From assembly GCA_963765495.1 (NCBI GenBank), contig CAVXWP010000005.1:96001-160000 (forward strand): a stretch of 64,000 nt of DNA, given 5' to 3'. This DNA comes from Blastocatellia bacterium (GTDB lineage: Bacteria; Acidobacteriota; Blastocatellia; UBA7656). The notes below the pieces were generated by a model. That model was not told the origin of the DNA. It did not search any database and was given only the letters and a program-made list of their open reading frames with translations. Positions 1 through 64,000 of the stretch are shown here, in pieces (within the stretch, counting starts at the first letter, position 1; each line of letters begins with the position of its first letter). Both the position numbers and the translations under genes were made by a program.

Positions 1-33
1 AAGCTGGATGAAGCGCCCGATAGCGGGGACTGA
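1..33 (+). CDS. 3' end of an upstream gene (partial, ...KLDEAPDSGD*)
   Basis: Open frame from base 1 to TGA at 31-33, which is the first triplet of a palindromic element between this frame and the convergent gene; too short to identify. Confidence 0.3.
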   Translation, partial: KLDEAPDSGD

Positions 34-129
34 ATCGTGATACGTGAATCGTGATGCGTGACCTTCGGCCGGTTGCTTTTTACAGCCTGCTGCAAGTCTC
101 ACGAATCACGATTCACGTATCACGATTCA
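31..129. repeat. Periodic palindrome: 31-nt arms built from NNCGTGA 7-mers
   Basis: tgaatcgtgatacgtgaatcgtgatgcgtga (31-61) is the reverse complement of tcacgaatcacgattcacgtatcacgattca (99-129) with one mismatch. Confidence 0.9.
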
Positions 130-1251
130 ATCAGGGAGCGCATCTATAAGCGCGTCCACTTCTTCTCGCGTATTGTAAAAATGGGGGGAGATTCTGAGCC
201 GCCCTATCCGGTGAGCCGCGATGATGTCTTTCGCAAGCAGCAGTCTGTAAAGTTCGCCGGGCGAATGTCTCGGATGAGTGCAGGTGACGATGGCCGAGGC
301 TTCGCCCCGCTCGCGCGAGCTTACCACGTCGTAACCCCTGGTCTGCAATTTTTCGGCCAGATAATCACAAAGATCGAGCAGGTATTTTTCGATCTTTTCG
401 GGGCCGTATTCCAGAAAAAGATCAATCGCCGCGCCAAATCCGTAGACTCCCGCCGTGTTCAGGGTGCCGCATTCGAATCGTGCCGCGCCGTCTCGATATT
501 CAAGCTCATAATCGAGGTACTGTTCGTGATTCTTTACCGATGTCCAGCCGACTACGGTGGGCTCGATTGCGTCGAGTACTCTATTGGAAATATAGAGCAG
601 GGCGATGCCTTCGGGGCCAAGCAGGTATTTGTGCGCATCGGCCGCAAATGCGTCTACATAATCACGCTCGACATCGAGTTGCAGCCCGCCGAGTCCCTGA
701 ATCGCATCGACCATAAAAAATATGCCGCGCTCGCGACAGAACCGCCCTATGCGGGCAAGGTCGGTGCGGAACCCGGATGAGAACTGCACCCAGCTTATCG
801 TCAACACGCGAGTGTGATCGTCAACCAGCGCGAGCAACTCTTCGGGAGCTATGCGGCCGTCGCGCTCGTGAACCATCTTGATCTCGATGCGGCGCTCCTC
901 GGTAAGCCGCAGCCACGGGTATACATTTGACGGAAACTCTACATTGCAGGTCACGACGTTATCGCCCTCGCGCCACTTTATGCCGTTGGCTACGGCTGAG
1001 ATGGCATCGGAAGTGTTTCGCATGAAGGCGATCTCTTCACTCTGCGCGCCCACGAGCCGGGCGGCGCTCGCCCGCGTCCGTTCGTATGTGTCGATCCAGT
1101 CGAAATAATTGACGGAGCCGTTTCGCGTAACGTCTTCCGCCAGATGTATCATCCGGTCGCGCGCCCGTACTGACAGAGGCGCAACAGCGGCATGATTCAT
1201 GTAGATGTATTTTTCAGTTACCGGAAACAACGAGCGGATTTCTCTGTTCAT
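127..1251 (-). CDS. Class V PLP-dependent aminotransferase (cysteine desulfurase/selenocysteine lyase-like)
   Basis: YMNHAAVAP, VDAIQ, ADAHKYLLGPEG (PLP Lys), FECGT and LRISPHFYNT motifs. Confidence 0.9.
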   Translation of the reverse strand: MNREIRSLFPVTEKYIYMNHAAVAPLSVRARDRMIHLAEDVTRNGSVNYFDWIDTYERTRASAARLVGAQSEEIAFMRNTSDAISAVANGIKWREGDNVVTCNVEFPSNVYPWLRLTEERRIEIKMVHERDGRIAPEELLALVDDHTRVLTISWVQFSSGFRTDLARIGRFCRERGIFFMVDAIQGLGGLQLDVERDYVDAFAADAHKYLLGPEGIALLYISNRVLDAIEPTVVGWTSVKNHEQYLDYELEYRDGAARFECGTLNTAGVYGFGAAIDLFLEYGPEKIEKYLLDLCDYLAEKLQTRGYDVVSSRERGEASAIVTCTHPRHSPGELYRLLLAKDIIAAHRIGRLRISPHFYNTREEVDALIDALPD

Positions 1252-1267
1252 AGTCTCAAATGCCGGT

Positions 1268-1295
1268 TCTCAAATCTCAAATTTGAGATTTGAGA
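1268..1295. repeat. Perfect 28-bp palindrome (TCTCAAA)2(TTTGAGA)2
   Basis: tctcaaatctcaaatttgagatttgaga, with an extra tctcaaa at 1254-1260. Confidence 0.9.
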
Positions 1296-1297
1296 TT

Positions 1298-2464
1298 TCA
1301 GTATTCAACCTTTGTCCATACGGAGCGGTCTACGTTTGAGCGCACTATGGCATCAACGACGCAGTTGGCTCTGTATCCGTCTTCGAAGGTGGGAAAATCA
1401 ATCTTGTCTGTGTCCTTTAGGGGGTCGTATTCTTCGGCGATGAATGAATATATGCTCGACATCAGGTTCTTGAAGGCATCGGCCCATCCTTCGTTGTGTC
1501 CGCCCGGCAGATTTACATAGCGCCCGACCGACTCGTCAAGCAATGAAGCATCGCGCGTCATAACCGCATTGGGGCGGTCGCGATAGCCGAGCCACAATTC
1601 ATTTGGCCGCTCCTGCTTCCAGTGAAGCGAAGCAACCGAGCCGTTGACTTCGATCTGCAAATCGTTTTTGTGACCGGCGCAGACCTGCCCTACGGTGAAC
1701 GCGCCACGAGCGCCGCCTTCGAATTCGATAAGCACCGATCCGAGGTCGTCGCTTGTGACTACGTAATCTTCGTATTGGTCTTCATCCGACCCGGCGGCAA
1801 ATGCCTCGCGCGAACCCGTCGGTTTTTTGCGCACCTGCACCATAGTGCTGAGGTCAGCCAGCACCCGTTCGATCTTCAGTCCGGCGATGAATTGCGCCGT
1901 ATCGCACCAGTGAGAGCCGATATCGCCCACCGAACTTGACGCGCCTCCTTTGTCGGATTCGAGCCGCCACGAAAAATCGGTTTCATAAAGCAGCCAGTCT
2001 TGAAGGTACTGACCATAGACGAATCTGACCTGACCCAGTTCGCCCTTCTCTCTCATAGCTCGCGCCTGCTGGACCATCGGATTGAACCGATAATTGAACG
2101 TAACGGCGTTGACTCGCGCGGTCTCAAGCGCGCGGTCACGCATCTTTTGCGCCTCGATTGATGTGAGCGCGAGCGGCTTGTCGCAGATTACATGCTTTCC
2201 GCTCTCTAAGGCCGCCATCACTACTTCGTAATGCAGATAGTTGGGCGTGCATACGTGAACAACATCTATCGAGCGGTCTGCCAGCAACTCTTCATAGCTC
2301 GAATAAGCGCGCCCTATGTTCAGGCGGTCGGCTTTCTTTTGAGCCGATTCGAGGTTTGAGGTTGCAACCCCTGCCACTTCCACATAACCGAGGCGGCGAA
2401 CCGCTTCCATGTGGAGCGGGCCTACAAACCCTGCGCCTATCAATCCCGTGCGAATCTTACGCAT
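1298..2464 (-). CDS. Gfo/Idh/MocA family NAD(P)-dependent oxidoreductase
   Basis: GLIGAGFVG, VCTPNYLH, ICDKPLA, GDIGSHWCD. Confidence 0.92.
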   Translation of the reverse strand: MRKIRTGLIGAGFVGPLHMEAVRRLGYVEVAGVATSNLESAQKKADRLNIGRAYSSYEELLADRSIDVVHVCTPNYLHYEVVMAALESGKHVICDKPLALTSIEAQKMRDRALETARVNAVTFNYRFNPMVQQARAMREKGELGQVRFVYGQYLQDWLLYETDFSWRLESDKGGASSSVGDIGSHWCDTAQFIAGLKIERVLADLSTMVQVRKKPTGSREAFAAGSDEDQYEDYVVTSDDLGSVLIEFEGGARGAFTVGQVCAGHKNDLQIEVNGSVASLHWKQERPNELWLGYRDRPNAVMTRDASLLDESVGRYVNLPGGHNEGWADAFKNLMSSIYSFIAEEYDPLKDTDKIDFPTFEDGYRANCVVDAIVRSNVDRSVWTKVEY

Positions 2465-2491
2465 CTGTCGTCCTCCGAAATTTGTAGCTGT

Positions 2492-2749
2492 TTAATCCTC
2501 ATCTTGCCACGTGACAAGCGACCTCATCCACTGCCTGCGTTTAGGATTATCCGGCGCTCGTCGCACGCGGCAAAAAGTCTGAGCCGCGACCCGCTCAAGA
2601 TCATCCATCCACTCAGGCTCGGCGAGAAAATAGCCCGACTCTTCGCCGACAAGGCTTCTTTCAGGAAACTGGTCTTCCCATTCGATGTGAAAAGCGCGGC
2701 CCCAGAATTCATCCCTGCCTATGATCTCGATTCTGATCTGCTGTCCCAT
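2492..2749 (-). CDS. Hypothetical protein, 85 aa
   Basis: ATG with a purine-rich SD-like stretch upstream; co-directional with and 27 nt from the Gfo gene; sigma70-like promoter upstream. Confidence 0.7.
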   Translation of the reverse strand: MGQQIRIEIIGRDEFWGRAFHIEWEDQFPERSLVGEESGYFLAEPEWMDDLERVAAQTFCRVRRAPDNPKRRQWMRSLVTWQDED

Positions 2750-2782
2750 TCTTATAAAACCCCTTTGAATGAGCGCAGCAAA

Positions 2783-2810
2783 GCTATATCAGAAAAAGCG
2801 CGCATGTCAA
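2783..2810 (-). promoter_or_regulatory. Sigma70-type promoter, TTGACA-N16-TATAGC
   Basis: Minus strand ttgacatgcgcgctttttctgatatagc, about 34 nt before the ATG at 2749. Confidence 0.5.
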
Positions 2811-2904
2811 ATCGGCGGCGGTTTTCCGCTTGATGCGATTGCGGTGTGGTATTAGTATGAACCCTCTTGCATCGAATCAGGCAAATCTAAAAAGAGGAAA
2901 AGTT

Positions 2905-3885
2905 ATGCCTCAGATCAACACTGTGAAGGGGGCCGTCGACACGGCCCGGTTGGGCGCGACTCTGATGCACGAACACGTATTCGTGCTCTCGACTGAAATC
3001 ATGCAGAACTTCCCCGAAGGCTGGGGCGATGAAGACAGCCGCGTGAGCGACGCGATTGCGCGGCTCAACGAATTGAAGTCGCGGGGCGTGGATTCAATCG
3101 TAGACCTGACGGTAATCGGACTTGGCCGCTACATCCCTCGCATCGAGCGCATTGCCCGCGAGACTTCTATCAACATCATTGTGGCCACGGGCGTTTATAC
3201 CTACAACGACGTGCCGATGTACTTTCACTTTCAGGGGCCGGGCACCGAGCTTGGCGGGCCTGAGCTTATGACCGACATGTTTGTCAAAGACATCGAAGAA
3301 GGCATAGCCGGAACGAATGTGAAGGCCGCGATCTTGAAATGCGCCACCGATCAGCCGGGCGTAACTCCCGGTGTAGAGCGCGTACTCCGCGCCGTTGCTC
3401 AGGCGCATCGGCGGACGGGCGTGCCTATAACCACGCACACTCACGCGCCTACGATGCGCGGGCTCGAACAGCAAAGGATTTTTGAAGAAGAGGGCGTAGA
3501 CCTTTCCCGCGTCATCATCGGTCATTCGGGCGACACTACGGATCTGGATTATCTTGAGAAACTGATCGCTCGCGGTTCTTACATCGGCATGGACCGTTTC
3601 GGCATAGACGTATTGCTGCCGTTTGAAGATCGCGTGAACACGGTCGCCCGTCTGTGTGAGCGCGGTCACGCAGACCGGATGGTCCTTTCGCAGGACGCGG
3701 CCTGCTTTAACGACTGGCTGCCGGAGGCGGCGCTGCCCGAGGTGCTTCCAAACTGGCATTATCTTCATATTCACAATGATGTGATACCCGCTTTAAAAGA
3801 GCGCGGTGTAACCGACGAGCAGATTCACACCATGCTCGTCGAAAATCCTCGAAAGATATTCGAGCGGCAAGGAGCTTACCTGTGA
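2905..3885 (+). CDS. Phosphotriesterase-like lactonase (PTE/PLL family)
   Basis: TLMHEHVF, LKCATD (carbamylated Lys), THTH, IGHSGD, MDRFG, LSQD; SD gagga before ATG 2905. Confidence 0.9.
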   Translation: MPQINTVKGAVDTARLGATLMHEHVFVLSTEIMQNFPEGWGDEDSRVSDAIARLNELKSRGVDSIVDLTVIGLGRYIPRIERIARETSINIIVATGVYTYNDVPMYFHFQGPGTELGGPELMTDMFVKDIEEGIAGTNVKAAILKCATDQPGVTPGVERVLRAVAQAHRRTGVPITTHTHAPTMRGLEQQRIFEEEGVDLSRVIIGHSGDTTDLDYLEKLIARGSYIGMDRFGIDVLLPFEDRVNTVARLCERGHADRMVLSQDAACFNDWLPEAALPEVLPNWHYLHIHNDVIPALKERGVTDEQIHTMLVENPRKIFERQGAYL

Positions 3886-5384
3886 TTCGTCCTTTTGATC
3901 AGAGCGGAATAACTCGCGACTCAAACCAGATAGCCCATTACGATAACCGCCCGGCTTCGCTAGTCGAGATGCTGCGGGCGAGAGTCGATGAAACGCCCGA
4001 CGCGGAAGCGGTTGTTGAGGTGGGCGGCGGACGCCTCACCTACCGCGAGTTGTGGGAGCAATCGGCAAACGTGGCCGGAGGGCTGAAAAGCAAAGGCATA
4101 AATCGCGGCGACCGCGTGAGCATCCGCCTCGGAAACGGGCTTGACTGGTGTCTGGCCTTTTTCGGAGCGCAGATGGCCGGAGCCATCGCCGTACCCGTAA
4201 ACACCCGATTCAGCGAATCTGAGGTCGAATATGTGGTCACGGATTCCGGCTCGTCTTATGTCTTTATGCCGGGTGCGGAGCTTCCCCGAGACAAGGCTTT
4301 TGTCATCGAAGACCTCGCGTCCGAGGATGTTTCGGCGATCTTTTACACAAGCGGCACGACCGGGTTTCCAAAAGGCGCGATGACCACGCACGAAAATTTT
4401 CTGTCGAATATCGAGACCTGCCGCCGCGTGGTAGACCTGCCGACAGACGGCAGCGTGCGAAATCTGGTTTCGGTCCCGCTCTTTCACGTCACCGGCTGCA
4501 ACAGCCAGTTGTTGCCTACGTGCGAAGCGGGCGGAACCACCGTGATAATGCCCGCCTTCGATGTGCAGGCTTTCCTTGCCGTCATCGCGCAGGAAAGAAT
4601 CAATCTGGTCACATCGGTCCCGGCGGTTTTCTGGCTTGCGATCAATCAGCCAAACTTCCGCGAACTCGATACGTCGGGCGTTCTATGGACTACCTATGGC
4701 GGCGCACCCATCGCCCCTGAACTCGTGCGGCGCATCAAGGAATCTTTCCCAAATGCCCGCGTAGGCAACGGCTTTGGACTTACCGAGACATCATCGGTTT
4801 CTACATTTCTGCCGCACGAATATGCCGACGAGCGGCCCGAAACCGTAGGGTTCGCCGCGCCGGTCGTGGACCTTGAAATCTTCGAACCGGACCCGGAAAC
4901 CGGGGTGGGCGAACTGCTTGTCAGAGGGTCGAACGTCGTAAAGGGTTACTGGAACAAACCGGAGGCGACCGCGCAGGCTTTCGTAAACGGATGGCTGCAC
5001 ACGGGCGATATGGCCCGCATCGACGAAGACGGATTTGTGCAGATCGTTGACCGCAAGAAAGACATGATCTGCCGGGGCGGCGAAAACGTTTACTGCGTCG
5101 AGGTGGAAAATGTACTGGCCGCTCACCCGTCCGTCTTCGAAGTGGCCGTAATCGGCGTGCCCGATGAAGTGATGGGCGAAAAGGTAGGCGCGGTCATCGT
5201 CCCGCGTCCGGGCAAGGAGGCCGACCCGTCCGACATCCTCGCGTTTGCGGGCAAGCACCTGGCGGATTTCAAAGTTCCTCAATATCTGACCTTGCGCGCC
5301 GAGCCTCTGCCCCGCAATCCCGGTGGAAAGATATTGAAGCCAAAACTTAGAAACTCTGTCGAGTGGGGCCGCCCCGCTCGTTGA
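3882..5384 (+). CDS. Long-chain acyl-CoA synthetase (FadD-like AMP-binding enzyme)
   Basis: YTSGTTGFPKG, GFGLTET, WLHTGD, DRKKD, PRNPGGKILK; GTGA overlap with the PLL stop. Confidence 0.92.
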   Translation: MIRPFDQSGITRDSNQIAHYDNRPASLVEMLRARVDETPDAEAVVEVGGGRLTYRELWEQSANVAGGLKSKGINRGDRVSIRLGNGLDWCLAFFGAQMAGAIAVPVNTRFSESEVEYVVTDSGSSYVFMPGAELPRDKAFVIEDLASEDVSAIFYTSGTTGFPKGAMTTHENFLSNIETCRRVVDLPTDGSVRNLVSVPLFHVTGCNSQLLPTCEAGGTTVIMPAFDVQAFLAVIAQERINLVTSVPAVFWLAINQPNFRELDTSGVLWTTYGGAPIAPELVRRIKESFPNARVGNGFGLTETSSVSTFLPHEYADERPETVGFAAPVVDLEIFEPDPETGVGELLVRGSNVVKGYWNKPEATAQAFVNGWLHTGDMARIDEDGFVQIVDRKKDMICRGGENVYCVEVENVLAAHPSVFEVAVIGVPDEVMGEKVGAVIVPRPGKEADPSDILAFAGKHLADFKVPQYLTLRAEPLPRNPGGKILKPKLRNSVEWGRPAR

Positions 5385-5439
5385 CGTGCAGTTGACAGGC
5401 CGTTAAACCTTGAGCGTCTGAAAAGCAAAGGCGACTGCC

Positions 5440-5760
5440 TTACAGGTGCTCGATGTCTTCAAGCGACATCTCGTATTCGCCCGCCATCGACGGGTGGCCG
5501 TGTTTTTGCGCGGCCTCGATTCCACGGCGATAAGCCTCGCGCGCTTCTTCGACCTTTCCAAGTTTCAGATTCGCCTGCGCGAGCAATCTGTAAGCCGCCC
5601 CTTCGTCATCGTGCAGCGAAAGGTATTCAAGAAATGCCGCTCGCGCTTCTTCGTAGTCTTCGGTCTTCATCAGTTCGTTTGCGAGGCCGTACCGGGCAAG
5701 CGCATTTGTAGGGTCTGAGGCAACCATTTCGCGAAACGCTTCGAGTCTGGATGATGCCAT
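5440..5760 (-). CDS. Small tetratricopeptide-repeat protein
   Basis: ARYGLANEL and AYRLLAQ..LGK.EEAREAYRRG TPR-like pattern; SD aggaga. Confidence 0.8.
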   Translation of the reverse strand: MASSRLEAFREMVASDPTNALARYGLANELMKTEDYEEARAAFLEYLSLHDDEGAAYRLLAQANLKLGKVEEAREAYRRGIEAAQKHGHPSMAGEYEMSLEDIEHL

Positions 5761-5897
5761 ACGATTTTCTCCTTTATGAACGGTTCAGTTTTTGCTCAAC
5801 CTCTCGAACTATAGAGTCAGGCAATTTGACCACGCAAGGTCAACAATGAGAGCATGAGTTTTACGTGGAGCAGAGTGAGTGTGTGAAGGAGTTTGAT

Positions 5898-6119
5898 GTG
5901 AGCATTGATCCAGAAAAGGTACGGACACAGGAAGACGAAGACGAACCGGCAGCGATTGACAGGGTTGAGGAACGAGTCGAGGCCGATTTGAAACGCCTGG
6001 AAGGCAAGGCGAAGATCAGCGTAGGCCAGGGAATGGATGACGAGAAACTGGAGAGCGAAGGCCGCAAGCTCAAAAAGGAAGGCGAAAAAGAGCTCGAAGA
6101 ACAGCAGCATAAAGAGTGA
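5898..6119 (+). CDS. Small acidic CsbD-like stress protein
   Basis: GKAKISVGQGMDDEKLESEG resembles the CsbD GKAKE..G..T.D..L..EG pattern; AAGGAG 6 nt before GTG 5898. Confidence 0.55.
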   Translation: MSIDPEKVRTQEDEDEPAAIDRVEERVEADLKRLEGKAKISVGQGMDDEKLESEGRKLKKEGEKELEEQQHKE

Positions 6120-6125
6120 CGCGTA

Positions 6126-6201
6126 GACAGGATTAAGAGGATTCGAAAGGATTAAGAGAGAATCTTGTTGAATCCAATCTAATCCTGTTAATCCTGTCAA
6201 A
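6126..6201. repeat. Periodic palindrome, (A)CAGGATT family (9-10 nt period)
   Basis: gacaggattaagaggattcgaaaggatt ... aatcctgttaatcctgtcaaa; the last 21 nt are identical to 48959-48979. Confidence 0.85.
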
Positions 6202-6228
6202 GAATCCGGCGCTATTGAAAGAGGAGCT

Positions 6229-8034
6229 ATGGAAAGAATACTGGCAGTGACGTTTCTGTTGACCATGTGTGTACTGGCTACGGCGCAGATCACATCGCGC
6301 AAATCATCTCAAAGCAAATTGCCTCCCGGTTACTGGCCGCCTGAAAAGAGCCAGCCCCTTGTTGACAAGACTCAAACTGTAAGGCTGTCGCCCGATCTTG
6401 CCACGCTAAGCGCGGGCGAACGCGAGGCGGTAAACAAACTTCTTGAAGTCGGCAAGATATTTCAGAACCTGTTTGAACAGCAACGTCACGCACAGGCGCT
6501 TTCGTCCGAGCAGAAACTTGAGCAACTGGATAAACAGATGGGTTCGACTGCTGCGACCGCAAATCTGCTGATGCTCTATCGTTTGAACCAGGGGCCGATT
6601 GCCACTACGCTCGATAACAAGCGGGAGCCGTTTCTGCCGGTTGATCCTGCGCAGCCGGGGAAGAATGTCTATCCGTGGGGCGTCACAAAACAGGAGATAG
6701 AAACCTTCCTCGCGGCGCATCCTGAAAAGCGCGACTATATTCTCGACTTGCGCACGGTCGTCCGTCGCGCAACACCTGAGAACTTGCAGCGCGATCTTTC
6801 CGTGCTCAGACAGCATCCGGTTCTCGATACCCTGCACCCCGGCTTGAAACAGGAATTGAAAGTGATGCGAACCGAAAAGGGATTCTATGCGGTTCCCTAC
6901 TCGGTCGCCTATGCCGAAGAGCTACTGCGCGCTCACGAATTGTTGAACGAAGCAGCCGATGCTCTTCAAAAAGACGACGACGAGTTTGCGCGCTTTCTCA
7001 GAAACCGCGCCCGCGATCTGCTGTCGGATGATTATGAGTCGGGCGATGCCGCGTGGGTCACGGGCCATTTCAATAACCTGAACGCGCAGATCGGCTCTTA
7101 CGAGGTTTATGACGATGAGCTTTATGGAGTAAAGACGTTTTTCGCTTTCAGTCTTTTGAAGGTGCGACAGCCTGAAACGACAGACCTGCGAAAGGCGATG
7201 AGCGGTTTGCAGATGATCGAAGACTCGCTCCCCTATGACCATCACAAGAGGATAAGAGAAGACATCCCCGTCGGCGTCTATGACGTGATAGCCGATTTCG
7301 GACAGGCGCGGGGCGGAAACACCGCTACCATCCTGCCGAATGAGAGCTATCTGGCTCGCCGGTATGGACGCACAATCCTGTTGAGGTCGAACATTATGCG
7401 CAACCCCGATCTTTTCGAGGGCACGTTGCATATCTGGCAGGCGGCGGTCGCTCCCGAGCATAAAAACGAATTGACGCCCGACGGGAATTTTTACCGCACG
7501 CTCTGGCACGAAGTCGGCCATTACCTCGGCGTAGACAAGACAAAAACAGGCAAGGATCTGGATACGGCATTGGAAGAGAATTCAAGCGCGCTTGAAGAGA
7601 TGAAAGCCGATCTGGTCTCTTTGTTTGCCGCCGAAGCCTTGCATAAGCAGGGCTATTACAACGACGAGCAGTTTCGCTCAATTTACGCGGGCGGCATCCT
7701 TCGAGTGTTGCAGAATAACCGGCCGCGCCGCGATCAGCCTTACAACACCATGCAGTTGATGCAGTGGAATTACTTTTTAGAGAACGGGTTGTTGAGCTTT
7801 GACGCGCAAACGGGCCGTCTCAAAATCCATTACGACAAGTATCACGACGTAGTCGGCAAGTTGCTGGCTAAGGTTCTTGAGATTCAATATCAGGGAGACA
7901 AAGCGGCATCAGACAGGTTTATCGACCAGTACACCAGCTGGGACGAGAACCTCCACGGAGTAGTGGCGAAAAATATTCGCGAGCAGCAAAAATACCGCTT
8001 CCGCCTGTTTAAGTACGCTGCCCTGAATGAATAA
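6229..8034 (+). CDS. Secreted M49-family (dipeptidyl peptidase III-like) zinc peptidase
   Basis: Signal peptide; GSYEVYDDEL, ATILPN, WHEVGH and EEMKAD zinc motifs. Confidence 0.82.
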   Translation: MERILAVTFLLTMCVLATAQITSRKSSQSKLPPGYWPPEKSQPLVDKTQTVRLSPDLATLSAGEREAVNKLLEVGKIFQNLFEQQRHAQALSSEQKLEQLDKQMGSTAATANLLMLYRLNQGPIATTLDNKREPFLPVDPAQPGKNVYPWGVTKQEIETFLAAHPEKRDYILDLRTVVRRATPENLQRDLSVLRQHPVLDTLHPGLKQELKVMRTEKGFYAVPYSVAYAEELLRAHELLNEAADALQKDDDEFARFLRNRARDLLSDDYESGDAAWVTGHFNNLNAQIGSYEVYDDELYGVKTFFAFSLLKVRQPETTDLRKAMSGLQMIEDSLPYDHHKRIREDIPVGVYDVIADFGQARGGNTATILPNESYLARRYGRTILLRSNIMRNPDLFEGTLHIWQAAVAPEHKNELTPDGNFYRTLWHEVGHYLGVDKTKTGKDLDTALEENSSALEEMKADLVSLFAAEALHKQGYYNDEQFRSIYAGGILRVLQNNRPRRDQPYNTMQLMQWNYFLENGLLSFDAQTGRLKIHYDKYHDVVGKLLAKVLEIQYQGDKAASDRFIDQYTSWDENLHGVVAKNIREQQKYRFRLFKYAALNE

Positions 8035-8062
8035 AATTTAGCGCGATTTGCAGAAAAATCAA

Positions 8063-8109
8063 CCACGAATTCGCACGAATTATTCGTGTTTATTTGCGCG
8101 AATTCGTGG
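8063..8109. repeat. Periodic palindrome, CACGAATT family, between convergent genes (possible terminator)
   Basis: ccacgaattcgcacgaat ... atttgcgcgaattcgtgg. Confidence 0.75.
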
Positions 8110-8145
8110 CTTCCTTTTTGGCCGTCCCAATGAATCAGACCCGGT

Positions 8146-10248
8146 TTAAGGCAAAGCAAAAACGACCACCTTCGAAGGTGCCGGTATGATCCCCCAGAAA
8201 GCCGAGGCGCTCCCCGCCGCAACGGCTACGTATTGTTTGCCTTTGATCGAGTAGGTCACTATCCCGCCGTTCAAGGGCGCTTCGGTATTGAAGCGATAAA
8301 GCACCTTACCCGTTTGCGCGTCGAGCGCGATAACATCTCCGGTCAATTCCCCGGCAAAGACAAGCCCGGATGATGTAGTTGTGACGGCGGCAAGCATCGG
8401 CTTCTCGGATTGATAGCGCCAGCGAATCGCTCCGGTCGAGGCGTCTATGGCCGTAAGCCATCCGTGCCCTTGTGTGTTATCGAAGTTGAAGTTTCCACCC
8501 AGATAATTCTGGCCTTCGACATAACGAAAATCCTTGGCTTTCTTGAATGTGCCGCACCAGTCGACCGAGGGGACATAGAGCATGTTTGTGCCCGGATTAT
8601 ATGCAGGCCCGTTCCACTGCACGCCGCCCAGCATGCCGGGGCAGACATGCACACCTTCGGTCGTCAGCGGAGCGTCTGTGTTTGATCTGGTGGTCACCGC
8701 CACTTCGTACAGTTGCTTTCTGGTTTCTCTGTCGAGCACGTGTAGGAGTCCGTCTTTTCCTACCGCTGAGACAAGCTTTCTTTTCTTGCCCGCGACCGTG
8801 GTTGTAAACAGCGGGCTGACCTGCGTGAGATCATAATCGTGCGTATCGTGAGGGACCGCCTGATAATACCATTTCAATCTCCCGGTTCGAGCGTCGAGCA
8901 CAATCATCGCGCTTGTGTAGAGGTTTGCGCCGGGACGAAGATCATCATATAAATCGGGCGCGGGATTGGCCACGGGCACATAAACAAGCCCCGCGTCCGA
9001 ATCGAGCGAGAGCGGACCCCAGACCGCCCCCCCGCCTTTGAGCATGGCATCGGCATTGCCCCAGGTTTCCGCGCCGGGTTCCTCGGCATCCGGTACGGTG
9101 TTGAATCGCCATACCTGCTCGCCGTTTTCCAGTTTGAATGCTCCTATCCAGCCCTTGATTCCCTGCTCGCTGATCCCGAGCCCGATCAGAACGAGGTTTT
9201 CGAAGATCACAGGAGCCATATTGAATGAGCCTTCGTTCTTTTCGGAGGCCACGATCTTTCTTTCCCAGAGCGGCTTTCCCGTCTCTAAATCCAGAGCGAA
9301 CAGATACCCGTCCGTAGTCGCCCGGACCACTCTCCCGTCTTTGATTGCGACCCCGCGATTCGGCGGCCAGATTTCCAGAGATTTCGGTTTTCTGTCGTAT
9401 CGCCAGCGTTCCTTGCACGTGGCGGCATCAAAGGCAATCGTGGAAGAAGGCGTGGTGATATACGTAACCCCGCGATAGACGACCGGGTTTGTGTGAAAGG
9501 CCTTTTTGTTTTCGTCCTGATATGTGCAGGCAGGTTGAAGCGAAGCCACGTTGTCGCGGTTGATCTGCTTAAGGTCTACGAAGCGCTGCCCCGAGTAATC
9601 GTGATTCGACATAAGCCAGTCGGTCGTGTTCGACGGGGCCGCGTTCAACTCTTTTTGCGAGGGCCATTTTGAAGACGGCATCAATACGCCCTCTTCCTGC
9701 CCGGTCGCCTTCAATGCGCCATCTGCGCCCGTCTCTTTCGAGTTCTCTTTTACAGAACCGGCGAGCACGATCTTTATCTGTTTTAGCAGCGGCGAATCGG
9801 CGGGCAGTTCGCTCGCGCCCGCTTTGTAACCGTTGGCCTTGAGCATGTAGGCGACAACATCGATGTACTGCTGGTGGGAAAGCGTCCCCGCCGCTCCGTA
9901 TGGCATCTGAGTGCGCGTGATGTAATAGAGGTCTTCAACCGTATGATTGCCCTGTCCCCACTTGGCTAAAAAGCGGCTGCCGACGAGAGCCGAGGCCGAG
10001 CCGCCTTCAAGCTTTGAGCCGTGACAGGAGGCGCAGCGCCTGTCATAGAGAGCTTGCCCTCTGAGGGCTTGAGCCTCCGTATAGATTCCATCCTGCTGCG
10101 CCTTCGACTCCGATTGATTGAAGCTGTGAGTTAAAGAGAGCGCATCAGGTAGACCAAATGAAAAGGTGAAGGCGATTACCGATAGCGCAAGCACAAGTGT
10201 CTGCTTGCATCGCTTATTTAATCCGGTGGAAAGATATTGGCTTTTCAC
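8146..10248 (-). CDS. PQQ-dependent dehydrogenase with N-terminal cytochrome c domain
   Basis: Signal peptide; CASCH heme motif with downstream MP; PQQ beta-propeller Trp-docking repeats; NRGVA, ANPAP, HDTHDYD, CPGMLGG. Confidence 0.88.
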   Translation of the reverse strand: MKSQYLSTGLNKRCKQTLVLALSVIAFTFSFGLPDALSLTHSFNQSESKAQQDGIYTEAQALRGQALYDRRCASCHGSKLEGGSASALVGSRFLAKWGQGNHTVEDLYYITRTQMPYGAAGTLSHQQYIDVVAYMLKANGYKAGASELPADSPLLKQIKIVLAGSVKENSKETGADGALKATGQEEGVLMPSSKWPSQKELNAAPSNTTDWLMSNHDYSGQRFVDLKQINRDNVASLQPACTYQDENKKAFHTNPVVYRGVTYITTPSSTIAFDAATCKERWRYDRKPKSLEIWPPNRGVAIKDGRVVRATTDGYLFALDLETGKPLWERKIVASEKNEGSFNMAPVIFENLVLIGLGISEQGIKGWIGAFKLENGEQVWRFNTVPDAEEPGAETWGNADAMLKGGGAVWGPLSLDSDAGLVYVPVANPAPDLYDDLRPGANLYTSAMIVLDARTGRLKWYYQAVPHDTHDYDLTQVSPLFTTTVAGKKRKLVSAVGKDGLLHVLDRETRKQLYEVAVTTRSNTDAPLTTEGVHVCPGMLGGVQWNGPAYNPGTNMLYVPSVDWCGTFKKAKDFRYVEGQNYLGGNFNFDNTQGHGWLTAIDASTGAIRWRYQSEKPMLAAVTTTSSGLVFAGELTGDVIALDAQTGKVLYRFNTEAPLNGGIVTYSIKGKQYVAVAAGSASAFWGIIPAPSKVVVFALP

Positions 10249-10288
10249 TGTAGAGCCTCCGTTGCGGTTGCGATTCTCTGTGATGGAG

Positions 10289-11425
10289 TTAATGTTTCAA
10301 CGCGGAAGACTGATGAGCATTCCTGTAATGATCTGCCAGCAGATCAAATCCAAAATCCCCGTTAAAATCTCGCCATACGGTGTGAACGTGATTGGCGTTG
10401 TTTTGGGTATTGTCATACTCGATCAGAAACGTAGGGCCTTGAATGCTGTAGTAGTGAGGCCGACCGTGCTCGTACTCGCCCGCCCAGGCGAAGTGTATAT
10501 TGTTGAAACCTGCCGAGCGCATTCGCGCCAGTCTTTGGGCAGCTATTTCGGGAGCCATGTTTTTGGCGTGCTCGTCGAGCAGGCTTATCAAGACCTCTGC
10601 CTGTGTCCCGCTCAAACGATCTGCCTGTAGTCCCGAAGGATTTACCGGCGCGGCCTTTCGCGAATTGGTAGATAAAATATCGCTCGGCGCGGTGTTGCTG
10701 ATAACGGCCTGTGCGCGCTGTTTATCGTCGAGCGATTTCAGCAGCGTCCTCGCCACGTCTTCTTCGGCGGGCAGCGCCCTCAACCCCTTGTGCGGGCCGT
10801 GTTGTACTTCGGCCGGGTTTGCGCCCAGAAACGAAGGCGTGGCAGCCAGACCGCCCTCACCTATGATCGTGTAATTGAGCGAGATGTGATGTCCTTCGAA
10901 TCGCCAGCCCCACGGCTTTGAAGATCGAGGCTGGCCGAATACGGCGAAGTAATAAAGCTCGGAATCACGAACCGGCCCTGCACCCTTCTCGATCTCGGCG
11001 AGCACGGGCTCAAGGCTTATGATCGTAGATGCTTTCTGCAATCCCTGACGGCTGAGGCCCGCCTTTAGCAAAGCGTCGGCAAGCTGGCGCTGACGTTGAT
11101 CCATCTGTTTGTAAGGTATCCCTGCTCGCACTTTTGGAACATAGTGCCAATTCATCCGCTGCTCGTCTTCAAACGTCATAATGGCGGTTGCCTGCTGCTC
11201 TGAACTCAGGGAATTGAGAAAATTTTCGGCCGAAAGCGCCATTGCCATTGCTGATTGCATAGCCTTTCTATTCACCTCTCGTGTGGCTGAACCCGATCTC
11301 TTTTGAGCAAAGATAGAAGAGCGTCCGACAAGCGCGCCCAGACCCGTTCCTATGAATGCCTGTTTCAAAAAGCCGCGCCGGTCTTTCATCTGCTGGAGTT
11401 GTATCTGTCTCTGTTTTGCGCCCAT
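10289..11425 (-). CDS. DUF3500-family protein with Tat signal
   Basis: DRRGFLK Tat motif; WHYVP, WGWRFEGHHISLN, IEYDN, NHVHTVWRD. The start may be 11389. Confidence 0.85.
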   Translation of the reverse strand: MGAKQRQIQLQQMKDRRGFLKQAFIGTGLGALVGRSSIFAQKRSGSATREVNRKAMQSAMAMALSAENFLNSLSSEQQATAIMTFEDEQRMNWHYVPKVRAGIPYKQMDQRQRQLADALLKAGLSRQGLQKASTIISLEPVLAEIEKGAGPVRDSELYYFAVFGQPRSSKPWGWRFEGHHISLNYTIIGEGGLAATPSFLGANPAEVQHGPHKGLRALPAEEDVARTLLKSLDDKQRAQAVISNTAPSDILSTNSRKAAPVNPSGLQADRLSGTQAEVLISLLDEHAKNMAPEIAAQRLARMRSAGFNNIHFAWAGEYEHGRPHYYSIQGPTFLIEYDNTQNNANHVHTVWRDFNGDFGFDLLADHYRNAHQSSALKH

Positions 11426-11600
11426 TCGATAAGCTCTCGCAAATATGAATTAAACCCGTGGGTTGTTGAGGAGGATACTACCAATCGCTATAGATCACAA
11501 TCGGCGAAGCCGGTTTTAGATCCGATTTTTCTAATACTGTAACTTCCTTGAAGACTTCGAGGCGGCGGCACTAAACTACCAAAGCAGTCAGATCAACGGT

Positions 11601-12467
11601 ATGAAAAAAAGCGATCCGACAAAACAGGGTACAGGCGACGCAAAACGGGACCGCGCAGCATACCGTCTGGCAAAGCGATACCTGTTACAACTCGATGTTG
11701 CGGGGCTCACATCTGAGGTACTCGACAAGTATCTGTGCCACATCGAAAAGGATTCCCGCCCAACCAGGCTGGAAGAGATCTACAGGCAAATCCTTGGTTC
11801 CGCTCAGAGCGCGAATATGAAAGCGGGTGTGATTGGCCGCGCAATCGGAGGGATAGATAAACTCGATAAGCCCCTGTGCGGCTTTCAATCTCTGAAGGTT
11901 GTAAAGAAATATCAGGGGGACTCAGAGCAAATCCTCGATGAAATCGAGCGGCATCTGAAACTCAAGAACAGCTTCCGTCGAACAAGCAGAAGTATCTGGC
12001 CGGGCTTTTGTCGGACCATACTTTCGGCAGCAGAGTTCCTGTCTCAGTTTGCGACCTCAGACGACTTCTATTCGTGGGTAGACTCATTTGATCGAGACGA
12101 CAGAACGCGCCCTGCCCTCCCGTTGCTTCTGAGTTGCGAAATATACGGTCTGGGCTTTGCCCTCGCCTGCGACTTCTTGAAAGAACTGGGCTACGCCAGC
12201 TACGCGAAACCCGACGTGCATGTGAGAGACATATTCCAGGGGCTCGGATTGTGCTCGCCAAATGCGAACGACTACCAGCTTTTCAAGGCCGTCGTCAGGG
12301 TGGCAAACAACGCCAGCGTAACGCCGTATAATGTCGATAAGCTTTTCTGGCTGATAGGCAGCGGAAACTTTTACGACGACCCGCACATAGGCAAAAGCGG
12401 GCAGATAGGCAGCCGCAAAAAACCTTTCATCGCTCATGCTCAGGAACGCTTGAATAGCCTCTCCTGA
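11601..12467 (+). CDS. Hypothetical protein with HhH-GPD DNA-glycosylase-like motif
   Basis: IYGLGFALACDFLKELG...KPDVHVRDIF...VDKLFW resembles a helix-hairpin-helix followed by the catalytic Asp. Confidence 0.6.
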   Translation: MKKSDPTKQGTGDAKRDRAAYRLAKRYLLQLDVAGLTSEVLDKYLCHIEKDSRPTRLEEIYRQILGSAQSANMKAGVIGRAIGGIDKLDKPLCGFQSLKVVKKYQGDSEQILDEIERHLKLKNSFRRTSRSIWPGFCRTILSAAEFLSQFATSDDFYSWVDSFDRDDRTRPALPLLLSCEIYGLGFALACDFLKELGYASYAKPDVHVRDIFQGLGLCSPNANDYQLFKAVVRVANNASVTPYNVDKLFWLIGSGNFYDDPHIGKSGQIGSRKKPFIAHAQERLNSLS

Positions 12468-12500
12468 TCTCATCAATCCATAATTCCCGAGTCCCTCGGT

Positions 12501-13466
12501 TTACATCTTGGCAATATGAGTGGCGATGTACCAGACGTTGCCAAAGGGGTCTTTGACACCCGCGATGCGGTCTCCGTAGGGCTGGTCAGCAGGCTCGCTG
12601 AGCGATTCAGCGCCCTCCGCAACTGCCTGCCGGTACCGGTTGTCTACATCATTCACATAGAGGTAAACCGTTGACGGCATAGGCTGGAACGGGCCGTGCG
12701 CCTCGCTCAAAGCAAGGATCGAGTCCCCGATCCTCATCTTCGAGTGCAGGATCACGCCATCAGGTGATTCGGCGCGGTAGGCTTCCGTCGCTCCGAAGGC
12801 GCGCTTAAGGAAATCTATCGCCCGGTCTGCCCCGTGGAAATTCAACGAAAACGCTATGGTGCGAAGATCGGGAGGATTGTGCTCAAGCGGCCTGCGGGTG
12901 GAAATATACCACCTGTTGCCAAACGGGTCTTCCACCCCGGCATCGCGATCACCATACTCTTCTTCGACCGGCTCGTGCATTGACGTGGCTCCGGCCCCGA
13001 GCGCGCTTTTGTATGTGGCATCAACATCGTCTACGTAGACGAGAAGCGCAGCCGGGCTCGGTGTGCCTTCCCACACGCCCCCGCCCCCGATCATCACTTT
13101 TGATTCGCCAATCTGCACTTCCGCATGGAGGCCCCCGGCCGAGCCGGTCGCGCGAAACAGTTCTTCGGCACCAAATGCCTGTCTGACGAATTCAATCAAC
13201 TCTTCCGCTTCACGAACGATCAAATAAGGCGTAATCGTGTGAAAACCTTCGGGTACGGATTTTTCTGCTGCTGCCATAAATGCTCTCCTTTCCAATTCAT
13301 CTTTTAATCGCGCCCTGTATGCCTCGCGCGGCATACACCTAAGTTCGACCGCGATGCGAACCAGCGGCTCGACGCCGGAACTCGCCCGTGGCAGGGGCGA
13401 ATCCGCATTTGCGATGATCGCCTCTACGATGTTGTCGAGTTGTTCGTCTGGTCTCTGTTTAGCCAT
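12501..13466 (-). CDS. Tandem VOC/glyoxalase (PhnB-like) protein with an approximately 60-aa N-terminal anti-sigma-like extension
   Basis: Two repeats: ITPYL...YGDRDAGVEDPFGNRWYIST and YGDRIAGVKDPFGNVWYIAT; start overlaps the sigma stop. Confidence 0.85.
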   Translation of the reverse strand: MAKQRPDEQLDNIVEAIIANADSPLPRASSGVEPLVRIAVELRCMPREAYRARLKDELERRAFMAAAEKSVPEGFHTITPYLIVREAEELIEFVRQAFGAEELFRATGSAGGLHAEVQIGESKVMIGGGGVWEGTPSPAALLVYVDDVDATYKSALGAGATSMHEPVEEEYGDRDAGVEDPFGNRWYISTRRPLEHNPPDLRTIAFSLNFHGADRAIDFLKRAFGATEAYRAESPDGVILHSKMRIGDSILALSEAHGPFQPMPSTVYLYVNDVDNRYRQAVAEGAESLSEPADQPYGDRIAGVKDPFGNVWYIATHIAKM

Positions 13467-14022
13467 CAGACTCATCCATCATCGCCCGTAAATTTTTCAG
13501 GGCACGAAACTGAAGCTGCTTGACGGCTCCTTCACTGCGCCCGAGTTGCTGCGCGATTTGACGAATGCTTTTCTCTTCGCCAAATCGCATATTGATGACG
13601 AGGCACTGGTTAGGAGGAAGCGAGGCAACAAGGCGAAAAAGCCGCGCGTGGCGTTCGAGCTCTTCAAAATCGGTCTGCACACGCTCTTCAACGCGGTCCT
13701 CAAGTGGAACATCACGCTCGCCGCCCTTTGACCGATCCGCGATCAGATTTGCGGCGATCCTAAAGAGCCACACCGCAAAGGGCACACCCCGCCATTCAAA
13801 ACGCGGCAAATTTGCGAGCGCCCTTTGAAACACCTCCGATGTAAGGTCTTCCGTCTCGTCGCGGTCGCGAACACGGCGAACGATAAACGCATAGACGCGC
13901 TCAAAATTATCTTCGTAAAGCTCGGCAAATCGGGCGGGGTCCTTTTGCGCAGCCTCGATCATAAGGCGTTCTTTCGCCTCATCGGTTGGGAACCCGGTGG
14001 TTGCATGTTTGCCGACGCCCAT
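13459..14022 (-). CDS. ECF RNA polymerase sigma factor (BldN-like)
   Basis: Region 2 EDLTSEVF...FAVWLFRIAAN; region 4 IAQQLGRSEGAVKQLQFRAL. Confidence 0.92.
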   Translation of the reverse strand: MGVGKHATTGFPTDEAKERLMIEAAQKDPARFAELYEDNFERVYAFIVRRVRDRDETEDLTSEVFQRALANLPRFEWRGVPFAVWLFRIAANLIADRSKGGERDVPLEDRVEERVQTDFEELERHARLFRLVASLPPNQCLVINMRFGEEKSIRQIAQQLGRSEGAVKQLQFRALKNLRAMMDESDG

Positions 14023-14040
14023 CTTTTCTCTCTATCTGTA

Positions 14041-14068
14041 TAAACTCTCCGGCGACAAAAAGGTTACG
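14041..14068 (-). promoter_or_regulatory. Putative autoregulatory ECF promoter, CGTAAC-N16-AGTTTA
   Basis: Minus strand cgtaacctttttgtcgccggagagttta just upstream of the sigma ATG; resembles the sigma-BldN consensus CGTAAC-N16-CGTTGA as I recall it. Confidence 0.6.
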
Positions 14069-14131
14069 GCCGAGGCGCATTTTCTAATTCACTTGGTACA
14101 GTCAAAGCCCGGGGTGTTATAGTTTAGGCCA

Positions 14132-14533
14132 ATGAGCGAACCGTCCCCAAAGACGAAACGATCCCAGGCACGCAGATTGATTCTTTTCTGCGCGCTTGCA
14201 GGTATCCTTTTGTCGAGCAGCACCGGAGGCTGGTTTGTGCCCGTTCACGCCGGGCAGTCCACGCCAGACCGCGCGATTTTGCTTGCCGGGTTGTCTGCAA
14301 TTGATTCCGCCATGGGTAGGCCCGGGAATCAATTTCAATACTCCGGGAATAAGACCTCGCGCTATCAGGGACATTTCGCCCCGCCCGATACTACTTCCGA
14401 ATTTATACCGGGTCGCATTCATACCCAACCGTTACCTTTTTCCCACAGCAAGACGGCTCCTTCTTTAGTATCCATCTCACCGCCAAGTGATCGCGCCCCA
14501 CCGTCTCAGCTTCTATGGCCGGATACATTTTAA
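14132..14533 (+). CDS. Putative ribosome-arrest leader protein (signal peptide plus C-terminal RAPP)
   Basis: Basic N-terminus, hydrophobic LILFCALAGILL, VHA cleavage-like site, P/S-rich body, RAPP at aa 121-124 (14492-14503). Confidence 0.65.
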   Translation: MSEPSPKTKRSQARRLILFCALAGILLSSSTGGWFVPVHAGQSTPDRAILLAGLSAIDSAMGRPGNQFQYSGNKTSRYQGHFAPPDTTSEFIPGRIHTQPLPFSHSKTAPSLVSISPPSDRAPPSQLLWPDTF

Positions 14534-14633
14534 GCTGGCCGGAGGGCTTTATTTTCAAGCCTCGGCTATCGGTGTAACCCGGGCGAAGGTCTATCTTCTC
14601 CCATATCTGCTACAGAAGTTCGGAGGAAAATTT

Positions 14634-14789
14634 ATGGAGTCACACACAATCATCGGGTTGGTGGCGCTCGCACTCGTTATCGGATTTATTATCCTGATCA
14701 GGCGGCATTCCAAGCCGGAGGCGGGCGATAATCAAACCGTTCAGGCGGTCGACAAGCCCGATGTAAAAGCGCGAATGAGAAAGCCGTAA
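14634..14789 (+). CDS. 51-aa single-pass membrane microprotein
   Basis: SD GGAGGA at 14622-14627; MESHTIIGLVALALVIGFIILIRRH... (one TM followed by basic residues). Confidence 0.7.
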   Translation: MESHTIIGLVALALVIGFIILIRRHSKPEAGDNQTVQAVDKPDVKARMRKP

Positions 14790-14811
14790 AGCAAATCTCT
14801 ATTCTCAAATT

Positions 14812-14836
14812 CAGGGGAGTCAAATAGGCTCCCCTG
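14812..14836 (+). promoter_or_regulatory. 10-bp intercistronic hairpin
   Basis: caggggagtc-aaata-ggctcccctg, with no poly-T tail. Confidence 0.5.
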
Positions 14837-14871
14837 CATCCCCGGTTTCCCCAGCCCAGGAAAGGAATAAC

Positions 14872-15030
14872 ATGAACCCGATCTGGACACAGATGAGCTA
14901 CAAGGCAATCAAAGAAATTATGAAAATGTGCAGGCATTGCAAGAAGGCATCCCTCTATCGGCAAAAGCATTTTGGCCAGTTCTACAAATGCAAACATTGT
15001 GGACACAGGTTCAAAGAGAAAGGAGATTAA
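14872..15030 (+). CDS. 52-aa zinc-ribbon microprotein (not in ORF track)
   Basis: MNPIWTQMSYKAIKEIMKMCRHCKKASLYRQKHFGQFYKCKHCGHRFKEKGD*; SD AAGGA; the stop is 3 nt before the antiporter ATG. Confidence 0.7.
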   Translation: MNPIWTQMSYKAIKEIMKMCRHCKKASLYRQKHFGQFYKCKHCGHRFKEKGD

Positions 15031-15033
15031 ATC

Positions 15034-17025
15034 ATGCCTCACGATCTACACCTGCTACAGGAACTACTCATATTGCTTGTCGCGTCCGTGCCCATGGCCT
15101 TTATCTGCGCGCGGCTTCGACTTCCCACGATTGTAGGGTTTATGCTGACGGGCGTCTTGATAGGCCCCTATGGTCTGCGTCTGATCACAGATGTTCCGGC
15201 CATCGAAGCTCTGGCGGAAATAGGTGTCGTGCTGCTGTTGTTCACAATCGGGCTGGAATTTTCGCTGCGCCGAATACTACAGATGAAAAGGCTCGTCTTT
15301 CTGGGCGGAGGGTTACAGGTAGCCGTCACCACTCTGGCTGTAATAGGGCTCGCCTACGCGGTCAACCGCCCCGTCAATCAGGCGATCTTTTTCGGATTTC
15401 TTTTCGCGCTTTCCAGCACGGCCATCGTTTTAAAAAGCTATGTGGACCGCGCCGAAACCGATGCCCCGCACGCGAGGGCTGGCATAGGCATACTCCTGTT
15501 TCAAGACCTGTGCGTGGTCTTGATGATGATGATGGTTCCGGTGCTCGGCGGCAAAGAAGGATCATCCCCGGTCGCCGTGGCGACTACGCTTGTCACAGCC
15601 TTTGTGGCGATTGCCGTCATCCTCCTCACCGCGCGAAAGATCGTCCCCTTCGTGCTTCATCATGTAGTTCGCATGCGCAGTTCGGAGGTCTTTGTTATTT
15701 TCGTAGTAGTCGTAAGCCTGGGCACCTCCTGGGTAACATCGCAGTTCGGGTTATCGCTTGCGCTCGGGGCCTTTATCGCGGGGCTTGTGCTTTCCGAATC
15801 CGAATACAGCCATCAGATCGTAGCCGATGTGCTGCCGTTTCGCGATGTCTTTAACAGCGTCTTTTTTGTCTCTATCGGGATGCTGTTGTCGGTGAGTTTT
15901 CTGCTGTCCAACATAGTGACGGTGCTGGCGCTGGTGAGCGCCCTGATCGTTATCAAGGCCCTGATAATACTCCTCATCCTGCGGCCTCTGGGCAATTCAT
16001 TACGCATATCGACTATGGCCGCCGTGGGGCTTGCGCAAATCGGCGAGTTCTCCTTTATTCTGGCGAAGGCCGGTGTAATCGAGGGTCTGCTTTCAGACAG
16101 CGATTATCAGATTTTTCTCGCAGCCGCGATTATTTCGATGCTCTCGACCCCGTTTCTGATAAAGGCCGCGCCCCGCATCGGCTACAGCTTGCAGGCGATG
16201 TTGTCTCCCGATTCGCTGCTTGAACCAAGCATGATCGGCTATGACCCAAGAAAGAACGAGCTAAAAGGACATGTGGTCATTATCGGATACGGGCTGAACG
16301 GGCGAAACGTCTCGACCGTGCTTCGCCGCAATAACATCGCTTATGTCGTGCTGGATTTGAACGCAGACACGGTTCGAAAAATGGCAGCCGAAGGCGAACC
16401 GATGTTGTATGGAGATTCGACGCGAAAGGAAGTATTGCATCGCTTGAACCTGGAATGTGCCCGCGTGCTGGTTGTCGCCATATCAGACCCGATAGCGACC
16501 CGCCACACGGTGGCGCAGGCCCGCGAGATAAATTCTCACCTGCACATAATCGTGCGTACCCGTTACATGTCGGAATTATCCGATCTCTACAAGCTTGGAG
16601 CGAATCAGGTAATCCCCGAAGAGTTTGAAACCAGCATCGAGATTTTTTCTCGCGTGCTGGAAGAATACGGGCTGGCGCGCAACACCATACACAGGGAAGT
16701 CGAGCAGGTCAGACGCGAGGGCTATCAAATACTGCGAGCGCCTGCTGCGCCCCTGCTTGAGGTCGGGACCGTGGCCGATGCGCTCGGAGTCGCGTCTACC
16801 GACACTCTTTTTATTGAATCGAATTCACCGGCAGTGGGAAAAACCATAGGCGAGTTGAATCTGAGAAAAGAGACGGGCGCGACCGTGATAACGGCGATTC
16901 GAAGCGGGAAAACAGAAATCAACCCCGGGCCTGATTACAAATTCGAGCCGGATGACATCATAGTGCTGCTCGGCAACCCCGAATCCATCGAGAAAGCCCT
17001 TGAGCGTTTGAGCGCTTCCATCTGA
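15034..17025 (+). CDS. CPA2/Kef-type cation:proton antiporter with TrkA-N and TrkA-C (RCK) domains
   Basis: LLFTIGLEFS, LSSTAIV, LLFQD, QIGEFSF, IIGYGLNG, VIPEEFE; C-terminal GKTIGELNLR..GATVITAIR RCK_C. Confidence 0.93.
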   Translation: MPHDLHLLQELLILLVASVPMAFICARLRLPTIVGFMLTGVLIGPYGLRLITDVPAIEALAEIGVVLLLFTIGLEFSLRRILQMKRLVFLGGGLQVAVTTLAVIGLAYAVNRPVNQAIFFGFLFALSSTAIVLKSYVDRAETDAPHARAGIGILLFQDLCVVLMMMMVPVLGGKEGSSPVAVATTLVTAFVAIAVILLTARKIVPFVLHHVVRMRSSEVFVIFVVVVSLGTSWVTSQFGLSLALGAFIAGLVLSESEYSHQIVADVLPFRDVFNSVFFVSIGMLLSVSFLLSNIVTVLALVSALIVIKALIILLILRPLGNSLRISTMAAVGLAQIGEFSFILAKAGVIEGLLSDSDYQIFLAAAIISMLSTPFLIKAAPRIGYSLQAMLSPDSLLEPSMIGYDPRKNELKGHVVIIGYGLNGRNVSTVLRRNNIAYVVLDLNADTVRKMAAEGEPMLYGDSTRKEVLHRLNLECARVLVVAISDPIATRHTVAQAREINSHLHIIVRTRYMSELSDLYKLGANQVIPEEFETSIEIFSRVLEEYGLARNTIHREVEQVRREGYQILRAPAAPLLEVGTVADALGVASTDTLFIESNSPAVGKTIGELNLRKETGATVITAIRSGKTEINPGPDYKFEPDDIIVLLGNPESIEKALERLSASI

Positions 17026-17037
17026 CGCAAATAAAAC

Positions 17038-17067
17038 TGCGCGGTCTGAGATAAATCAGACCGCGCA
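17038..17067. terminator. Perfect 12-bp hairpin between convergent genes (likely terminator)
   Basis: tgcgcggtctga-gataaa-tcagaccgcgca; an A-run on the left gives a U-tract on the minus strand. Confidence 0.75.
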
Positions 17068-17086
17068 CAGCCATCAGTAAACTACC

Positions 17087-19129
17087 TCATTTCACCTTCG
17101 AAATCACTCGCCGCGCCGCTTCGGCCACTGCTTCGGCGGTGATCCCCAGATTTTTATAGATCACTTCGTAGGGCGCTGACGCTCCGAAGCGGTCAAGCCC
17201 GATGACCTCGCCGTCGAGTCCTACATAATGCCCCCACGCCATCGTTGTGCCCGCCTCTACAGCCACTCGCGCGCGAACCTCTGTGGGCAGGACAGACTCC
17301 CGATATTCGGGTGACTCTGCATCAAACAACTCCCAGCACGGCATAGAGACCACGCGGGCTCGCGTCTGTTCAGCCGCAAGCATCTCCTGCGCCTTGAGCG
17401 CGAGCTGGACCTCCGAGCCTGTTGCTATAAGGATCACTTCCGGGTTTTCGACATCTGCCAGAATGTAAGCGCCGCGCGATGCCGCATCTGACGAAGGGTA
17501 ACGGGTGCGATCAAGCACGGGCAACGCCTGCCGTGTCAGCACAATCGCGGTCGGCCCGTGGCGGCGAGTGAGAGCTACGCGCCAGGCTTCTACGGTTTCT
17601 GTCGCATCGGCCGGGCGAAATACGGTCAGATTCGGGATCGCCCTCAAACTCGTTAACTGCTCTACAGGCTGATGCGTCGGGCCGTCTTCGCCCAGACCTA
17701 TGCTGTCGTGGGTGTAGACAAAAATGACCGGCAGTTCCATCAAGGCCGCCAGCCGAACGGGCGGACGCATATACTCCGAAAAGATCAGGAACGTGCCGCC
17801 GTAGGGCCGCACTCCTCCGTGCAGCGCAAGCCCGTTAAGTATGGCTCCCATGCCGTGTTCGCGCACGCCAAAGCGAATATAGCGCCCCGAGAAATCTTCG
17901 CGCGACAAAGAATCCTCGCCCTTTGGAAGCGTGTTGTTTGAAGGCGTCAGGTCGGCTGAACCGCCGAGCAGGTTTCTGATGCGCGGCGCTATTGCGTTTA
18001 GCACCGCGCCCGAAGCCGCTCTCGTGGCCAGAGGTTTATCTGTCGGGAAATCGGGTAAATCCTGATCCCAGCCTTCGGGCAACTCGCCCCGGCGAACGAG
18101 GTCAAACACTTCGGCAAGTTCGGCGTGCTCTTCCCTGTACCCGGAAACTAATCGCTCCCACTCCGATTGTTGAACGGCTCCTGCCGCGCCGGATTTTTGC
18201 ATAAACGCGCGCGCCTCGTCGGGCACATAAAACTGCCTGTCCGCAGGCCAGCCAAGCCGCTCTTTTGCCAGCCGGACTTCTTCTACGCCGAGCGGTTCGC
18301 CGTGCGCCTTGCTTGTGTCTTGCCGGTTGGGGCTGCCAAACCCTATGTGCGTTTTACAGGCGATAAGCGAAGGCCGCGCGGTTTCGGCCCTTGCCGTTTG
18401 GATAGCGGCCTCGACCGCCGCCGCATCGTGCCCGTCAACGCGCTCGGTGTGCCAGCCGTAAGCCTTAAAGCGGGCGGGAACGTCTTCGCTGAAAGAGAGA
18501 GAGGTCGGGCCGTCGATGCTTATGCCGTTGTCGTCATAGAGGACGATAAGTTTGCCAAGCCCGAGATGCCCGGCAAGCGCACAGGCTTCGTGCGAGACGC
18601 CCTCCATCAAATCGCCGTCGCTTGCGATTGCATAGGTGTAGTGATCGACTATAGAAAAGCCCGGACGGTTGAATGTAGCCGCGAGCCAGCGTTCGGCTAT
18701 CGCCATCCCCACGGCGTTTGAGATGCCCTGCCCGAGCGGGCCGGTCGTCGTCTCTACTCCCGATGTCAGACCATGCTCGGGATGACCGGGTGTGCGGCTG
18801 CCCCACTGACGGAAGGATTGCAACTCTTCAATCGGCAGATCGTAGCCGCTCAGATGCAGGAGGCTGTAAAGCAGCATAGAGCCGTGCCCGGCTGAGAGCA
18901 CGAAACGGTCGCGGTCAAACCAGGCCGGATCGGTCGGGTTGTGCTTTAGAAACTGCGTCCATAACACGACCGATGCATCTGCCATACCCATAGGCATACC
19001 CGGATGCCCGGAGTTTGCTTTTTGCACGCCGTCCATAGCAAGCGCGCGGATCGTGTCGGCCGAAAGCCTGCGCAATCCCGCAAGGTCAGAAGCCTTGAAA
19101 GGCGTGGGCGCAAGTGTCTGGTCAGTCAT
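17087..19129 (-). CDS. tkt: Transketolase
   Basis: [45 protein letters not shown]. Confidence 0.98.
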
Positions 19130-19220
19130 CTTCTATTCTCACTTTCTTTGAGTGTTTCCTTATGATCGACAGTTGCACTACTATACCAGCGAATGCGCGT
19201 TTGGGACGAGCAAAATCACT

Positions 19221-19254
19221 CTGAGATTTCAAATCTCAAATCTCAAAATCTCAG
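19221..19254. repeat. TCTCAAA-family periodic palindrome
   Basis: ctgagatttcaaatctcaaatctcaaaatctcag; contains the AKR stop codon. Confidence 0.75.
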
Positions 19255-20201
19255 TAGGCGCTTGCCTGGTTCAATACCTCTATCGAAGCGGGATCGAGTT
19301 CGAGTTTTGTCGCTTCGATCAAGTCGCTCAACTGTTCGGGGCTTGTGGCGCTGGCTATGGGCGCGGTGATGCTGGGGCGAGCCATAAGCCACGCGATTGA
19401 AACCGAGGCGGGGGTTGAATCGTGCTCTCTGGCTACGCGGTCGAGAGCCTCAAGAATGCGTTCGCCCCGCTCATTCAGATATTTTTTGACTCTTCCGCCA
19501 CGGGCGCTTTTTGACAGGTCATCTTCGGATCTGTATTTTCCTGTGAGGAAACCGCTCGCGAGCGAAAAATAACTTATTACGCCCAACCCCTTCTCTGCGC
19601 AAAGCGGCTCAAGCTTTGTCTCGTAGTCGGCGCGATCATAAAGGTTATACAACGGCTGAAGGCTTTCGTATCTGGGACAGCCCTGTCGCTGGCTGACCTC
19701 CAGCGCCTCAGAAAGTCGCTCCGCGCTATAATTTGAAGCGCCGATAGCCCTGATTTTTCCCTGCTCGATCAGCTCCGCAAAGGTCGCAAGCGTCTCTTCA
19801 AGCGGCGTGTCGGGGTCATCAATATGCGCTTGATACAGATCAATATAATCGGTTTCGAGGCGTTTCAGCGAATCTTCGACCGAACTCAGGATATAGGATT
19901 TTGAGAGGCCCTTGCGGCCCGGCCCCATCTCCATTCCCACCTTTGTGGCGATTACGACCTTTTGCCTGTTCCCGCTTCGCTTCATCCATTTGCCCAGGAT
20001 GGTTTCCGACTCTCCGCCTTTGTTGCCCGGAACCCAGGCCGAATATACATCCGCCGTATCGATGAAATCGAACCCCGCTTCGACAAAGCCGTCAAGCAAC
20101 TTAAATGATGTGGCTTCGTCCACGGTCCACCCAAAAATGTTGCCTCCGAAAGCCAGCGGCGCGACTTCCAAACCGGAATTTCCAAGCCTGCGTTTTTTCA
20201 T
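19251..20201 (-). CDS. Aldo/keto reductase
   Basis: IDTADVY, IATKVG, YIDLYQAH, GASNY, SLASGFLTGKY; SD before ATG 20201. Confidence 0.93.
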   Translation of the reverse strand: MKKRRLGNSGLEVAPLAFGGNIFGWTVDEATSFKLLDGFVEAGFDFIDTADVYSAWVPGNKGGESETILGKWMKRSGNRQKVVIATKVGMEMGPGRKGLSKSYILSSVEDSLKRLETDYIDLYQAHIDDPDTPLEETLATFAELIEQGKIRAIGASNYSAERLSEALEVSQRQGCPRYESLQPLYNLYDRADYETKLEPLCAEKGLGVISYFSLASGFLTGKYRSEDDLSKSARGGRVKKYLNERGERILEALDRVAREHDSTPASVSIAWLMARPSITAPIASATSPEQLSDLIEATKLELDPASIEVLNQASAY

Positions 20202-20454
20202 TTCTATATGTTCTCCCGTTCTCATTCTCGCTTCAGATGCGGTTGTGATTCAACTCCGCGAGGATTAGTATGGGTCGATCAAATATTTTCCATCAGCCGA
20301 TGCATCTGTTGTGGGCGATACAGAGGTCGAGAAGCGGTTTGGGGTTAAACATTTTGGCCAGTCAAGTAGTACAATTTACCCCGGCCTGACTAAGAGTAAT
20401 CCATTCTCTTGATGCGGCGCTGTGGGCGCGAAAATCACAAAAGTGAGTATACGT

Positions 20455-21516
20455 ATGACAATTCCAACCGAGCCAATCGGGAGCATTCCAAGACCCCTTG
20501 CGTTGATCGAGGCGGTCACCACACTCGGCGGTACGGACCCGGAATTGGAGCCGCTCTACGACGAGGCGACCCGCGACACCATCGTGCGGTTCGAGGCTAC
20601 GGGCTCGCCTGTCATCACCGACGGAGAGCAGAGAAAGTACCACAATTTCTGGACCTACTGCGTGCATGGATTGCCGAACACGGCCCCGGACGGCTTCAAA
20701 ATTCCGTTCTCAGCCGGTCACACGCGCCGTATGCCACGGCTGACGGGAGGGCCTTTCCGTTACAAGAGGTATGCGGACAGCTATCTGGACTTTGCGTTGC
20801 GCTGCGCCCACGTGCCTGTAAAGCAGGCAGTAATCTCGCCCTCGGCCCTGAGCCTCATGTACCCGCCCGATGAAATTGACGGCTACTCCCGCGAGCAGTT
20901 TATCGAAGATCTGCTACGCGAGCACGAAACCGAGGTGCGTGCCTGTTTGTGGAAAGGCGCGCACAAGGTGCAGATCGATTTTACGGAAGGACGGCTTGCA
21001 ATCAAGATCGACCCTTCCGGGAATCTCCTCCACAGTTTTATTGACCTGAATAACCTGGCACTATCGCGCTTCTCCGCCGAAGACCGCAAGCGCATCGGCG
21101 TGCATACCTGTCCGGGCGGTGACATTGATTCGACCCACAGCGCGGACGTTGATTACGCCGAACTGCTGCCCAGCCTGTTTGAGTTGCTGGCGGGGAACTT
21201 CTACATTGCGCTGGCGGGCGAAAGCGACCGTATCCGCATACTGAAAATCATCCGCGACCACATGAAGGCGGACCAGCGGGTTTTCATCGGTGTAGTCGCG
21301 CCGATTGACCCGCGTGTCGAGACAGCGGAAGAGATTCGTGATCGGGTTCTTGAGGCGGCTCAGTATATTCCGGTCGAGCAACTGGGCACGACCGACGACT
21401 GCGGGTTCTCGCCGTTTTGCGATGATACCTCTACCACTCGCGACATGGCCTTTGAAAAGATAAGTGCGCGGGTGCAGGGTACTGGGCTCGCGGCGGAAAT
21501 ACTTGGGGGTGATTGA
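20455..21516 (+). CDS. Single-barrel cobalamin-independent methionine synthase II (MetE C-terminal-like) family protein
   Basis: TEPIGSIPRP, TDGEQR, QIDF, HTCPGG (HxC) and DDCGF zinc-ligand motifs; about half the length of MetE. Confidence 0.88.
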   Translation: MTIPTEPIGSIPRPLALIEAVTTLGGTDPELEPLYDEATRDTIVRFEATGSPVITDGEQRKYHNFWTYCVHGLPNTAPDGFKIPFSAGHTRRMPRLTGGPFRYKRYADSYLDFALRCAHVPVKQAVISPSALSLMYPPDEIDGYSREQFIEDLLREHETEVRACLWKGAHKVQIDFTEGRLAIKIDPSGNLLHSFIDLNNLALSRFSAEDRKRIGVHTCPGGDIDSTHSADVDYAELLPSLFELLAGNFYIALAGESDRIRILKIIRDHMKADQRVFIGVVAPIDPRVETAEEIRDRVLEAAQYIPVEQLGTTDDCGFSPFCDDTSTTRDMAFEKISARVQGTGLAAEILGGD

Positions 21517-23591
21517 TGGCGACGGAAGATAACGAGGAGGAACGGCTACGTTCCGTTGCCCTGCAAAACGCCCAAAGCATACTCCTTGCGCGTCGCCGCG
21601 CAGAAGATGCTTTGCAAAAGCAGACGGAGTGGCTTCGGGTAACGCTTTCGAGCATAGGCGACGCCGTCATCAGCACCGACGCCGAGGGACGGGTGACGTT
21701 CATGAACGTTGTAGCCGAGTCGTTGATCGGCTGCCTTCAGGACGAGGCTTTAGGGCACCCGCTGCAAGAGGTCTTCCACATCATTAACGAGCAGACCCGC
21801 GAGCCGGTTGATAACCCCGTTGAAAAAGTCTTACGGGAAGGCAAAGTTGTTGGGCTGGCAAACCACACAATCCTCATCGCCCGGGACGGCACAGAGCGGA
21901 TCATCGACGACAGCGCCGCCCCGATTCAGGATGACAGTGGACAAGTAGTCGGAGTCGTACTGGTATTTCATGACATCACCGGGCACAAGCAGGCTGAGAG
22001 GGCGAGCGCGCATCTGGCGGCTATAGTACAATCCTCCGACGATGCCATCATCAGCAAGAACCTGGATGGGATCATAATGAGTTGGAATAAGGGCGCGGAA
22101 AGGCTGTTCGGTTATACGGCGGCGGAAATCGTCGGTCGGCCGGTCACAACACTTATTCCCTCGCAGCACATTGACGAAGAACCTCGTATTCTCGCAAAGA
22201 TCAGGCGGGGCGAAACGGTTGACCATTACGAAACCGTGCGGCAGCGCAAGGACGGGTCACTTGTTGATATCTCGCTCACCGTTTCGCCGATTCGCGACGA
22301 GGCCGGAAACATCATCGGGGCGTCTAAAATCGCCCGCGATATCACCGGGCAGAAGCGGGCGAGAATCGAACGCGAGCAGTTGCTGGCAAGCGAGCAGGAA
22401 GCGCGGCAGCAGGCCGAAGCGGCCAATCGAATGAAGGACGAGTTTCTCGCAACGGTTTCGCACGAGCTCCGCACGCCGTTAAATGCAATTCTCGGATGGG
22501 CCAGGCTTCTTTCCAGTGGAAAACTCGACACCGAGACGGCGGCACGCGGGCTAAAATCCATCGAGCAAAACTCCAAGGCCCAGTCCCAGCTTATCGAAGA
22601 CCTGCTCGATGTTTCGCGCATAATCTCAGGGAAGTTCCGTCTAAAGGCCCAGCCCATTGAAGTCGCGCTTGTCATTGAGGCGGCCATTGATTCGGTGCGC
22701 CCGACAGCCGAGGCCAAAGGGATAAGATTGCAGGTGGTGCTCGATCCCGACGCGGGGCCGGTTTCAGGCGATGCGGACAGACTTCAGCAGGTCGTCTGGA
22801 ACCTGCTTTCCAACGCCATCAAATTCACCCCGAAAGGCGGGCGCGTACAGGTGCGTCTGATGCAAATCAACTCGCACATAGAGCTTGAAATCAGCGATAC
22901 GGGGCAGGGGATAACAAGCGAGTTTCTGCCTTATGTCTTTGACCGTTTTCGGCAGGCGGACGGCTCGCATACACGATTTCACGGCGGCTTAGGACTGGGC
23001 CTGGCCATCGTGCGTCACATCGTAGAACTTCACGGTGGCAGTGTTGCCGCCGACAGCCCTGGTAAAGATCAGGGGGCAACCTTTACAATCAGGCTTCCCT
23101 TGATAGTGTCTCACAAGAAAGCGAGGGGCGAAGAGCGAGTTCATCCCAGAGTAGATGGCAAAGAGGAGTTGCACTTTCAACCTTCCCCGAAACTCGAAGG
23201 GGTAAAAGTGCTGCTCGTTGATGACGAGCCGGAATCGCTTATTCTCTTAAACACCGTGCTTACCCAGACCGGCGCATATGTCAAAACCGCCTCCTCGGCA
23301 GATGAAGGGTTTGCGCAGGTTAAAGAGTGGAGACCCGATGTAATCGTGTCGGATGTCGGAATGCCGGGAGAAGACGGATACGCGTTTATGAAACGAGTGA
23401 AGACGTGGATGCGAGAAACGGGGATCTGGATTCCGGCAGTGGCGCTCACCGCCTATGCGCGGGCCGAAGACAGGATGAAGGCCCTCGCTTCCGGTTATCA
23501 AATTCACGTGCCCAAACCGGTTGAGCCTGCGGAGCTAATCACCGTGCTTATAAGTTTAGTTGAGAGGCCCTCGACAGATCAGCAGGAGTGA
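21516..23591 (+). CDS. Soluble PAS-PAS hybrid sensor histidine kinase with receiver domain
   Basis: Two PAS/PAC repeats, SHELRTPL H-box, NLLSNAIKF, GLGLGL, receiver VDDE...SDVGMP...KP; TGATG overlap with the upstream gene. Confidence 0.95.
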   Translation: MATEDNEEERLRSVALQNAQSILLARRRAEDALQKQTEWLRVTLSSIGDAVISTDAEGRVTFMNVVAESLIGCLQDEALGHPLQEVFHIINEQTREPVDNPVEKVLREGKVVGLANHTILIARDGTERIIDDSAAPIQDDSGQVVGVVLVFHDITGHKQAERASAHLAAIVQSSDDAIISKNLDGIIMSWNKGAERLFGYTAAEIVGRPVTTLIPSQHIDEEPRILAKIRRGETVDHYETVRQRKDGSLVDISLTVSPIRDEAGNIIGASKIARDITGQKRARIEREQLLASEQEARQQAEAANRMKDEFLATVSHELRTPLNAILGWARLLSSGKLDTETAARGLKSIEQNSKAQSQLIEDLLDVSRIISGKFRLKAQPIEVALVIEAAIDSVRPTAEAKGIRLQVVLDPDAGPVSGDADRLQQVVWNLLSNAIKFTPKGGRVQVRLMQINSHIELEISDTGQGITSEFLPYVFDRFRQADGSHTRFHGGLGLGLAIVRHIVELHGGSVAADSPGKDQGATFTIRLPLIVSHKKARGEERVHPRVDGKEELHFQPSPKLEGVKVLLVDDEPESLILLNTVLTQTGAYVKTASSADEGFAQVKEWRPDVIVSDVGMPGEDGYAFMKRVKTWMRETGIWIPAVALTAYARAEDRMKALASGYQIHVPKPVEPAELITVLISLVERPSTDQQE

Positions 23592-23700
23592 TTGCAGAAA
23601 ATTCCTCGCTCAATATTTATCGGTTGATAAAAAATTTAGCGAGCCGGTTTATTAGACAACTTTTCACAGACGAAACACGTATGGACGAGTGGAAATCATC

Positions 23701-24840
23701 ATGAAATATGGAAAACTCATCCTGAAGAATATTCTGCGCAATAAACGGCGCTCGCTTTTGACCATATCGAGTCTGGTTGTGTCGCTGTTTCTGATGATCA
23801 CGCTTGCGACGATCCTGACCGAGTTTACGCGCGGGAGCGAAGAGGCAAACCCGTTGAGGCTGGTCACACGGCACTCGGTTTCGCTCACATTCCCCCTGCC
23901 TGTCGCTTATACCCAGCGCATAGCGACGGTTCCGGGCGTAAAGCGTGTCATGCCCTTTAGCTGGTTTGGCGGAATCTATAAGGACGAGAAGAATTTCTTT
24001 GCCAACTTCGCCTGCGACGCCAGCCAGTTGCACGAGATCATGACCGAACTGAAGATGTCCGACGCCGAGTGGCAACAGTTTGTCTCTGACCGGCAGGGCG
24101 CTGTCGTGGGCGCAAAGCTTGCCAAACTCTACGGTTTCTATCCCGGTCAGCGCATAACATTGAAGAGCCCTATTTATAACGCGAGCATGGAATTCATCGT
24201 ACGCGGTATCGCCTCGGGCGGGGATGAAAAGACGCTCTATTTTCATCACGATTATCTGAACGAATCGCTGCCCGCGTGGGCCAAAGACAAGGTAGGCACG
24301 ATCAGTATTCTGGCAGACAGCGCAGCCGATGTGCCTCGCATAGCGCAGGCGGTTGACTCGATGTTTATAAACACCGACGCTCCTACAAAGACCGAAAGCG
24401 AGCGCGAATTTGCAATGAGCTTTCAAACCATGATGGGCGGCGTAAAAACATTTATGTACGGCATTATGGCCGCGATCACGTTTTCGCTGCTGCTCGTTAT
24501 GGCAAACACCATGGCGATGAGCGTGCGCGAGCGCACACGCGAAGTCGGCACGCTCAAGGCATTAGGCTTTCAGCGCGGAACGATCGCGTGGCTTTTCGTA
24601 GGCGAATCGATGCTGATCTCTGTCTTTGGCGCGACGCTCGGTATCTTTCTTGCGATGATGGTCTTCTCTTCGTTCGATCTGAGTCTGTACATCCCGAATT
24701 TCGCCTCTTTTATACCATCGACTGAAACGCTGGTCGTCGCTTTCTTCCTCGCGCTCTTTATAGGAGTTGCGAGCGTCATCTATTCGGCCTATCGCGTTTC
24801 GGGAATGACCATAGCCGATGCGTTGCGGAGCACGGAATAA
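23701..24840 (+). CDS. ABC transporter permease (MacB/FtsX family)
   Basis: RNKRRSLLT and MSVRERTREVGTLKALGF. Confidence 0.92.
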   Translation: MKYGKLILKNILRNKRRSLLTISSLVVSLFLMITLATILTEFTRGSEEANPLRLVTRHSVSLTFPLPVAYTQRIATVPGVKRVMPFSWFGGIYKDEKNFFANFACDASQLHEIMTELKMSDAEWQQFVSDRQGAVVGAKLAKLYGFYPGQRITLKSPIYNASMEFIVRGIASGGDEKTLYFHHDYLNESLPAWAKDKVGTISILADSAADVPRIAQAVDSMFINTDAPTKTESEREFAMSFQTMMGGVKTFMYGIMAAITFSLLLVMANTMAMSVRERTREVGTLKALGFQRGTIAWLFVGESMLISVFGATLGIFLAMMVFSSFDLSLYIPNFASFIPSTETLVVAFFLALFIGVASVIYSAYRVSGMTIADALRSTE

Positions 24841-24841
24841 T

Positions 24842-26005
24842 ATGGCTATACCTCTCAAATACAACCTGCGCAATCTGACCGTCAGAAAAGGCACTACGCT
24901 GGCCACGGCTTTCACAATAGGGCTGACCGTAGCGGTTTACCTGATGGTGATGGCGCTCGCGCACGGGATTGATTTGACGCTCGCCTCAAGCGGCGAACCG
25001 CTCAACCTGATCGTATTGCGAAACGGCTCGACCGCCGAGTTAAACAGCAGTGTGACCAGGGAGCAACTAAACACGCTGATCTATCTCGACGGCATAGTGC
25101 GCGAGGGAGATCAACCGCTTGCCGCGCCCGAAGCCATTACGCTGATCTATCGCGCTCGCAAGGGCATGACTCAGGGGTCGAACGTCACGATTCGCGGCGT
25201 AGGCCCGATGTCTACGCGGCTGCGTTCGGGCTTTAAAATCGTCCGGGGTCAGATGTTTCAAAAAGGGCTGACGGAAGCCATAGTCTCAAAGCGAATCGCC
25301 GAACGATTTCAAGGGTTAGACATCGGCGACAAGTTTCGCATTCAAGCGACTGATTATACTATCGTCGGGCTGTTTGATGCCGGAGGCAAGGCGTTCGAAT
25401 CCGAGATCTGGGTGGATGTAGATTCGCTCGGCAGCACGATGAAACGCGAATCGTTTTCATCGGTGCTCTTGAGAGTTAAGGACGGCGCGACGCTCGACGC
25501 TCTGGAAAAACGCATCTCCGAAGATCAACGGCTGCAACTCAAGGCCGTATCCGAGCGCAAGTTTTATGAAGACCAGCAGGGCGCAGCCTCCGGCATTTTG
25601 AAAGGTTTGGGCGGGTTTGTCGCCTTGATTATGGCAATAGGCGCGGGCTTTGCCGGTATGAATACGATGTATGCGGCTGTTTCAAGACGCACAAAAGAGA
25701 TCGGCACATTGCGCGTGCTCGGGTTCAGCCGCCTGAGCATACTTGCTGCCTTTATACTGGAATCTATGGCGATAGCGATCATCGGCGTAGGAGTCGGCAT
25801 CGTGCTTGCTCTGCCGTTGAACCTCGTATCGACGGGAACATCCAATTTCGTGACGTTTTCAGAGATCGCCTTCAACTTTCGCGTCACACCCGATCTGATG
25901 TTGTCGGCGCTGATCTTCGGCGCAGGGATAGGGCTTTTCGGATCGCTTCTGCCTTCGATTCGAGCCTCGCGTTTTCAGATTGTGGATGCCTTGCGCTCAT
26001 CGTGA
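24842..26005 (+). CDS. ABC transporter permease (MacB/FtsX family)
   Basis: YNLRNL and NTMYAAVSRRTKEIGTLRVLGF. Confidence 0.92.
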   Translation: MAIPLKYNLRNLTVRKGTTLATAFTIGLTVAVYLMVMALAHGIDLTLASSGEPLNLIVLRNGSTAELNSSVTREQLNTLIYLDGIVREGDQPLAAPEAITLIYRARKGMTQGSNVTIRGVGPMSTRLRSGFKIVRGQMFQKGLTEAIVSKRIAERFQGLDIGDKFRIQATDYTIVGLFDAGGKAFESEIWVDVDSLGSTMKRESFSSVLLRVKDGATLDALEKRISEDQRLQLKAVSERKFYEDQQGAASGILKGLGGFVALIMAIGAGFAGMNTMYAAVSRRTKEIGTLRVLGFSRLSILAAFILESMAIAIIGVGVGIVLALPLNLVSTGTSNFVTFSEIAFNFRVTPDLMLSALIFGAGIGLFGSLLPSIRASRFQIVDALRSS

Positions 26006-26081
26006 AAATCGGTCATAAGATAATCGTGCGATACATGCGTCGCGGCCCTCATCAGAGCAAATTAAATCAAGGAATCACGGA

Positions 26082-27455
26082 ATGGTTACAAGCACCAAAA
26101 GCCCACAGGAAAATCAGGAACTCAACGAACGGTTGCGGAGCCTGCGCATAAATCGCGGACCGCAGCAACAGCCATCAAAGGGCCGCCCAAAATTGCTGCT
26201 TCTCGGCATCTCCGTGCTGATTACCCTTGTGGCAGCCTCTTACGCTTACTTTTCCGCTTCGGCAAAAACGGTCTCAGTCGCCGAAGTGAAGACCGAAAGC
26301 GGCGCTTCAAGCACTGGTACGGTGCTTACGGTTTCGGGCTATGTGGTCGCGCATCACAAGATCGCGGTCGGCGCGAAAGTGATGGGCCGCGTGTCGTGGA
26401 TCGGCGTTGAAAAAGGCGATAAGGTCGAACAGGGACAGGTGCTTGTGCGGCTGGAAGACAACGAGTTTCGCGCGCAGGTGAATCAGGCGCGGGCGAACCT
26501 GGCGGCGGCTCAGGCGCGGCTCGATCAGATGCGCGCAGGCTCTCGCCCGCAGGAAAAGATGAAAGACCGCGCCTCGGTTCTTCAAGCCGAAGCGAACCTG
26601 AAAAACGCCGAGGCCGATTACGAGCGAACCGAAAAACTATTTCGCTCGGGCGTAGCCTCGAAGGCCGATCTTGATCGCGTCACCGCACAGCGCGACACGG
26701 CGGCGGCGATTGTAGAGGCGGCGCGGCAGACATCTAAAATGACCGACATCGGCCCGCGTGAAGAAGAGATACGCGCCGCCGAGGCAACGGTGCGGCAGAT
26801 GAAAGCAGCCCTCGATTATCAGGAGACGCAACTCGAAAGCACGGAGATCAAATCTCCCGTCCGGGGCACGGTCCTGCAACGCATAGTCGAACGGGGCGAG
26901 ATGGTCACGCCTTCGGCATTTGGCGAATCGGGAGCAAAAACATCCGTCGTCGCGCTCGCCGACCTGAACGATTTGCAAATAGAACTCGACATCAGTCAGA
27001 CCGATTTTGCGCGGCTCAAGATGGCGCAGCGGGCCGAGATCATACCCGAAGCCTTCCCGAACCTGCGCTATACGGGATACATCGCAGAGATCGCGCCCGA
27101 AGCAAACCGCGCAAAGGCTACGGTGCAGGTCAAGGTAAAAGTCGAAAACCCCGACGAGCAGTTGCGACCCGAAATGAACGCGCGCGTAAATTTTCTGGCC
27201 GATGCCGTGCCTGCTGATTCGCAACCCGCGATCAACCGCGCGCTTGTGCCAAAAACGGCCGTCGTCCACAAGGACGGCGCTGATTTCGTCTTCGTCGTCA
27301 AGGGCGATAGAGTCGAACAGAGGGTTATTCGTCTTGGCGAAGAGACGGGCGATTCGAACTATGTTTTAGAGGGCCTGAGCGGCGGTGAAACGGTCGTCAC
27401 CGAAGGCGCGGATAAACTGAGCGACGGAAGCAAAATAAAGATCGGCAGCCCGTAG
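26082..27455 (+). CDS. Efflux periplasmic adaptor (HlyD/MacA-type membrane fusion protein)
   Basis: One TM, lipoyl half-motifs GDKVEQGQVLVRL and IKSPVRG, long coiled-coil hairpin. Confidence 0.92.
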   Translation: MVTSTKSPQENQELNERLRSLRINRGPQQQPSKGRPKLLLLGISVLITLVAASYAYFSASAKTVSVAEVKTESGASSTGTVLTVSGYVVAHHKIAVGAKVMGRVSWIGVEKGDKVEQGQVLVRLEDNEFRAQVNQARANLAAAQARLDQMRAGSRPQEKMKDRASVLQAEANLKNAEADYERTEKLFRSGVASKADLDRVTAQRDTAAAIVEAARQTSKMTDIGPREEEIRAAEATVRQMKAALDYQETQLESTEIKSPVRGTVLQRIVERGEMVTPSAFGESGAKTSVVALADLNDLQIELDISQTDFARLKMAQRAEIIPEAFPNLRYTGYIAEIAPEANRAKATVQVKVKVENPDEQLRPEMNARVNFLADAVPADSQPAINRALVPKTAVVHKDGADFVFVVKGDRVEQRVIRLGEETGDSNYVLEGLSGGETVVTEGADKLSDGSKIKIGSP

Positions 27456-27507
27456 ATAGGTGCCAGTAGATAGGTGCCAGTAGAGGGGTGCCCGTAGATA
27501 GGTGCCC
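27452..27507 (+). repeat. Tandem repeat, 4 x 14 nt (GTAGATAGGTGCCA/C)
   Basis: gtagataggtgcca gtagataggtgcca gtagaggggtgccc gtagataggtgccc; the first unit contains the adaptor's TAG. Confidence 0.9.
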
Positions 27508-27555
27508 GGGCAAAGGCCGCAACGGATTTCAACTCCAACACCTGAAAGGGAAAGT

Positions 27556-28254
27556 ATGCCGGAACCGATTGTACGAATTCGAAATGTGAGCAAGCGATAT
27601 ACGCGGGACGGGTTTGAGATCGTCGCGCTCGACAATATAAATCTCGATATTGAGCAGAGCGATTTCGTCGCGCTGATGGGGCCTTCGGGTTCCGGCAAAT
27701 CCACCCTGCTCAACCTGATTGCCGGAATAGACCGCTCGACCGAGGGCGAAGTCGATGTGCTCGGGACCGACCTTGCGCGGCTCAATGAAAGCCAGCTTGC
27801 CGTCTGGCGAAACACGCATATCGGCTATATCTTTCAAACCTTTAATCTGATTCCGGTACTGACCGCTTATGAAAACGTGGAGTTGCCGCTCCTGCTTACA
27901 AACCTGTCAAAAAGCGAACGCCGCAAAAACGTAGAGACGGCGCTAGGGCTCGTAGACCTGAGCGACCGCATGCATCATCGTCCCAAACAGCTTTCTGGCG
28001 GACAGGAACAGCGCGTGGCCATAGCGCGCGCAATCGTGATGGACCCCGACCTGCTTCTGGCAGACGAGCCTACGGGCAACCTCGATGCGCGTTCGGGCGA
28101 AGAAGTCTTAAACATTCTGTCAACGCTCAATCACGAATTGAACAAGACCATCATAATGGTGACTCACGACCCGCACGCGGCGAGCTATGCTTCGCGCGAA
28201 AGGCATCTTGAAAAGGGATTGTTGCTTGAAGACATCCCGGCACTGGTACGTTGA
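27556..28254 (+). CDS. ABC transporter ATP-binding protein (LolD/MacB-type)
   Basis: [30 protein letters not shown]. Confidence 0.95.
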
Positions 28255-28265
28255 CGCTTAACGAA

Positions 28266-28368
28266 AATAGGCGACGGGATGACACGGATCAGACGGATTC
28301 ACGCGGATCTGATGTTATATGAGCTAATCCGCGTAGATCCGCCGCATCCGCGTCATCCGTGGCCTATT
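28266..28368. repeat. About 100-bp periodic palindrome, CGGAT family, with AATAGG...CTATT ends
   Basis: Four (C)GGAT units then four ATCCG units; an inverted relative lies at 39143-39244. Confidence 0.88.
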
Positions 28369-28574
28369 CCGCGATGCATTCCATTCACACTCATTTGTAC
28401 CAATCTCTTGCGGAGTGATTTAGGTCTTATTTCCCATTGTGCAGGCAGGCGAAAGTTTATTCTTTGTGCCCACATTTCCTCCGTGTTATTCTGTGCCTGA
28501 CAACCTGCCCCTTTTTCTCACTCAATTTAATCCAACATCATTGTTGTAATTCATCTGTGGGGGGATAAATCTCC

Positions 28575-31364
28575 ATGCACAAGAACTGCCTTCGCTTCTC
28601 GAAGCCGGCCCTTGCGGTCCTCTTCGCTTTGCTTACGCTCTGCACCTCGATACGAGCCGACCAGCCTGCAACGTGGATTTCCAGAGGGCCGGGCGGGGGC
28701 GGCGCGCTGTTTGCCCCGAGTTTTAGTCCGCATAACCCGAGCGAGCTTTACATAGCCTGTGACCTCGGGGGCTTTTATCGCTCCACGAATCTCGGCGCTT
28801 CATGGAAGGTTCTGGATTTCCACCAGATTCAGGGGAATCGAAACGCGCAGGTCCAGTTCACTAATAATCCTCTGGTGTGCTACTCACTCGATTACACAAA
28901 CACGGACGGGAGCGACCCCGTAACGCCTTCCAAAAGCACCGACGGCGGATTGACGTGGAAGCGGCTTATAAACGACCCGACTTTCGGAGGAGCCTACACC
29001 CTGTTTGCCGATCCCGCCAATGAGAACAACCTGATAGTTTCCGATTACTCTCACCTCTATTTTTCAAGCAATGGAGGCGCGAGTTTCGGTTTGAAATTTA
29101 CGGCCTCGGGAGGCAACGGGTGTCACGTCGCGGGGGCCTTTTTTGACGGCGCTTCAATTTACGCAGGCACAAACGCGGGGCTGCTCGTCTCGACCAACAG
29201 CGGCAGCACGTTTGCCCTGTCATCGGCAGGCGGAATTGCGTCCACTCAAGCCATGTACTCGTTTGCCGGAGCGCGGCAGGGCGCTACCGTACGCCTCTTT
29301 TGCATAACGCTCGACACATCGGATGTCTATCCGGGGCTATTGATCGAAGGCGCTTATTCCAGCTATAAGAGCGTCTATTCGATTGATGTGGGGCAGGCAA
29401 ACTGGACCGCGCGAGTGACGGGCATTGCCGCAAACAATTACCCTGTCTTTGTAAGCCTCGCCGCTAACAACATCTCGACAGTGTACGTGGCCGGGCAGGA
29501 TTCAAACGAGTTCCCCGTAATCTATAAGTCAACCAATGGAGGCGCGAACTGGCAGAGTGTTCTTTTGACGACAAACAATCAGAACATAATCACGGGGTGG
29601 GACGGGCACGGCGGGGACCGGGGCTGGACCTACGGCGCGGGCGCATTGGGATTTGCGGTCGCCGTAAACGATTCGAATAAAGCCGCGTTCACAGACCTGG
29701 GCTTTTCGCATATCACCACGGACGGGGGCGCGACCTGGAGACAGATGTATGTTGATCCGGCCGATCAAAATCCCATGAATGCGGCGACTCCGAAAAACAA
29801 GAGCTATCACGGCATAGGGCTTGAAGACACCTCCTGCTGGTGGATGACGTGGGCCGATTCCGATAATATCTTCGCCTCTTATACCGATATTCGCGGAACC
29901 AGAAGCACGGACGGGGGCAGTTCGTGGTCATTCAATTACACGGGCCAGCCTTTAAACTCGACCTATCAATCCCTCAGGCATCCATCGAATGGAAATCTGT
30001 ATGTGGCTACCTCGTCTGTGCACGATATGTATCAAAGCACATACCTGACCGACGCCAGAATAGATGGGGGGAGCGGCGCTATAAAATACTCAAGCGACAA
30101 GGGCGCAACGTGGCTGACTCTTCACGATTTCGGCCATCCCGTCATCTGCCTTGCAATTGACCCGAACAATACAAATCGAATGTACGCAAGCGTTATTCAC
30201 AGCACGCAGGGAGGCATATACGTTTCGAGCAATATTCAAAACGGCGCGGCCTCTACGTGGACAAAGCTTACAAATCCGCCGAGGACCGAAGGCCACCCTT
30301 TCAACATTCAGGTACTCAATGACGGGACGCTCGTCTGCACCTATTCGGGCAGAAGAAACTCTGCCGGAACCTTCACGGCAAGCTCGGGCGTTTTCACAAG
30401 CACAAACGGCGGGAGCAGCTGGACCGACCGCAGCGCCTCCGGGATGCTTTACTGGACCAGAGACATTGTCGTTGACCCGCACGACGCATCGCAAAGCACG
30501 TGGTACGTAGCCGTATTCAGCGGATGGGGCGGCCCTCCGAACGGGCTTGGCGGGCTGTATAAAACGACCAATCGAGGCGTTTCGTGGACGCGGATCAACA
30601 GCCTTGATAGAGTCGCCTCCTGTGCCATCAATCCTATGGACCCGGCCGAGATGTATCTGACCACCGAAGAGAACGGATTGTGGTATACCAGTAATTTGAC
30701 GGCCGTCGCGCCTGATTTCACGTCCGTGACCTCATATCCTTTCCGCCAGCCCGAACGAGTCTTTTACAATCCCTACAACGCAAATGAAATCTGGGTAACG
30801 AGCTTTGGATACGGAATATGCGTAGGGACGGTCGCCACTTGCGATTTTTCGCTCACCCCGACCTCTAACTTCTTTCCTGAAAGCGGAGGCGTTGGAAGCC
30901 TGATGATACAAGCGCCGTCGGGTTGCAACTGGACGGCAGCGAGTGACAGCAACTGGCTTACGATTACATCCACGGCAAGTGGAAGCGGGAACGGTTCTGT
31001 GAGCTACGCGGTGGCGCAGAATATGACGGGCATCTCGCGCAAGGCTATGTTAACCGTCGGCGGGCAGATCTGCGTTGTGGTCCAGGACGGCGGTGCGAGC
31101 AGCGGTTGCCGGTATTCGATCTTTGCATCATACGGGACGTTCTCCGCAGGTGGCGGCGGAGCAAACCTGAACGTCAAGACAGAAAGCCGTTGCGCGTGGA
31201 TGGTTCAGAGCAATGCCGCCTGGATAGTAATCACAACCGACGGCATAAATATCGGTAACGGCACGGTGAGCTTTACGGTGATGCCAAACACCAGCGGGGC
31301 AAGCCGAACAGGGACGATCACAATTGCGGGAAGGACATTCATGGTGAGACAAAAACGCGGCTAA
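28575..31364 (+). CDS. Secreted BNR/Asp-box beta-propeller protein (GH74/sortilin-like) with two C-terminal BACON domains
   Basis: Signal peptide, GPGGGG, many S/T-x-D/N-GG-x-S/T-W repeats, C-terminal CNWTAAS..WLTITS..SGSGNGSVSY..N.TG..R. Confidence 0.82.
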   Translation: MHKNCLRFSKPALAVLFALLTLCTSIRADQPATWISRGPGGGGALFAPSFSPHNPSELYIACDLGGFYRSTNLGASWKVLDFHQIQGNRNAQVQFTNNPLVCYSLDYTNTDGSDPVTPSKSTDGGLTWKRLINDPTFGGAYTLFADPANENNLIVSDYSHLYFSSNGGASFGLKFTASGGNGCHVAGAFFDGASIYAGTNAGLLVSTNSGSTFALSSAGGIASTQAMYSFAGARQGATVRLFCITLDTSDVYPGLLIEGAYSSYKSVYSIDVGQANWTARVTGIAANNYPVFVSLAANNISTVYVAGQDSNEFPVIYKSTNGGANWQSVLLTTNNQNIITGWDGHGGDRGWTYGAGALGFAVAVNDSNKAAFTDLGFSHITTDGGATWRQMYVDPADQNPMNAATPKNKSYHGIGLEDTSCWWMTWADSDNIFASYTDIRGTRSTDGGSSWSFNYTGQPLNSTYQSLRHPSNGNLYVATSSVHDMYQSTYLTDARIDGGSGAIKYSSDKGATWLTLHDFGHPVICLAIDPNNTNRMYASVIHSTQGGIYVSSNIQNGAASTWTKLTNPPRTEGHPFNIQVLNDGTLVCTYSGRRNSAGTFTASSGVFTSTNGGSSWTDRSASGMLYWTRDIVVDPHDASQSTWYVAVFSGWGGPPNGLGGLYKTTNRGVSWTRINSLDRVASCAINPMDPAEMYLTTEENGLWYTSNLTAVAPDFTSVTSYPFRQPERVFYNPYNANEIWVTSFGYGICVGTVATCDFSLTPTSNFFPESGGVGSLMIQAPSGCNWTAASDSNWLTITSTASGSGNGSVSYAVAQNMTGISRKAMLTVGGQICVVVQDGGASSGCRYSIFASYGTFSAGGGGANLNVKTESRCAWMVQSNAAWIVITTDGINIGNGTVSFTVMPNTSGASRTGTITIAGRTFMVRQKRG

Positions 31365-31377
31365 AGGCCAAAAGAGT

Positions 31378-31440
31378 TTGACAGGAGTAACAGGAATAAC
31401 AGGATTTCAAAATAACAGGAGAAATCCTGTTATTCCCGTC
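31378..31440. repeat. Periodic palindrome, TAACAGGA family, between convergent genes
   Basis: ttgacaggagtaacaggaataacaggat ... atcctgttattcccgtc. Confidence 0.75.
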
Positions 31441-31465
31441 TAAAAATCCGGGCATCTCTTCCCGT

Positions 31466-33304
31466 TCACCATTCGGCTTCTGTGGCGGCGCTCAACTGCG
31501 CGGGGCGGTCTCTGAACTGTATGTCGTAAAGCTGTTTGTAGAGGCCGCCTGCCGCAAGCAATTCTTCGTGCGTGCCTTCTTCGACTATGCGACCCTGGTT
31601 GAGCACGACTATGCGGTCGGCGCGGCGCACGGTCGAAAGGCGATGCGCTATGACAAACGTAGTCCGGCCCTGCATAAGGGTTTCAAGCGCATCCTGAACC
31701 AGCCGTTCCGATTCCGAGTCAAGCGAGCTTGTAGCTTCATCCAGAATGAGTATCGCGGGATTCTTCAGCAGCGCGCGGGCAATGGCTACGCGCTGGCGCT
31801 GACCGCCGGAGAGTTTTACGCCTCGCTCGCCCACGACCGTGTCGTAGCCCGCCGGGAAGTCTGTGATAAATTCGTGAGCGTGCGCGGCACGGGCCGCCCG
31901 CTCAATTTCCGCCTCCGTCGAATCGAGACGGCCATAAGCTATGTTCTCGCGTATCGTACCGCCAAACAAAGTGGTCTCTTGCGGAACTACGCCGATGGCC
32001 TCTCTCAGGTCTTTGAGCCGCACGTCCCTCACGTTTCGCCCGTCTATTAAAATCGCCCCCGAGCTTACATCGTAGAAACGCGGGATGAGCGCGACCAGTG
32101 TGGTTTTGCCCGCGCCGCTCGGCCCCACAAGCGCGATTATCTCGCCCGATTTCGCGTCGATAGTCACGCCTTTCAACACTTCGATCTGCCGGTCGTCGGG
32201 ATAGGTAAAATGCACATCTTCCAGCCTTACGTTGCCGTTTACGGCTTCAAGCGGCAGCGGGTTTTCAGGGTCTCTTATAAGCGGGCGCGTATCTAGTATC
32301 TCAAACACGCGCCGGGATGCGCCGATGGCGTGCTGGAACTGTCCGTAAAGCTCGGACATCCCGCCTATCGCGCCGCTCACGACAAACGTGTAGAGCACAA
32401 AGGCTATCAATTCCCCGGCGGTCAACTGGCCTGAGATGACCATGCGGCTGCCAAACCAAAGGACTACGACGATGGCGCTGTAAACAACAAGGATAATGAA
32501 AGCGATAAAGCCGCCGCTTGCCACCGCGCGCCGCACGGCCAGTTCGAGCGCGCCTCTTATGCTCTGGCCGTAGCGCGCTCGCTCGTACTCTTCTCTGACG
32601 AATGACTGAACTATTCGAATGGCTGAAACGGTCTCTTCGAGGACGGAATTGGCTTCGGCCAGCTGGTCCTGAACCCGTGTGCTCATTCGCCTGACGTAGC
32701 GGCCATAGTAAGTTGCCGAAAGAATTATCACAGGCACTATGGCCAGCATCACAAGCGTCAGGCGCGGATTTGTGATGGCGATAATCGCTATTCCGCCAAA
32801 AAGCATTATGCTCTGGCGGAGCAGTTCCGTGAGGCTTCCGGTTGTTGCCGTCTGAATGACACTCACATCCGACGCAAGGCGAGATGTCAATTCGCCCACC
32901 CTTCGGCTGTCAAAAAACGAGGCGGGCAGGCTCGTGAGATGCGTGTATAACTCTACGCGCACATCCGCGACTATTCGCTCGCCGGTGTAAGAAAGCAGAT
33001 AGGTGCGCAGGAAACTGAAGATTGCCTGAAGCGCAAAGACTCCTATCAACAGAAAGGCTACGTGGTTGAGCCTTGCGGAGTTGCGCTCGATAAAGGCCGC
33101 GTCGATTATAAAGCGTACGAGTTGCGGAAAGACGAGTCCGAGGCCGCCCGCTACGAGGAGGCTCAGGAGCGCAATGGCGAGTCTGACGCGATAAGGCTTT
33201 GCATATGAAAACAGACGCAACAGATCGCGAGGCGACCCCTTTGGTTTATCCTTGTCATCAGTTTGCCCGGCGGGGCCAATTTCATCTCTTCTGTAAGGTC
33301 TCAT
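31466..33304 (-). CDS. MsbA-like ABC exporter (fused TMD-NBD)
   Basis: GPSGAGKT, LSGGQRQR, LDEATSSLD, IAHRLST; start placed at MRPYRR (33304). Confidence 0.92.
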   Translation of the reverse strand: MRPYRRDEIGPAGQTDDKDKPKGSPRDLLRLFSYAKPYRVRLAIALLSLLVAGGLGLVFPQLVRFIIDAAFIERNSARLNHVAFLLIGVFALQAIFSFLRTYLLSYTGERIVADVRVELYTHLTSLPASFFDSRRVGELTSRLASDVSVIQTATTGSLTELLRQSIMLFGGIAIIAITNPRLTLVMLAIVPVIILSATYYGRYVRRMSTRVQDQLAEANSVLEETVSAIRIVQSFVREEYERARYGQSIRGALELAVRRAVASGGFIAFIILVVYSAIVVVLWFGSRMVISGQLTAGELIAFVLYTFVVSGAIGGMSELYGQFQHAIGASRRVFEILDTRPLIRDPENPLPLEAVNGNVRLEDVHFTYPDDRQIEVLKGVTIDAKSGEIIALVGPSGAGKTTLVALIPRFYDVSSGAILIDGRNVRDVRLKDLREAIGVVPQETTLFGGTIRENIAYGRLDSTEAEIERAARAAHAHEFITDFPAGYDTVVGERGVKLSGGQRQRVAIARALLKNPAILILDEATSSLDSESERLVQDALETLMQGRTTFVIAHRLSTVRRADRIVVLNQGRIVEEGTHEELLAAGGLYKQLYDIQFRDRPAQLSAATEAEW

Positions 33305-33360
33305 CGGTAAGAGTAAGATTGAACCTCGGAGCCGCCGCAGGTCAAGCACGGTTTGCAACG

Positions 33361-33448
33361 AGAAATCTTCGAACTTTGCGTCTTTGCGCCTTTGCGAGCG
33401 GCAGGTTCTCGCAAAGACGCAAAGTACCCAAAGCACGCTAAGGTTTCT
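33361..33448. repeat. Periodic palindrome, CTTTGCG family (8-9 nt period)
   Basis: ctttgcgt ctttgcgc ctttgcgag ... ctcgcaaag acgcaaag tacccaaag cacgctaag. Confidence 0.8.
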
Positions 33449-33562
33449 CAAAGGGGGTTGAGCGCAGCAGGTATCCGTCATGTGCAGCCTCAAGCTTGCG
33501 GCGCAAAATCCCTGCGAATAAAAAAATGCCGGGAATACGGGATGTTTTGATAATTGGTCGCG

Positions 33563-33578
33563 TGGCACGGCTTTCGCT
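33563..33578 (+). promoter_or_regulatory. Sigma54 -24/-12 promoter
   Basis: TGGCACGGCTTTCGCT with exact GG-N10-GC spacing, 45 nt before the start at 33623. Confidence 0.6.
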
Positions 33579-33622
33579 GCTATTGAAATTCCCGAAAACA
33601 GAAACGAAGGAGAATATCCGGT

Positions 33623-34555
33623 TTGTCGTCAAACGTGCTCTCGAACCGCCGCATACAATTCTGGCAGATAATCGTGTGCGCAAGCGTTGTCGGATACCTT
33701 ATGCTTGGCGCTGCTACGCACAGCATTCGCTTTTTTCATTACTTCATGCTCATAGCGATCCCGGCGGCGTTTTTGGCCGCAGAGCGCGGGCGAAAATTCT
33801 TTCTGGACTGGTCACCGCTTTTCGCCTTCTGGCTGGTTTACGACCGGCTGCGTCTCTTACAGCCCTTTGAGTTAGGGCGCGTCACGGTCGAGACACCATA
33901 CCTGATGGAGCGATGGGCATTTGGATGGATGGCCGGTGGCGCTATCCCGGCGCACGCCGGACGCGCATGGCTTGCGGCGCACGCGGCCTCTCCGTTCTGG
34001 GCAGGGGTAAGCTGGACGGCACAGTTTATATATCTTTCACATCTGTTCGTCCTGCCTTTGCTCTTGTTTTACTGGTGGTCGCGGGGGGGCGAGCGCATGC
34101 GAGACCGTAATCGCTTTGTGCTCGCTATGCGCGCCTTCGCCCTCTTGAATCTATTCGGAATTCTGCTGTACGTGCTGTTGCCAGCCGCGCCGCCCTGGTG
34201 GGTGAGCCTCTACGGCACGGCGCAACCCACCGCCGCACTCCTGGCTCAGACAAAGATGTCTGCGGCTATGGACGGGGCCATCGTTCAAGCACTCATCAAG
34301 TCGGCTTCTCAATGGTTTGGGGCCATCCCTTCGCTGCACGGCGCGTATCCCGTACTCTTCACCCTCATCGCCGCAGCCGACCGCAATCGGCTGGCTGTCG
34401 TCTTATTCGCGCTTTACGGCGTGGCTATGTGGATAACCACGGTCATATTGAATCAGCATTACATCATTGATCTTTTAGCCGGAGCACTGGTTGCGGTGGC
34501 GGCTTTTTATTTAGCCCGGATGTACGGCAACACGCGCAGCGGGGAGGCGGACTGA
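33623..34555 (+). CDS. PAP2-superfamily membrane protein (AUR1/IPC-synthase-like)
   Basis: PAAPPWW, AIPSLHG and QHYIID motifs; multiple TMs; SD AAGGAG before TTG. Confidence 0.82.
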   Translation: MSSNVLSNRRIQFWQIIVCASVVGYLMLGAATHSIRFFHYFMLIAIPAAFLAAERGRKFFLDWSPLFAFWLVYDRLRLLQPFELGRVTVETPYLMERWAFGWMAGGAIPAHAGRAWLAAHAASPFWAGVSWTAQFIYLSHLFVLPLLLFYWWSRGGERMRDRNRFVLAMRAFALLNLFGILLYVLLPAAPPWWVSLYGTAQPTAALLAQTKMSAAMDGAIVQALIKSASQWFGAIPSLHGAYPVLFTLIAAADRNRLAVVLFALYGVAMWITTVILNQHYIIDLLAGALVAVAAFYLARMYGNTRSGEAD

Positions 34556-35914
34556 AAAGAGCGAGCCCTTGCCCGGTTCGCTTTTCGCAGCGATAGTTCC
34601 GCCGTGCGCGACGGCTATCCATCGCGAGATTGCAAGGCCAAGCCCAAAACCCGTCACACGCGAATCGCGCGGATCGCTCTGGCGATAAAACCTATCGAAG
34701 ATATGAGGCAATGTCTCTGCGGGTATTCCGCGTCCTGTGTCTGAAACTTCGATAACGACCGAATCCTGATCGGCAGAAATCGCGAGTTTTACCCGCCCGC
34801 CTGCCGGGGTGTATTTGATCGCGTTGTCGAGCAGATTGACAAGCAATTGTTTGAGCCGCTTCGGGTCGCCTTCGACAAGCGCGGGAGAGGCAGGTCTGTC
34901 GTAGGTGAGCGTTAAAGAGACCGATTCGGCTAGCTGCCGCATGTAAGCGTACGCCTCATCAGCAAGCTCATCGAGCCTGACCGGCTCGAATTCGAGCATC
35001 TTTTCACCCGCATCCGAACGCGCAAGCGTCAGCAGATCATCCGTGAGCTTTGTGAGTCGTTCGATCTCTTCAAGGCTTGAGCCAAGCACCCGGCGATACT
35101 CCTGCGCGTCGCGGTCCCGGCGAAGCGTGACTTCGATGTCGCCGCGAAGTATCGCAAGCGGCGTCTTTAATTCGTGCGAGGCGTTTGCCGTGAAGTTGCG
35201 CTCGCGCTCGAAAGCCTGTTCGAGGCGGCTTATCATCTCGTTAAACGTAGCGGCGAGACGGCCTATCTCGTCGCGGGTTCGAGTCTCTTCCACTCGCTCG
35301 CTCAGGTTGCCACGGCCAATGCGCTCGGCTGCGCGTGTGAGACGGTCTACGGGTTTGAGCGCCTTGTTTGCGATCAGCAGGCCCCCAAAAAACGCGAGCA
35401 CCAGCGCCAGAGGGTTCGAGATGGCAAGCAGCAACAGCAATTGATGCTGGGCCTGATGGAGTTCCTTGAGCGACTGGCCGACCACGACAAAAAAGGTGTC
35501 CCCGTCGTCGTCACGCGCAGGCCACGTGATTATGCGCACGGGCTCGTCGGGCGAAATCTTCATCTCGTCGTATTGAGGGTTCCACTCACTCATAGCGCGT
35601 TCAAGCGCGGCTGGAATTATCGGCACCTCGTGGCCTTCGCCGTCCAGAATCCGGTCGGTGACTTCTCCATTTTGATCGGCGATTGATACGAATTGCGGCG
35701 CGAGTATCAGCGTGTCGGGGCGCTCGACCTCGGTGTCGCCAAGCGGATGCGCGACCGCCTGAGCTATGCGCTCGGCCTGATGCGCGAGCGAGTTATCAAT
35801 CGCGTTGAGCAACCCGCGCGACAGATACAGATATATCGCTACGGCAAAGGCCGTGAGCACAAGGGCCGCAATTCCCAGGTACCACAGCGTAAGCTTTACG
35901 CGGATCGAGGGCAT
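34511..35914 (-). CDS. Membrane sensor histidine kinase (HAMP, CusS/heavy-metal-sensor-like)
   Basis: Two TMs, HAMP DEIGRLA..FNEM, ASHELKTPL, NLLDNAIKY, GFGLGL; 45-nt convergent overlap with the PAP2 gene. Confidence 0.93.
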   Translation of the reverse strand: MPSIRVKLTLWYLGIAALVLTAFAVAIYLYLSRGLLNAIDNSLAHQAERIAQAVAHPLGDTEVERPDTLILAPQFVSIADQNGEVTDRILDGEGHEVPIIPAALERAMSEWNPQYDEMKISPDEPVRIITWPARDDDGDTFFVVVGQSLKELHQAQHQLLLLLAISNPLALVLAFFGGLLIANKALKPVDRLTRAAERIGRGNLSERVEETRTRDEIGRLAATFNEMISRLEQAFERERNFTANASHELKTPLAILRGDIEVTLRRDRDAQEYRRVLGSSLEEIERLTKLTDDLLTLARSDAGEKMLEFEPVRLDELADEAYAYMRQLAESVSLTLTYDRPASPALVEGDPKRLKQLLVNLLDNAIKYTPAGGRVKLAISADQDSVVIEVSDTGRGIPAETLPHIFDRFYRQSDPRDSRVTGFGLGLAISRWIAVAHGGTIAAKSEPGKGSLFSVRLPAARVAVHPG

Positions 35915-35955
35915 AAAAAAGATTCTACTTGTGGGCTGGCGCTTATGGAAGGTAT

Positions 35956-36041
35956 TGGTGCGGATGAGAGGACTTGAACCTCCACGAGATTGCTCTCACA
36001 GCGTCCTGAGCGCTGCGCGTCTGCCATTCCGCCACATCCGC
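35956..36041 (-). tRNA. tRNA-Leu(CAG)
   Basis: gcggatg acceptor stem, D-arm ggcggaatggcagacgc, anticodon arm cagcg-ctCAGga-cgctg, long variable arm, ggttcaagtcc T-loop, encoded CCA. Confidence 0.97.
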
Positions 36042-36077
36042 AACCGGGTTCGATTGTTTGTCAATCGAAGAGAAAAT

Positions 36078-36107
36078 ATACTACTCAGTGGGCGCGAAAT
36101 GTGTCAA
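36078..36107 (-). promoter_or_regulatory. Sigma70 promoter for tRNA-Leu, TTGACA-N18-TAGTAT
   Basis: Minus strand ttgacacatttcgcgcccactgagtagtat. Confidence 0.6.
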
Positions 36108-36127
36108 GCAGGAGTTTCGACCAGATT

Positions 36128-38329
36128 TTGATAAACACCGATCTTTCACCGCAAAAAATACTCCAGGCTCTGCCGAAATCCCGCGAGCGCAGCATAACCC
36201 CGGACCGCCTGGCCGAAACTCTGAACCTGACCGAAGCTCAAAAATCCCGGCTCACCGAGTACCTGACTGAATTCGTCCGCGCGGGGCTTGCCGTTCAAAA
36301 GAGCGGGCGTTACTGGCGCAAACAGGCCCCCGGCCTGCTCGTAGGCACACTCCGAGGCACGAAATCGGGCCACGCCTTTATCGTGCCCGATGATGAAGGC
36401 GAGCGGGCCTCGGGCGATCTGTACGTAAGCGAGCGGGCGATGGGCGCAGCCCTTCATGGTGATAAGGTCATAGCTCGCGTCACCAGTCAGTCAGAGCGCG
36501 GACGCGAAGGGCGCGTCGAAGCCGTGCTGCATCGCTCAAACCCTACGGTCGTAGGGCGATTCGCCAGGCTCACAAAAGATTGTTTCGTTTCGCCTATAGA
36601 TGAACGCATACTTTACGAAATCTCGATAGCCCCGACCGACACTCTGGAGGCCGCAGACGGAGATATAGTCAACGTGGAAATCACGCGTCCGCCTGTTGCC
36701 GGACGGCCTCCGTGGGGCCGCGTGATCGAAGTCCTCGGACCGGAAGGCACGCCCGGCCTCGACATCGAAATCATCATCAGAAAGCATCACCTCCCGGATG
36801 TCTTCCCTGATATTGCGCTCGCGCAGGCCGAAGCGATACCCGATACAATTTCAACAACCGATCTGACAGGCCGGATGGATTTGCGCGACCATCTCACGAT
36901 AACGATTGACGGAGAGACCGCTCGCGATTTCGATGATGCCGTATCGCTTGAGGTCTTGCCAAACGGGCGGTTCCGGCTGGGCGTACATATCGCCGACGTG
37001 AGCCATTACGTAGGCGAAGGCAGCCCGCTCGATGAAGAGGCGTTTCGCCGGGGCACGTCTGTCTATTTTCCTGAGCGGGCAATTCCGATGCTGCCCGAAC
37101 GTCTATCGAACGGCATCTGCTCGCTCAACCCTCGCGAGGACCGGCTCACTATGTCGGTTGTCCTGGAACTCGACCGCACGGGTCAGGTGATTTATTACAA
37201 CCTCGCACCTTCAATCATTCACAGCCGCGAGCGCATGACCTACACGGCGGTAAACGAAATCATCACAAACCCCGAAGGCGAAACTGCTCGCGACTACTCG
37301 CACATCAAAGAAATGATCGGCGAGATGCACGGCCTCGCGCTCATCCTGATCGAGCGGCGAAAGGAGCGCGGCGCAATCGATTTCGATCTGCCCGAAGCCG
37401 AACTCCACTTCAACGACGAAGGCCAGATAGCAGGCATAATCCGCTCAGAACGAAACATCGCGCATCGCCTGATCGAAGAATTCATGCTGCTCGCAAACGA
37501 AACCGTAGCCGCGCACCTTGAGGCGCTCCTTGTGCCCGCCATCTATCGCATTCACGAAGAACCTAACCCTGAAAAAGTCGAAGAATTTGCCGAGATAGCT
37601 TTATCGTTTGGCCACAAATTTTCTATGCACGGCCCAAAACCACAGCGCGGATTTCAACACCTGACCAGAGAGATTCAGGGGCTTCCAGAAGAGCGATTGC
37701 TTTCCTATCTGATGCTGCGCTCGATGCAGCGCGCCAGGTATAGCGCCCAGAATCGCGGCCATTTCGGGCTGGCGATGAAGACCTATACACACTTCACTTC
37801 GCCTATACGCCGGTACCCCGATCTGATAGTTCATCGCCTGTTGCGCGAAATCTTAGAGCAGGGCCGAAACGGCGAAGAGGAATGGCAGCAGGTTGACCTG
37901 GGGAGCAAACAGGCGCTCAGACAGGTTTCGTGGCCGGTGCTTGGTGAAGAACGCGCAAGCGAACTTCGCACCGCGCTCGATGTGATCGCGGATCACTCAA
38001 GCGAGCGAGAGCGCGCCGCCGATGCGGCCGAAAACGAGTTGATGGACTGGCGCAAGGCGGAATTTATGTTCGAGCGAATCGGCGACACGTTCGACGGTGT
38101 AATCACTTCGGTCAAGGATTTCGGATTCTATGTAGAGTTGAACGAGTTCTTTATCGAGGGGCTGGTTCACATCTCGACTTTGATAGACGATCTTTACGAA
38201 TACGACGAGCGCAAGCAAATGCTGGCGGGCACGCGAGGCAACAAAAAGTACAGGCTGGGCGATTGGGTGCGCGTTGCGGTTGATCGAGTAGACCGCGTGC
38301 GCCACCTCATAGATTTTTCTGTTGCCTGA
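36128..38329 (+). CDS. rnr: Ribonuclease R
   Basis: HTH and cold-shock domains, [26 protein letters not shown]-terminal S1. Start uncertain (GTG 36101 or TTG 36128). Confidence 0.95.
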
Positions 38330-39095
38330 TCTCTTCCACGCGAGTTTGCAGCCGCCTCATGCCGCGAAGCCAGCGATCATAATCGGCGGCCTTGCGGCGA
38401 AAGTATTCGGCAACTTCCGGGTGCGGCAAAATAAGGAATCGTTCTTCGGCCAATCCTTGAACAACCACTTCGGCAACCTCTTCGGGATCGAGCGCGCCTT
38501 CTTTAAGAAAGGAACCGCCGTCTGCCGCCGCTTCAAGCATATTCGTGCGAACGCCCTGCGGACACAGACACGAAACCTTGATACCCGCCTCGCCGTGAGC
38601 GATTGCCAGCCATTCGGCAAACGCCACGGCCGCGTGCTTTGTGACCGAATATGGAGCCGAGCCTATTTGAGTGAGCAGCCCGGCAGCCGACGCGGTGTTT
38701 AGCAAGTACCCCTCGCCTCGCTCAAGCATCGCGGGCAGGACGGCTCTCGCGGCATAGACGTGAGCCATAAAATTGATTTCCCAGATTCGCTGCCATGCCT
38801 TGTCGCTCACCTCAGCGCCGCCGTCGGTCGCAATCCCCGCGTTAGAGCAGAAGAGATCAATCGCTCCATACTTTTCGGTCGCCTGATTAACCAGATTTAT
38901 GATGTCGGCTTCACGGCTCACATCTGTCTCCACGGCAAGACCGCCAATTTCGCGGGCCACGCTTTGCGCGCCTTCACGGTCGAGATCAGCCACAACCACG
39001 CCACGCGCACCCTCCTGTGCAAAGCGGCGCGCAAGCGCGCGGCCAATGCCCGTCGCTCCGCCCGTGACTACCGCGACCCTGTCCCTCAGTTGCAT
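38307..39095 (-). CDS. Short-chain dehydrogenase/reductase
   Basis: [17 protein letters not shown]. Confidence 0.93.
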
Positions 39096-39142
39096 ACGTT
39101 CTTCCTTTTCGTTTACCTCAACATGTAGGTCTGGCTAGTAGA

Positions 39143-39244
39143 AATAGGCCGGGACGGACACGGATGCGGCGGATCTACGCGGATCTGATCAAATAAAGTC
39201 TGATCCGTGTTGATCCGTCCGATCCGTCGAATCCGTGATCTATT
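39143..39244. repeat. About 100-bp CGGAT-family palindrome (inverted relative of 28266-28368)
   Basis: Shares cggatgcggcggatctacgcggat and the aataggcc end with the reverse complement of the 28.3-kb copy. Confidence 0.88.
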
Positions 39245-39290
39245 GCCTCTTTCCCAACCATTCAAATCCATTTCCACCGATTGCCTGCGA

Positions 39291-40493
<1,203 letters not shown>

Positions 40494-40652
40494 GATTGAT
40501 AGCTCCTGTAGGGTTTTTGCCGTATTAGGGCGGCTCAAGCCTGTGCGAGTATAGCATGTCACGGCGGTTCATCCACCATGGAAATGACCCGGTGGCGTGC
40601 TGAAATCGCCCGCAGGCGATAGACTATAAGACTAATAATCGGAGAGCAACTG

Positions 40653-41150
40653 ATGTCGAAAATACGTGATTGCGAACCCGAAGACGCCGAAGCCATCGCG
40701 CTGATTTACAACCAGTCCATCGGGGCGCGCGATAGCACTATGGATCAGACGCCCAAAAGCAAAGAAGAGATTTTGAAATGGATAAATGCGTTCACCGAGC
40801 AAGAGACTATTCTCGTCTTTGAGGATGAAGACCGGGTCCTGGGATGGGGCATCATAAAGCGGTACAGCGACAGGGAGGGCTATCGCTTTGCCTGCGAGAC
40901 ATCGGTCTACATCCGGCGCGATCTGGTAGGCCGCCGTCTAGGCGTAGGCACGCAGATTCAGCAGGCGCTCATCGAGCGGTGCCGCGCCTTTGGCTATCAT
41001 CATCTCGTCGCGAAGATCTGGGCAGACAATCAGATCAGCCTCGATCTACACAAGAAATTCGGCTACGAGACGGCAGGCATACAACGTGAGATCGGATGCA
41101 CCGAAGGCCGATGGCAGGACGTAGCCATCCTGCAACTGGTATTGGAGTGA
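40653..41150 (+). CDS. GNAT N-acetyltransferase (YncA/Pat-like)
   Basis: ETSVYI, GVGT, N..SLDLHKKFGY, GRWQD. Confidence 0.85.
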   Translation: MSKIRDCEPEDAEAIALIYNQSIGARDSTMDQTPKSKEEILKWINAFTEQETILVFEDEDRVLGWGIIKRYSDREGYRFACETSVYIRRDLVGRRLGVGTQIQQALIERCRAFGYHHLVAKIWADNQISLDLHKKFGYETAGIQREIGCTEGRWQDVAILQLVLE

Positions 41151-41162
41151 TGCGTGAGCGCT

Positions 41163-41804
41163 TCATTCAGGCCGCTTCCAGATAAGCATCATCCCGTCGC
41201 GGACCGTAAGACAGACATTTTCAACGCGGGGGTCCGCCTGCACCTGTTCATCAAAGGCCACGATTGCGCGTGTCGATTCGTCTTCGGGATTGAGCACCTT
41301 GCCGCTCCATAAAACGTTATCGGCCACTATCAGGCCGCCCGGTCGAAGGAGCGGAAGACACGCTTCATAATAGTTCGAATAGTTCGTTTTATCGGCATCA
41401 ATAAAGACCATATCAAGCGGGTCGGTAAGCGCGGCTATGGTCTCAAGCGCCGGTCCCATTCTGATTTCGATCTTGCGTCCGTGAGGGCTTTCGGCGAAAT
41501 AGCGGCGGGCTATCGCTTCGGCCTTCGGGTCTACGTCGCAGGTGATTATGCGCCCGTCTTCCGGCAAGCCTTCGGCCATCATCAGGGCGCTGTAACCTGT
41601 AAACATGCCGAGTTCCAGCACGCGCCGTGCGCCTGTCAATCGCACGAGCATCTTCAGAAAACGGCCTTCGATGCGCCCTACCTGCATCTGCGGATACTGC
41701 ATCTCGGCGATGGTCTCTTCCCGCAATCGGCGAAACAGATCGGATTCCGGGTCGGTGTGATCGTGCGCAAATTTTTCTACATCCTGGTTTATGAATTCAA
41801 ACAT
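41163..41804 (-). CDS. Class I SAM-dependent O-methyltransferase (caffeoyl-CoA OMT-like)
   Basis: LELGMFTGYS, FIDADK, ADNVLW, RDG. Confidence 0.92.
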   Translation of the reverse strand: MFEFINQDVEKFAHDHTDPESDLFRRLREETIAEMQYPQMQVGRIEGRFLKMLVRLTGARRVLELGMFTGYSALMMAEGLPEDGRIITCDVDPKAEAIARRYFAESPHGRKIEIRMGPALETIAALTDPLDMVFIDADKTNYSNYYEACLPLLRPGGLIVADNVLWSGKVLNPEDESTRAIVAFDEQVQADPRVENVCLTVRDGMMLIWKRPE

Positions 41805-41852
41805 AAAGTTTTTCTCCTATGATCGCGGGCTCAAAATCGGCTCGATATTTGT

Positions 41853-42287
41853 CTATCTGTCGGGCGGAATAGAGTATGTCACACTCGCATGAGCTACGGG
41901 CTGAATTTCACCATCCGAGTACATGGTAACTTCGCCTACGGCGAGCCTGCGCCCCAGTTTAAGCAGGCTCGCTTTTGCGATGACATCTTTCGGATCGGGC
42001 TTGCGCAGGAAATTGATATTCAGGTTTGTAGTGACCGCGAGCGCCACCGGCCCTATCATCGCAAGCACGACGATGTACATGGCCGTGTCGGCGAGCGTCA
42101 TAAGCGACGGTCCGCTGATGGTTCCGCCTGGACGCAGATGGCGAGCGTCATAACGAAGGCGTACCTCGGCAACCATCTCGCCCACGCTTTCCACGTGATA
42201 ATCGCGGTCCTTCATCTCGGGAAAGTGAACGTATAAAAACGATTCCAACTCTTCGGCCGACATCACGGGCTGCCGGTTGCCGCTCAT
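41853..42287 (-). CDS. PaaI-family thioesterase
   Basis: RPGGTISGP..MTLAD, TTNLNINFLRK; ATGA overlap with the upstream gene. Confidence 0.88.
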   Translation of the reverse strand: MSGNRQPVMSAEELESFLYVHFPEMKDRDYHVESVGEMVAEVRLRYDARHLRPGGTISGPSLMTLADTAMYIVVLAMIGPVALAVTTNLNINFLRKPDPKDVIAKASLLKLGRRLAVGEVTMYSDGEIQPVAHASVTYSIPPDR

Positions 42288-43768
42288 TTCGATTCCAGTT
42301 CCTTGAGTTTTTCGACCGCGTTCGTATTCTGCGGATTTAGCTCCAGCGACTTCCTGTAATTTTGTATGGCAAGCTCTTTTTCACCGGCTATCATGTAAGC
42401 CTCGCCCAGACTGTCATATACGTTTGACGATCCGTAGTAAGCATCGACGTTCAGTTTGAAAATCTCGATGGCGTCTTTCACTCTCTTCATTCTGAGCATC
42501 TGGTATCCGAGGGTGTTCAACTCGTCTTCGGTGATCAGGTATTCGTCGGCTTTTTCGGTCTTCAGTTGATGGTATTGCTTTATGGCCGCTTCGACATTCT
42601 TCTCCATTATGGTTTTCATCAGGGCTTCGCCTATGGGTTTGCGCGCCTGCTTGTAAGGCTTGTCGTAGAGTATGCCTGCAATCGCCGTGGCCATCTCGTT
42701 CAATCTCGCCCCGCCCGTATTGTTGAGCAGGACGATCAAATTCTTTTCGTCGACAAACCGGACGATCAACGTGTTGAAGCCGTTTATGCCGCCGCCATGC
42801 GTTACGACAGACGCGGTTTCTTTGCTGTCGCCGAGCGGGACTTTCGTTACCACCCATCCATATGCATAGTTGTTTAGAAACGGCTTGAACATAATCTCTT
42901 TGGATTTTTCGGAAATCAGCTTGTCGGTGTAAAGCGCCTGATCCCACAGATACAGATCTTCCACGGTCGAATAAAGCGAGCCCGCCGAGTAGGGAATGGA
43001 CATATCCAGATAAGACGTGTTCTCGTACCCGGCGGGCGTTTTTTCATAACCGTAAACGCGCTTTTTCAGGATAGTGTTGTGATGGTCATAGCCCGTGTCG
43101 TGCATCTTCAGAGGATCGAGTATCCGCTCTTTCAAGACCACTTCGTAAGGCTTGCCGGTGATCTTTTCAATTATGGCTCCAAGTAGAAAGTAGCCCGAAT
43201 TGTTGTAGGCGAATTTCGAACCCGGCTCAAACAACAAATCTCCGCTCGCCTGTTTATTCACGAAATCGGCTACCGTGTAAGGATCGCGGCTGATGTTTTC
43301 AAAGAAGCCGGGCTGATCCGTATAGCTTGGAATCCCCGAGGTATGAGTCAACAGGTGATGAATCGTGACACGCTCGCCCGTGTCCTTGCGATAGTCGGGC
43401 AGGTAATCAATCAGATGGCCGTCGAGTTTTATCTTCCCTTCTTCGACCAGTTGCATAATCAGCATCGAGGTGAATTGCTTTGTGATCGAGCCCAGGCGGA
43501 ATTTCGCGTCCGTCTCGTTTGGAATCTTCCATTCCATGTTGGCGTAGCCCAGCCCCTTTTTATAAATCACCTTTCCATTTTCGGCCACAAGCACCGCGCC
43601 GTTGAACAGCCCGTATTCGTAATAACCCTTCATCAACTCGGCGATCTGCTTCTCTTTATCCGGCTTTTTCTCTTTTTCCTGCGCAATCGCGCGCGGGCTT
43701 ACCGTAAACAGGCTGAACGTGACGTAGAACAGCAGCAACATTCTTGAAAGGCCTGAATATTTCTTCAT
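42284..43768 (-). CDS. Secreted serine hydrolase (class C beta-lactamase-like fold) with C-terminal TPR
   Basis: GSITK (SxxK), LLTHTSG, YNN, HGG; NVYDSLGEAY TPR. Confidence 0.9.
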   Translation of the reverse strand: MKKYSGLSRMLLLFYVTFSLFTVSPRAIAQEKEKKPDKEKQIAELMKGYYEYGLFNGAVLVAENGKVIYKKGLGYANMEWKIPNETDAKFRLGSITKQFTSMLIMQLVEEGKIKLDGHLIDYLPDYRKDTGERVTIHHLLTHTSGIPSYTDQPGFFENISRDPYTVADFVNKQASGDLLFEPGSKFAYNNSGYFLLGAIIEKITGKPYEVVLKERILDPLKMHDTGYDHHNTILKKRVYGYEKTPAGYENTSYLDMSIPYSAGSLYSTVEDLYLWDQALYTDKLISEKSKEIMFKPFLNNYAYGWVVTKVPLGDSKETASVVTHGGGINGFNTLIVRFVDEKNLIVLLNNTGGARLNEMATAIAGILYDKPYKQARKPIGEALMKTIMEKNVEAAIKQYHQLKTEKADEYLITEDELNTLGYQMLRMKRVKDAIEIFKLNVDAYYGSSNVYDSLGEAYMIAGEKELAIQNYRKSLELNPQNTNAVEKLKELESK

Positions 43769-43970
43769 TTTCGAGGTCTCCTCAAAGATTTCCTGAGTTT
43801 GTGATTTTACCGGGCGAATCCTTTGCGGATTATATCGGAAAGCCCGCCTGTTGCAAACCGGCCCCTTGCAGATTGCTACACGCTTCGTGCAAGACCAGGG
43901 TCATTCAGTTTTCCTAACATGCAGTTGCCTTTAGATTGATACCTGGCTTTACTCAACTGCCTGCTGCCTG

Positions 43971-45623
43971 CTACTTGATGCCGGGCACAGGCAGACCGTT
44001 CAATTTGAGCACATCCGCTTTCTTGTTTGGCGGGAGTTCGGCGTAGAGTTCCGTGAAGGCCGCGTTTGTCCAGCCAAATCCTATTTCGTTTGAAGTGTAC
44101 CCGAATTTCAATCCGGCTCCGAGTTGAGAGGCGCGGCGCGTTACATCATATTTTTCCACTATCGTGTTGTGGGCTATAAATTCCTTGAGCACGAGCGAGA
44201 GGAAATTAGCCGATATGCGGTTGGCTTCCGCGTTGTAGCCATACTTTCGCAACCCCCAGACGGCGATCAATTGCAGGTTCCCCCAGCCGAAGGGCGCGTC
44301 CCACTGGCTGCCAGATACGTTGTTGCTGGTCGCTATGCCGCCCGGTTGCTCTAAAAGATGCAGGTTCGCCACTACGCGGGCCGCCTGTTTGCGGCTGGCA
44401 ATCCCCGCCCACAGAGGGTAAAACATCGTTGCGAACGGATAACGCCGCACGCGCTTTTCGACAAAATTATAGTCGTAATAGAGCCCGTCTTTTTCATCCC
44501 ACATCAGACGATTCATCCTGCGTTTGCGATCTTCGGCCCGGCGCAGCCAGACGCCCGCTTCGCGCCCCCGCCCGGCGAGTTTTAATATCTCTGCCGTCTC
44601 GGTCTCCATTATGTAAAGCAGCGAATTAAGACCCACGGGGTCGTAATGGATTATGTCTATGCTGAACGGCCCGTAACGATTCGAAGGGTCAAATCCCGAT
44701 TCGCGCATCGAGCGGTCGCTCTTGTAAAACAGCGGCGTAAGCTCGTCTTTTTCTTTGTCATAATACTGACTCAAATCGTAATCGGTGATGTCGTGCGTGC
44801 GGTAATACTCCTTCACTCGATCATAATGAGTTCGCCCTTCCGCATCGCGCTCATCCGATATGACCTCCGGGGCAGGCCCTTCGCCAAAATCGTAGTAACG
44901 CGACAGCCCGGTCTCTTTTGTCAGATGGGGCTCGGCCATCCAGAAGCGGTAATATTTTTCTATAGCCGGGATCGTACTTTTAAGCCACGCGCGGTCGTGC
45001 GTTTTGCGGTAAACTCCGAGGATCATCTGGGTCAAAAAGGGCGGCTGCGAGCGGTTCAGGTAATAAGTGCGGTTGGCATTCAATATCTTTCCGTAATGCT
45101 CTATCTGGTAGATGAAGTTGTCGGTCAGGTTTTTTGCCAGTTCCGTCTCATTGTCGCGAAGCAGCCCCACCTGAATAAAATAACTGTCCCACCCGTACAT
45201 TTCGTTGAAGCGGCCACCCGGCACTACGTAAGGATAAGGCAGGTAAAGAAGCCCCGGCTCCCGAATTTCGTTTATGTCGTCGGGCAATTGCCTGATTTCG
45301 ATCTTGTTGAAATCCGACGCCTGCATCTGCGTTCGCAAGCTCTCTCGCACCTTTTTGAGGTCTTCTTTTTGCGAGACATAGACAGGCCACTTCTCGCCCT
45401 CGGGCAGATGAAACTTTGGGTCAACGGCTGCGACGGCGAGCCGCGCATTCGAGCGCGCGAGCGTGTGCCAGCTATCTTTTATGTACTTTCTCGCGGCTTC
45501 GAGTTGCGCGCTCGTGGCCTTCCCGGATTGAGGCGCTGTGACGCCCGCTACCGAGACGGCAAGCAGTAACGAGATTATGATTGAGGAAAAAGAGAATTTC
45601 CTGAACTGTTTTTTCGCAGTCAT
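43971..45623 (-). CDS. Exported trehalase (GH37)
   Basis: VPGGRFNEMYGWDSY, RSQPP, ESGFD, QWDAP, EKY, GFGWTN; signal peptide. Confidence 0.93.
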   Translation of the reverse strand: MTAKKQFRKFSFSSIIISLLLAVSVAGVTAPQSGKATSAQLEAARKYIKDSWHTLARSNARLAVAAVDPKFHLPEGEKWPVYVSQKEDLKKVRESLRTQMQASDFNKIEIRQLPDDINEIREPGLLYLPYPYVVPGGRFNEMYGWDSYFIQVGLLRDNETELAKNLTDNFIYQIEHYGKILNANRTYYLNRSQPPFLTQMILGVYRKTHDRAWLKSTIPAIEKYYRFWMAEPHLTKETGLSRYYDFGEGPAPEVISDERDAEGRTHYDRVKEYYRTHDITDYDLSQYYDKEKDELTPLFYKSDRSMRESGFDPSNRYGPFSIDIIHYDPVGLNSLLYIMETETAEILKLAGRGREAGVWLRRAEDRKRRMNRLMWDEKDGLYYDYNFVEKRVRRYPFATMFYPLWAGIASRKQAARVVANLHLLEQPGGIATSNNVSGSQWDAPFGWGNLQLIAVWGLRKYGYNAEANRISANFLSLVLKEFIAHNTIVEKYDVTRRASQLGAGLKFGYTSNEIGFGWTNAAFTELYAELPPNKKADVLKLNGLPVPGIK

Positions 45624-45686
45624 CCGTATGCCCTCCTGATTTGTTGGATTGTTTTGTGAGTCCGATGCTTTATCTTATAACAATTC

Positions 45687-47183
45687 TCAAGCTCTCTCTA
45701 GCGAGGCAGGGCGAAAACGATCCGTCAATCGCTTTATTCCCCTCCAGGCAAGCGCGCCCAGAAGCACCCAGACAACCGCCGCAAAGACGAATAAGAAGTA
45801 TTGCATCGGCAGCGTGTATCGAAACTCCGTATGCATGAAAGACTGAAAGATAAAGTAATAAAGCGGCACGGCGAAAAGAAAAAGGGCCCTGCGCCACGCG
45901 GCCAAAAACATGATCACGACTCCGATCATCACGAAGACTCGCATGGCCTCTTTCGTCACCCGTTGTAGCGGGCGTATGACCGCTCGCATCCAGCCGAGTT
46001 TCAAAGCAAAGGCCGGAACCGAACTGTCGGCAGCCACGGATTCCCACTGCGGTTTGACAGGCTCTACGGGCTGAAGCGACCCCGTCTGCGATTGTTTGTA
46101 AACAAGCGGCGCGTGAGCCGTGTATTTGACCATCTCGTTACACCTGTCAAGCATCACTCCCGCGTACCAGAATGGATGGCGCACGATTATGGCAAGGCTC
46201 TTTTTGACTCTATCGCGGTCGCGCATTATCCCGTCGGGCATAGACCACATTCCCGCATAATGCGGGTTGTTATAAATGATCGCCTCCTGCCGGGCTACCT
46301 CGTCGTCATAGGCAACTGCGCCGAAGCGGTCGCCGCTTGCATCGGCTATGCCTTCCCACAGCACGATGCCTGCGCCGATGTTTATCGGTACGAATTCGCC
46401 ATAAACTATATAGTTCTTGATAGTGATCGGAGCTATGACAAGAAAAGAGACCAGCGCCATAACGGCTCCGCGCTTCAAGACCGACATCCGGCGGATCGAA
46501 ATGACCACGAGGATGAGGATAAGAAAAGGCCCGATCAGCATGAGCTGGGACCTGAGCCACGCGGCGAGTCCGATCATCACTCCGGCCAGAATGTAAAGCC
46601 AGAAGGAATTGCGACCGCTCGGACGCAAAAGCACCACGACATAGACGGCCGCAAGCAGGGGAAGCGCCGCAACAGAATCGGGCAGTATGAAATTCGAGAT
46701 GTGCGAAAGCTGATGCGAAACGGCCGAAAGGAGACCCGATACGACGCCTACGCGCCAGCTTAAGAGCGAACCGGCAATCAGAAATATCAGAATCGGAGAA
46801 AGAGAATTCACTCCGTTTTGTATCACCTGAACTCGAAAAAAGTCTATGCCTGTGATCGAATAGATTCCGCTAAGAAAGACGGAATATCCCGGCGCTTGCG
46901 CAAGCCACCCGGTCCGGGACGGTTTTATATCGTAAGGACCGAGCAGCCCTTCGCCTTTCAGTATCGATACGGCGCGCGCGTGATAACCATCCGTGAGTCC
47001 CCCGAACGGTTGCTGATTAGTGTACATCACACTTGCGAGGTCTACGGCTTGAAGCGATTTCGTCACATAAGAGATGCCGAAGATCAACAGGGCAAACACG
47101 AGCTTTGTCCTGAGCGGCATCTGTTTTCCGGTAGCCAGATATGATGCGATCCATCGGCGAAAAGCAAAAAGTTTTAGATTCAA
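45687..47183 (-). CDS. Polytopic membrane GT-C-type (ArnT/PMT-like) glycosyltransferase
   Basis: APGY..FL, many TMs, IKNYIVYGEF, EFRYTLP. The start may be 47120. Confidence 0.65.
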   Translation of the reverse strand: MNLKLFAFRRWIASYLATGKQMPLRTKLVFALLIFGISYVTKSLQAVDLASVMYTNQQPFGGLTDGYHARAVSILKGEGLLGPYDIKPSRTGWLAQAPGYSVFLSGIYSITGIDFFRVQVIQNGVNSLSPILIFLIAGSLLSWRVGVVSGLLSAVSHQLSHISNFILPDSVAALPLLAAVYVVVLLRPSGRNSFWLYILAGVMIGLAAWLRSQLMLIGPFLILILVVISIRRMSVLKRGAVMALVSFLVIAPITIKNYIVYGEFVPINIGAGIVLWEGIADASGDRFGAVAYDDEVARQEAIIYNNPHYAGMWSMPDGIMRDRDRVKKSLAIIVRHPFWYAGVMLDRCNEMVKYTAHAPLVYKQSQTGSLQPVEPVKPQWESVAADSSVPAFALKLGWMRAVIRPLQRVTKEAMRVFVMIGVVIMFLAAWRRALFLFAVPLYYFIFQSFMHTEFRYTLPMQYFLFVFAAVVWVLLGALAWRGIKRLTDRFRPASLERA

Positions 47184-47512
47184 TACTGACTTTCCTCGCG
47201 TCGCGCCATGCGTGACGAGCTTCGGATTTTTTGACAGGGTCTTTTACTCCTCACGCATCAACGCATTGAGTTGGTGAGTGAGGATGATAAAGCGGAACAG
47301 ACGCTACAGGCAAGCAAGCCTTTCCGCGTTTTTCTGGAAGGCGCGCCCCATTTACCATATATATCAGTCGTGGCTGAGGTTGGTTCAGCCGGTGAAAATC
47401 CTGGGTTTCTTTCTTCGATTTTTTTGCCTTTGATCGGCGCTCGCGCGGAATCGCTCACCGGGGCGAATTCAAATCGCGAGCGCCATTTTGCATTTCAGCG
47501 AGGTTTTTAAGG

Positions 47513-48916
47513 ATGCGAATTTACAAACTTCTGGCTCTCACGGTGATGATGTTTCTAAGCTGTGCGATTCTGTTTGCGCCGAAAGGCTCGGCCGCCCGAA
47601 GCGCGACCGCTACGGCCTTTGATCAACTCGATGATGATCTGTCAGCCGCGTTGACCGAGGCCGGATTTACCGGAAACATCGAGGCGACGCTTGAACAGAG
47701 GCTTGGCCGTCCCATAAATCAGAAACGCGCCGAGCTTGGCCGACTCTTGTTTTTCGATCCCGTATTGAGTCTGCATCAGGATAGTAGTTGCGCCAGTTGT
47801 CACTCTCCCACCACAGGTTTCGGCGATACGCAGGCAATCGCCATCGGCATAAACAATAACGGCTTTGTGGGACCAGACCGGGGCGGCCCGCGTAATCAGC
47901 GCCGCGCCCCCACAGTCATCAATGCCGCCTTCTACCCAAATTTGATGTGGAACTCGCGCTTTGTCGCGCTCTCAGGCGACCCGTTCGACAACAGTAACGG
48001 ATTTAGCTTTCCCGAGCCGGAAGGGCGCAGCCTTTCGCGTCTGCCGCATCTGCTGGCCGCTCAGGCATTCATCCCGCCTACGGTCGCGGTCGAGATGACC
48101 GGGTTTGATTTTCAGGGAGACAGTTTCGCCGTTCGAGACGAGGTCTTAAGGCGCGTCACCGCAATCAAGAAGTACAGGAAACTTTTCAAGAAAGCCTTTC
48201 CCGAAGTGAAACGCGGCGCTCCCGTTACCTACGATATGATCGGAGAGGCGATTGCCGAATTCGAATTTACGCTTGTATTTGCAAACGCGCCGCTAGACAG
48301 GTTTGCGCGCGGAGAGACAACCGCGATGACTGAAAAACAGAAAAGAGGCGCGCTGTTGTTTTTCGGCAAAGCACAATGCATAACGTGTCACGCGGTTTCG
48401 GGCCAATCAAACGAGATGTTCAGCGACTTCACTCCGCGAGTGGTCGGTGTCCCGCAGATCGTGCCTATGGTGAGCAATGTGAAATTTGACGGTCCCGGCA
48501 TGGATGAAGACTTTGGATTAGAGCAGGTCACGGGTGACGCGGCAGACCGCTACAAGTTTCGCACAGCGCCCTTGAGAAACCTGTCGGTGCAGTCGGCCTT
48601 TTTTCACAACGGCGTTTTCAGTTCGCTCTATGACACGATACAGCACTATCGCCACGTTTTTGAGTCCGCGCGAAGCTTTGAAGGCGCAAGAAGAGAGACG
48701 TTTTTCGCGGGTCCGATAGAACCTGTCCTTGAGCGAGTTCCCGATATTCTAAATCCGGGGATACAGATAAACGACGAAGAATTTGAAGAAGTATTGGAGT
48801 TCGTCCGCAACGGATTGCTCGACCCGCGCGCGCGGCCCGAGAACCTGCGCAGCCTGATACCCGATTCGGTCCCGAGCGGATTGCCACTGCCTGTATTCGA
48901 GCAACCGAATTTTTGA
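47513..48916 (+). CDS. Di-heme cytochrome c peroxidase/MauG-superfamily protein
   Basis: LGRLLFFD, SCASCH, CITCH, FRTAPLRN, FFHNG; signal peptide. Confidence 0.9.
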   Translation: MRIYKLLALTVMMFLSCAILFAPKGSAARSATATAFDQLDDDLSAALTEAGFTGNIEATLEQRLGRPINQKRAELGRLLFFDPVLSLHQDSSCASCHSPTTGFGDTQAIAIGINNNGFVGPDRGGPRNQRRAPTVINAAFYPNLMWNSRFVALSGDPFDNSNGFSFPEPEGRSLSRLPHLLAAQAFIPPTVAVEMTGFDFQGDSFAVRDEVLRRVTAIKKYRKLFKKAFPEVKRGAPVTYDMIGEAIAEFEFTLVFANAPLDRFARGETTAMTEKQKRGALLFFGKAQCITCHAVSGQSNEMFSDFTPRVVGVPQIVPMVSNVKFDGPGMDEDFGLEQVTGDAADRYKFRTAPLRNLSVQSAFFHNGVFSSLYDTIQHYRHVFESARSFEGARRETFFAGPIEPVLERVPDILNPGIQINDEEFEEVLEFVRNGLLDPRARPENLRSLIPDSVPSGLPLPVFEQPNF

Positions 48917-48979
48917 CAGGATTAACGGGATTTTGATGGATTGAACAAGATTTCTTTCAATCCTGTTAATCCTGTCAAA
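48912..48979. repeat. Periodic palindrome, ACAGGATT family, between convergent genes
   Basis: 21-nt arms tttgacaggattaacgggatt and aatcctgttaatcctgtcaaa with one mismatch; includes the peroxidase TGA. Confidence 0.9.
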
Positions 48980-48987
48980 GTCTTTAT

Positions 48988-49545
48988 TCAGGCGCTCTTG
49001 ACCAGCGCGTTTTGCGGGCGGGCAAAGACGCGATCAATCATCGGCTCAAAGTGCGAGAGCGGCAACGTGTCGTATTCGGGATCAAACGACGCCTGATCCC
49101 ATTCGTCTGTAAATTTCGTAGCCATCTCATACCACGGCTGGTCGGCGTATTGCCTGCGCGCATCGGGGTCTTTTCCCATCAATGCATAATAATGCCGCCC
49201 CTGAAAATCCTGGTGCGTTCGAACTACCTCGTAAGTCTCCGTTGAAACATACGGCTTGAGAATCTCGGCGGCAATCGCCGGATGGTTTTCGACCGAGATG
49301 ACTTTGCCTATGTCGTGACACAGAGCGGCAACGATCATCTCTTCCGACGCCCCTTCGCACAGAGCGCGTGTAGCGGTTTGCAGGGCGTGCTGAAGCTGGT
49401 TTATAGCGAAGCCGTCTACCTGTTGCTCGAGTTGCCGGAGCATGGATTTGATCATAGCGGGCTGTCGGGATTGACGCTCGCCGACAGCTTTAGCTATTAC
49501 CATCCAATCTTCTACCAGTCCTTGATCCATTCTTGTGAAAGCCAT
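48988..49545 (-). CDS. HD-domain protein (PhnZ/TmpB-like)
   Basis: QHALQTA, LCHDIGK, NH, TH, WD; SD AAGGAG before ATG 49545. Confidence 0.8.
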   Translation of the reverse strand: MAFTRMDQGLVEDWMVIAKAVGERQSRQPAMIKSMLRQLEQQVDGFAINQLQHALQTATRALCEGASEEMIVAALCHDIGKVISVENHPAIAAEILKPYVSTETYEVVRTHQDFQGRHYYALMGKDPDARRQYADQPWYEMATKFTDEWDQASFDPEYDTLPLSHFEPMIDRVFARPQNALVKSA

Positions 49546-49568
49546 GATACTCTCCTTAAATACATAAA

Positions 49569-51260
49569 TCAGATTTCGATCCCGCCGAGACGTCCGCCCG
49601 ATTTCGGCTGAGGCTTGACCAAAAGCGCGCCGCTTTCTGCGCGCCTCGATCTTTCGCGCTCCGAATGCCATCTGGCCCATTCGTCCGGCGCGTCAATCGT
49701 TTCGCCTCCGTGACGTGTCAGCCGTTTTCGAACCTGGCACATCACGGGAGTGTTTATGGCTACGCCCGATACTATCACCTGCCCCTTGGTGAGCGCGGGC
49801 AACTCGTCGAGCATGCGACGGCCCGCGCCTTCGACCGTCTTTGCGATGGTATCCTGATCTATCGGATTTACTATTCGCATTATGAATTGCGTCATGCACT
49901 GCGAAAGCACATCGGAGTCGAGTTTGCCCGGTCTTTGCGTGATCAGCCCTATGCCCAATCCGAACTTGCGCCCTTCGGACAGAATCTGTTTCAACACATT
50001 GGTAGAGACTACGGTTTGACCGGCGGGCGCAAACCTATGCGCCTCTTCGAGAAGAACGAAAACCGGATAAGGCAGATAACGCTCGTCCGAAGAGCTTGTC
50101 ACATCGCCTTTGTGTGTGGCCATGCGCGCAAGAATCGCGCGGCGCAGCAGTGTGCCTACGATGACCTGCTGTTCGTTCTGGTCGATGTCTACGAGTTGAA
50201 GTACGGTGCACTGACCCGGACGGAAAAGCTCTTCAAGCGCGTTGTGCTCGTGATCGGAAAAAATCTGGTGCTTGCTGTAGCCTCGGAAGCGATTGTTCAA
50301 CCTCCATTCGAGCGCGTCTATCGTAGCCACATTGCCGCCCGAGCGGTCGCTCTTTTCGTCTCCGTATCGCTGTTCGGCCACCGCATCCATCAAATCCTGA
50401 ATGGCGTAATGCCCGTGCTTGCCCGCGCTTGAGCGAACCTGGCGAAACGCTTCGCCAAGCGAGTATTTCATCTTCTCTGAAATGTCCTGGAGCAGATAAC
50501 AGATGTCGGCAAATTCAAGGGAATCAAATCTGACCTTGACGCGTTCGGGCCGCAGAATCTTTACTTCGGGTTCATACCCCCGGGCGCAGAAGTAGTCTTT
50601 GAATTGCGGTTGTTTGATCTCTTGCAAGGTGTCGTATTCGCCGTGCGGGTCTACGACGAGCACGGCCGAGCGATTCTCAGGCTTCATCAACTCTTCTACA
50701 AGGACCGAGGCCGTATAGCTTTTTCCCGCGCCGGTCGAGGCGAGAACCGCAAGGTGTGTCGAGGCTATATCTTTGACCGAAAGGACCACGGGCACTTCTC
50801 CCGCCTGCCGGGTGAGCAGGCTGCCGATGTGGGCCGCGCCCTGCTCGCCTCGCTGTTTAGGAGAGAGCACTCCGGCAAGCATATCTGAGGGCGCGAGGTA
50901 GACGATCTGCCCGGGCGTGGGCGGTATGCGCGGGTTCACGAAATCAGAAAGCTCATCATCAAAATAGCCGATCACGGAAACCAGTATCTCGAAAAGCTCA
51001 AGCCGCTGCTCTTCAAGCCCTATCATGCGGGCGATGGAAGCGGGCGGTATCGAGGGGTCTGCCAGGAAACTTTCGGGCAGAGAACGTATGAGATTCCGTT
51101 CGGTGATATTGCCAATTATCCGGTGCTCGGCGCGCGCGTTCGCCACGTGGTAATAGATGAACTCGCCGACGCGCGTGTGTTCGTTATCGGTCGTGATAAA
51201 GACAAACTCGTTCGGTTTCTCACCCGGACCCTTGACTGTGCCTACCAGTGTGTCGGACAT
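49569..51260 (-). CDS. herA: HerA-type ATPase (N-terminal HAS-barrel-like region plus DUF87)
   Basis: HLAVLASTGAGKS, VDPHGEY, LLEEAHRF, EGRKFG, ITQRP, LPALTKGQ. Confidence 0.88.
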   Translation of the reverse strand: MSDTLVGTVKGPGEKPNEFVFITTDNEHTRVGEFIYYHVANARAEHRIIGNITERNLIRSLPESFLADPSIPPASIARMIGLEEQRLELFEILVSVIGYFDDELSDFVNPRIPPTPGQIVYLAPSDMLAGVLSPKQRGEQGAAHIGSLLTRQAGEVPVVLSVKDIASTHLAVLASTGAGKSYTASVLVEELMKPENRSAVLVVDPHGEYDTLQEIKQPQFKDYFCARGYEPEVKILRPERVKVRFDSLEFADICYLLQDISEKMKYSLGEAFRQVRSSAGKHGHYAIQDLMDAVAEQRYGDEKSDRSGGNVATIDALEWRLNNRFRGYSKHQIFSDHEHNALEELFRPGQCTVLQLVDIDQNEQQVIVGTLLRRAILARMATHKGDVTSSSDERYLPYPVFVLLEEAHRFAPAGQTVVSTNVLKQILSEGRKFGLGIGLITQRPGKLDSDVLSQCMTQFIMRIVNPIDQDTIAKTVEGAGRRMLDELPALTKGQVIVSGVAINTPVMCQVRKRLTRHGGETIDAPDEWARWHSERERSRRAESGALLVKPQPKSGGRLGGIEI

Positions 51261-51360
51261 TAACTTTGCCTTTGAATTTGTACCTGCCGGAACGCCGTAA
51301 GCTTCGGATTCCTACGGCGCTCACTATAGCATAGTGACAGCCGAAGGGTGTAGTTCACAG

Positions 51361-52662
51361 ATGATGACGGAATTATTAATCACAGGCGCAAACCAGATTA
51401 TCACGCTCGCAGGCCCGGCGCGGGCTCGCACAGGCCGCGAGATGCGCGAGCTTGCGATTATAGACGGGGGCGCGGTATTTGTGCGCGACGGGCTCATAAT
51501 CGCCGCCGGGCCGTCGCAGAAAATCGAATCGCAGGCCGGCCCCGCCTCAGTGCGCATAAACGCGGAGGGGCGCGTGGTGATGCCCGGGTTTATAGACGCG
51601 CACACGCATCCGGTCTTTGCCGGGACGCGAGAAGACGAATACGAAATGCGCGCCGAAGGATTCACCTATCAAGAGATCGCAGAAAGGGGCGGCGGTATCA
51701 GGTCTACGGTCAGGAAGACCCGCGCGGCAAGCGCGGAAGAGTTGTTTGAGTCGGCCTTGCCGCGCATCAGATGGATGCTCGAACACGGCACGACGACCAT
51801 AGAAGCCAAGAGCGGATACGGATTGACGCTCGAAGACGAATTAAAAATCCTCCGCGTCATCCGAAGGCTCGACCGCGAAACCCCGCTCGAACTTGTCCCC
51901 ACCTTTCTGGGCGCGCACGAAATCCCGGACGAGTATAGATGCGCCAGAGGCACAGGTCCGGCGCGCGAAGATTACATCCGTCTGGTTGTGGACGAAATGC
52001 TGCCGCGAGTGGCAAAAGAAGGGCTGGCCGAATACGCCGACATCTTTTGCGAGTCGCACGTTTTCACCGTGGACGAATCGCGCCGCGTGCTCGAACGCGC
52101 GAAAGAGCTTGGACTGGGCATCAGGTTTCACGCAGACCAGTTGACCCTGTGCGGAGGCGGCAGGCTTGCGGCAGAGCTTGAGGCTGTGTCTGCCGATCAT
52201 CTGGAATGTATAGACGAAGGTGGAATAGAAGCGCTTTGCCGGGCTGGTGTACTGGCGGTGCTGCTGCCGGGCGCGGTCTTCAATCTGGGGCTTGCGCGTT
52301 ATGCGCCCGCTCGACAGATGATCGAATCTGGTCTCGGCGTGGTGCTTGCGACCGATTTCAATCCCGGCAGTTCGCCTACTCCTTCCATGCAGATGATACT
52401 TTCAATCGCCTGCGCGCAGATGCGCATGACTCCTGCCGAGGCGGTGACTGCCGCAACCATCAACGCGGCTTACAGCCTGAGTCGCGGCGACCGCCTCGGC
52501 TCGATTGAAGCGGGCAAACAGGCCGATCTCGTAGTTTATGATTGCCCGGATTACCGACAGATACCTTATCTGTTCGGCATCAATCACGTCTCAACCGTGA
52601 TCAAAACGGGAAAGATCGTGATAGACAGACGCAGTGGCGCAAGCGTATCGGCAGGCGAATGA
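51361..52662 (+). CDS. hutI: Imidazolonepropionase
   Basis: IDAHTH, EAKSGYGL, FLGAH, FHADQL, SADHLE, ATDFNPG. Confidence 0.95.
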   Translation: MMTELLITGANQIITLAGPARARTGREMRELAIIDGGAVFVRDGLIIAAGPSQKIESQAGPASVRINAEGRVVMPGFIDAHTHPVFAGTREDEYEMRAEGFTYQEIAERGGGIRSTVRKTRAASAEELFESALPRIRWMLEHGTTTIEAKSGYGLTLEDELKILRVIRRLDRETPLELVPTFLGAHEIPDEYRCARGTGPAREDYIRLVVDEMLPRVAKEGLAEYADIFCESHVFTVDESRRVLERAKELGLGIRFHADQLTLCGGGRLAAELEAVSADHLECIDEGGIEALCRAGVLAVLLPGAVFNLGLARYAPARQMIESGLGVVLATDFNPGSSPTPSMQMILSIACAQMRMTPAEAVTAATINAAYSLSRGDRLGSIEAGKQADLVVYDCPDYRQIPYLFGINHVSTVIKTGKIVIDRRSGASVSAGE

Positions 52663-52728
52663 CCGGGTTGTAGATAATCAATTTGTACAGGGCGCTTCAC
52701 ATCATTACATTATCTGAGGAGGGTTGAG

Positions 52729-53700
52729 ATGAATTATCGACGATTCGGACGCAGGGGATGGATGGTCAGCGAAATGGGGTACGGGATGTGGGGCATGGGC
52801 GGGTGGACCGGCTCGGATGATGAGGAGTCGCTTCGGGCTTTACAGCGCGGGGTGGATCTCGGCTGCAATTTCTTTGACACCGCGTGGGCTTACGGCGAGG
52901 GACACAGCGAAGGCTTGCTCGGCCAGCTTGTAAGAGACAATCCTGATAGCAGGCTTTATACGGCTACGAAAATACCGCCAAAGAATCGCAAGTGGCCTTC
53001 GCGGCGCGAGCATTCGCTCGACGATTGTTATCCGCCCGATCATATCGAAGAGTATGTTCACCGGAGCCTTGAAAATTCCGGCCTTGAAAGCTTTGACCTT
53101 GTGCAGTTTCATACCTGGGAAGACCAATGGGTCGAAGATGACCGGTGGTTTAAGAAGATGGATGATTTGCGCGGGCAGAAACTTCTTCACGCAATCGGCA
53201 TCAGCATAAACCGATGGGAGCCGTGGAACGGAGTGGGAGCGGTCAAGAGCAATCTGATTGACGCGGTTCAGGTGATCTACAACATATTCGATCAAAATCC
53301 CGAAGACGAATTGTTCCCGGCCTGCCGCGAAGCAGACGTGGCCGTGATAGCGCGCGTGCCCTTTGATGAAGGCACGCTCACGGGAAATCTGACCAGAGAG
53401 AGTAGCTGGCCCGAAGGCGACTGGCGCAATACTTATTTTGTCCCCGAAAACCTTAACGCAAGCGTAGACCGCGCCGACCGCCTCAAGCCTCTTGTGCCGC
53501 AAGGGATGACCATGCCCGAGATGGCCCTGCGCTTTATACTCAATAATCCTGTGGTCAGCACTATCATTCCGGGCATGCGCAAAATCCGACACGTCGAATC
53601 AAACATTGCCGCAAGCGATGCGGGGCCTCTGCCTGATGATCTGCGCGAGAAGCTCGGCGCACACAGATGGGACAGGAAACCTACCACGTGGTCACAATAA
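52729..53700 (+). CDS. Aldo/keto reductase
   Basis: FFDTAWAYG, TATK, QFHTW, IIPGMR. Confidence 0.92.
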   Translation: MNYRRFGRRGWMVSEMGYGMWGMGGWTGSDDEESLRALQRGVDLGCNFFDTAWAYGEGHSEGLLGQLVRDNPDSRLYTATKIPPKNRKWPSRREHSLDDCYPPDHIEEYVHRSLENSGLESFDLVQFHTWEDQWVEDDRWFKKMDDLRGQKLLHAIGISINRWEPWNGVGAVKSNLIDAVQVIYNIFDQNPEDELFPACREADVAVIARVPFDEGTLTGNLTRESSWPEGDWRNTYFVPENLNASVDRADRLKPLVPQGMTMPEMALRFILNNPVVSTIIPGMRKIRHVESNIAASDAGPLPDDLREKLGAHRWDRKPTTWSQ

Positions 53701-53760
53701 ATTTGACGGGGAGATGAAAGGGAGAAGAGAGTTAAGAAAGGGGAGGACCTGTGTTAAAGG

Positions 53761-53991
53761 TTAGTTTCGGCAACTGGCCAGACACTCTCTGAGATGTTCT
53801 TTAACTTCGCGCAGGCACTCTCTTCGTTGCGGCTCTGGAAGCTGTCGGCATCTTGATTTAGCCTGCTCGGCCTGCGCCCGGCATCGTCGGGCGCACGCTC
53901 TGTCGCGGCCTTCCTGCACCGAAGCCTGAGATGAAATGATTCCTCCCAGACAGAACAGACAGATGATCAGTATCATTTGTATTTTTCTCAT
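53761..53991 (-). CDS. Secreted 76-aa six-cysteine peptide
   Basis: SD AAGGAG 9 nt upstream; signal peptide ending SQA; C-x3-C-x10-C-x10-C-x10-C-x3-C. Confidence 0.8.
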   Translation of the reverse strand: MRKIQMILIICLFCLGGIISSQASVQEGRDRACARRCRAQAEQAKSRCRQLPEPQRRECLREVKEHLRECLASCRN

Positions 53992-54134
53992 GTCACAAAT
54001 CTCCTTTCATGGTTGTTGCGGATCGTTGATCGAACGGAGTTTTCGACCACACACCTATTTGACGCGGGAAAAAACACGATGGTCTGAATTATTTCAGACG
54101 GGCGGGACCGGGACGGGTAGCGCCCCGGTCGATT

Positions 54135-55139
54135 TCATTGAATGGTTTCGGCAGTTAAACCGGCAATTTCATAGCCACGCGGATGTTGCTGCATCCAGTC
54201 CCAGGCCGATTGGATGATCTCGCGCAAAGTGTACGCCGATGCAATCCATCCCAGTTCGATCCGCGCCATATCATTGCTCGCTACAAGCGAGGCCGCATCG
54301 CCCGACCGGCGCGGACCTATCCACATGGGGATGTCTGTGCCGGTCACCTCACAGGCGGCCTCTATCACCTCGCGCACACTAAAACCTTCGCCTCCGCAGC
54401 CCAGATTATAAATCCGATTTCGCTCTTCGAGACTGTTCAGCGCAAGAACGTACCCGCGAGCGAGGTCCGAGACATGCACATAGTCGCGTACGCAGGTTCC
54501 GTCGCGGGTGGGATAATTATCGCCGTGCACATAGATGCACGGCCTTCTTCCCAGAGCCGCCTGCAAGATTGTCGGTATCAGATGTTTTTCCGGTTCGTGC
54601 GCCTCGCCATGGCATGAGCTTGCCCCCGATACGTTGAAGCACCGCAGGATCGCATAGTGAAGGTCATAGCTTTGAGCGTGACTTTGCAGAATGCGCTCTA
54701 TGGCGAGTTTGCACTTGCCCTGAATGTTTATCGGGCTGGTCGTATCGCCTTCAACTATGATGCGTCTTTCAGGCTCTCCATAGACGGCAGCCGTTGAAGA
54801 AAATATGATTCGTTTTACTCCGGTCGCCGTCATCGCCTGCAACAACGAATTGCACGACGCAAGCATTTTCCTGTGATATTGCGCCGGTCTCAGTCTCGAC
54901 AACTCGGCAAAGCTATCGGCCAGATGTATGACGGCTTCTATGTGATAATTTTCCAGCGTGGCGCGCAGGATTTCACCGTCTATCAAATCGGCCTGGATAA
55001 AAGGCGCACCTTCGATTACTGCGCTCAGATGTCCTTCCGAAAGATTGTCATAGACGACTACCTCGTGCCCCGCGCGCATCAACTCTTCGCTCGTGACGCT
55101 CCCGATAAATCCTGCGCCTCCCGTAACCAGAATCCGCAT
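54135..55139 (-). CDS. GalE-like extended SDR with degenerate active site
   Basis: TGGAGFIG, FSSTAAVYG, DGTCVRDYVHV, RRSGD; YxxxK reads QGKCK. Confidence 0.85.
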   Translation of the reverse strand: MRILVTGGAGFIGSVTSEELMRAGHEVVVYDNLSEGHLSAVIEGAPFIQADLIDGEILRATLENYHIEAVIHLADSFAELSRLRPAQYHRKMLASCNSLLQAMTATGVKRIIFSSTAAVYGEPERRIIVEGDTTSPINIQGKCKLAIERILQSHAQSYDLHYAILRCFNVSGASSCHGEAHEPEKHLIPTILQAALGRRPCIYVHGDNYPTRDGTCVRDYVHVSDLARGYVLALNSLEERNRIYNLGCGGEGFSVREVIEAACEVTGTDIPMWIGPRRSGDAASLVASNDMARIELGWIASAYTLREIIQSAWDWMQQHPRGYEIAGLTAETIQ

Positions 55140-55180
55140 CTTTTTTTCTCCTTCCAGGGGCACTAAAGGCATTTGAAATG

Positions 55181-55197
55181 TGAGATTCGAAATCTCA
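55181..55197. repeat. Degenerate TCTCAAA-family palindrome
   Basis: tgagatt-cga-aatctca, with flanking tttgaaat. Confidence 0.5.
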
Positions 55198-55362
55198 GAT
55201 TCGGCATGCAGTTGGTCTCTGATGCCCGCGCGTCCACTCTAAGGGAGAGCATTTGAAAATGCGCTTTCGCCTGTTTGCCGTCTTGTGGGAGTAGCGGCAT
55301 CGGTCCGATTACACGGTATTGGACCTGTGATGACAGGCGCGCAACTCCTCGGGTAAAAATAG

Positions 55363-55378
55363 TGCAAAACCTGTGCCT
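55363..55378 (-). promoter_or_regulatory. Sigma54 -24/-12 promoter
   Basis: Minus strand AGGCACAGGTTTTGCA (GGCAC-N5-TTGC), about 220 nt upstream of the GalE-like gene. Confidence 0.55.
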
Positions 55379-55497
55379 ATAGCCTCAAGCATCGAGGAGC
55401 CGCGTCTAAAACGATATTGGCCGGGAGGCTGGGTTATTTCGGCGGGCTGATGGGACAAAGTTGGTTTAAGCCGGGCGATCACGCGCAGGCATTATTT

Positions 55498-56478
55498 TTA
55501 GTTCTTCAGCGCGTAATAACCGTCGCGATGGCGAGCGACCAGATCGGGATGGGATAATTTGACGCCCAGTTTTCGCCAGCGCCCGTCTCGTTTTTCGTTT
55601 GTGGAATAGTAGGTAAGCGTATATTGATTGCGAAGCTCGTCAACGACCGAGATAAATGTTTCTTCGAGATTGATCCCCTGCGGTGAGTGGATATAGCGAC
55701 CGCCCGACTTTTCGGCAAATTGCAGCATGTCTTGTCGCCCTCGACGTAATGAGAGCGCCTCTCTTCCACTCCCCATCAATAACTGGTCTTCGATCAGGTC
55801 AACCGAAAAGATCGTTATGCCGGAAGCGAGCGCCTTCTTGAGCGCCGAATCAAGCGAGGCTTTGCGGCTCGTATTATCACACCCGTCGGAGATGAGCAGT
55901 ATGGCCCGCCGTTTTTCGCTCCGCTTGCTTAGCGCCTCAACGGCTTCGTCCATGCAATCGTAAAGACGAGTCGAATCCTGCGCTTCGGCATCCCAGATGT
56001 AATCGCTGATGTCGTGCAGGGGCGAGAAATCCTGAAACATCCGCACTTCGTTGTTAAAACCGAATACGGCTACCTGATCGTTTTCCCTTATATGCTCTAC
56101 AAAGGAGGCCGCCGCGCCGCGAACAAGCCCGAATCTGTAAGCCATGCTGCCGCTCATATCAATCAGTATGGCCGCGGCAAAGGGCGCTTCTTCGGCGGAA
56201 AACGACTCCACTTTTTGCGGACGCCCGTCTTCAAGCACCGTGAAATCCGTGGCGCTCAATCCATGAGAGTATTGCCCCTCGTGATTGGTGACGGTCAGGC
56301 TCACTACGACCAGATCCGAGTGCAGACGCAACGCGCCGTCCTGATCCTGCTCAAAGAGAAGGGACGCCTCAGAAGGCCACGCAAGCCCCACTGCCATACA
56401 GAAGGTAAAAAAGAGTCTTGCCCACAAATGTAGCCGGAGGCGAGCGGGGTCTTGTCGGTCAGAGAGGCGTGTGAACAT
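55498..56478 (-). CDS. VWA-domain protein, acidobacterial type
   Basis: DFTVLEDG, MIDAS DMSGS, TRLYD, ISDG, ELRNQYTLTY, DGRWRK. Confidence 0.9.
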   Translation of the reverse strand: MFTRLSDRQDPARLRLHLWARLFFTFCMAVGLAWPSEASLLFEQDQDGALRLHSDLVVVSLTVTNHEGQYSHGLSATDFTVLEDGRPQKVESFSAEEAPFAAAILIDMSGSMAYRFGLVRGAAASFVEHIRENDQVAVFGFNNEVRMFQDFSPLHDISDYIWDAEAQDSTRLYDCMDEAVEALSKRSEKRRAILLISDGCDNTSRKASLDSALKKALASGITIFSVDLIEDQLLMGSGREALSLRRGRQDMLQFAEKSGGRYIHSPQGINLEETFISVVDELRNQYTLTYYSTNEKRDGRWRKLGVKLSHPDLVARHRDGYYALKN

Positions 56479-56485
56479 CAAATAT

Positions 56486-57028
56486 TTACTTCCCGGCGCG
56501 GCGTATGTATCTGGCCAGATTGATCACTTCGTTTGATAAACCGATAACCTTTGCCGAAACTACATAGCGGGTTTCAGCCGTCATGCTTTCGTGGATATTG
56601 GTAACGGCGGCGTCCATCTGTTTTATCGCATCGGCCAGCGTTATTTTTTCTATGTCGTCATCCACCTTGCTGCCGCCCGCGTGGTTAAGCAGGTCTTTGG
56701 CGAGCTTTTCTATGGACCCTACTTTCTTCATGTCCTCGCTTGAAAGCGTGCCCGCCTCTTCATATTTCTTCGCCACATCTGCCGACAGAGTGGTCAGTTT
56801 TTCGACATCTTCGAGCGCTTCGCGGTGACGGCTTTCGGCTCGCTCTATCGCCAACCGCGCGCGCATGTCCGGCGGCAGATTCATATCCTGGTCGGTTAAA
56901 TCTCCGTCAAGCGGCGAGGAGGGACGCGGCGGCGGGGGTTGTTTGAGACCTGTAGGAGCGTTCTGGGCTATCGCCGAAGATGAAAGCCAAAGGATAAAAC
57001 TCGCTAGTATTAGGCCGCTCTTGTACAT
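56486..57028 (-). CDS. Exported helical hypothetical protein co-transcribed with the VWA gene
   Basis: Signal peptide (AIA), Pro-rich linker, IEKLAK helical region; a few nt from the VWA start. Confidence 0.75.
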   Translation of the reverse strand: MYKSGLILASFILWLSSSAIAQNAPTGLKQPPPPRPSSPLDGDLTDQDMNLPPDMRARLAIERAESRHREALEDVEKLTTLSADVAKKYEEAGTLSSEDMKKVGSIEKLAKDLLNHAGGSKVDDDIEKITLADAIKQMDAAVTNIHESMTAETRYVVSAKVIGLSNEVINLARYIRRAGK

Positions 57029-57248
57029 CCGATATTTCCTTAGTCTGGCGCGTTGGCTCGACAGCTAAAATTTTTATCACATCAGCGAATGCAACTTCAA
57101 ATGCCTGGAAGATAAGCCTTCACTCCGAGCGCCAATGATAAGGATCGTTTAAGTAATGAGAGCTTGCGAATTATCGCATCGTTTTTTGCGTCCACAAATA
57201 TCCATGCGACCAGAAGCCACAAGGATACTTCAGAGGTTTTCGGGCAGT

Positions 57249-57590
57249 TTATACCTTGAACATTCTGGCCAGATATTTTTCGGTCAGGTACATTACTACA
57301 AATGGAAGCAAGAGCACCAGTGCTACCGAAGATGTCTGAGCCGCGTCGTTGTCGGTTATCATGGGCCAGAGCGTGACGTGGATAGACATTCCGATCAGCG
57401 CCAGCATTGAAAGCATCAGGCCGGCAAATTTGTTTCCTACCTGCCAGGTCCTGTCATTGACCATAGAACGCGGCGAACCGTAACCGAGCAACCAGTTGCG
57501 TCTGAGTCTCGGGCTGAACCAGTACATGGTCGCGCCACAGAGAATCAGCAGCAAATCGCTCGCCATTAAAAGATATCCGTAAAGCTGCAT
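57249..57590 (-). CDS. SdpI/YhfL-family membrane protein
   Basis: RNWLLGYGSPRSMVNDRTW..GNKFAG matches N..GYRTP.S......W..AN; three TMs. Confidence 0.72.
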   Translation of the reverse strand: MQLYGYLLMASDLLLILCGATMYWFSPRLRRNWLLGYGSPRSMVNDRTWQVGNKFAGLMLSMLALIGMSIHVTLWPMITDNDAAQTSSVALVLLLPFVVMYLTEKYLARMFKV

Positions 57591-57812
57591 GACCTATCCC
57601 AACCCTATATTTCTGCAATAATCTCTTTTATTTATTGATGAAGGGGCTTACCTTCTGGCTACCCATTTAAGCTAAGGTGGGTTCCCACGTCAAGAGAATC
57701 TATAAAGCGGCAGAAGCATTCGGGCATTTGTAATAATGAAATAATAAGTTGCGGATTGTTTCATTACAGCATTCAGCATTGCCGAGGATCGTTTGAGGAG
57801 AATGATACCGTT

Positions 57813-60275
57813 CTATTTTGAGGTGAGCAGGCGGCCCATTGCGGCGGAGGCGAAGCCCAGCGTTTCACGACCCGCAATCGAATCCATACGGGCGGCGCGA
57901 AGCAGGCTTTCGATGCTGGTTCCATCTTCGGGGCTTATAGCAACTCCGATTTGAATCTGCAAATGGCCGCATACGGGGGACTGGTTTATGGTCTGAGCTA
58001 TGCGGTCGCGGACCTCAATGGCTTCGCCTTGATCGCTGTCGGGCAGAAGCACTATGAATGTGCCGTCGGTCTGACGGGCCACCATATCGGCCTGGCGCAC
58101 CTGCCGGGCTATCAATCCGGCAAGCGCTGCCGTTATCTGATCGCTTTCGGAGACGGCTTTGCCCTCTGCCGGGAAGCTGATTTCAAGCAACGAAATATGT
58201 GTGCCGAGCCTGAGACTCCGGGCTCGTTCGCGGTCAAACTGCGCCATCAGAGCGCGAATGTTTGCAAGCCCCGTTGCGGGATCGGTCAAGGCGAACGCTT
58301 GCGCCTGTTCGAATGCCTTCGCGTTATAGACGGCATCAGAGGCAGGCTGGCACACCGACTCCATCAGGTTGATGTCTTCGGTCTGGTAGGTTTCAAGCTC
58401 GGTCGAATAGAGCGCAATGGCTCCGAGCGATTCCTCGTTTTTGACCAGAGGAAAGACCATGAGCCCCTTGTAATTTTTTGCCACGTCCGCGCCGAGAAAT
58501 CCGAGGTCGAGCGCGGGGTTTGTATTGAACATAGCCCGCTGATTGGTAATGACCCAGCCTGTTATCCCAGCTTCGGCCGGTTGCCGCCGCTTGATGAGTT
58601 TTTCGGCGTGCAACCCCACCGCATGAGCTATTTCGAATTCGGACCGCGCAGGGTCGAAAAGCGAGATGGCACAGGTTGTAAAGGGGATCAGCTTCATGAG
58701 GCGATTGGCGAGAATCGCTATGGTGTCTTCGACCGGCAACACGCCCGCCAGTGTCCGCGACATTTCGTAGAGCGCCGACACGCGTTGATTTGTTTCGGCT
58801 ATTGAATTTATCGCCGCCCTGGCGCGGTCAAATTCGGGCGCGGCGGCAAAGCCAGAAGCGGGCGCGGCATCGGCCATCTGCCGCGAGCCGGTCTCGCCCT
58901 TCTTAGTCGCCTCGCGCCACTTCATTCCGGCGGCTTCCTTCTCCAGTTGATCCACGATGGAGAGAAACATCTGAACAAGCGCGGGATCGAAAAACGTCCC
59001 CGCGTTGTGCCCTATGTAATCGAGAGCCTCATCCCGGGTCATCGCTCTGTGATAGGGTCTGTCCGAGCGCAGCGCATCGTAATTATCGACCAGCGTCAGG
59101 ATGCGAGCCGTCTTTGGTATATCCTCGCCCTTCAGCCCGTCCGGGTATCCGCGACCATCCCATCGCTCGTGATGATGGCGGACTATCGGGACCACGGGGA
59201 AGCGGAAATTTATGTTCGACAGCATATCCGCGCCGATGATCGTGTGCATCTTCATCTGCTCGAATTCGTGTTTTGTAAGCTTGCCGGGCTTGTTTAGGAT
59301 ATAGGCAGGCACGCCTATCTTTCCTATGTCGTGAAGAAGCGCACCGGCTTTGAGGGCTTCGATTTCGAGTTCGGAAAGACCGGCTACCTCGCCCAATCTA
59401 CAGGCAAACAGCTTGACCCGCTGGATATGATCGTGAGTGACATCATCTTTGGCGTCTATCGCCATGGCCAGCATTTCGAGAATGGAATCGTAGATGCCTG
59501 TGATCTCGTGGTGATGTTCGGCCTGCTCACGGAGCTTTGCCTGATTTGTCTTGAAAGTGTAATAGACGATTATGGGGACGGGCATCGCAAGCACAAGCAC
59601 CACCAGCGTCGTTATGTATCCATAGTCGTAGAGGGTGAAGTTGATCAAACCCGCCACGGTCGCCGCGGCCAAAAAAGTCAAAGGCTCCCACAATTGTATG
59701 TCTCGGAAGAGCGTGGCAAGCCTTGCCCCAAAAGCAATATGCGACATCAACATGATGGCTACGACATTCAGGATGTAATGCACTAGCGCAAGCGTTATAA
59801 GCGGCACGACAAACATCAGCATTTGCCTGTCCAGCCCGGAAGCCACATCCTTGCTCAACAGGTAGACCGAGGCCAGGTAGTAAGCCTGTCCAGCTACATA
59901 GATCGAGATAGCTTGGGCCGAACCGTTAAAGATGTAGAGACTCAGGCTGGTTTTGAGGCGACGGCTCGACATCAAGGCCTCAAAGGCCGCAAGCAGAGCG
60001 CCGTGATAAGGACCAAGCGCCATGATGGCCAGATAGGTCAACGCTTCTGAAATGGATACGCTTGAGTGATTGCCGGAAAATTTTATGGGGTGTCGTGCGG
60101 AGGTCAAGGCCAGAATCAGCGCCAGAATCGCCAATCCAAGCACCGACCGGCTGCCCGCCGCATAGACTTCCGCCGCCGCCTTTACGATCATCGCGGTTGC
60201 GATGACCGCCATACCGGCAAGCAGAATTAAGCCTTTGGTTCCGTACCGCTTGAAATCTTTGTTGAGCGTTTCCAT
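57813..60275 (-). CDS. Membrane-anchored HD-GYP phosphodiesterase with GAF and degenerate GGDEF domains
   Basis: About 8 N-terminal TMs, LHDIGK, HHHERWDGRGYP, GAF, D..TGL.N, and ARQTDGTF in place of R.GGDEF. Confidence 0.9.
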   Translation of the reverse strand: METLNKDFKRYGTKGLILLAGMAVIATAMIVKAAAEVYAAGSRSVLGLAILALILALTSARHPIKFSGNHSSVSISEALTYLAIMALGPYHGALLAAFEALMSSRRLKTSLSLYIFNGSAQAISIYVAGQAYYLASVYLLSKDVASGLDRQMLMFVVPLITLALVHYILNVVAIMLMSHIAFGARLATLFRDIQLWEPLTFLAAATVAGLINFTLYDYGYITTLVVLVLAMPVPIIVYYTFKTNQAKLREQAEHHHEITGIYDSILEMLAMAIDAKDDVTHDHIQRVKLFACRLGEVAGLSELEIEALKAGALLHDIGKIGVPAYILNKPGKLTKHEFEQMKMHTIIGADMLSNINFRFPVVPIVRHHHERWDGRGYPDGLKGEDIPKTARILTLVDNYDALRSDRPYHRAMTRDEALDYIGHNAGTFFDPALVQMFLSIVDQLEKEAAGMKWREATKKGETGSRQMADAAPASGFAAAPEFDRARAAINSIAETNQRVSALYEMSRTLAGVLPVEDTIAILANRLMKLIPFTTCAISLFDPARSEFEIAHAVGLHAEKLIKRRQPAEAGITGWVITNQRAMFNTNPALDLGFLGADVAKNYKGLMVFPLVKNEESLGAIALYSTELETYQTEDINLMESVCQPASDAVYNAKAFEQAQAFALTDPATGLANIRALMAQFDRERARSLRLGTHISLLEISFPAEGKAVSESDQITAALAGLIARQVRQADMVARQTDGTFIVLLPDSDQGEAIEVRDRIAQTINQSPVCGHLQIQIGVAISPEDGTSIESLLRAARMDSIAGRETLGFASAAMGRLLTSK

Positions 60276-60368
60276 GAGAGATTTTTATCTCAGTCGGAAT
60301 CGAATCATAGAGTCAAAAGAAAGGCGCAAGGATAATTATTGAGAAGGGGATCGGGGGCCTTTTAGAGA

Positions 60369-60422
60369 TCAAGGACAATAATAATCCCAGATTACGCCTG
60401 TGCAAACGCCAGGTCTGATCAT
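60369..60422 (-). CDS. Putative 17-aa peptide MIRPGVCTGVIWDYYCP (not in ORF track)
   Basis: AAAGGAG 9 nt before ATG 60422; an in-frame ATG at 60533 would give 54 aa. Confidence 0.45.
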   Translation of the reverse strand: MIRPGVCTGVIWDYYCP

Positions 60423-60769
60423 TAGAGAAGACTCCTTTCGCCGCTGATTTCTATTTGTATGAGCGCTCGAAGCTCGGTCTATCCTGGCCGTGAGCGCCAC
60501 ATCGAAAGTAAATTTGAGGTCAATTGATCGCATAACTGTATCCCGCCAGGCGGTTCAATTCCTTTACGGATAACACCGGCAGGTCTTGTTTCGAACCGCA
60601 CAGGCAAAATATACAATTCTGAGGCCAGGGTTAAAATCACCCGAGTTATATAGCTAAGTGCAGAAATAGCTGCGATTAATGAAAACGCTGTGATGATTTC
60701 CGACCGATCCGGCAGGTTTTTATCGGTCAGCTTGATATATTTCGTGCAATGATTCGGTCAAATTGAATC

Positions 60770-60915
60770 AGGGGCCGGGGGCCAGGGGTCGGGGGCCGGT
60801 GACAAGAAAAGGACGGCCAATCTGAAGAGGGATGTCAGCAAAAAGCATAAGAGGATCAATTTGGAGAAACCCAACCTCAGGCCCCGGCTCCTGACCCCTG
60901 GCCCCCGGCCCCTCA
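60770..60915. repeat. Periodic palindrome, RGGGGCC 7-mer family
   Basis: aggggcc gggggcc aggggtc gggggcc (60770-60797) versus ggctcct gacccct ggccccc ggcccct (60886-60913). Confidence 0.88.
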
Positions 60916-61549
60916 GATGATGAGAGGTTTGGTAGCCTCTTCGGGCCAGGGCGAAAACAGGGAGATGTAGCGGAGATAGCTGCGGGTTCCACCGGGTTCG
61001 CCGTCACTGCGCCGGATGTGGGCCTTTACGGTATCGAGTTCAAAATTGAGTGCTTTGATCTTATCATCGCGGCGCAGCGGGTCTTCGGAAGGGGCTTTTT
61101 CGGCCAGTTCATCGAGGGCCTCGCGTATGATGCGGCTCAAGTCCTGTATGCGCATCGAGGGGACGCGGTGCTCGTATATCAGACCGCTTGATTCGGTCTC
61201 TAAATTCCTGATGACATTCTCAAGCGCCATCTTCTAGATCGGCGTCCTTGAGATCGCGCAAATTCTCTCGATATGCCCTTATGATGGCGTCATCGATCAC
61301 ATAAAGCGTAGTGAGAATTTTTTCGTTTACGTTGAGTTCCAGCTTGCCTTCGGCTTCAAGTTCCTTTAAGCGCATCTGGTTTTCGCGCTCGGCAGCCGGA
61401 GGACGAGCAGCCTGCAAATAGGGACACGACTCGGGGCAGGCAAGCTCTATCATTCGATCCTGCGCGCAACAGACGGCGCAAATTTTTGTGCGAAGGGCGG
61501 GGCAATATCGCTTCGCCGTACGCTTGCTGCATCTTGGACAAATCGCCAT
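60913..61549 (-). pseudogene. Frameshifted Cys-rich (zinc-finger) hypothetical gene split into 61220-61549 and 60913-61230
   Basis: Removing one G at 61227/61228 fuses ...DADLED to ALENVIRNL...; N-terminal CPRC..C..CAVCC..CPESC. Confidence 0.6.
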
Positions 61550-61746
61550 AAAAGACAGGTTACATTCCAGAACGGAAAAAGCGCAAGATCATCTGTGAAC
61601 CGGATGCCGGAACGAGCCGCCGCCGTCACAAAGGCGAATAGAAAGAATCAAAAACCTTCCTGTTTCGGGCCTTTTGGGCCGGTTTTCGGGCTTTGCCGAC
61701 AGTCGCCCCATTTGTGATAACCGGCCCTTTGCTTTACAATCTTGCC

Positions 61747-63123
61747 ATGCCCTGGTATCGAAAGCTCCACTGGCAAATCATAATAGGTCTATTGCTCGGA
61801 CTCGTCTACGGCATAGTCGCGGCAGCAAACGGGGGCGGCAAATTCACGGCCGACTGGATCGCCCCGTTTGGAAAGATTTTCATCAATCTGCTGAAGCTGA
61901 TAGCTGTCCCCCTGGTTCTGGCCTCGCTCATAACAGGTGTGGCTTCGCTTTCCGATCTCAGGAAGCTTTCGCGCATAGGCGGAAAAACCATCGCCATCTA
62001 TCTGGCTACGACTGCCGTCGCGGTGACCATCGGGCTTCTGCTCGTCAATCTGCTCAAGCCGGGTCATCAGGTGCCTGCCGATATGCGTGACCGCCTCCAG
62101 GCCACTTATCAGGTAGACGCTACGAAGGGGGAAGCCGCCGCCGAACAGGCAAAACAGCGCGGCCCGTTACAGCCCATCATAGACATGGTGCCGGACAACA
62201 TTTTCAGTTCCGCTTCAAACAACAGCAATATGCTTCAGGTAGTCTTCTTTGCGATACTGTTCGGCATAGGGTTGATTCAGGTTTCGGCCGATAAGGCGCG
62301 GCCCGTGCTCGCCTTCTTCGAAGGGTTGAATGATGTAGTGATAAGGCTTGTGGATCTCATAATGCTGATGGCCCCGATAGGCGTATTCGCGCTCATCGCC
62401 GACACCATCACAACAGTCGCTCACGATAACCTCTCGCAAGTCGGAGAACTGCTCGGGGCGCTCGGTTACTATTGCATAGTGGTCGTTTCAGGTCTGATCA
62501 TCCACACATCCATCGTCTATCCGTCCCTGTTGAAACTATTCACCCCCATGCCTGTGAGGACATTCTTTTCGGGCATAGGACCGGCTCAATTGCTTGCCTT
62601 TTCGACCAGTTCGAGCGGCGCTACGCTCCCCGTGACGATGGAGCGATGCGAAGAGAAACTCGGTGTCTCGGAAGAGGTATCCGCGTTTGTGCTGCCGCTC
62701 GGAGCTACGATCAACATGGACGGCACCGCGCTTTATCAGGCTGTCGCGGCCGTCTTTATAGCTCAGACCCTCGGGATGGGGCTTGGGCTTTCAGCCCAGT
62801 TGACCATAGTCTTTACAGCCGTGCTGGCTTCGATTGGAACGGCGGCCGTCCCCGGCGCAGGCATAATCATGCTCGTCATCATCCTTGAAGCCATTCAGGT
62901 TCCAAGCGCCGGTATAGCTTTGATTCTGGGAGTGGATCGAATACTCGATATGTGCCGCACCGTCACAAACGTGACCGGCGATGCTATGGTCGCCACCATC
63001 GTTGCCGCAACCGAAGGACAGCTCAGCCCGCCCGACCTCTCCGAAGCCTCGGACCGCATCCGCATCCGTTCTGAAAAAGAGTTTCGCGAAGCTCTGGAAC
63101 CGAGCCGCAAACCGGAGATTTAG
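61747..63123 (+). CDS. Dicarboxylate/amino acid:cation symporter (GltP/GltT-like)
   Basis: AFSTSSSGATLP, GATINMDGTALY, DRILDMCRTVTN. Confidence 0.95.
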   Translation: MPWYRKLHWQIIIGLLLGLVYGIVAAANGGGKFTADWIAPFGKIFINLLKLIAVPLVLASLITGVASLSDLRKLSRIGGKTIAIYLATTAVAVTIGLLLVNLLKPGHQVPADMRDRLQATYQVDATKGEAAAEQAKQRGPLQPIIDMVPDNIFSSASNNSNMLQVVFFAILFGIGLIQVSADKARPVLAFFEGLNDVVIRLVDLIMLMAPIGVFALIADTITTVAHDNLSQVGELLGALGYYCIVVVSGLIIHTSIVYPSLLKLFTPMPVRTFFSGIGPAQLLAFSTSSSGATLPVTMERCEEKLGVSEEVSAFVLPLGATINMDGTALYQAVAAVFIAQTLGMGLGLSAQLTIVFTAVLASIGTAAVPGAGIIMLVIILEAIQVPSAGIALILGVDRILDMCRTVTNVTGDAMVATIVAATEGQLSPPDLSEASDRIRIRSEKEFREALEPSRKPEI

Positions 63124-63153
63124 ATTTGAGAACTCAGAGCTCAGATCTCAAAT
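63124..63153. repeat. TCTCAAA-family palindrome right after the stop codon
   Basis: atttgaga-actcagagctcaga-tctcaaat. Confidence 0.65.
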
Positions 63154-63237
63154 AAGCCAGGGGAAATAGATCAATTTCCGGACTATATATCGAGTTTAGC
63201 GCGCCGGAAACTTCCCAAAATCCTCGCCAAGTATAAA

Positions 63238-63266
63238 TTGACACTCTTTGTTTGCGCATATAGAAT
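63238..63266 (+). promoter_or_regulatory. Near-consensus sigma70 promoter, TTGACA-N17-TAGAAT
   Basis: ttgacactctttgtttgcgcatatagaat, 42 nt before ATG 63309. Confidence 0.75.
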
Positions 63267-63308
63267 TTTCGACCAGTTCAACAGGTAAGGATCCTTTGCT
63301 TTTTTCCT

Positions 63309-64000
63309 ATGAGCGAAAATGAAGAGACCGTAGGGCCACCAATAGATCGCGGCGACGAGACTACAAGCGACACGCGAGGACTCGCGCTGCACACAAAGAT
63401 ACTTCTTGGGCTGCTTGCCGGGGCCGCGCTTGGCGTCGGAGCCAACCTTGCTACCGCAGATCGCCCCGATGCAAATGGCTGGGTGATGTGGTTCGCCAAA
63501 TATGTCACCGACCCCATAGGGCAGGTTTTTTTGCGCATGCTGTTTATGGTGGTCGTCCCTCTCGTCTTTGCCACGCTCTCGCTCGGCGTAGCGCAGCTTG
63601 GCGATCTCAGAAAACTCGGACGGATAGGCTTGAAGGTCTTTGCCTACTTCATGCTCGTCACTGCGATTGCGGTCACGATAGGGCTTGGGCTTGTAAACAC
63701 GATAAAGCCCGGCGTGGGCTTTTCGCCCGACGTGCAGGCGCGTTTGATGGAATCCTACGGCGGGCAGGCGCAGAAGGCACAGGAGCAGGCCTCAAGCGAT
63801 CAGGGGTTTGGCATAAACACCTTTGTCAATATCGTGCCTCGCAATCCGATTGCCGCCGCCGCTTCGACCGATATGCTCGCGGTGATATTTTTTGCGCTGA
63901 TCTTTGGCGTGGCGCTCACCTTGATTCCGCGCGAAAAGGCCGAGCCGGTCACGCGCGTGCTCGACGGTCTGAGCGAAGCGATAATAAAAATAGTCGGCAT
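63309..64000 (+). CDS. Second dicarboxylate/amino acid:cation symporter (partial, runs off the window; not in ORF track)
   Basis: LHTKILLGL...FLRMLFMVVVPLVF...DLRKLGRIG...IVPRNP...DMLAVIFFALIFG. Confidence 0.9.
   Translation, partial: MSENEETVGPPIDRGDETTSDTRGLALHTKILLGLLAGAALGVGANLATADRPDANGWVMWFAKYVTDPIGQVFLRMLFMVVVPLVFATLSLGVAQLGDLRKLGRIGLKVFAYFMLVTAIAVTIGLGLVNTIKPGVGFSPDVQARLMESYGGQAQKAQEQASSDQGFGINTFVNIVPRNPIAAAASTDMLAVIFFALIFGVALTLIPREKAEPVTRVLDGLSEAIIKIVG

Follow-up and report, generated by a model that had tools for sequence, protein, structure and literature searches.

A conserved RAPP-bearing leader ORF, probably an arrest peptide, upstream of a CPA2 cation/proton antiporter operon in Blastocatellia

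The best-understood role of arrest peptides is to monitor the protein export machinery, to which copper monitoring has more recently been added. In the RAPP class, a nascent RAP in the ribosomal P site stops peptide-bond formation with an A-site proline, and RGPP is the other strong arrest core. Fujiwara, Tsuji, Sakiyama, Niki and Chiba (EMBO J 2025; PMC12992588) report that proteins with localisation signals and a C-terminal RAPP or RGPP stall, that such leaders precede genes of diverse function, and that seven of seven Streptomyces lividans C-terminal RAPP/RGPP proteins, as well as CruR, stall in a motif-dependent manner; in an E. coli system most of the S. lividans peptides showed no stall, RAPP arrest being species-specific. 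Elsewhere in proteomes RAPP-like motifs are avoided, and they are counter-selected in ordinary proteins. The published RAPP arrests are called intrinsic, robust and refractory to EF-P.

The window analysed here, a 64,000-nucleotide stretch of a Blastocatellia bacterium contig (CAVXWP010000005.1), contains a putative leader that resembles the proteins of PMC12992588 in being an ORF of <300 aa with a localisation signal, a near-C-terminal RAPP and a co-directional downstream gene. ApdA and ApdP, encoded upstream of secDF (Sakiyama 2021, PMC7897499; Morici 2024, PMC10951233), similarly have an N-terminal export signal and a near-C-terminal RAPP, and ApdA shares an Asp immediately before the motif (LALGD-RAPP); however, beyond the motif they have no detectable homology to our leader, for which stalling itself is only predicted. 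The CruR/DUF2946 leaders (PF11162), which precede TonB-dependent transporters (Roy 2022, PMC9426467) and for which arrest is demonstrated in PMC12992588, are also exported RAPP leaders with an ion-homeostasis transport gene as the target, but our leader lacks both a DUF2946 match and a Cys/His motif, and its putative target is an inner-membrane antiporter. SecM, MifM, VemP, ApdA, ApdP and ApcA all act on protein-localisation machinery, whereas what lies downstream here are genes for the TM microprotein, the zinc ribbon and the CPA2 protein. The logic that we propose is that of SecM-secA, MifM-yidC2 and VemP-secDF2, in which pulling during export frees the stall and a long stall induces the downstream gene, although the arrest sequences are unrelated save for the RAGP of SecM.

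The original prediction described a 133-residue ORF with a Sec-type signal, a linker and RAPP nine residues before the stop, followed co-directionally by a 51-residue membrane protein, a 52-residue zinc ribbon and a CPA2 antiporter with RCK domains. This description is accurate: the coordinates are exact, a signal-like N-terminal segment is recovered both by charge and hydropathy and by AlphaFold2, and the antiporter domains are identified by Pfam (Table 1). The four genes lie on the same strand with gaps of 100, 82 and 3 nt, their order is conserved, and a strong intercistronic hairpin is present.

Table 1. Coordinates of the leader, the downstream genes and associated elements within the window.
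Feature	Position	Strand	Description
Leader ORF, 133 aa	14132..14533	+	Basic N-terminus, hydrophobic signal/anchor, disordered linker, SPPSDRAPP + 9 residues
Leader codons for residues 7-32	14150..14227	+	Basic n-region and hydrophobic helix; predicted Sec signal peptide or N-in signal anchor
Leader codons for S116-P124 (SPPSDRAPP)	14477..14503	+	Sole strongly conserved block (alignment A1)
Spacer, leader stop to microprotein start, 100 nt untranslated	14534..14633	+	GGAGGA Shine-Dalgarno at 14620-14625
TM microprotein, 51 aa	14634..14789	+	Family consensus MSSEIIVVLVL..GFI.WVR, then polar tail
Intercistronic stem-loop, 10-bp stem, 5-nt loop, without U tract	14812..14836	+	Between microprotein stop and zinc-ribbon SD
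Zinc-ribbon microprotein, 52 aa	14872..15030	+	NPIWTQM...CxxC...CxxCGHxFKEKG; stop 3 nt 5' of antiporter ATG
CPA2 cation/proton antiporter, 663 aa, Kef/YbaL-like	15034..17025	+	C-terminal RCK of TrkA_N + TrkA_C

The leader begins with five K/R residues followed by an uncharged stretch (residues 16-45), and a basic n-region with an uncharged stretch of at least 15 residues is found by charge and hydropathy at all 21 of the leader loci. AlphaFold2 predicts one confident helix (residues 7-32, pLDDT about 90) and mostly disorder elsewhere, except for a low-confidence helix at residues 47-61; because disorder is what would be expected of a leader, the prediction fits this better than a folded protein. 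There is no family match in Pfam (E ≤ 0.1) or NCBIfam, and alignment A1 contains no CxxC and no His cluster. RAPP occupies residues 121-124, and on the model of ApdA, ApdP and CruR the ribosome would be expected to stop with the Pro123 codon (14498-14500) in its P site and that of Pro124 (14501-14503) in its A site.

The ORF is a real gene and belongs to a small unannotated family, with homologues in 25 Blastocatellia genomes, mostly of one taxonomic family (Pyrinomonadaceae relatives), and 48 representatives in a library search of 1.84 billion proteins. Conservation of RAPP in homologues, on which the prediction had staked itself beforehand, holds: RAPP is retained in 24 of the 25 genomes, the remaining one having RDPP, and 42 of the 48 representatives have R[A/G/D]PP near the end (RAPP in 40, RGPP in one and RDPP in one), one to eight residues from the stop. 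Of the six that lack it, five match the profile partially and appear truncated, and the sixth has RASP. The C-terminal consensus is SPPxDRAPP, with R121, P123 and P124 invariant and S116, P118 and A122 near-invariant in A1; beyond RAPP, the library representatives show no conservation. The distance from motif to stop varies from 1 to 13 residues across the family and is four residues in 12/20 loci and 26/42 representatives. The motif is thus present beyond chance, and since all four third-position bases are used at its Ala and both Pro codons in 11 aligned loci, selection acts on the peptide and not the RNA. The mature part of the leader is otherwise variable (24-37% identity), and there is a second conserved block at residues ~52-80 with the consensus LSLxDSAxxRxEKRxxxxESKxxRRQ, in which S55, D58, R63 and R77 are invariant or near-invariant (A1). 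The leader in this window is atypical for its family, having a tail of nine residues instead of four and a diverged middle motif.

The link between the RAPP leader and a CPA2 antiporter is borne out by the wider set of loci. A co-directional CPA2 gene lies 3' of the leader in 19 of 21 loci from 12 genera, in three architectures (split TrkA_C plus exchanger; fused exchanger-TrkA_N-TrkA_C; exchanger-TrkA_C) and with genes on the 5' side that differ from locus to locus and are unrelated; at the other two loci YitT or an M50 peptidase follows instead. CNNM/CorC Mg2+ transporter genes share the operon in three loci. A search upstream of homologous antiporters, which had been suggested as a check, shows that 35 of 39 antiporter orthologue loci in other genomes have no such ORF upstream; the leader is not general to these antiporters.

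The antiporter has matches to Na_H_Exchanger (E 4e-59), TrkA_N (1e-23) and TrkA_C (1e-16), and since its scores against the NCBIfam models KefC, KefB and YbaL all fall short of the equivalog cut-offs we give it no orthologue name. The TM microprotein has no family in Pfam or NCBIfam and lies directly 3' of the leader in 12 of 21 loci, with a spacer of 91-119 nt in 11 of these 12 and of 234 nt in L023. The zinc ribbon is present in 17/21 leader loci versus upstream of 0/48 antiporter orthologues from other genomes, and its homologues fall into 26 clusters; its best Pfam match is Zn_ribbon_IS1595 (E 1e-4, below the Pfam cut-off), and Pfam, NCBIfam, homology search and Atlas gave generic zinc-ribbon leads only as to its function. 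A hairpin occurs at the equivalent site between the two microprotein genes in 10 of 11 loci, with a perfect 8-13-bp stem in nine, and the stem sequences are not alike between loci. The hairpin-bearing spacer in this window has a z-score of -2.66 and six of ten spacers have z ≤ -2.3; the hairpin in L064 is weak (5 bp, z +0.70).

The further suggestion that a coupling of RAPP arrest to an antiporter had not been described was too strong. The source table for Fig. 4B of PMC12992588, which gives the enrichment of downstream gene classes for RAPP ORFs in a census of 52,895 genomes, already has a row for 'cation:proton antiporter' (75 upstream ORFs with RAPP against 81 with AAPP; 3.6-fold; adjusted p 1.7e-12) and another for 'CBS domain-containing protein'. 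The word 'antiporter' has no occurrence in the main text, and no antiporter-linked leader is tested or discussed in that paper. Its pipeline reads the next annotated gene only, which here is an unannotated microprotein, and no member of our leader family appears among the rows listed in the available part of its uORF list. Among the matches listed in a literature search on arrest or leader peptides with antiporters, potassium or Kef, none describes such a system. Relative to the leaders of PMC12992588, the present family adds the TM microprotein, the zinc-ribbon protein and the intercistronic hairpin, and a single row of a published enrichment table becomes a defined and testable leader family.

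With the anatomy of the leader, the conservation of RAPP at the peptide level at its C-terminus, and the conserved link to CPA2 genes shown here, we consider it reasonably likely that the leader is a cis-acting regulatory element of the RAPP translation-arrest class that tunes the antiporter operon through a stall released by export. It would probably be an arrest-peptide switch of a known kind for an ion-homeostasis operon; stalling and release by pulling we infer from the published RAPP peptides. At the putative stall about 120 residues would have been made, such that the signal and the charged segment (residues about 52-80) would be beyond the ribosome and free to engage the Sec translocon. 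Pull on the chain during export would then free the stall, slow export – for example at low proton motive force (PMF) – would lengthen it, and a longer stall would raise output from the three genes behind, those for both microproteins and for the CPA2 K+(Na+)/H+ antiporter. According to a review citing Ismail et al. 2015, PMF pull on charged nascent chains suffices to release SecM arrest.

A more specific form of this proposal, which we think unlikely, is that the leader, while being translated, gauges how energised the membrane is and so drives the K+/H+ antiporter operon. At the stall some 45-70 residues would separate the charged segment from the P site, placing the segment in or close to SecYEG, and its electrophoretic or PMF-driven movement would be the releasing pull. 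Stall length would then report membrane potential or PMF and set an operon whose antiporter interconverts the electrical and pH components of PMF, with the TM microprotein, zinc-ribbon protein and hairpin acting as a relay from stall to antiporter. Were the gauge to be correct, the unrelated RAPP leaders found before Kef/YbaL-type genes in Actinomycetota and proteobacterial records could represent a convergent and widespread solution.

In SecM-secA, MifM-yidC2 and VemP-secDF2, a stem that masks the Shine-Dalgarno (SD) sequence is melted by the stalled ribosome, but an equivalent stem for the present leader is not borne out by controls. Minimum free energy folds look SecM-like at this locus, where 14502-14525 pairs with 14603-14626 in the SD region of the spacer, and in about half of 20 loci. 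However, the duplex ranking is mixed, and pairing of the arrest zone with the next SD (mean 5.8 expected pairs) is not better than that with 5' zones swapped between loci (4.8; Wilcoxon p 0.08) or shuffled (4.7; p 0.09). Masking the footprint of a stalled ribosome raises the unpaired probability of the SD just from 0.37 to 0.43 (p 0.17), and at this locus (SD at 14620-14625) it drops from 0.46 to 0.38. A specific SecM-like SD-masking helix is thus not supported by the RNA models. RNAalifold on MAFFT alignments returned no consensus structure for either the leader-microprotein or the microprotein/zinc-ribbon spacer; the alignments are poor, and this is not evidence of absence. The spacer is not C-rich and G-poor as a Rho loading site would be (C/G ratio about 1). 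A simple consensus scan, not validated for Acidobacteriota, finds no sigma-70-like promoter in 13900-15200, leader included, and the two weak terminator-like sites in the same interval compare with 1.7 expected in a scan that is uninformative for this phylum. SD unmasking, Rho protection and the intercistronic hairpin are candidate routes from the stall to the downstream genes, and the strong hairpin between the microprotein and zinc-ribbon genes could also uncouple the antiporter from the leader.

The second conserved block, with its weakly predicted helix, raises the question of whether the arrest is real and is set or freed by a periplasmic ligand or ionic condition sensed by this exported segment; binding or folding outside the membrane would make the pull, in the way suggested for CruR with copper, and the signal would be neither export capacity nor PMF. 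Ligand-driven release is discussed for CruR and metal-site leaders in PMC12992588, and the CNNM/CorC genes would suit such a sensor, but a metal site of Cys or His is absent from the block, K+- or Na+-specific binding by a short disordered peptide is unlikely, and the block is poorly retained in the leader of this window; we regard this explanation as improbable. The downstream genes, cation exporters or exchangers throughout (CPA2 in 19/21 loci, CNNM/CorC in three), are also compatible with a leader that gauges intracellular cations, the efficiency of the RAP/P peptide bond being set by cytoplasmic K+ or Mg2+ and the signal sequence merely taking the transcript to the membrane. An analogy is offered by the Salmonella mgtL leader, with a cytoplasmic K+/Mg2+-type dependence at its proline codons. 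Nevertheless, such a device would have no need for a conserved signal, yet one is present at every leader locus, and ion dependence is not reported in the available accounts of the RAPP arrests, which stress their intrinsic and robust nature, and we find this reading very unlikely.

A different type of explanation is that the product of the ORF is itself a functional small protein, exported or in the membrane, such as an accessory subunit of the antiporter, that RAPP serves the mature protein, and that a pause, if there is one, is a by-product without regulatory effect. The middle block and N-terminus are conserved too, the other two conserved microproteins of the operon suggest that several subunits assemble, and no RNA switch was detected by RNAalifold, the pairing controls or the footprint mask. 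Set against this, the mature part is mostly predicted to be disordered and is otherwise variable, the post-RAPP residues are not conserved, and the sole A-to-G change yields RGPP, consistent with an arrest function; moreover, RAPP is counter-selected in ordinary proteins and every C-terminal case tested in published work stalls. We therefore consider a role as a mature protein quite unlikely, and favour the export-released arrest leader. If this is correct, RAPP leaders on cation/proton antiporters would extend arrest control to pH, K+ and PMF homeostasis, offer a natural case where the force pulling on a nascent chain might signal how energised the membrane is, and assign a likely role to three unannotated microgenes that occur in many soil Acidobacteriota.

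Another RAPP ORF precedes an H+-pyrophosphatase gene and was considered as a paralogue of the leader, but the likeness is C-terminal only (BLASTP E 0.035; hhalign probability 11%), and this ORF has no homologue in 40 relatives. In this genome five further signal-bearing ORFs that end in RAPP stand before genes resembling those of TonB-dependent receptors; among the five is a true DUF2946-like leader (L127), and the organism therefore seems to employ the RAPP device.

The leader, which is linked to a cation/proton-antiporter operon, probably represents a family of RAPP-type arrest peptides that is new and lacks annotation. As the original prediction had it, the ORFs for the leader, a transmembrane microprotein, a zinc ribbon and the antiporter lie co-directionally, and the putative stall codons at 14498-14503 are the final two of the RAPP motif (residues 121-124), with the stop nine residues further on. 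The antiporter is assigned as a Kef/YbaL-like CPA2 protein by NCBIfam, with scores under the equivalog cut-offs. The two divergent genes upstream of the leader (12501-14022 on the minus strand) overlap by 17 nt and may form a sigma/anti-sigma-like pair, the glyoxalase/VOC protein having an N-terminal extension of ~80 residues; this pair is divergent from the leader solely in the window's genome.

Features of the antiporter locus, and RAPP ORFs elsewhere (L-numbers are fetched genomic loci; G000 is the window's genome)
Feature	Position	Strand	Remarks
Glyoxalase/VOC gene, 324 aa	12501-13475	-	Two glyoxalase/VOC domains; upstream of leader, divergent
ECF sigma factor gene	13459-14022	-	Upstream of leader, divergent
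Leader ORF, 133 aa	14132-14533	+	No Pfam match; no NCBIfam family
Small GC hairpin region	14590-14612		A2 columns ~131-150
Transmembrane microprotein ORF, 51 aa	14634-14789	+	No NCBIfam family
GC-rich stem-loop	14812-14836	+	z -2.66
Zinc-ribbon ORF, 52 aa	14872-15030	+	Pfam zinc-ribbon match sub-threshold; no NCBIfam family
Antiporter ORF, 663 aa	15034-17025	+	Pfam Na_H_Exchanger E 4e-59, TrkA_N 1e-23, TrkA_C 1e-16
RAPP-ending signal-bearing ORF, 125-145 aa	L118:367-801	+	G000, contig outside window
RAPP-ending signal-bearing ORF, 125-145 aa	L122:369-746	+	G000, contig outside window
RAPP-ending signal-bearing ORF, 125-145 aa	L123:363-785	+	G000, contig outside window
RAPP-ending signal-bearing ORF, 125-145 aa	L126:4472-4909	-	G000, contig outside window
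RAPP-ending signal-bearing ORF, 125-145 aa	L127:4501-4878	-	G000, contig outside window; matches DUF2946 (E 2e-5)
Pyrophosphatase-linked ORF, 124 aa	G000:C1:580002-580376 = L125:4503-4877	-	Hydrophobic N-terminus; ends in SPRSADRAPPYSI
Second-subfamily leader	L069:1243-1629	+

Of 61 related genomes searched at the protein level, 13 have leader homologs (E <= 1e-3), the window's genome included, and the reading frames of these homologs all end in [I/L]SPPxDRAPP plus 1-13 residues. In an alignment of 14 family members (A1; 24-37% identity to the window's protein) R77, R121, P123 and P124 are invariant, and S55, D58, R63, S116, P118 and A122 nearly so. A leader profile has matches in 28 of 401 genomes of the class, including 22/52 in the window's own taxonomic family, 4/220 in a second and 1/87 in a third. 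A RAPP-ending ORF is present in 12 of 14 newly fetched loci (one of the 12, from the unpublished genome G296, is excluded from all counts) and absent from the two weakest matches, L059 and L061. Conservation of RAPP in the homologs, as predicted, is evident in 24 of the 25 genomes with a leader member, the other (L032) having RDPP. Among 1.84 billion representative proteins the profile has just 48 matches (E <= 1e-3), of which 40 have RAPP, one each RGPP, RDPP and RASP, and five are partial profile matches only and apparently truncated. The motif is kept in 42 of the 48, with 1-8 residues after it; this tail is four residues long in 26 of the 42, a length also found in 12 of 20 loci; the residues between RAPP and the stop are not conserved in sequence despite this recurrent length. 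Across 11 aligned loci, all four bases occur in the third position of the Ala codon and of both Pro codons of RAPP (the Arg codon is CGC or CGT), and this synonymous variation shows that selection is on the peptide.

In all 21 loci compared, the leader begins with a basic segment, after which comes an uncharged hydrophobic run of at least 15 residues. AlphaFold2 with A1 predicts a single confident helix (residues 7-32, pLDDT about 90), a weak helix at 47-61 and a disordered remainder (mean pLDDT 60), a model consistent with an unfolded linker behind a signal peptide or an N-in anchor. In published work, P-site RAP blocks peptide-bond formation with an A-site Pro, and the five residues preceding RAPP matter for arrest (Morici et al. 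2024, PMC10951233); these end in Asp both in ApdA, as described there, and in the window's leader. The sensing step would be export- or PMF-dependent pulling on the leader, and PMF is reported to exert enough force on charged nascent chains to relieve SecM arrest (review PMC6028853).

RAPP and RGPP are described as versatile, EF-P-refractory arrest cores, depleted in proteomes, enriched near the C-termini of small secretory or membrane proteins and encoded upstream of genes of diverse function, with motif-dependent stalling in 7/7 Streptomyces lividans cases and in CruR (Fujiwara et al. 2025, PMC12992588). The source table of Fig. 4B in that article, with 30 classes, gives 'cation:proton antiporter' as 75 RAPP versus 81 AAPP (3.6-fold, adjusted p 1.7e-12) and 'CBS domain-containing protein' as 266 versus 94, and its list places RAPP leaders before genes annotated as a potassium/proton antiporter and a Kef-family K+ transporter. 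Antiporters go unmentioned in the main text, and the searched part of the list contains no member of the present family. The claim that antiporter coupling is new therefore stands in part: the RAPP arrest class is already known and the antiporter target class is visible in the published table, but the literature searched has no account of the leader family, its microgene partners, the hairpin or the physiological logic, and no description of an arrest peptide controlling an antiporter.

A six-frame survey of the window's genome (29,482 ORFs of at least 60 aa) shows AAPP to be commoner than RAPP overall (130 versus 111), whereas among ORFs of up to 300 aa with the motif in the last 19 residues RAPP prevails (26 versus 14). 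Seven of these 26 have a hydrophobic N-terminus; one is the antiporter leader, and five precede TonB-dependent-receptor-like or OMP_b-brl_4 genes and belong to the CruR-like class already published, of which this genome has several. The seventh, the 124-aa ORF, lies immediately before a gene for an H+-translocating pyrophosphatase (H_PPase, E 9e-266), and we rejected kinship with the antiporter leader as there is no convincing similarity; because no homolog is found in 40 related genomes, it may be a chance occurrence or very young.

The operon was compared in 13 plus 8 larger loci scanned against Pfam, giving 21 loci from 21 genomes and 12 genera, with kinship among the genomes such that locus counts are not independent. 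In 19 of 21, a CPA2 exchanger is encoded co-directionally no more than about 4 kb past the leader, in three arrangements: a TrkA_C protein (~166 aa) plus an exchanger (~407 aa) in eight (L021, L022, L023, L024, L027, L029, L062 and L069), a fused exchanger-TrkA_N-TrkA_C protein (663-707 aa) in eight (the window, L025, L026, L028 where it is split, L031, L032, L033 and L065), and exchanger-TrkA_C (500-518 aa) in three (L064, L066 and L068). L024, L025 and L027 carry an inserted CNNM/CorC gene, and in the two loci without an exchanger the small genes are followed by YitT (L030) or an M50 peptidase (L063). Genes upstream of the leader vary, with an ECF sigma factor in the window, response regulators in L021-L023 and others elsewhere. 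The microprotein (MSSEIIVVLVL..GFI.WVR...) lies between leader and antiporter in 12 of 21 loci, its start 91-119 nt past the leader stop in 11 of the 12. The zinc ribbon, of a small family (26 clusters) to which no function is assigned, accompanies the leader in 17 of 21 loci but was not found ahead of any of 48 antiporter orthologues taken from other genomes, and is therefore a partner of the leader module rather than of the antiporter. In L028 the CPA2-RCK and adjoining acyl-CoA dehydrogenase genes are each in two ORFs (6136-6996 and 4919-6085; 3973-4932 and 3704-3976; all minus strand), which may be frameshifts or assembly errors; the genome, G022, is 72% complete.

The antiporter can occur without the leader. 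The expectation of signal-plus-RAPP ORFs upstream of homologous antiporters holds for four of 39 orthologue loci with at least 700 nt of upstream sequence, the other 35 having no RAPP-type ORF. These four (L074, L090, L097 and L098) have a signal-bearing ORF ending GRAPP or SRAPP 98-446 nt before the antiporter, as does L087 (661 nt of upstream sequence), and together constitute a second leader subfamily with the N-terminus ...LCFSVGEGLRLxPFP..., also found in L069. It precedes CPA2-RCK genes or a Usp-TrkA_C-exchanger cluster, in loci that lack the zinc ribbon and MSSEII microprotein.

The output step would lead from the stall to the downstream genes. In the minimum free energy (MFE) fold of 14470-14660, positions 14502-14525, just 3' of RAPP, pair with 14603-14626, which includes the microprotein Shine-Dalgarno (SD) sequence (z-score of the whole fold -0.41), and about half of 20 loci have comparable long-range pairings. 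By duplex energy with the SD, the arrest zone (RNA around the RAPP codons) is the best or near-best complement among all other sequence windows in 6-7 of 20 loci. Expected arrest-zone/SD pairs number 5.8 natively, 4.8 with 5' zones exchanged between loci (p 0.08) and 4.7 with them shuffled (p 0.09). A stalled-ribosome mask shifts the SD unpaired probability from 0.37 to 0.43 (p 0.17), versus 0.39 for a control mask 45 nt upstream; in the window alone it goes from 0.46 to 0.38. The swap, shuffle and ribosome-mask controls do not support a selected SD-masking helix, which we did not retain; the pairing is largely what any CCN-CCN proline codons would form with a purine-rich SD. Rho-site composition was not found in the leader/microprotein spacer, nor any outstanding promoter or terminator at the locus, the promoter consensus used being sigma-70-like and of uncertain fit to Acidobacteriota.

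In 10 of 11 loci (the window, L021, L022, L023, L030, L031, L064, L065, L066 and L068) a GC-rich stem-loop separates the microprotein stop from the zinc-ribbon SD; nine have a perfect stem of 8-13 bp, whereas that of L064 is weak, at 5 bp (z +0.70). Six of ten microprotein/zinc-ribbon spacers have z <= -2.3; the stem sequences vary from locus to locus, and there is no U tract after the stem. Possible roles of the stem-loop are attenuation, stabilisation or coupling. By eye, from MFE folds and the alignment covering the leader/microprotein spacer (A2), we also note a small GC hairpin (4-5 bp, e.g. GCGC-loop-GCGC) 10-25 nt before the microprotein SD in ~8 of 11 loci; its stems vary between loci, and the window version is a weak 3-bp CUG/CAG.
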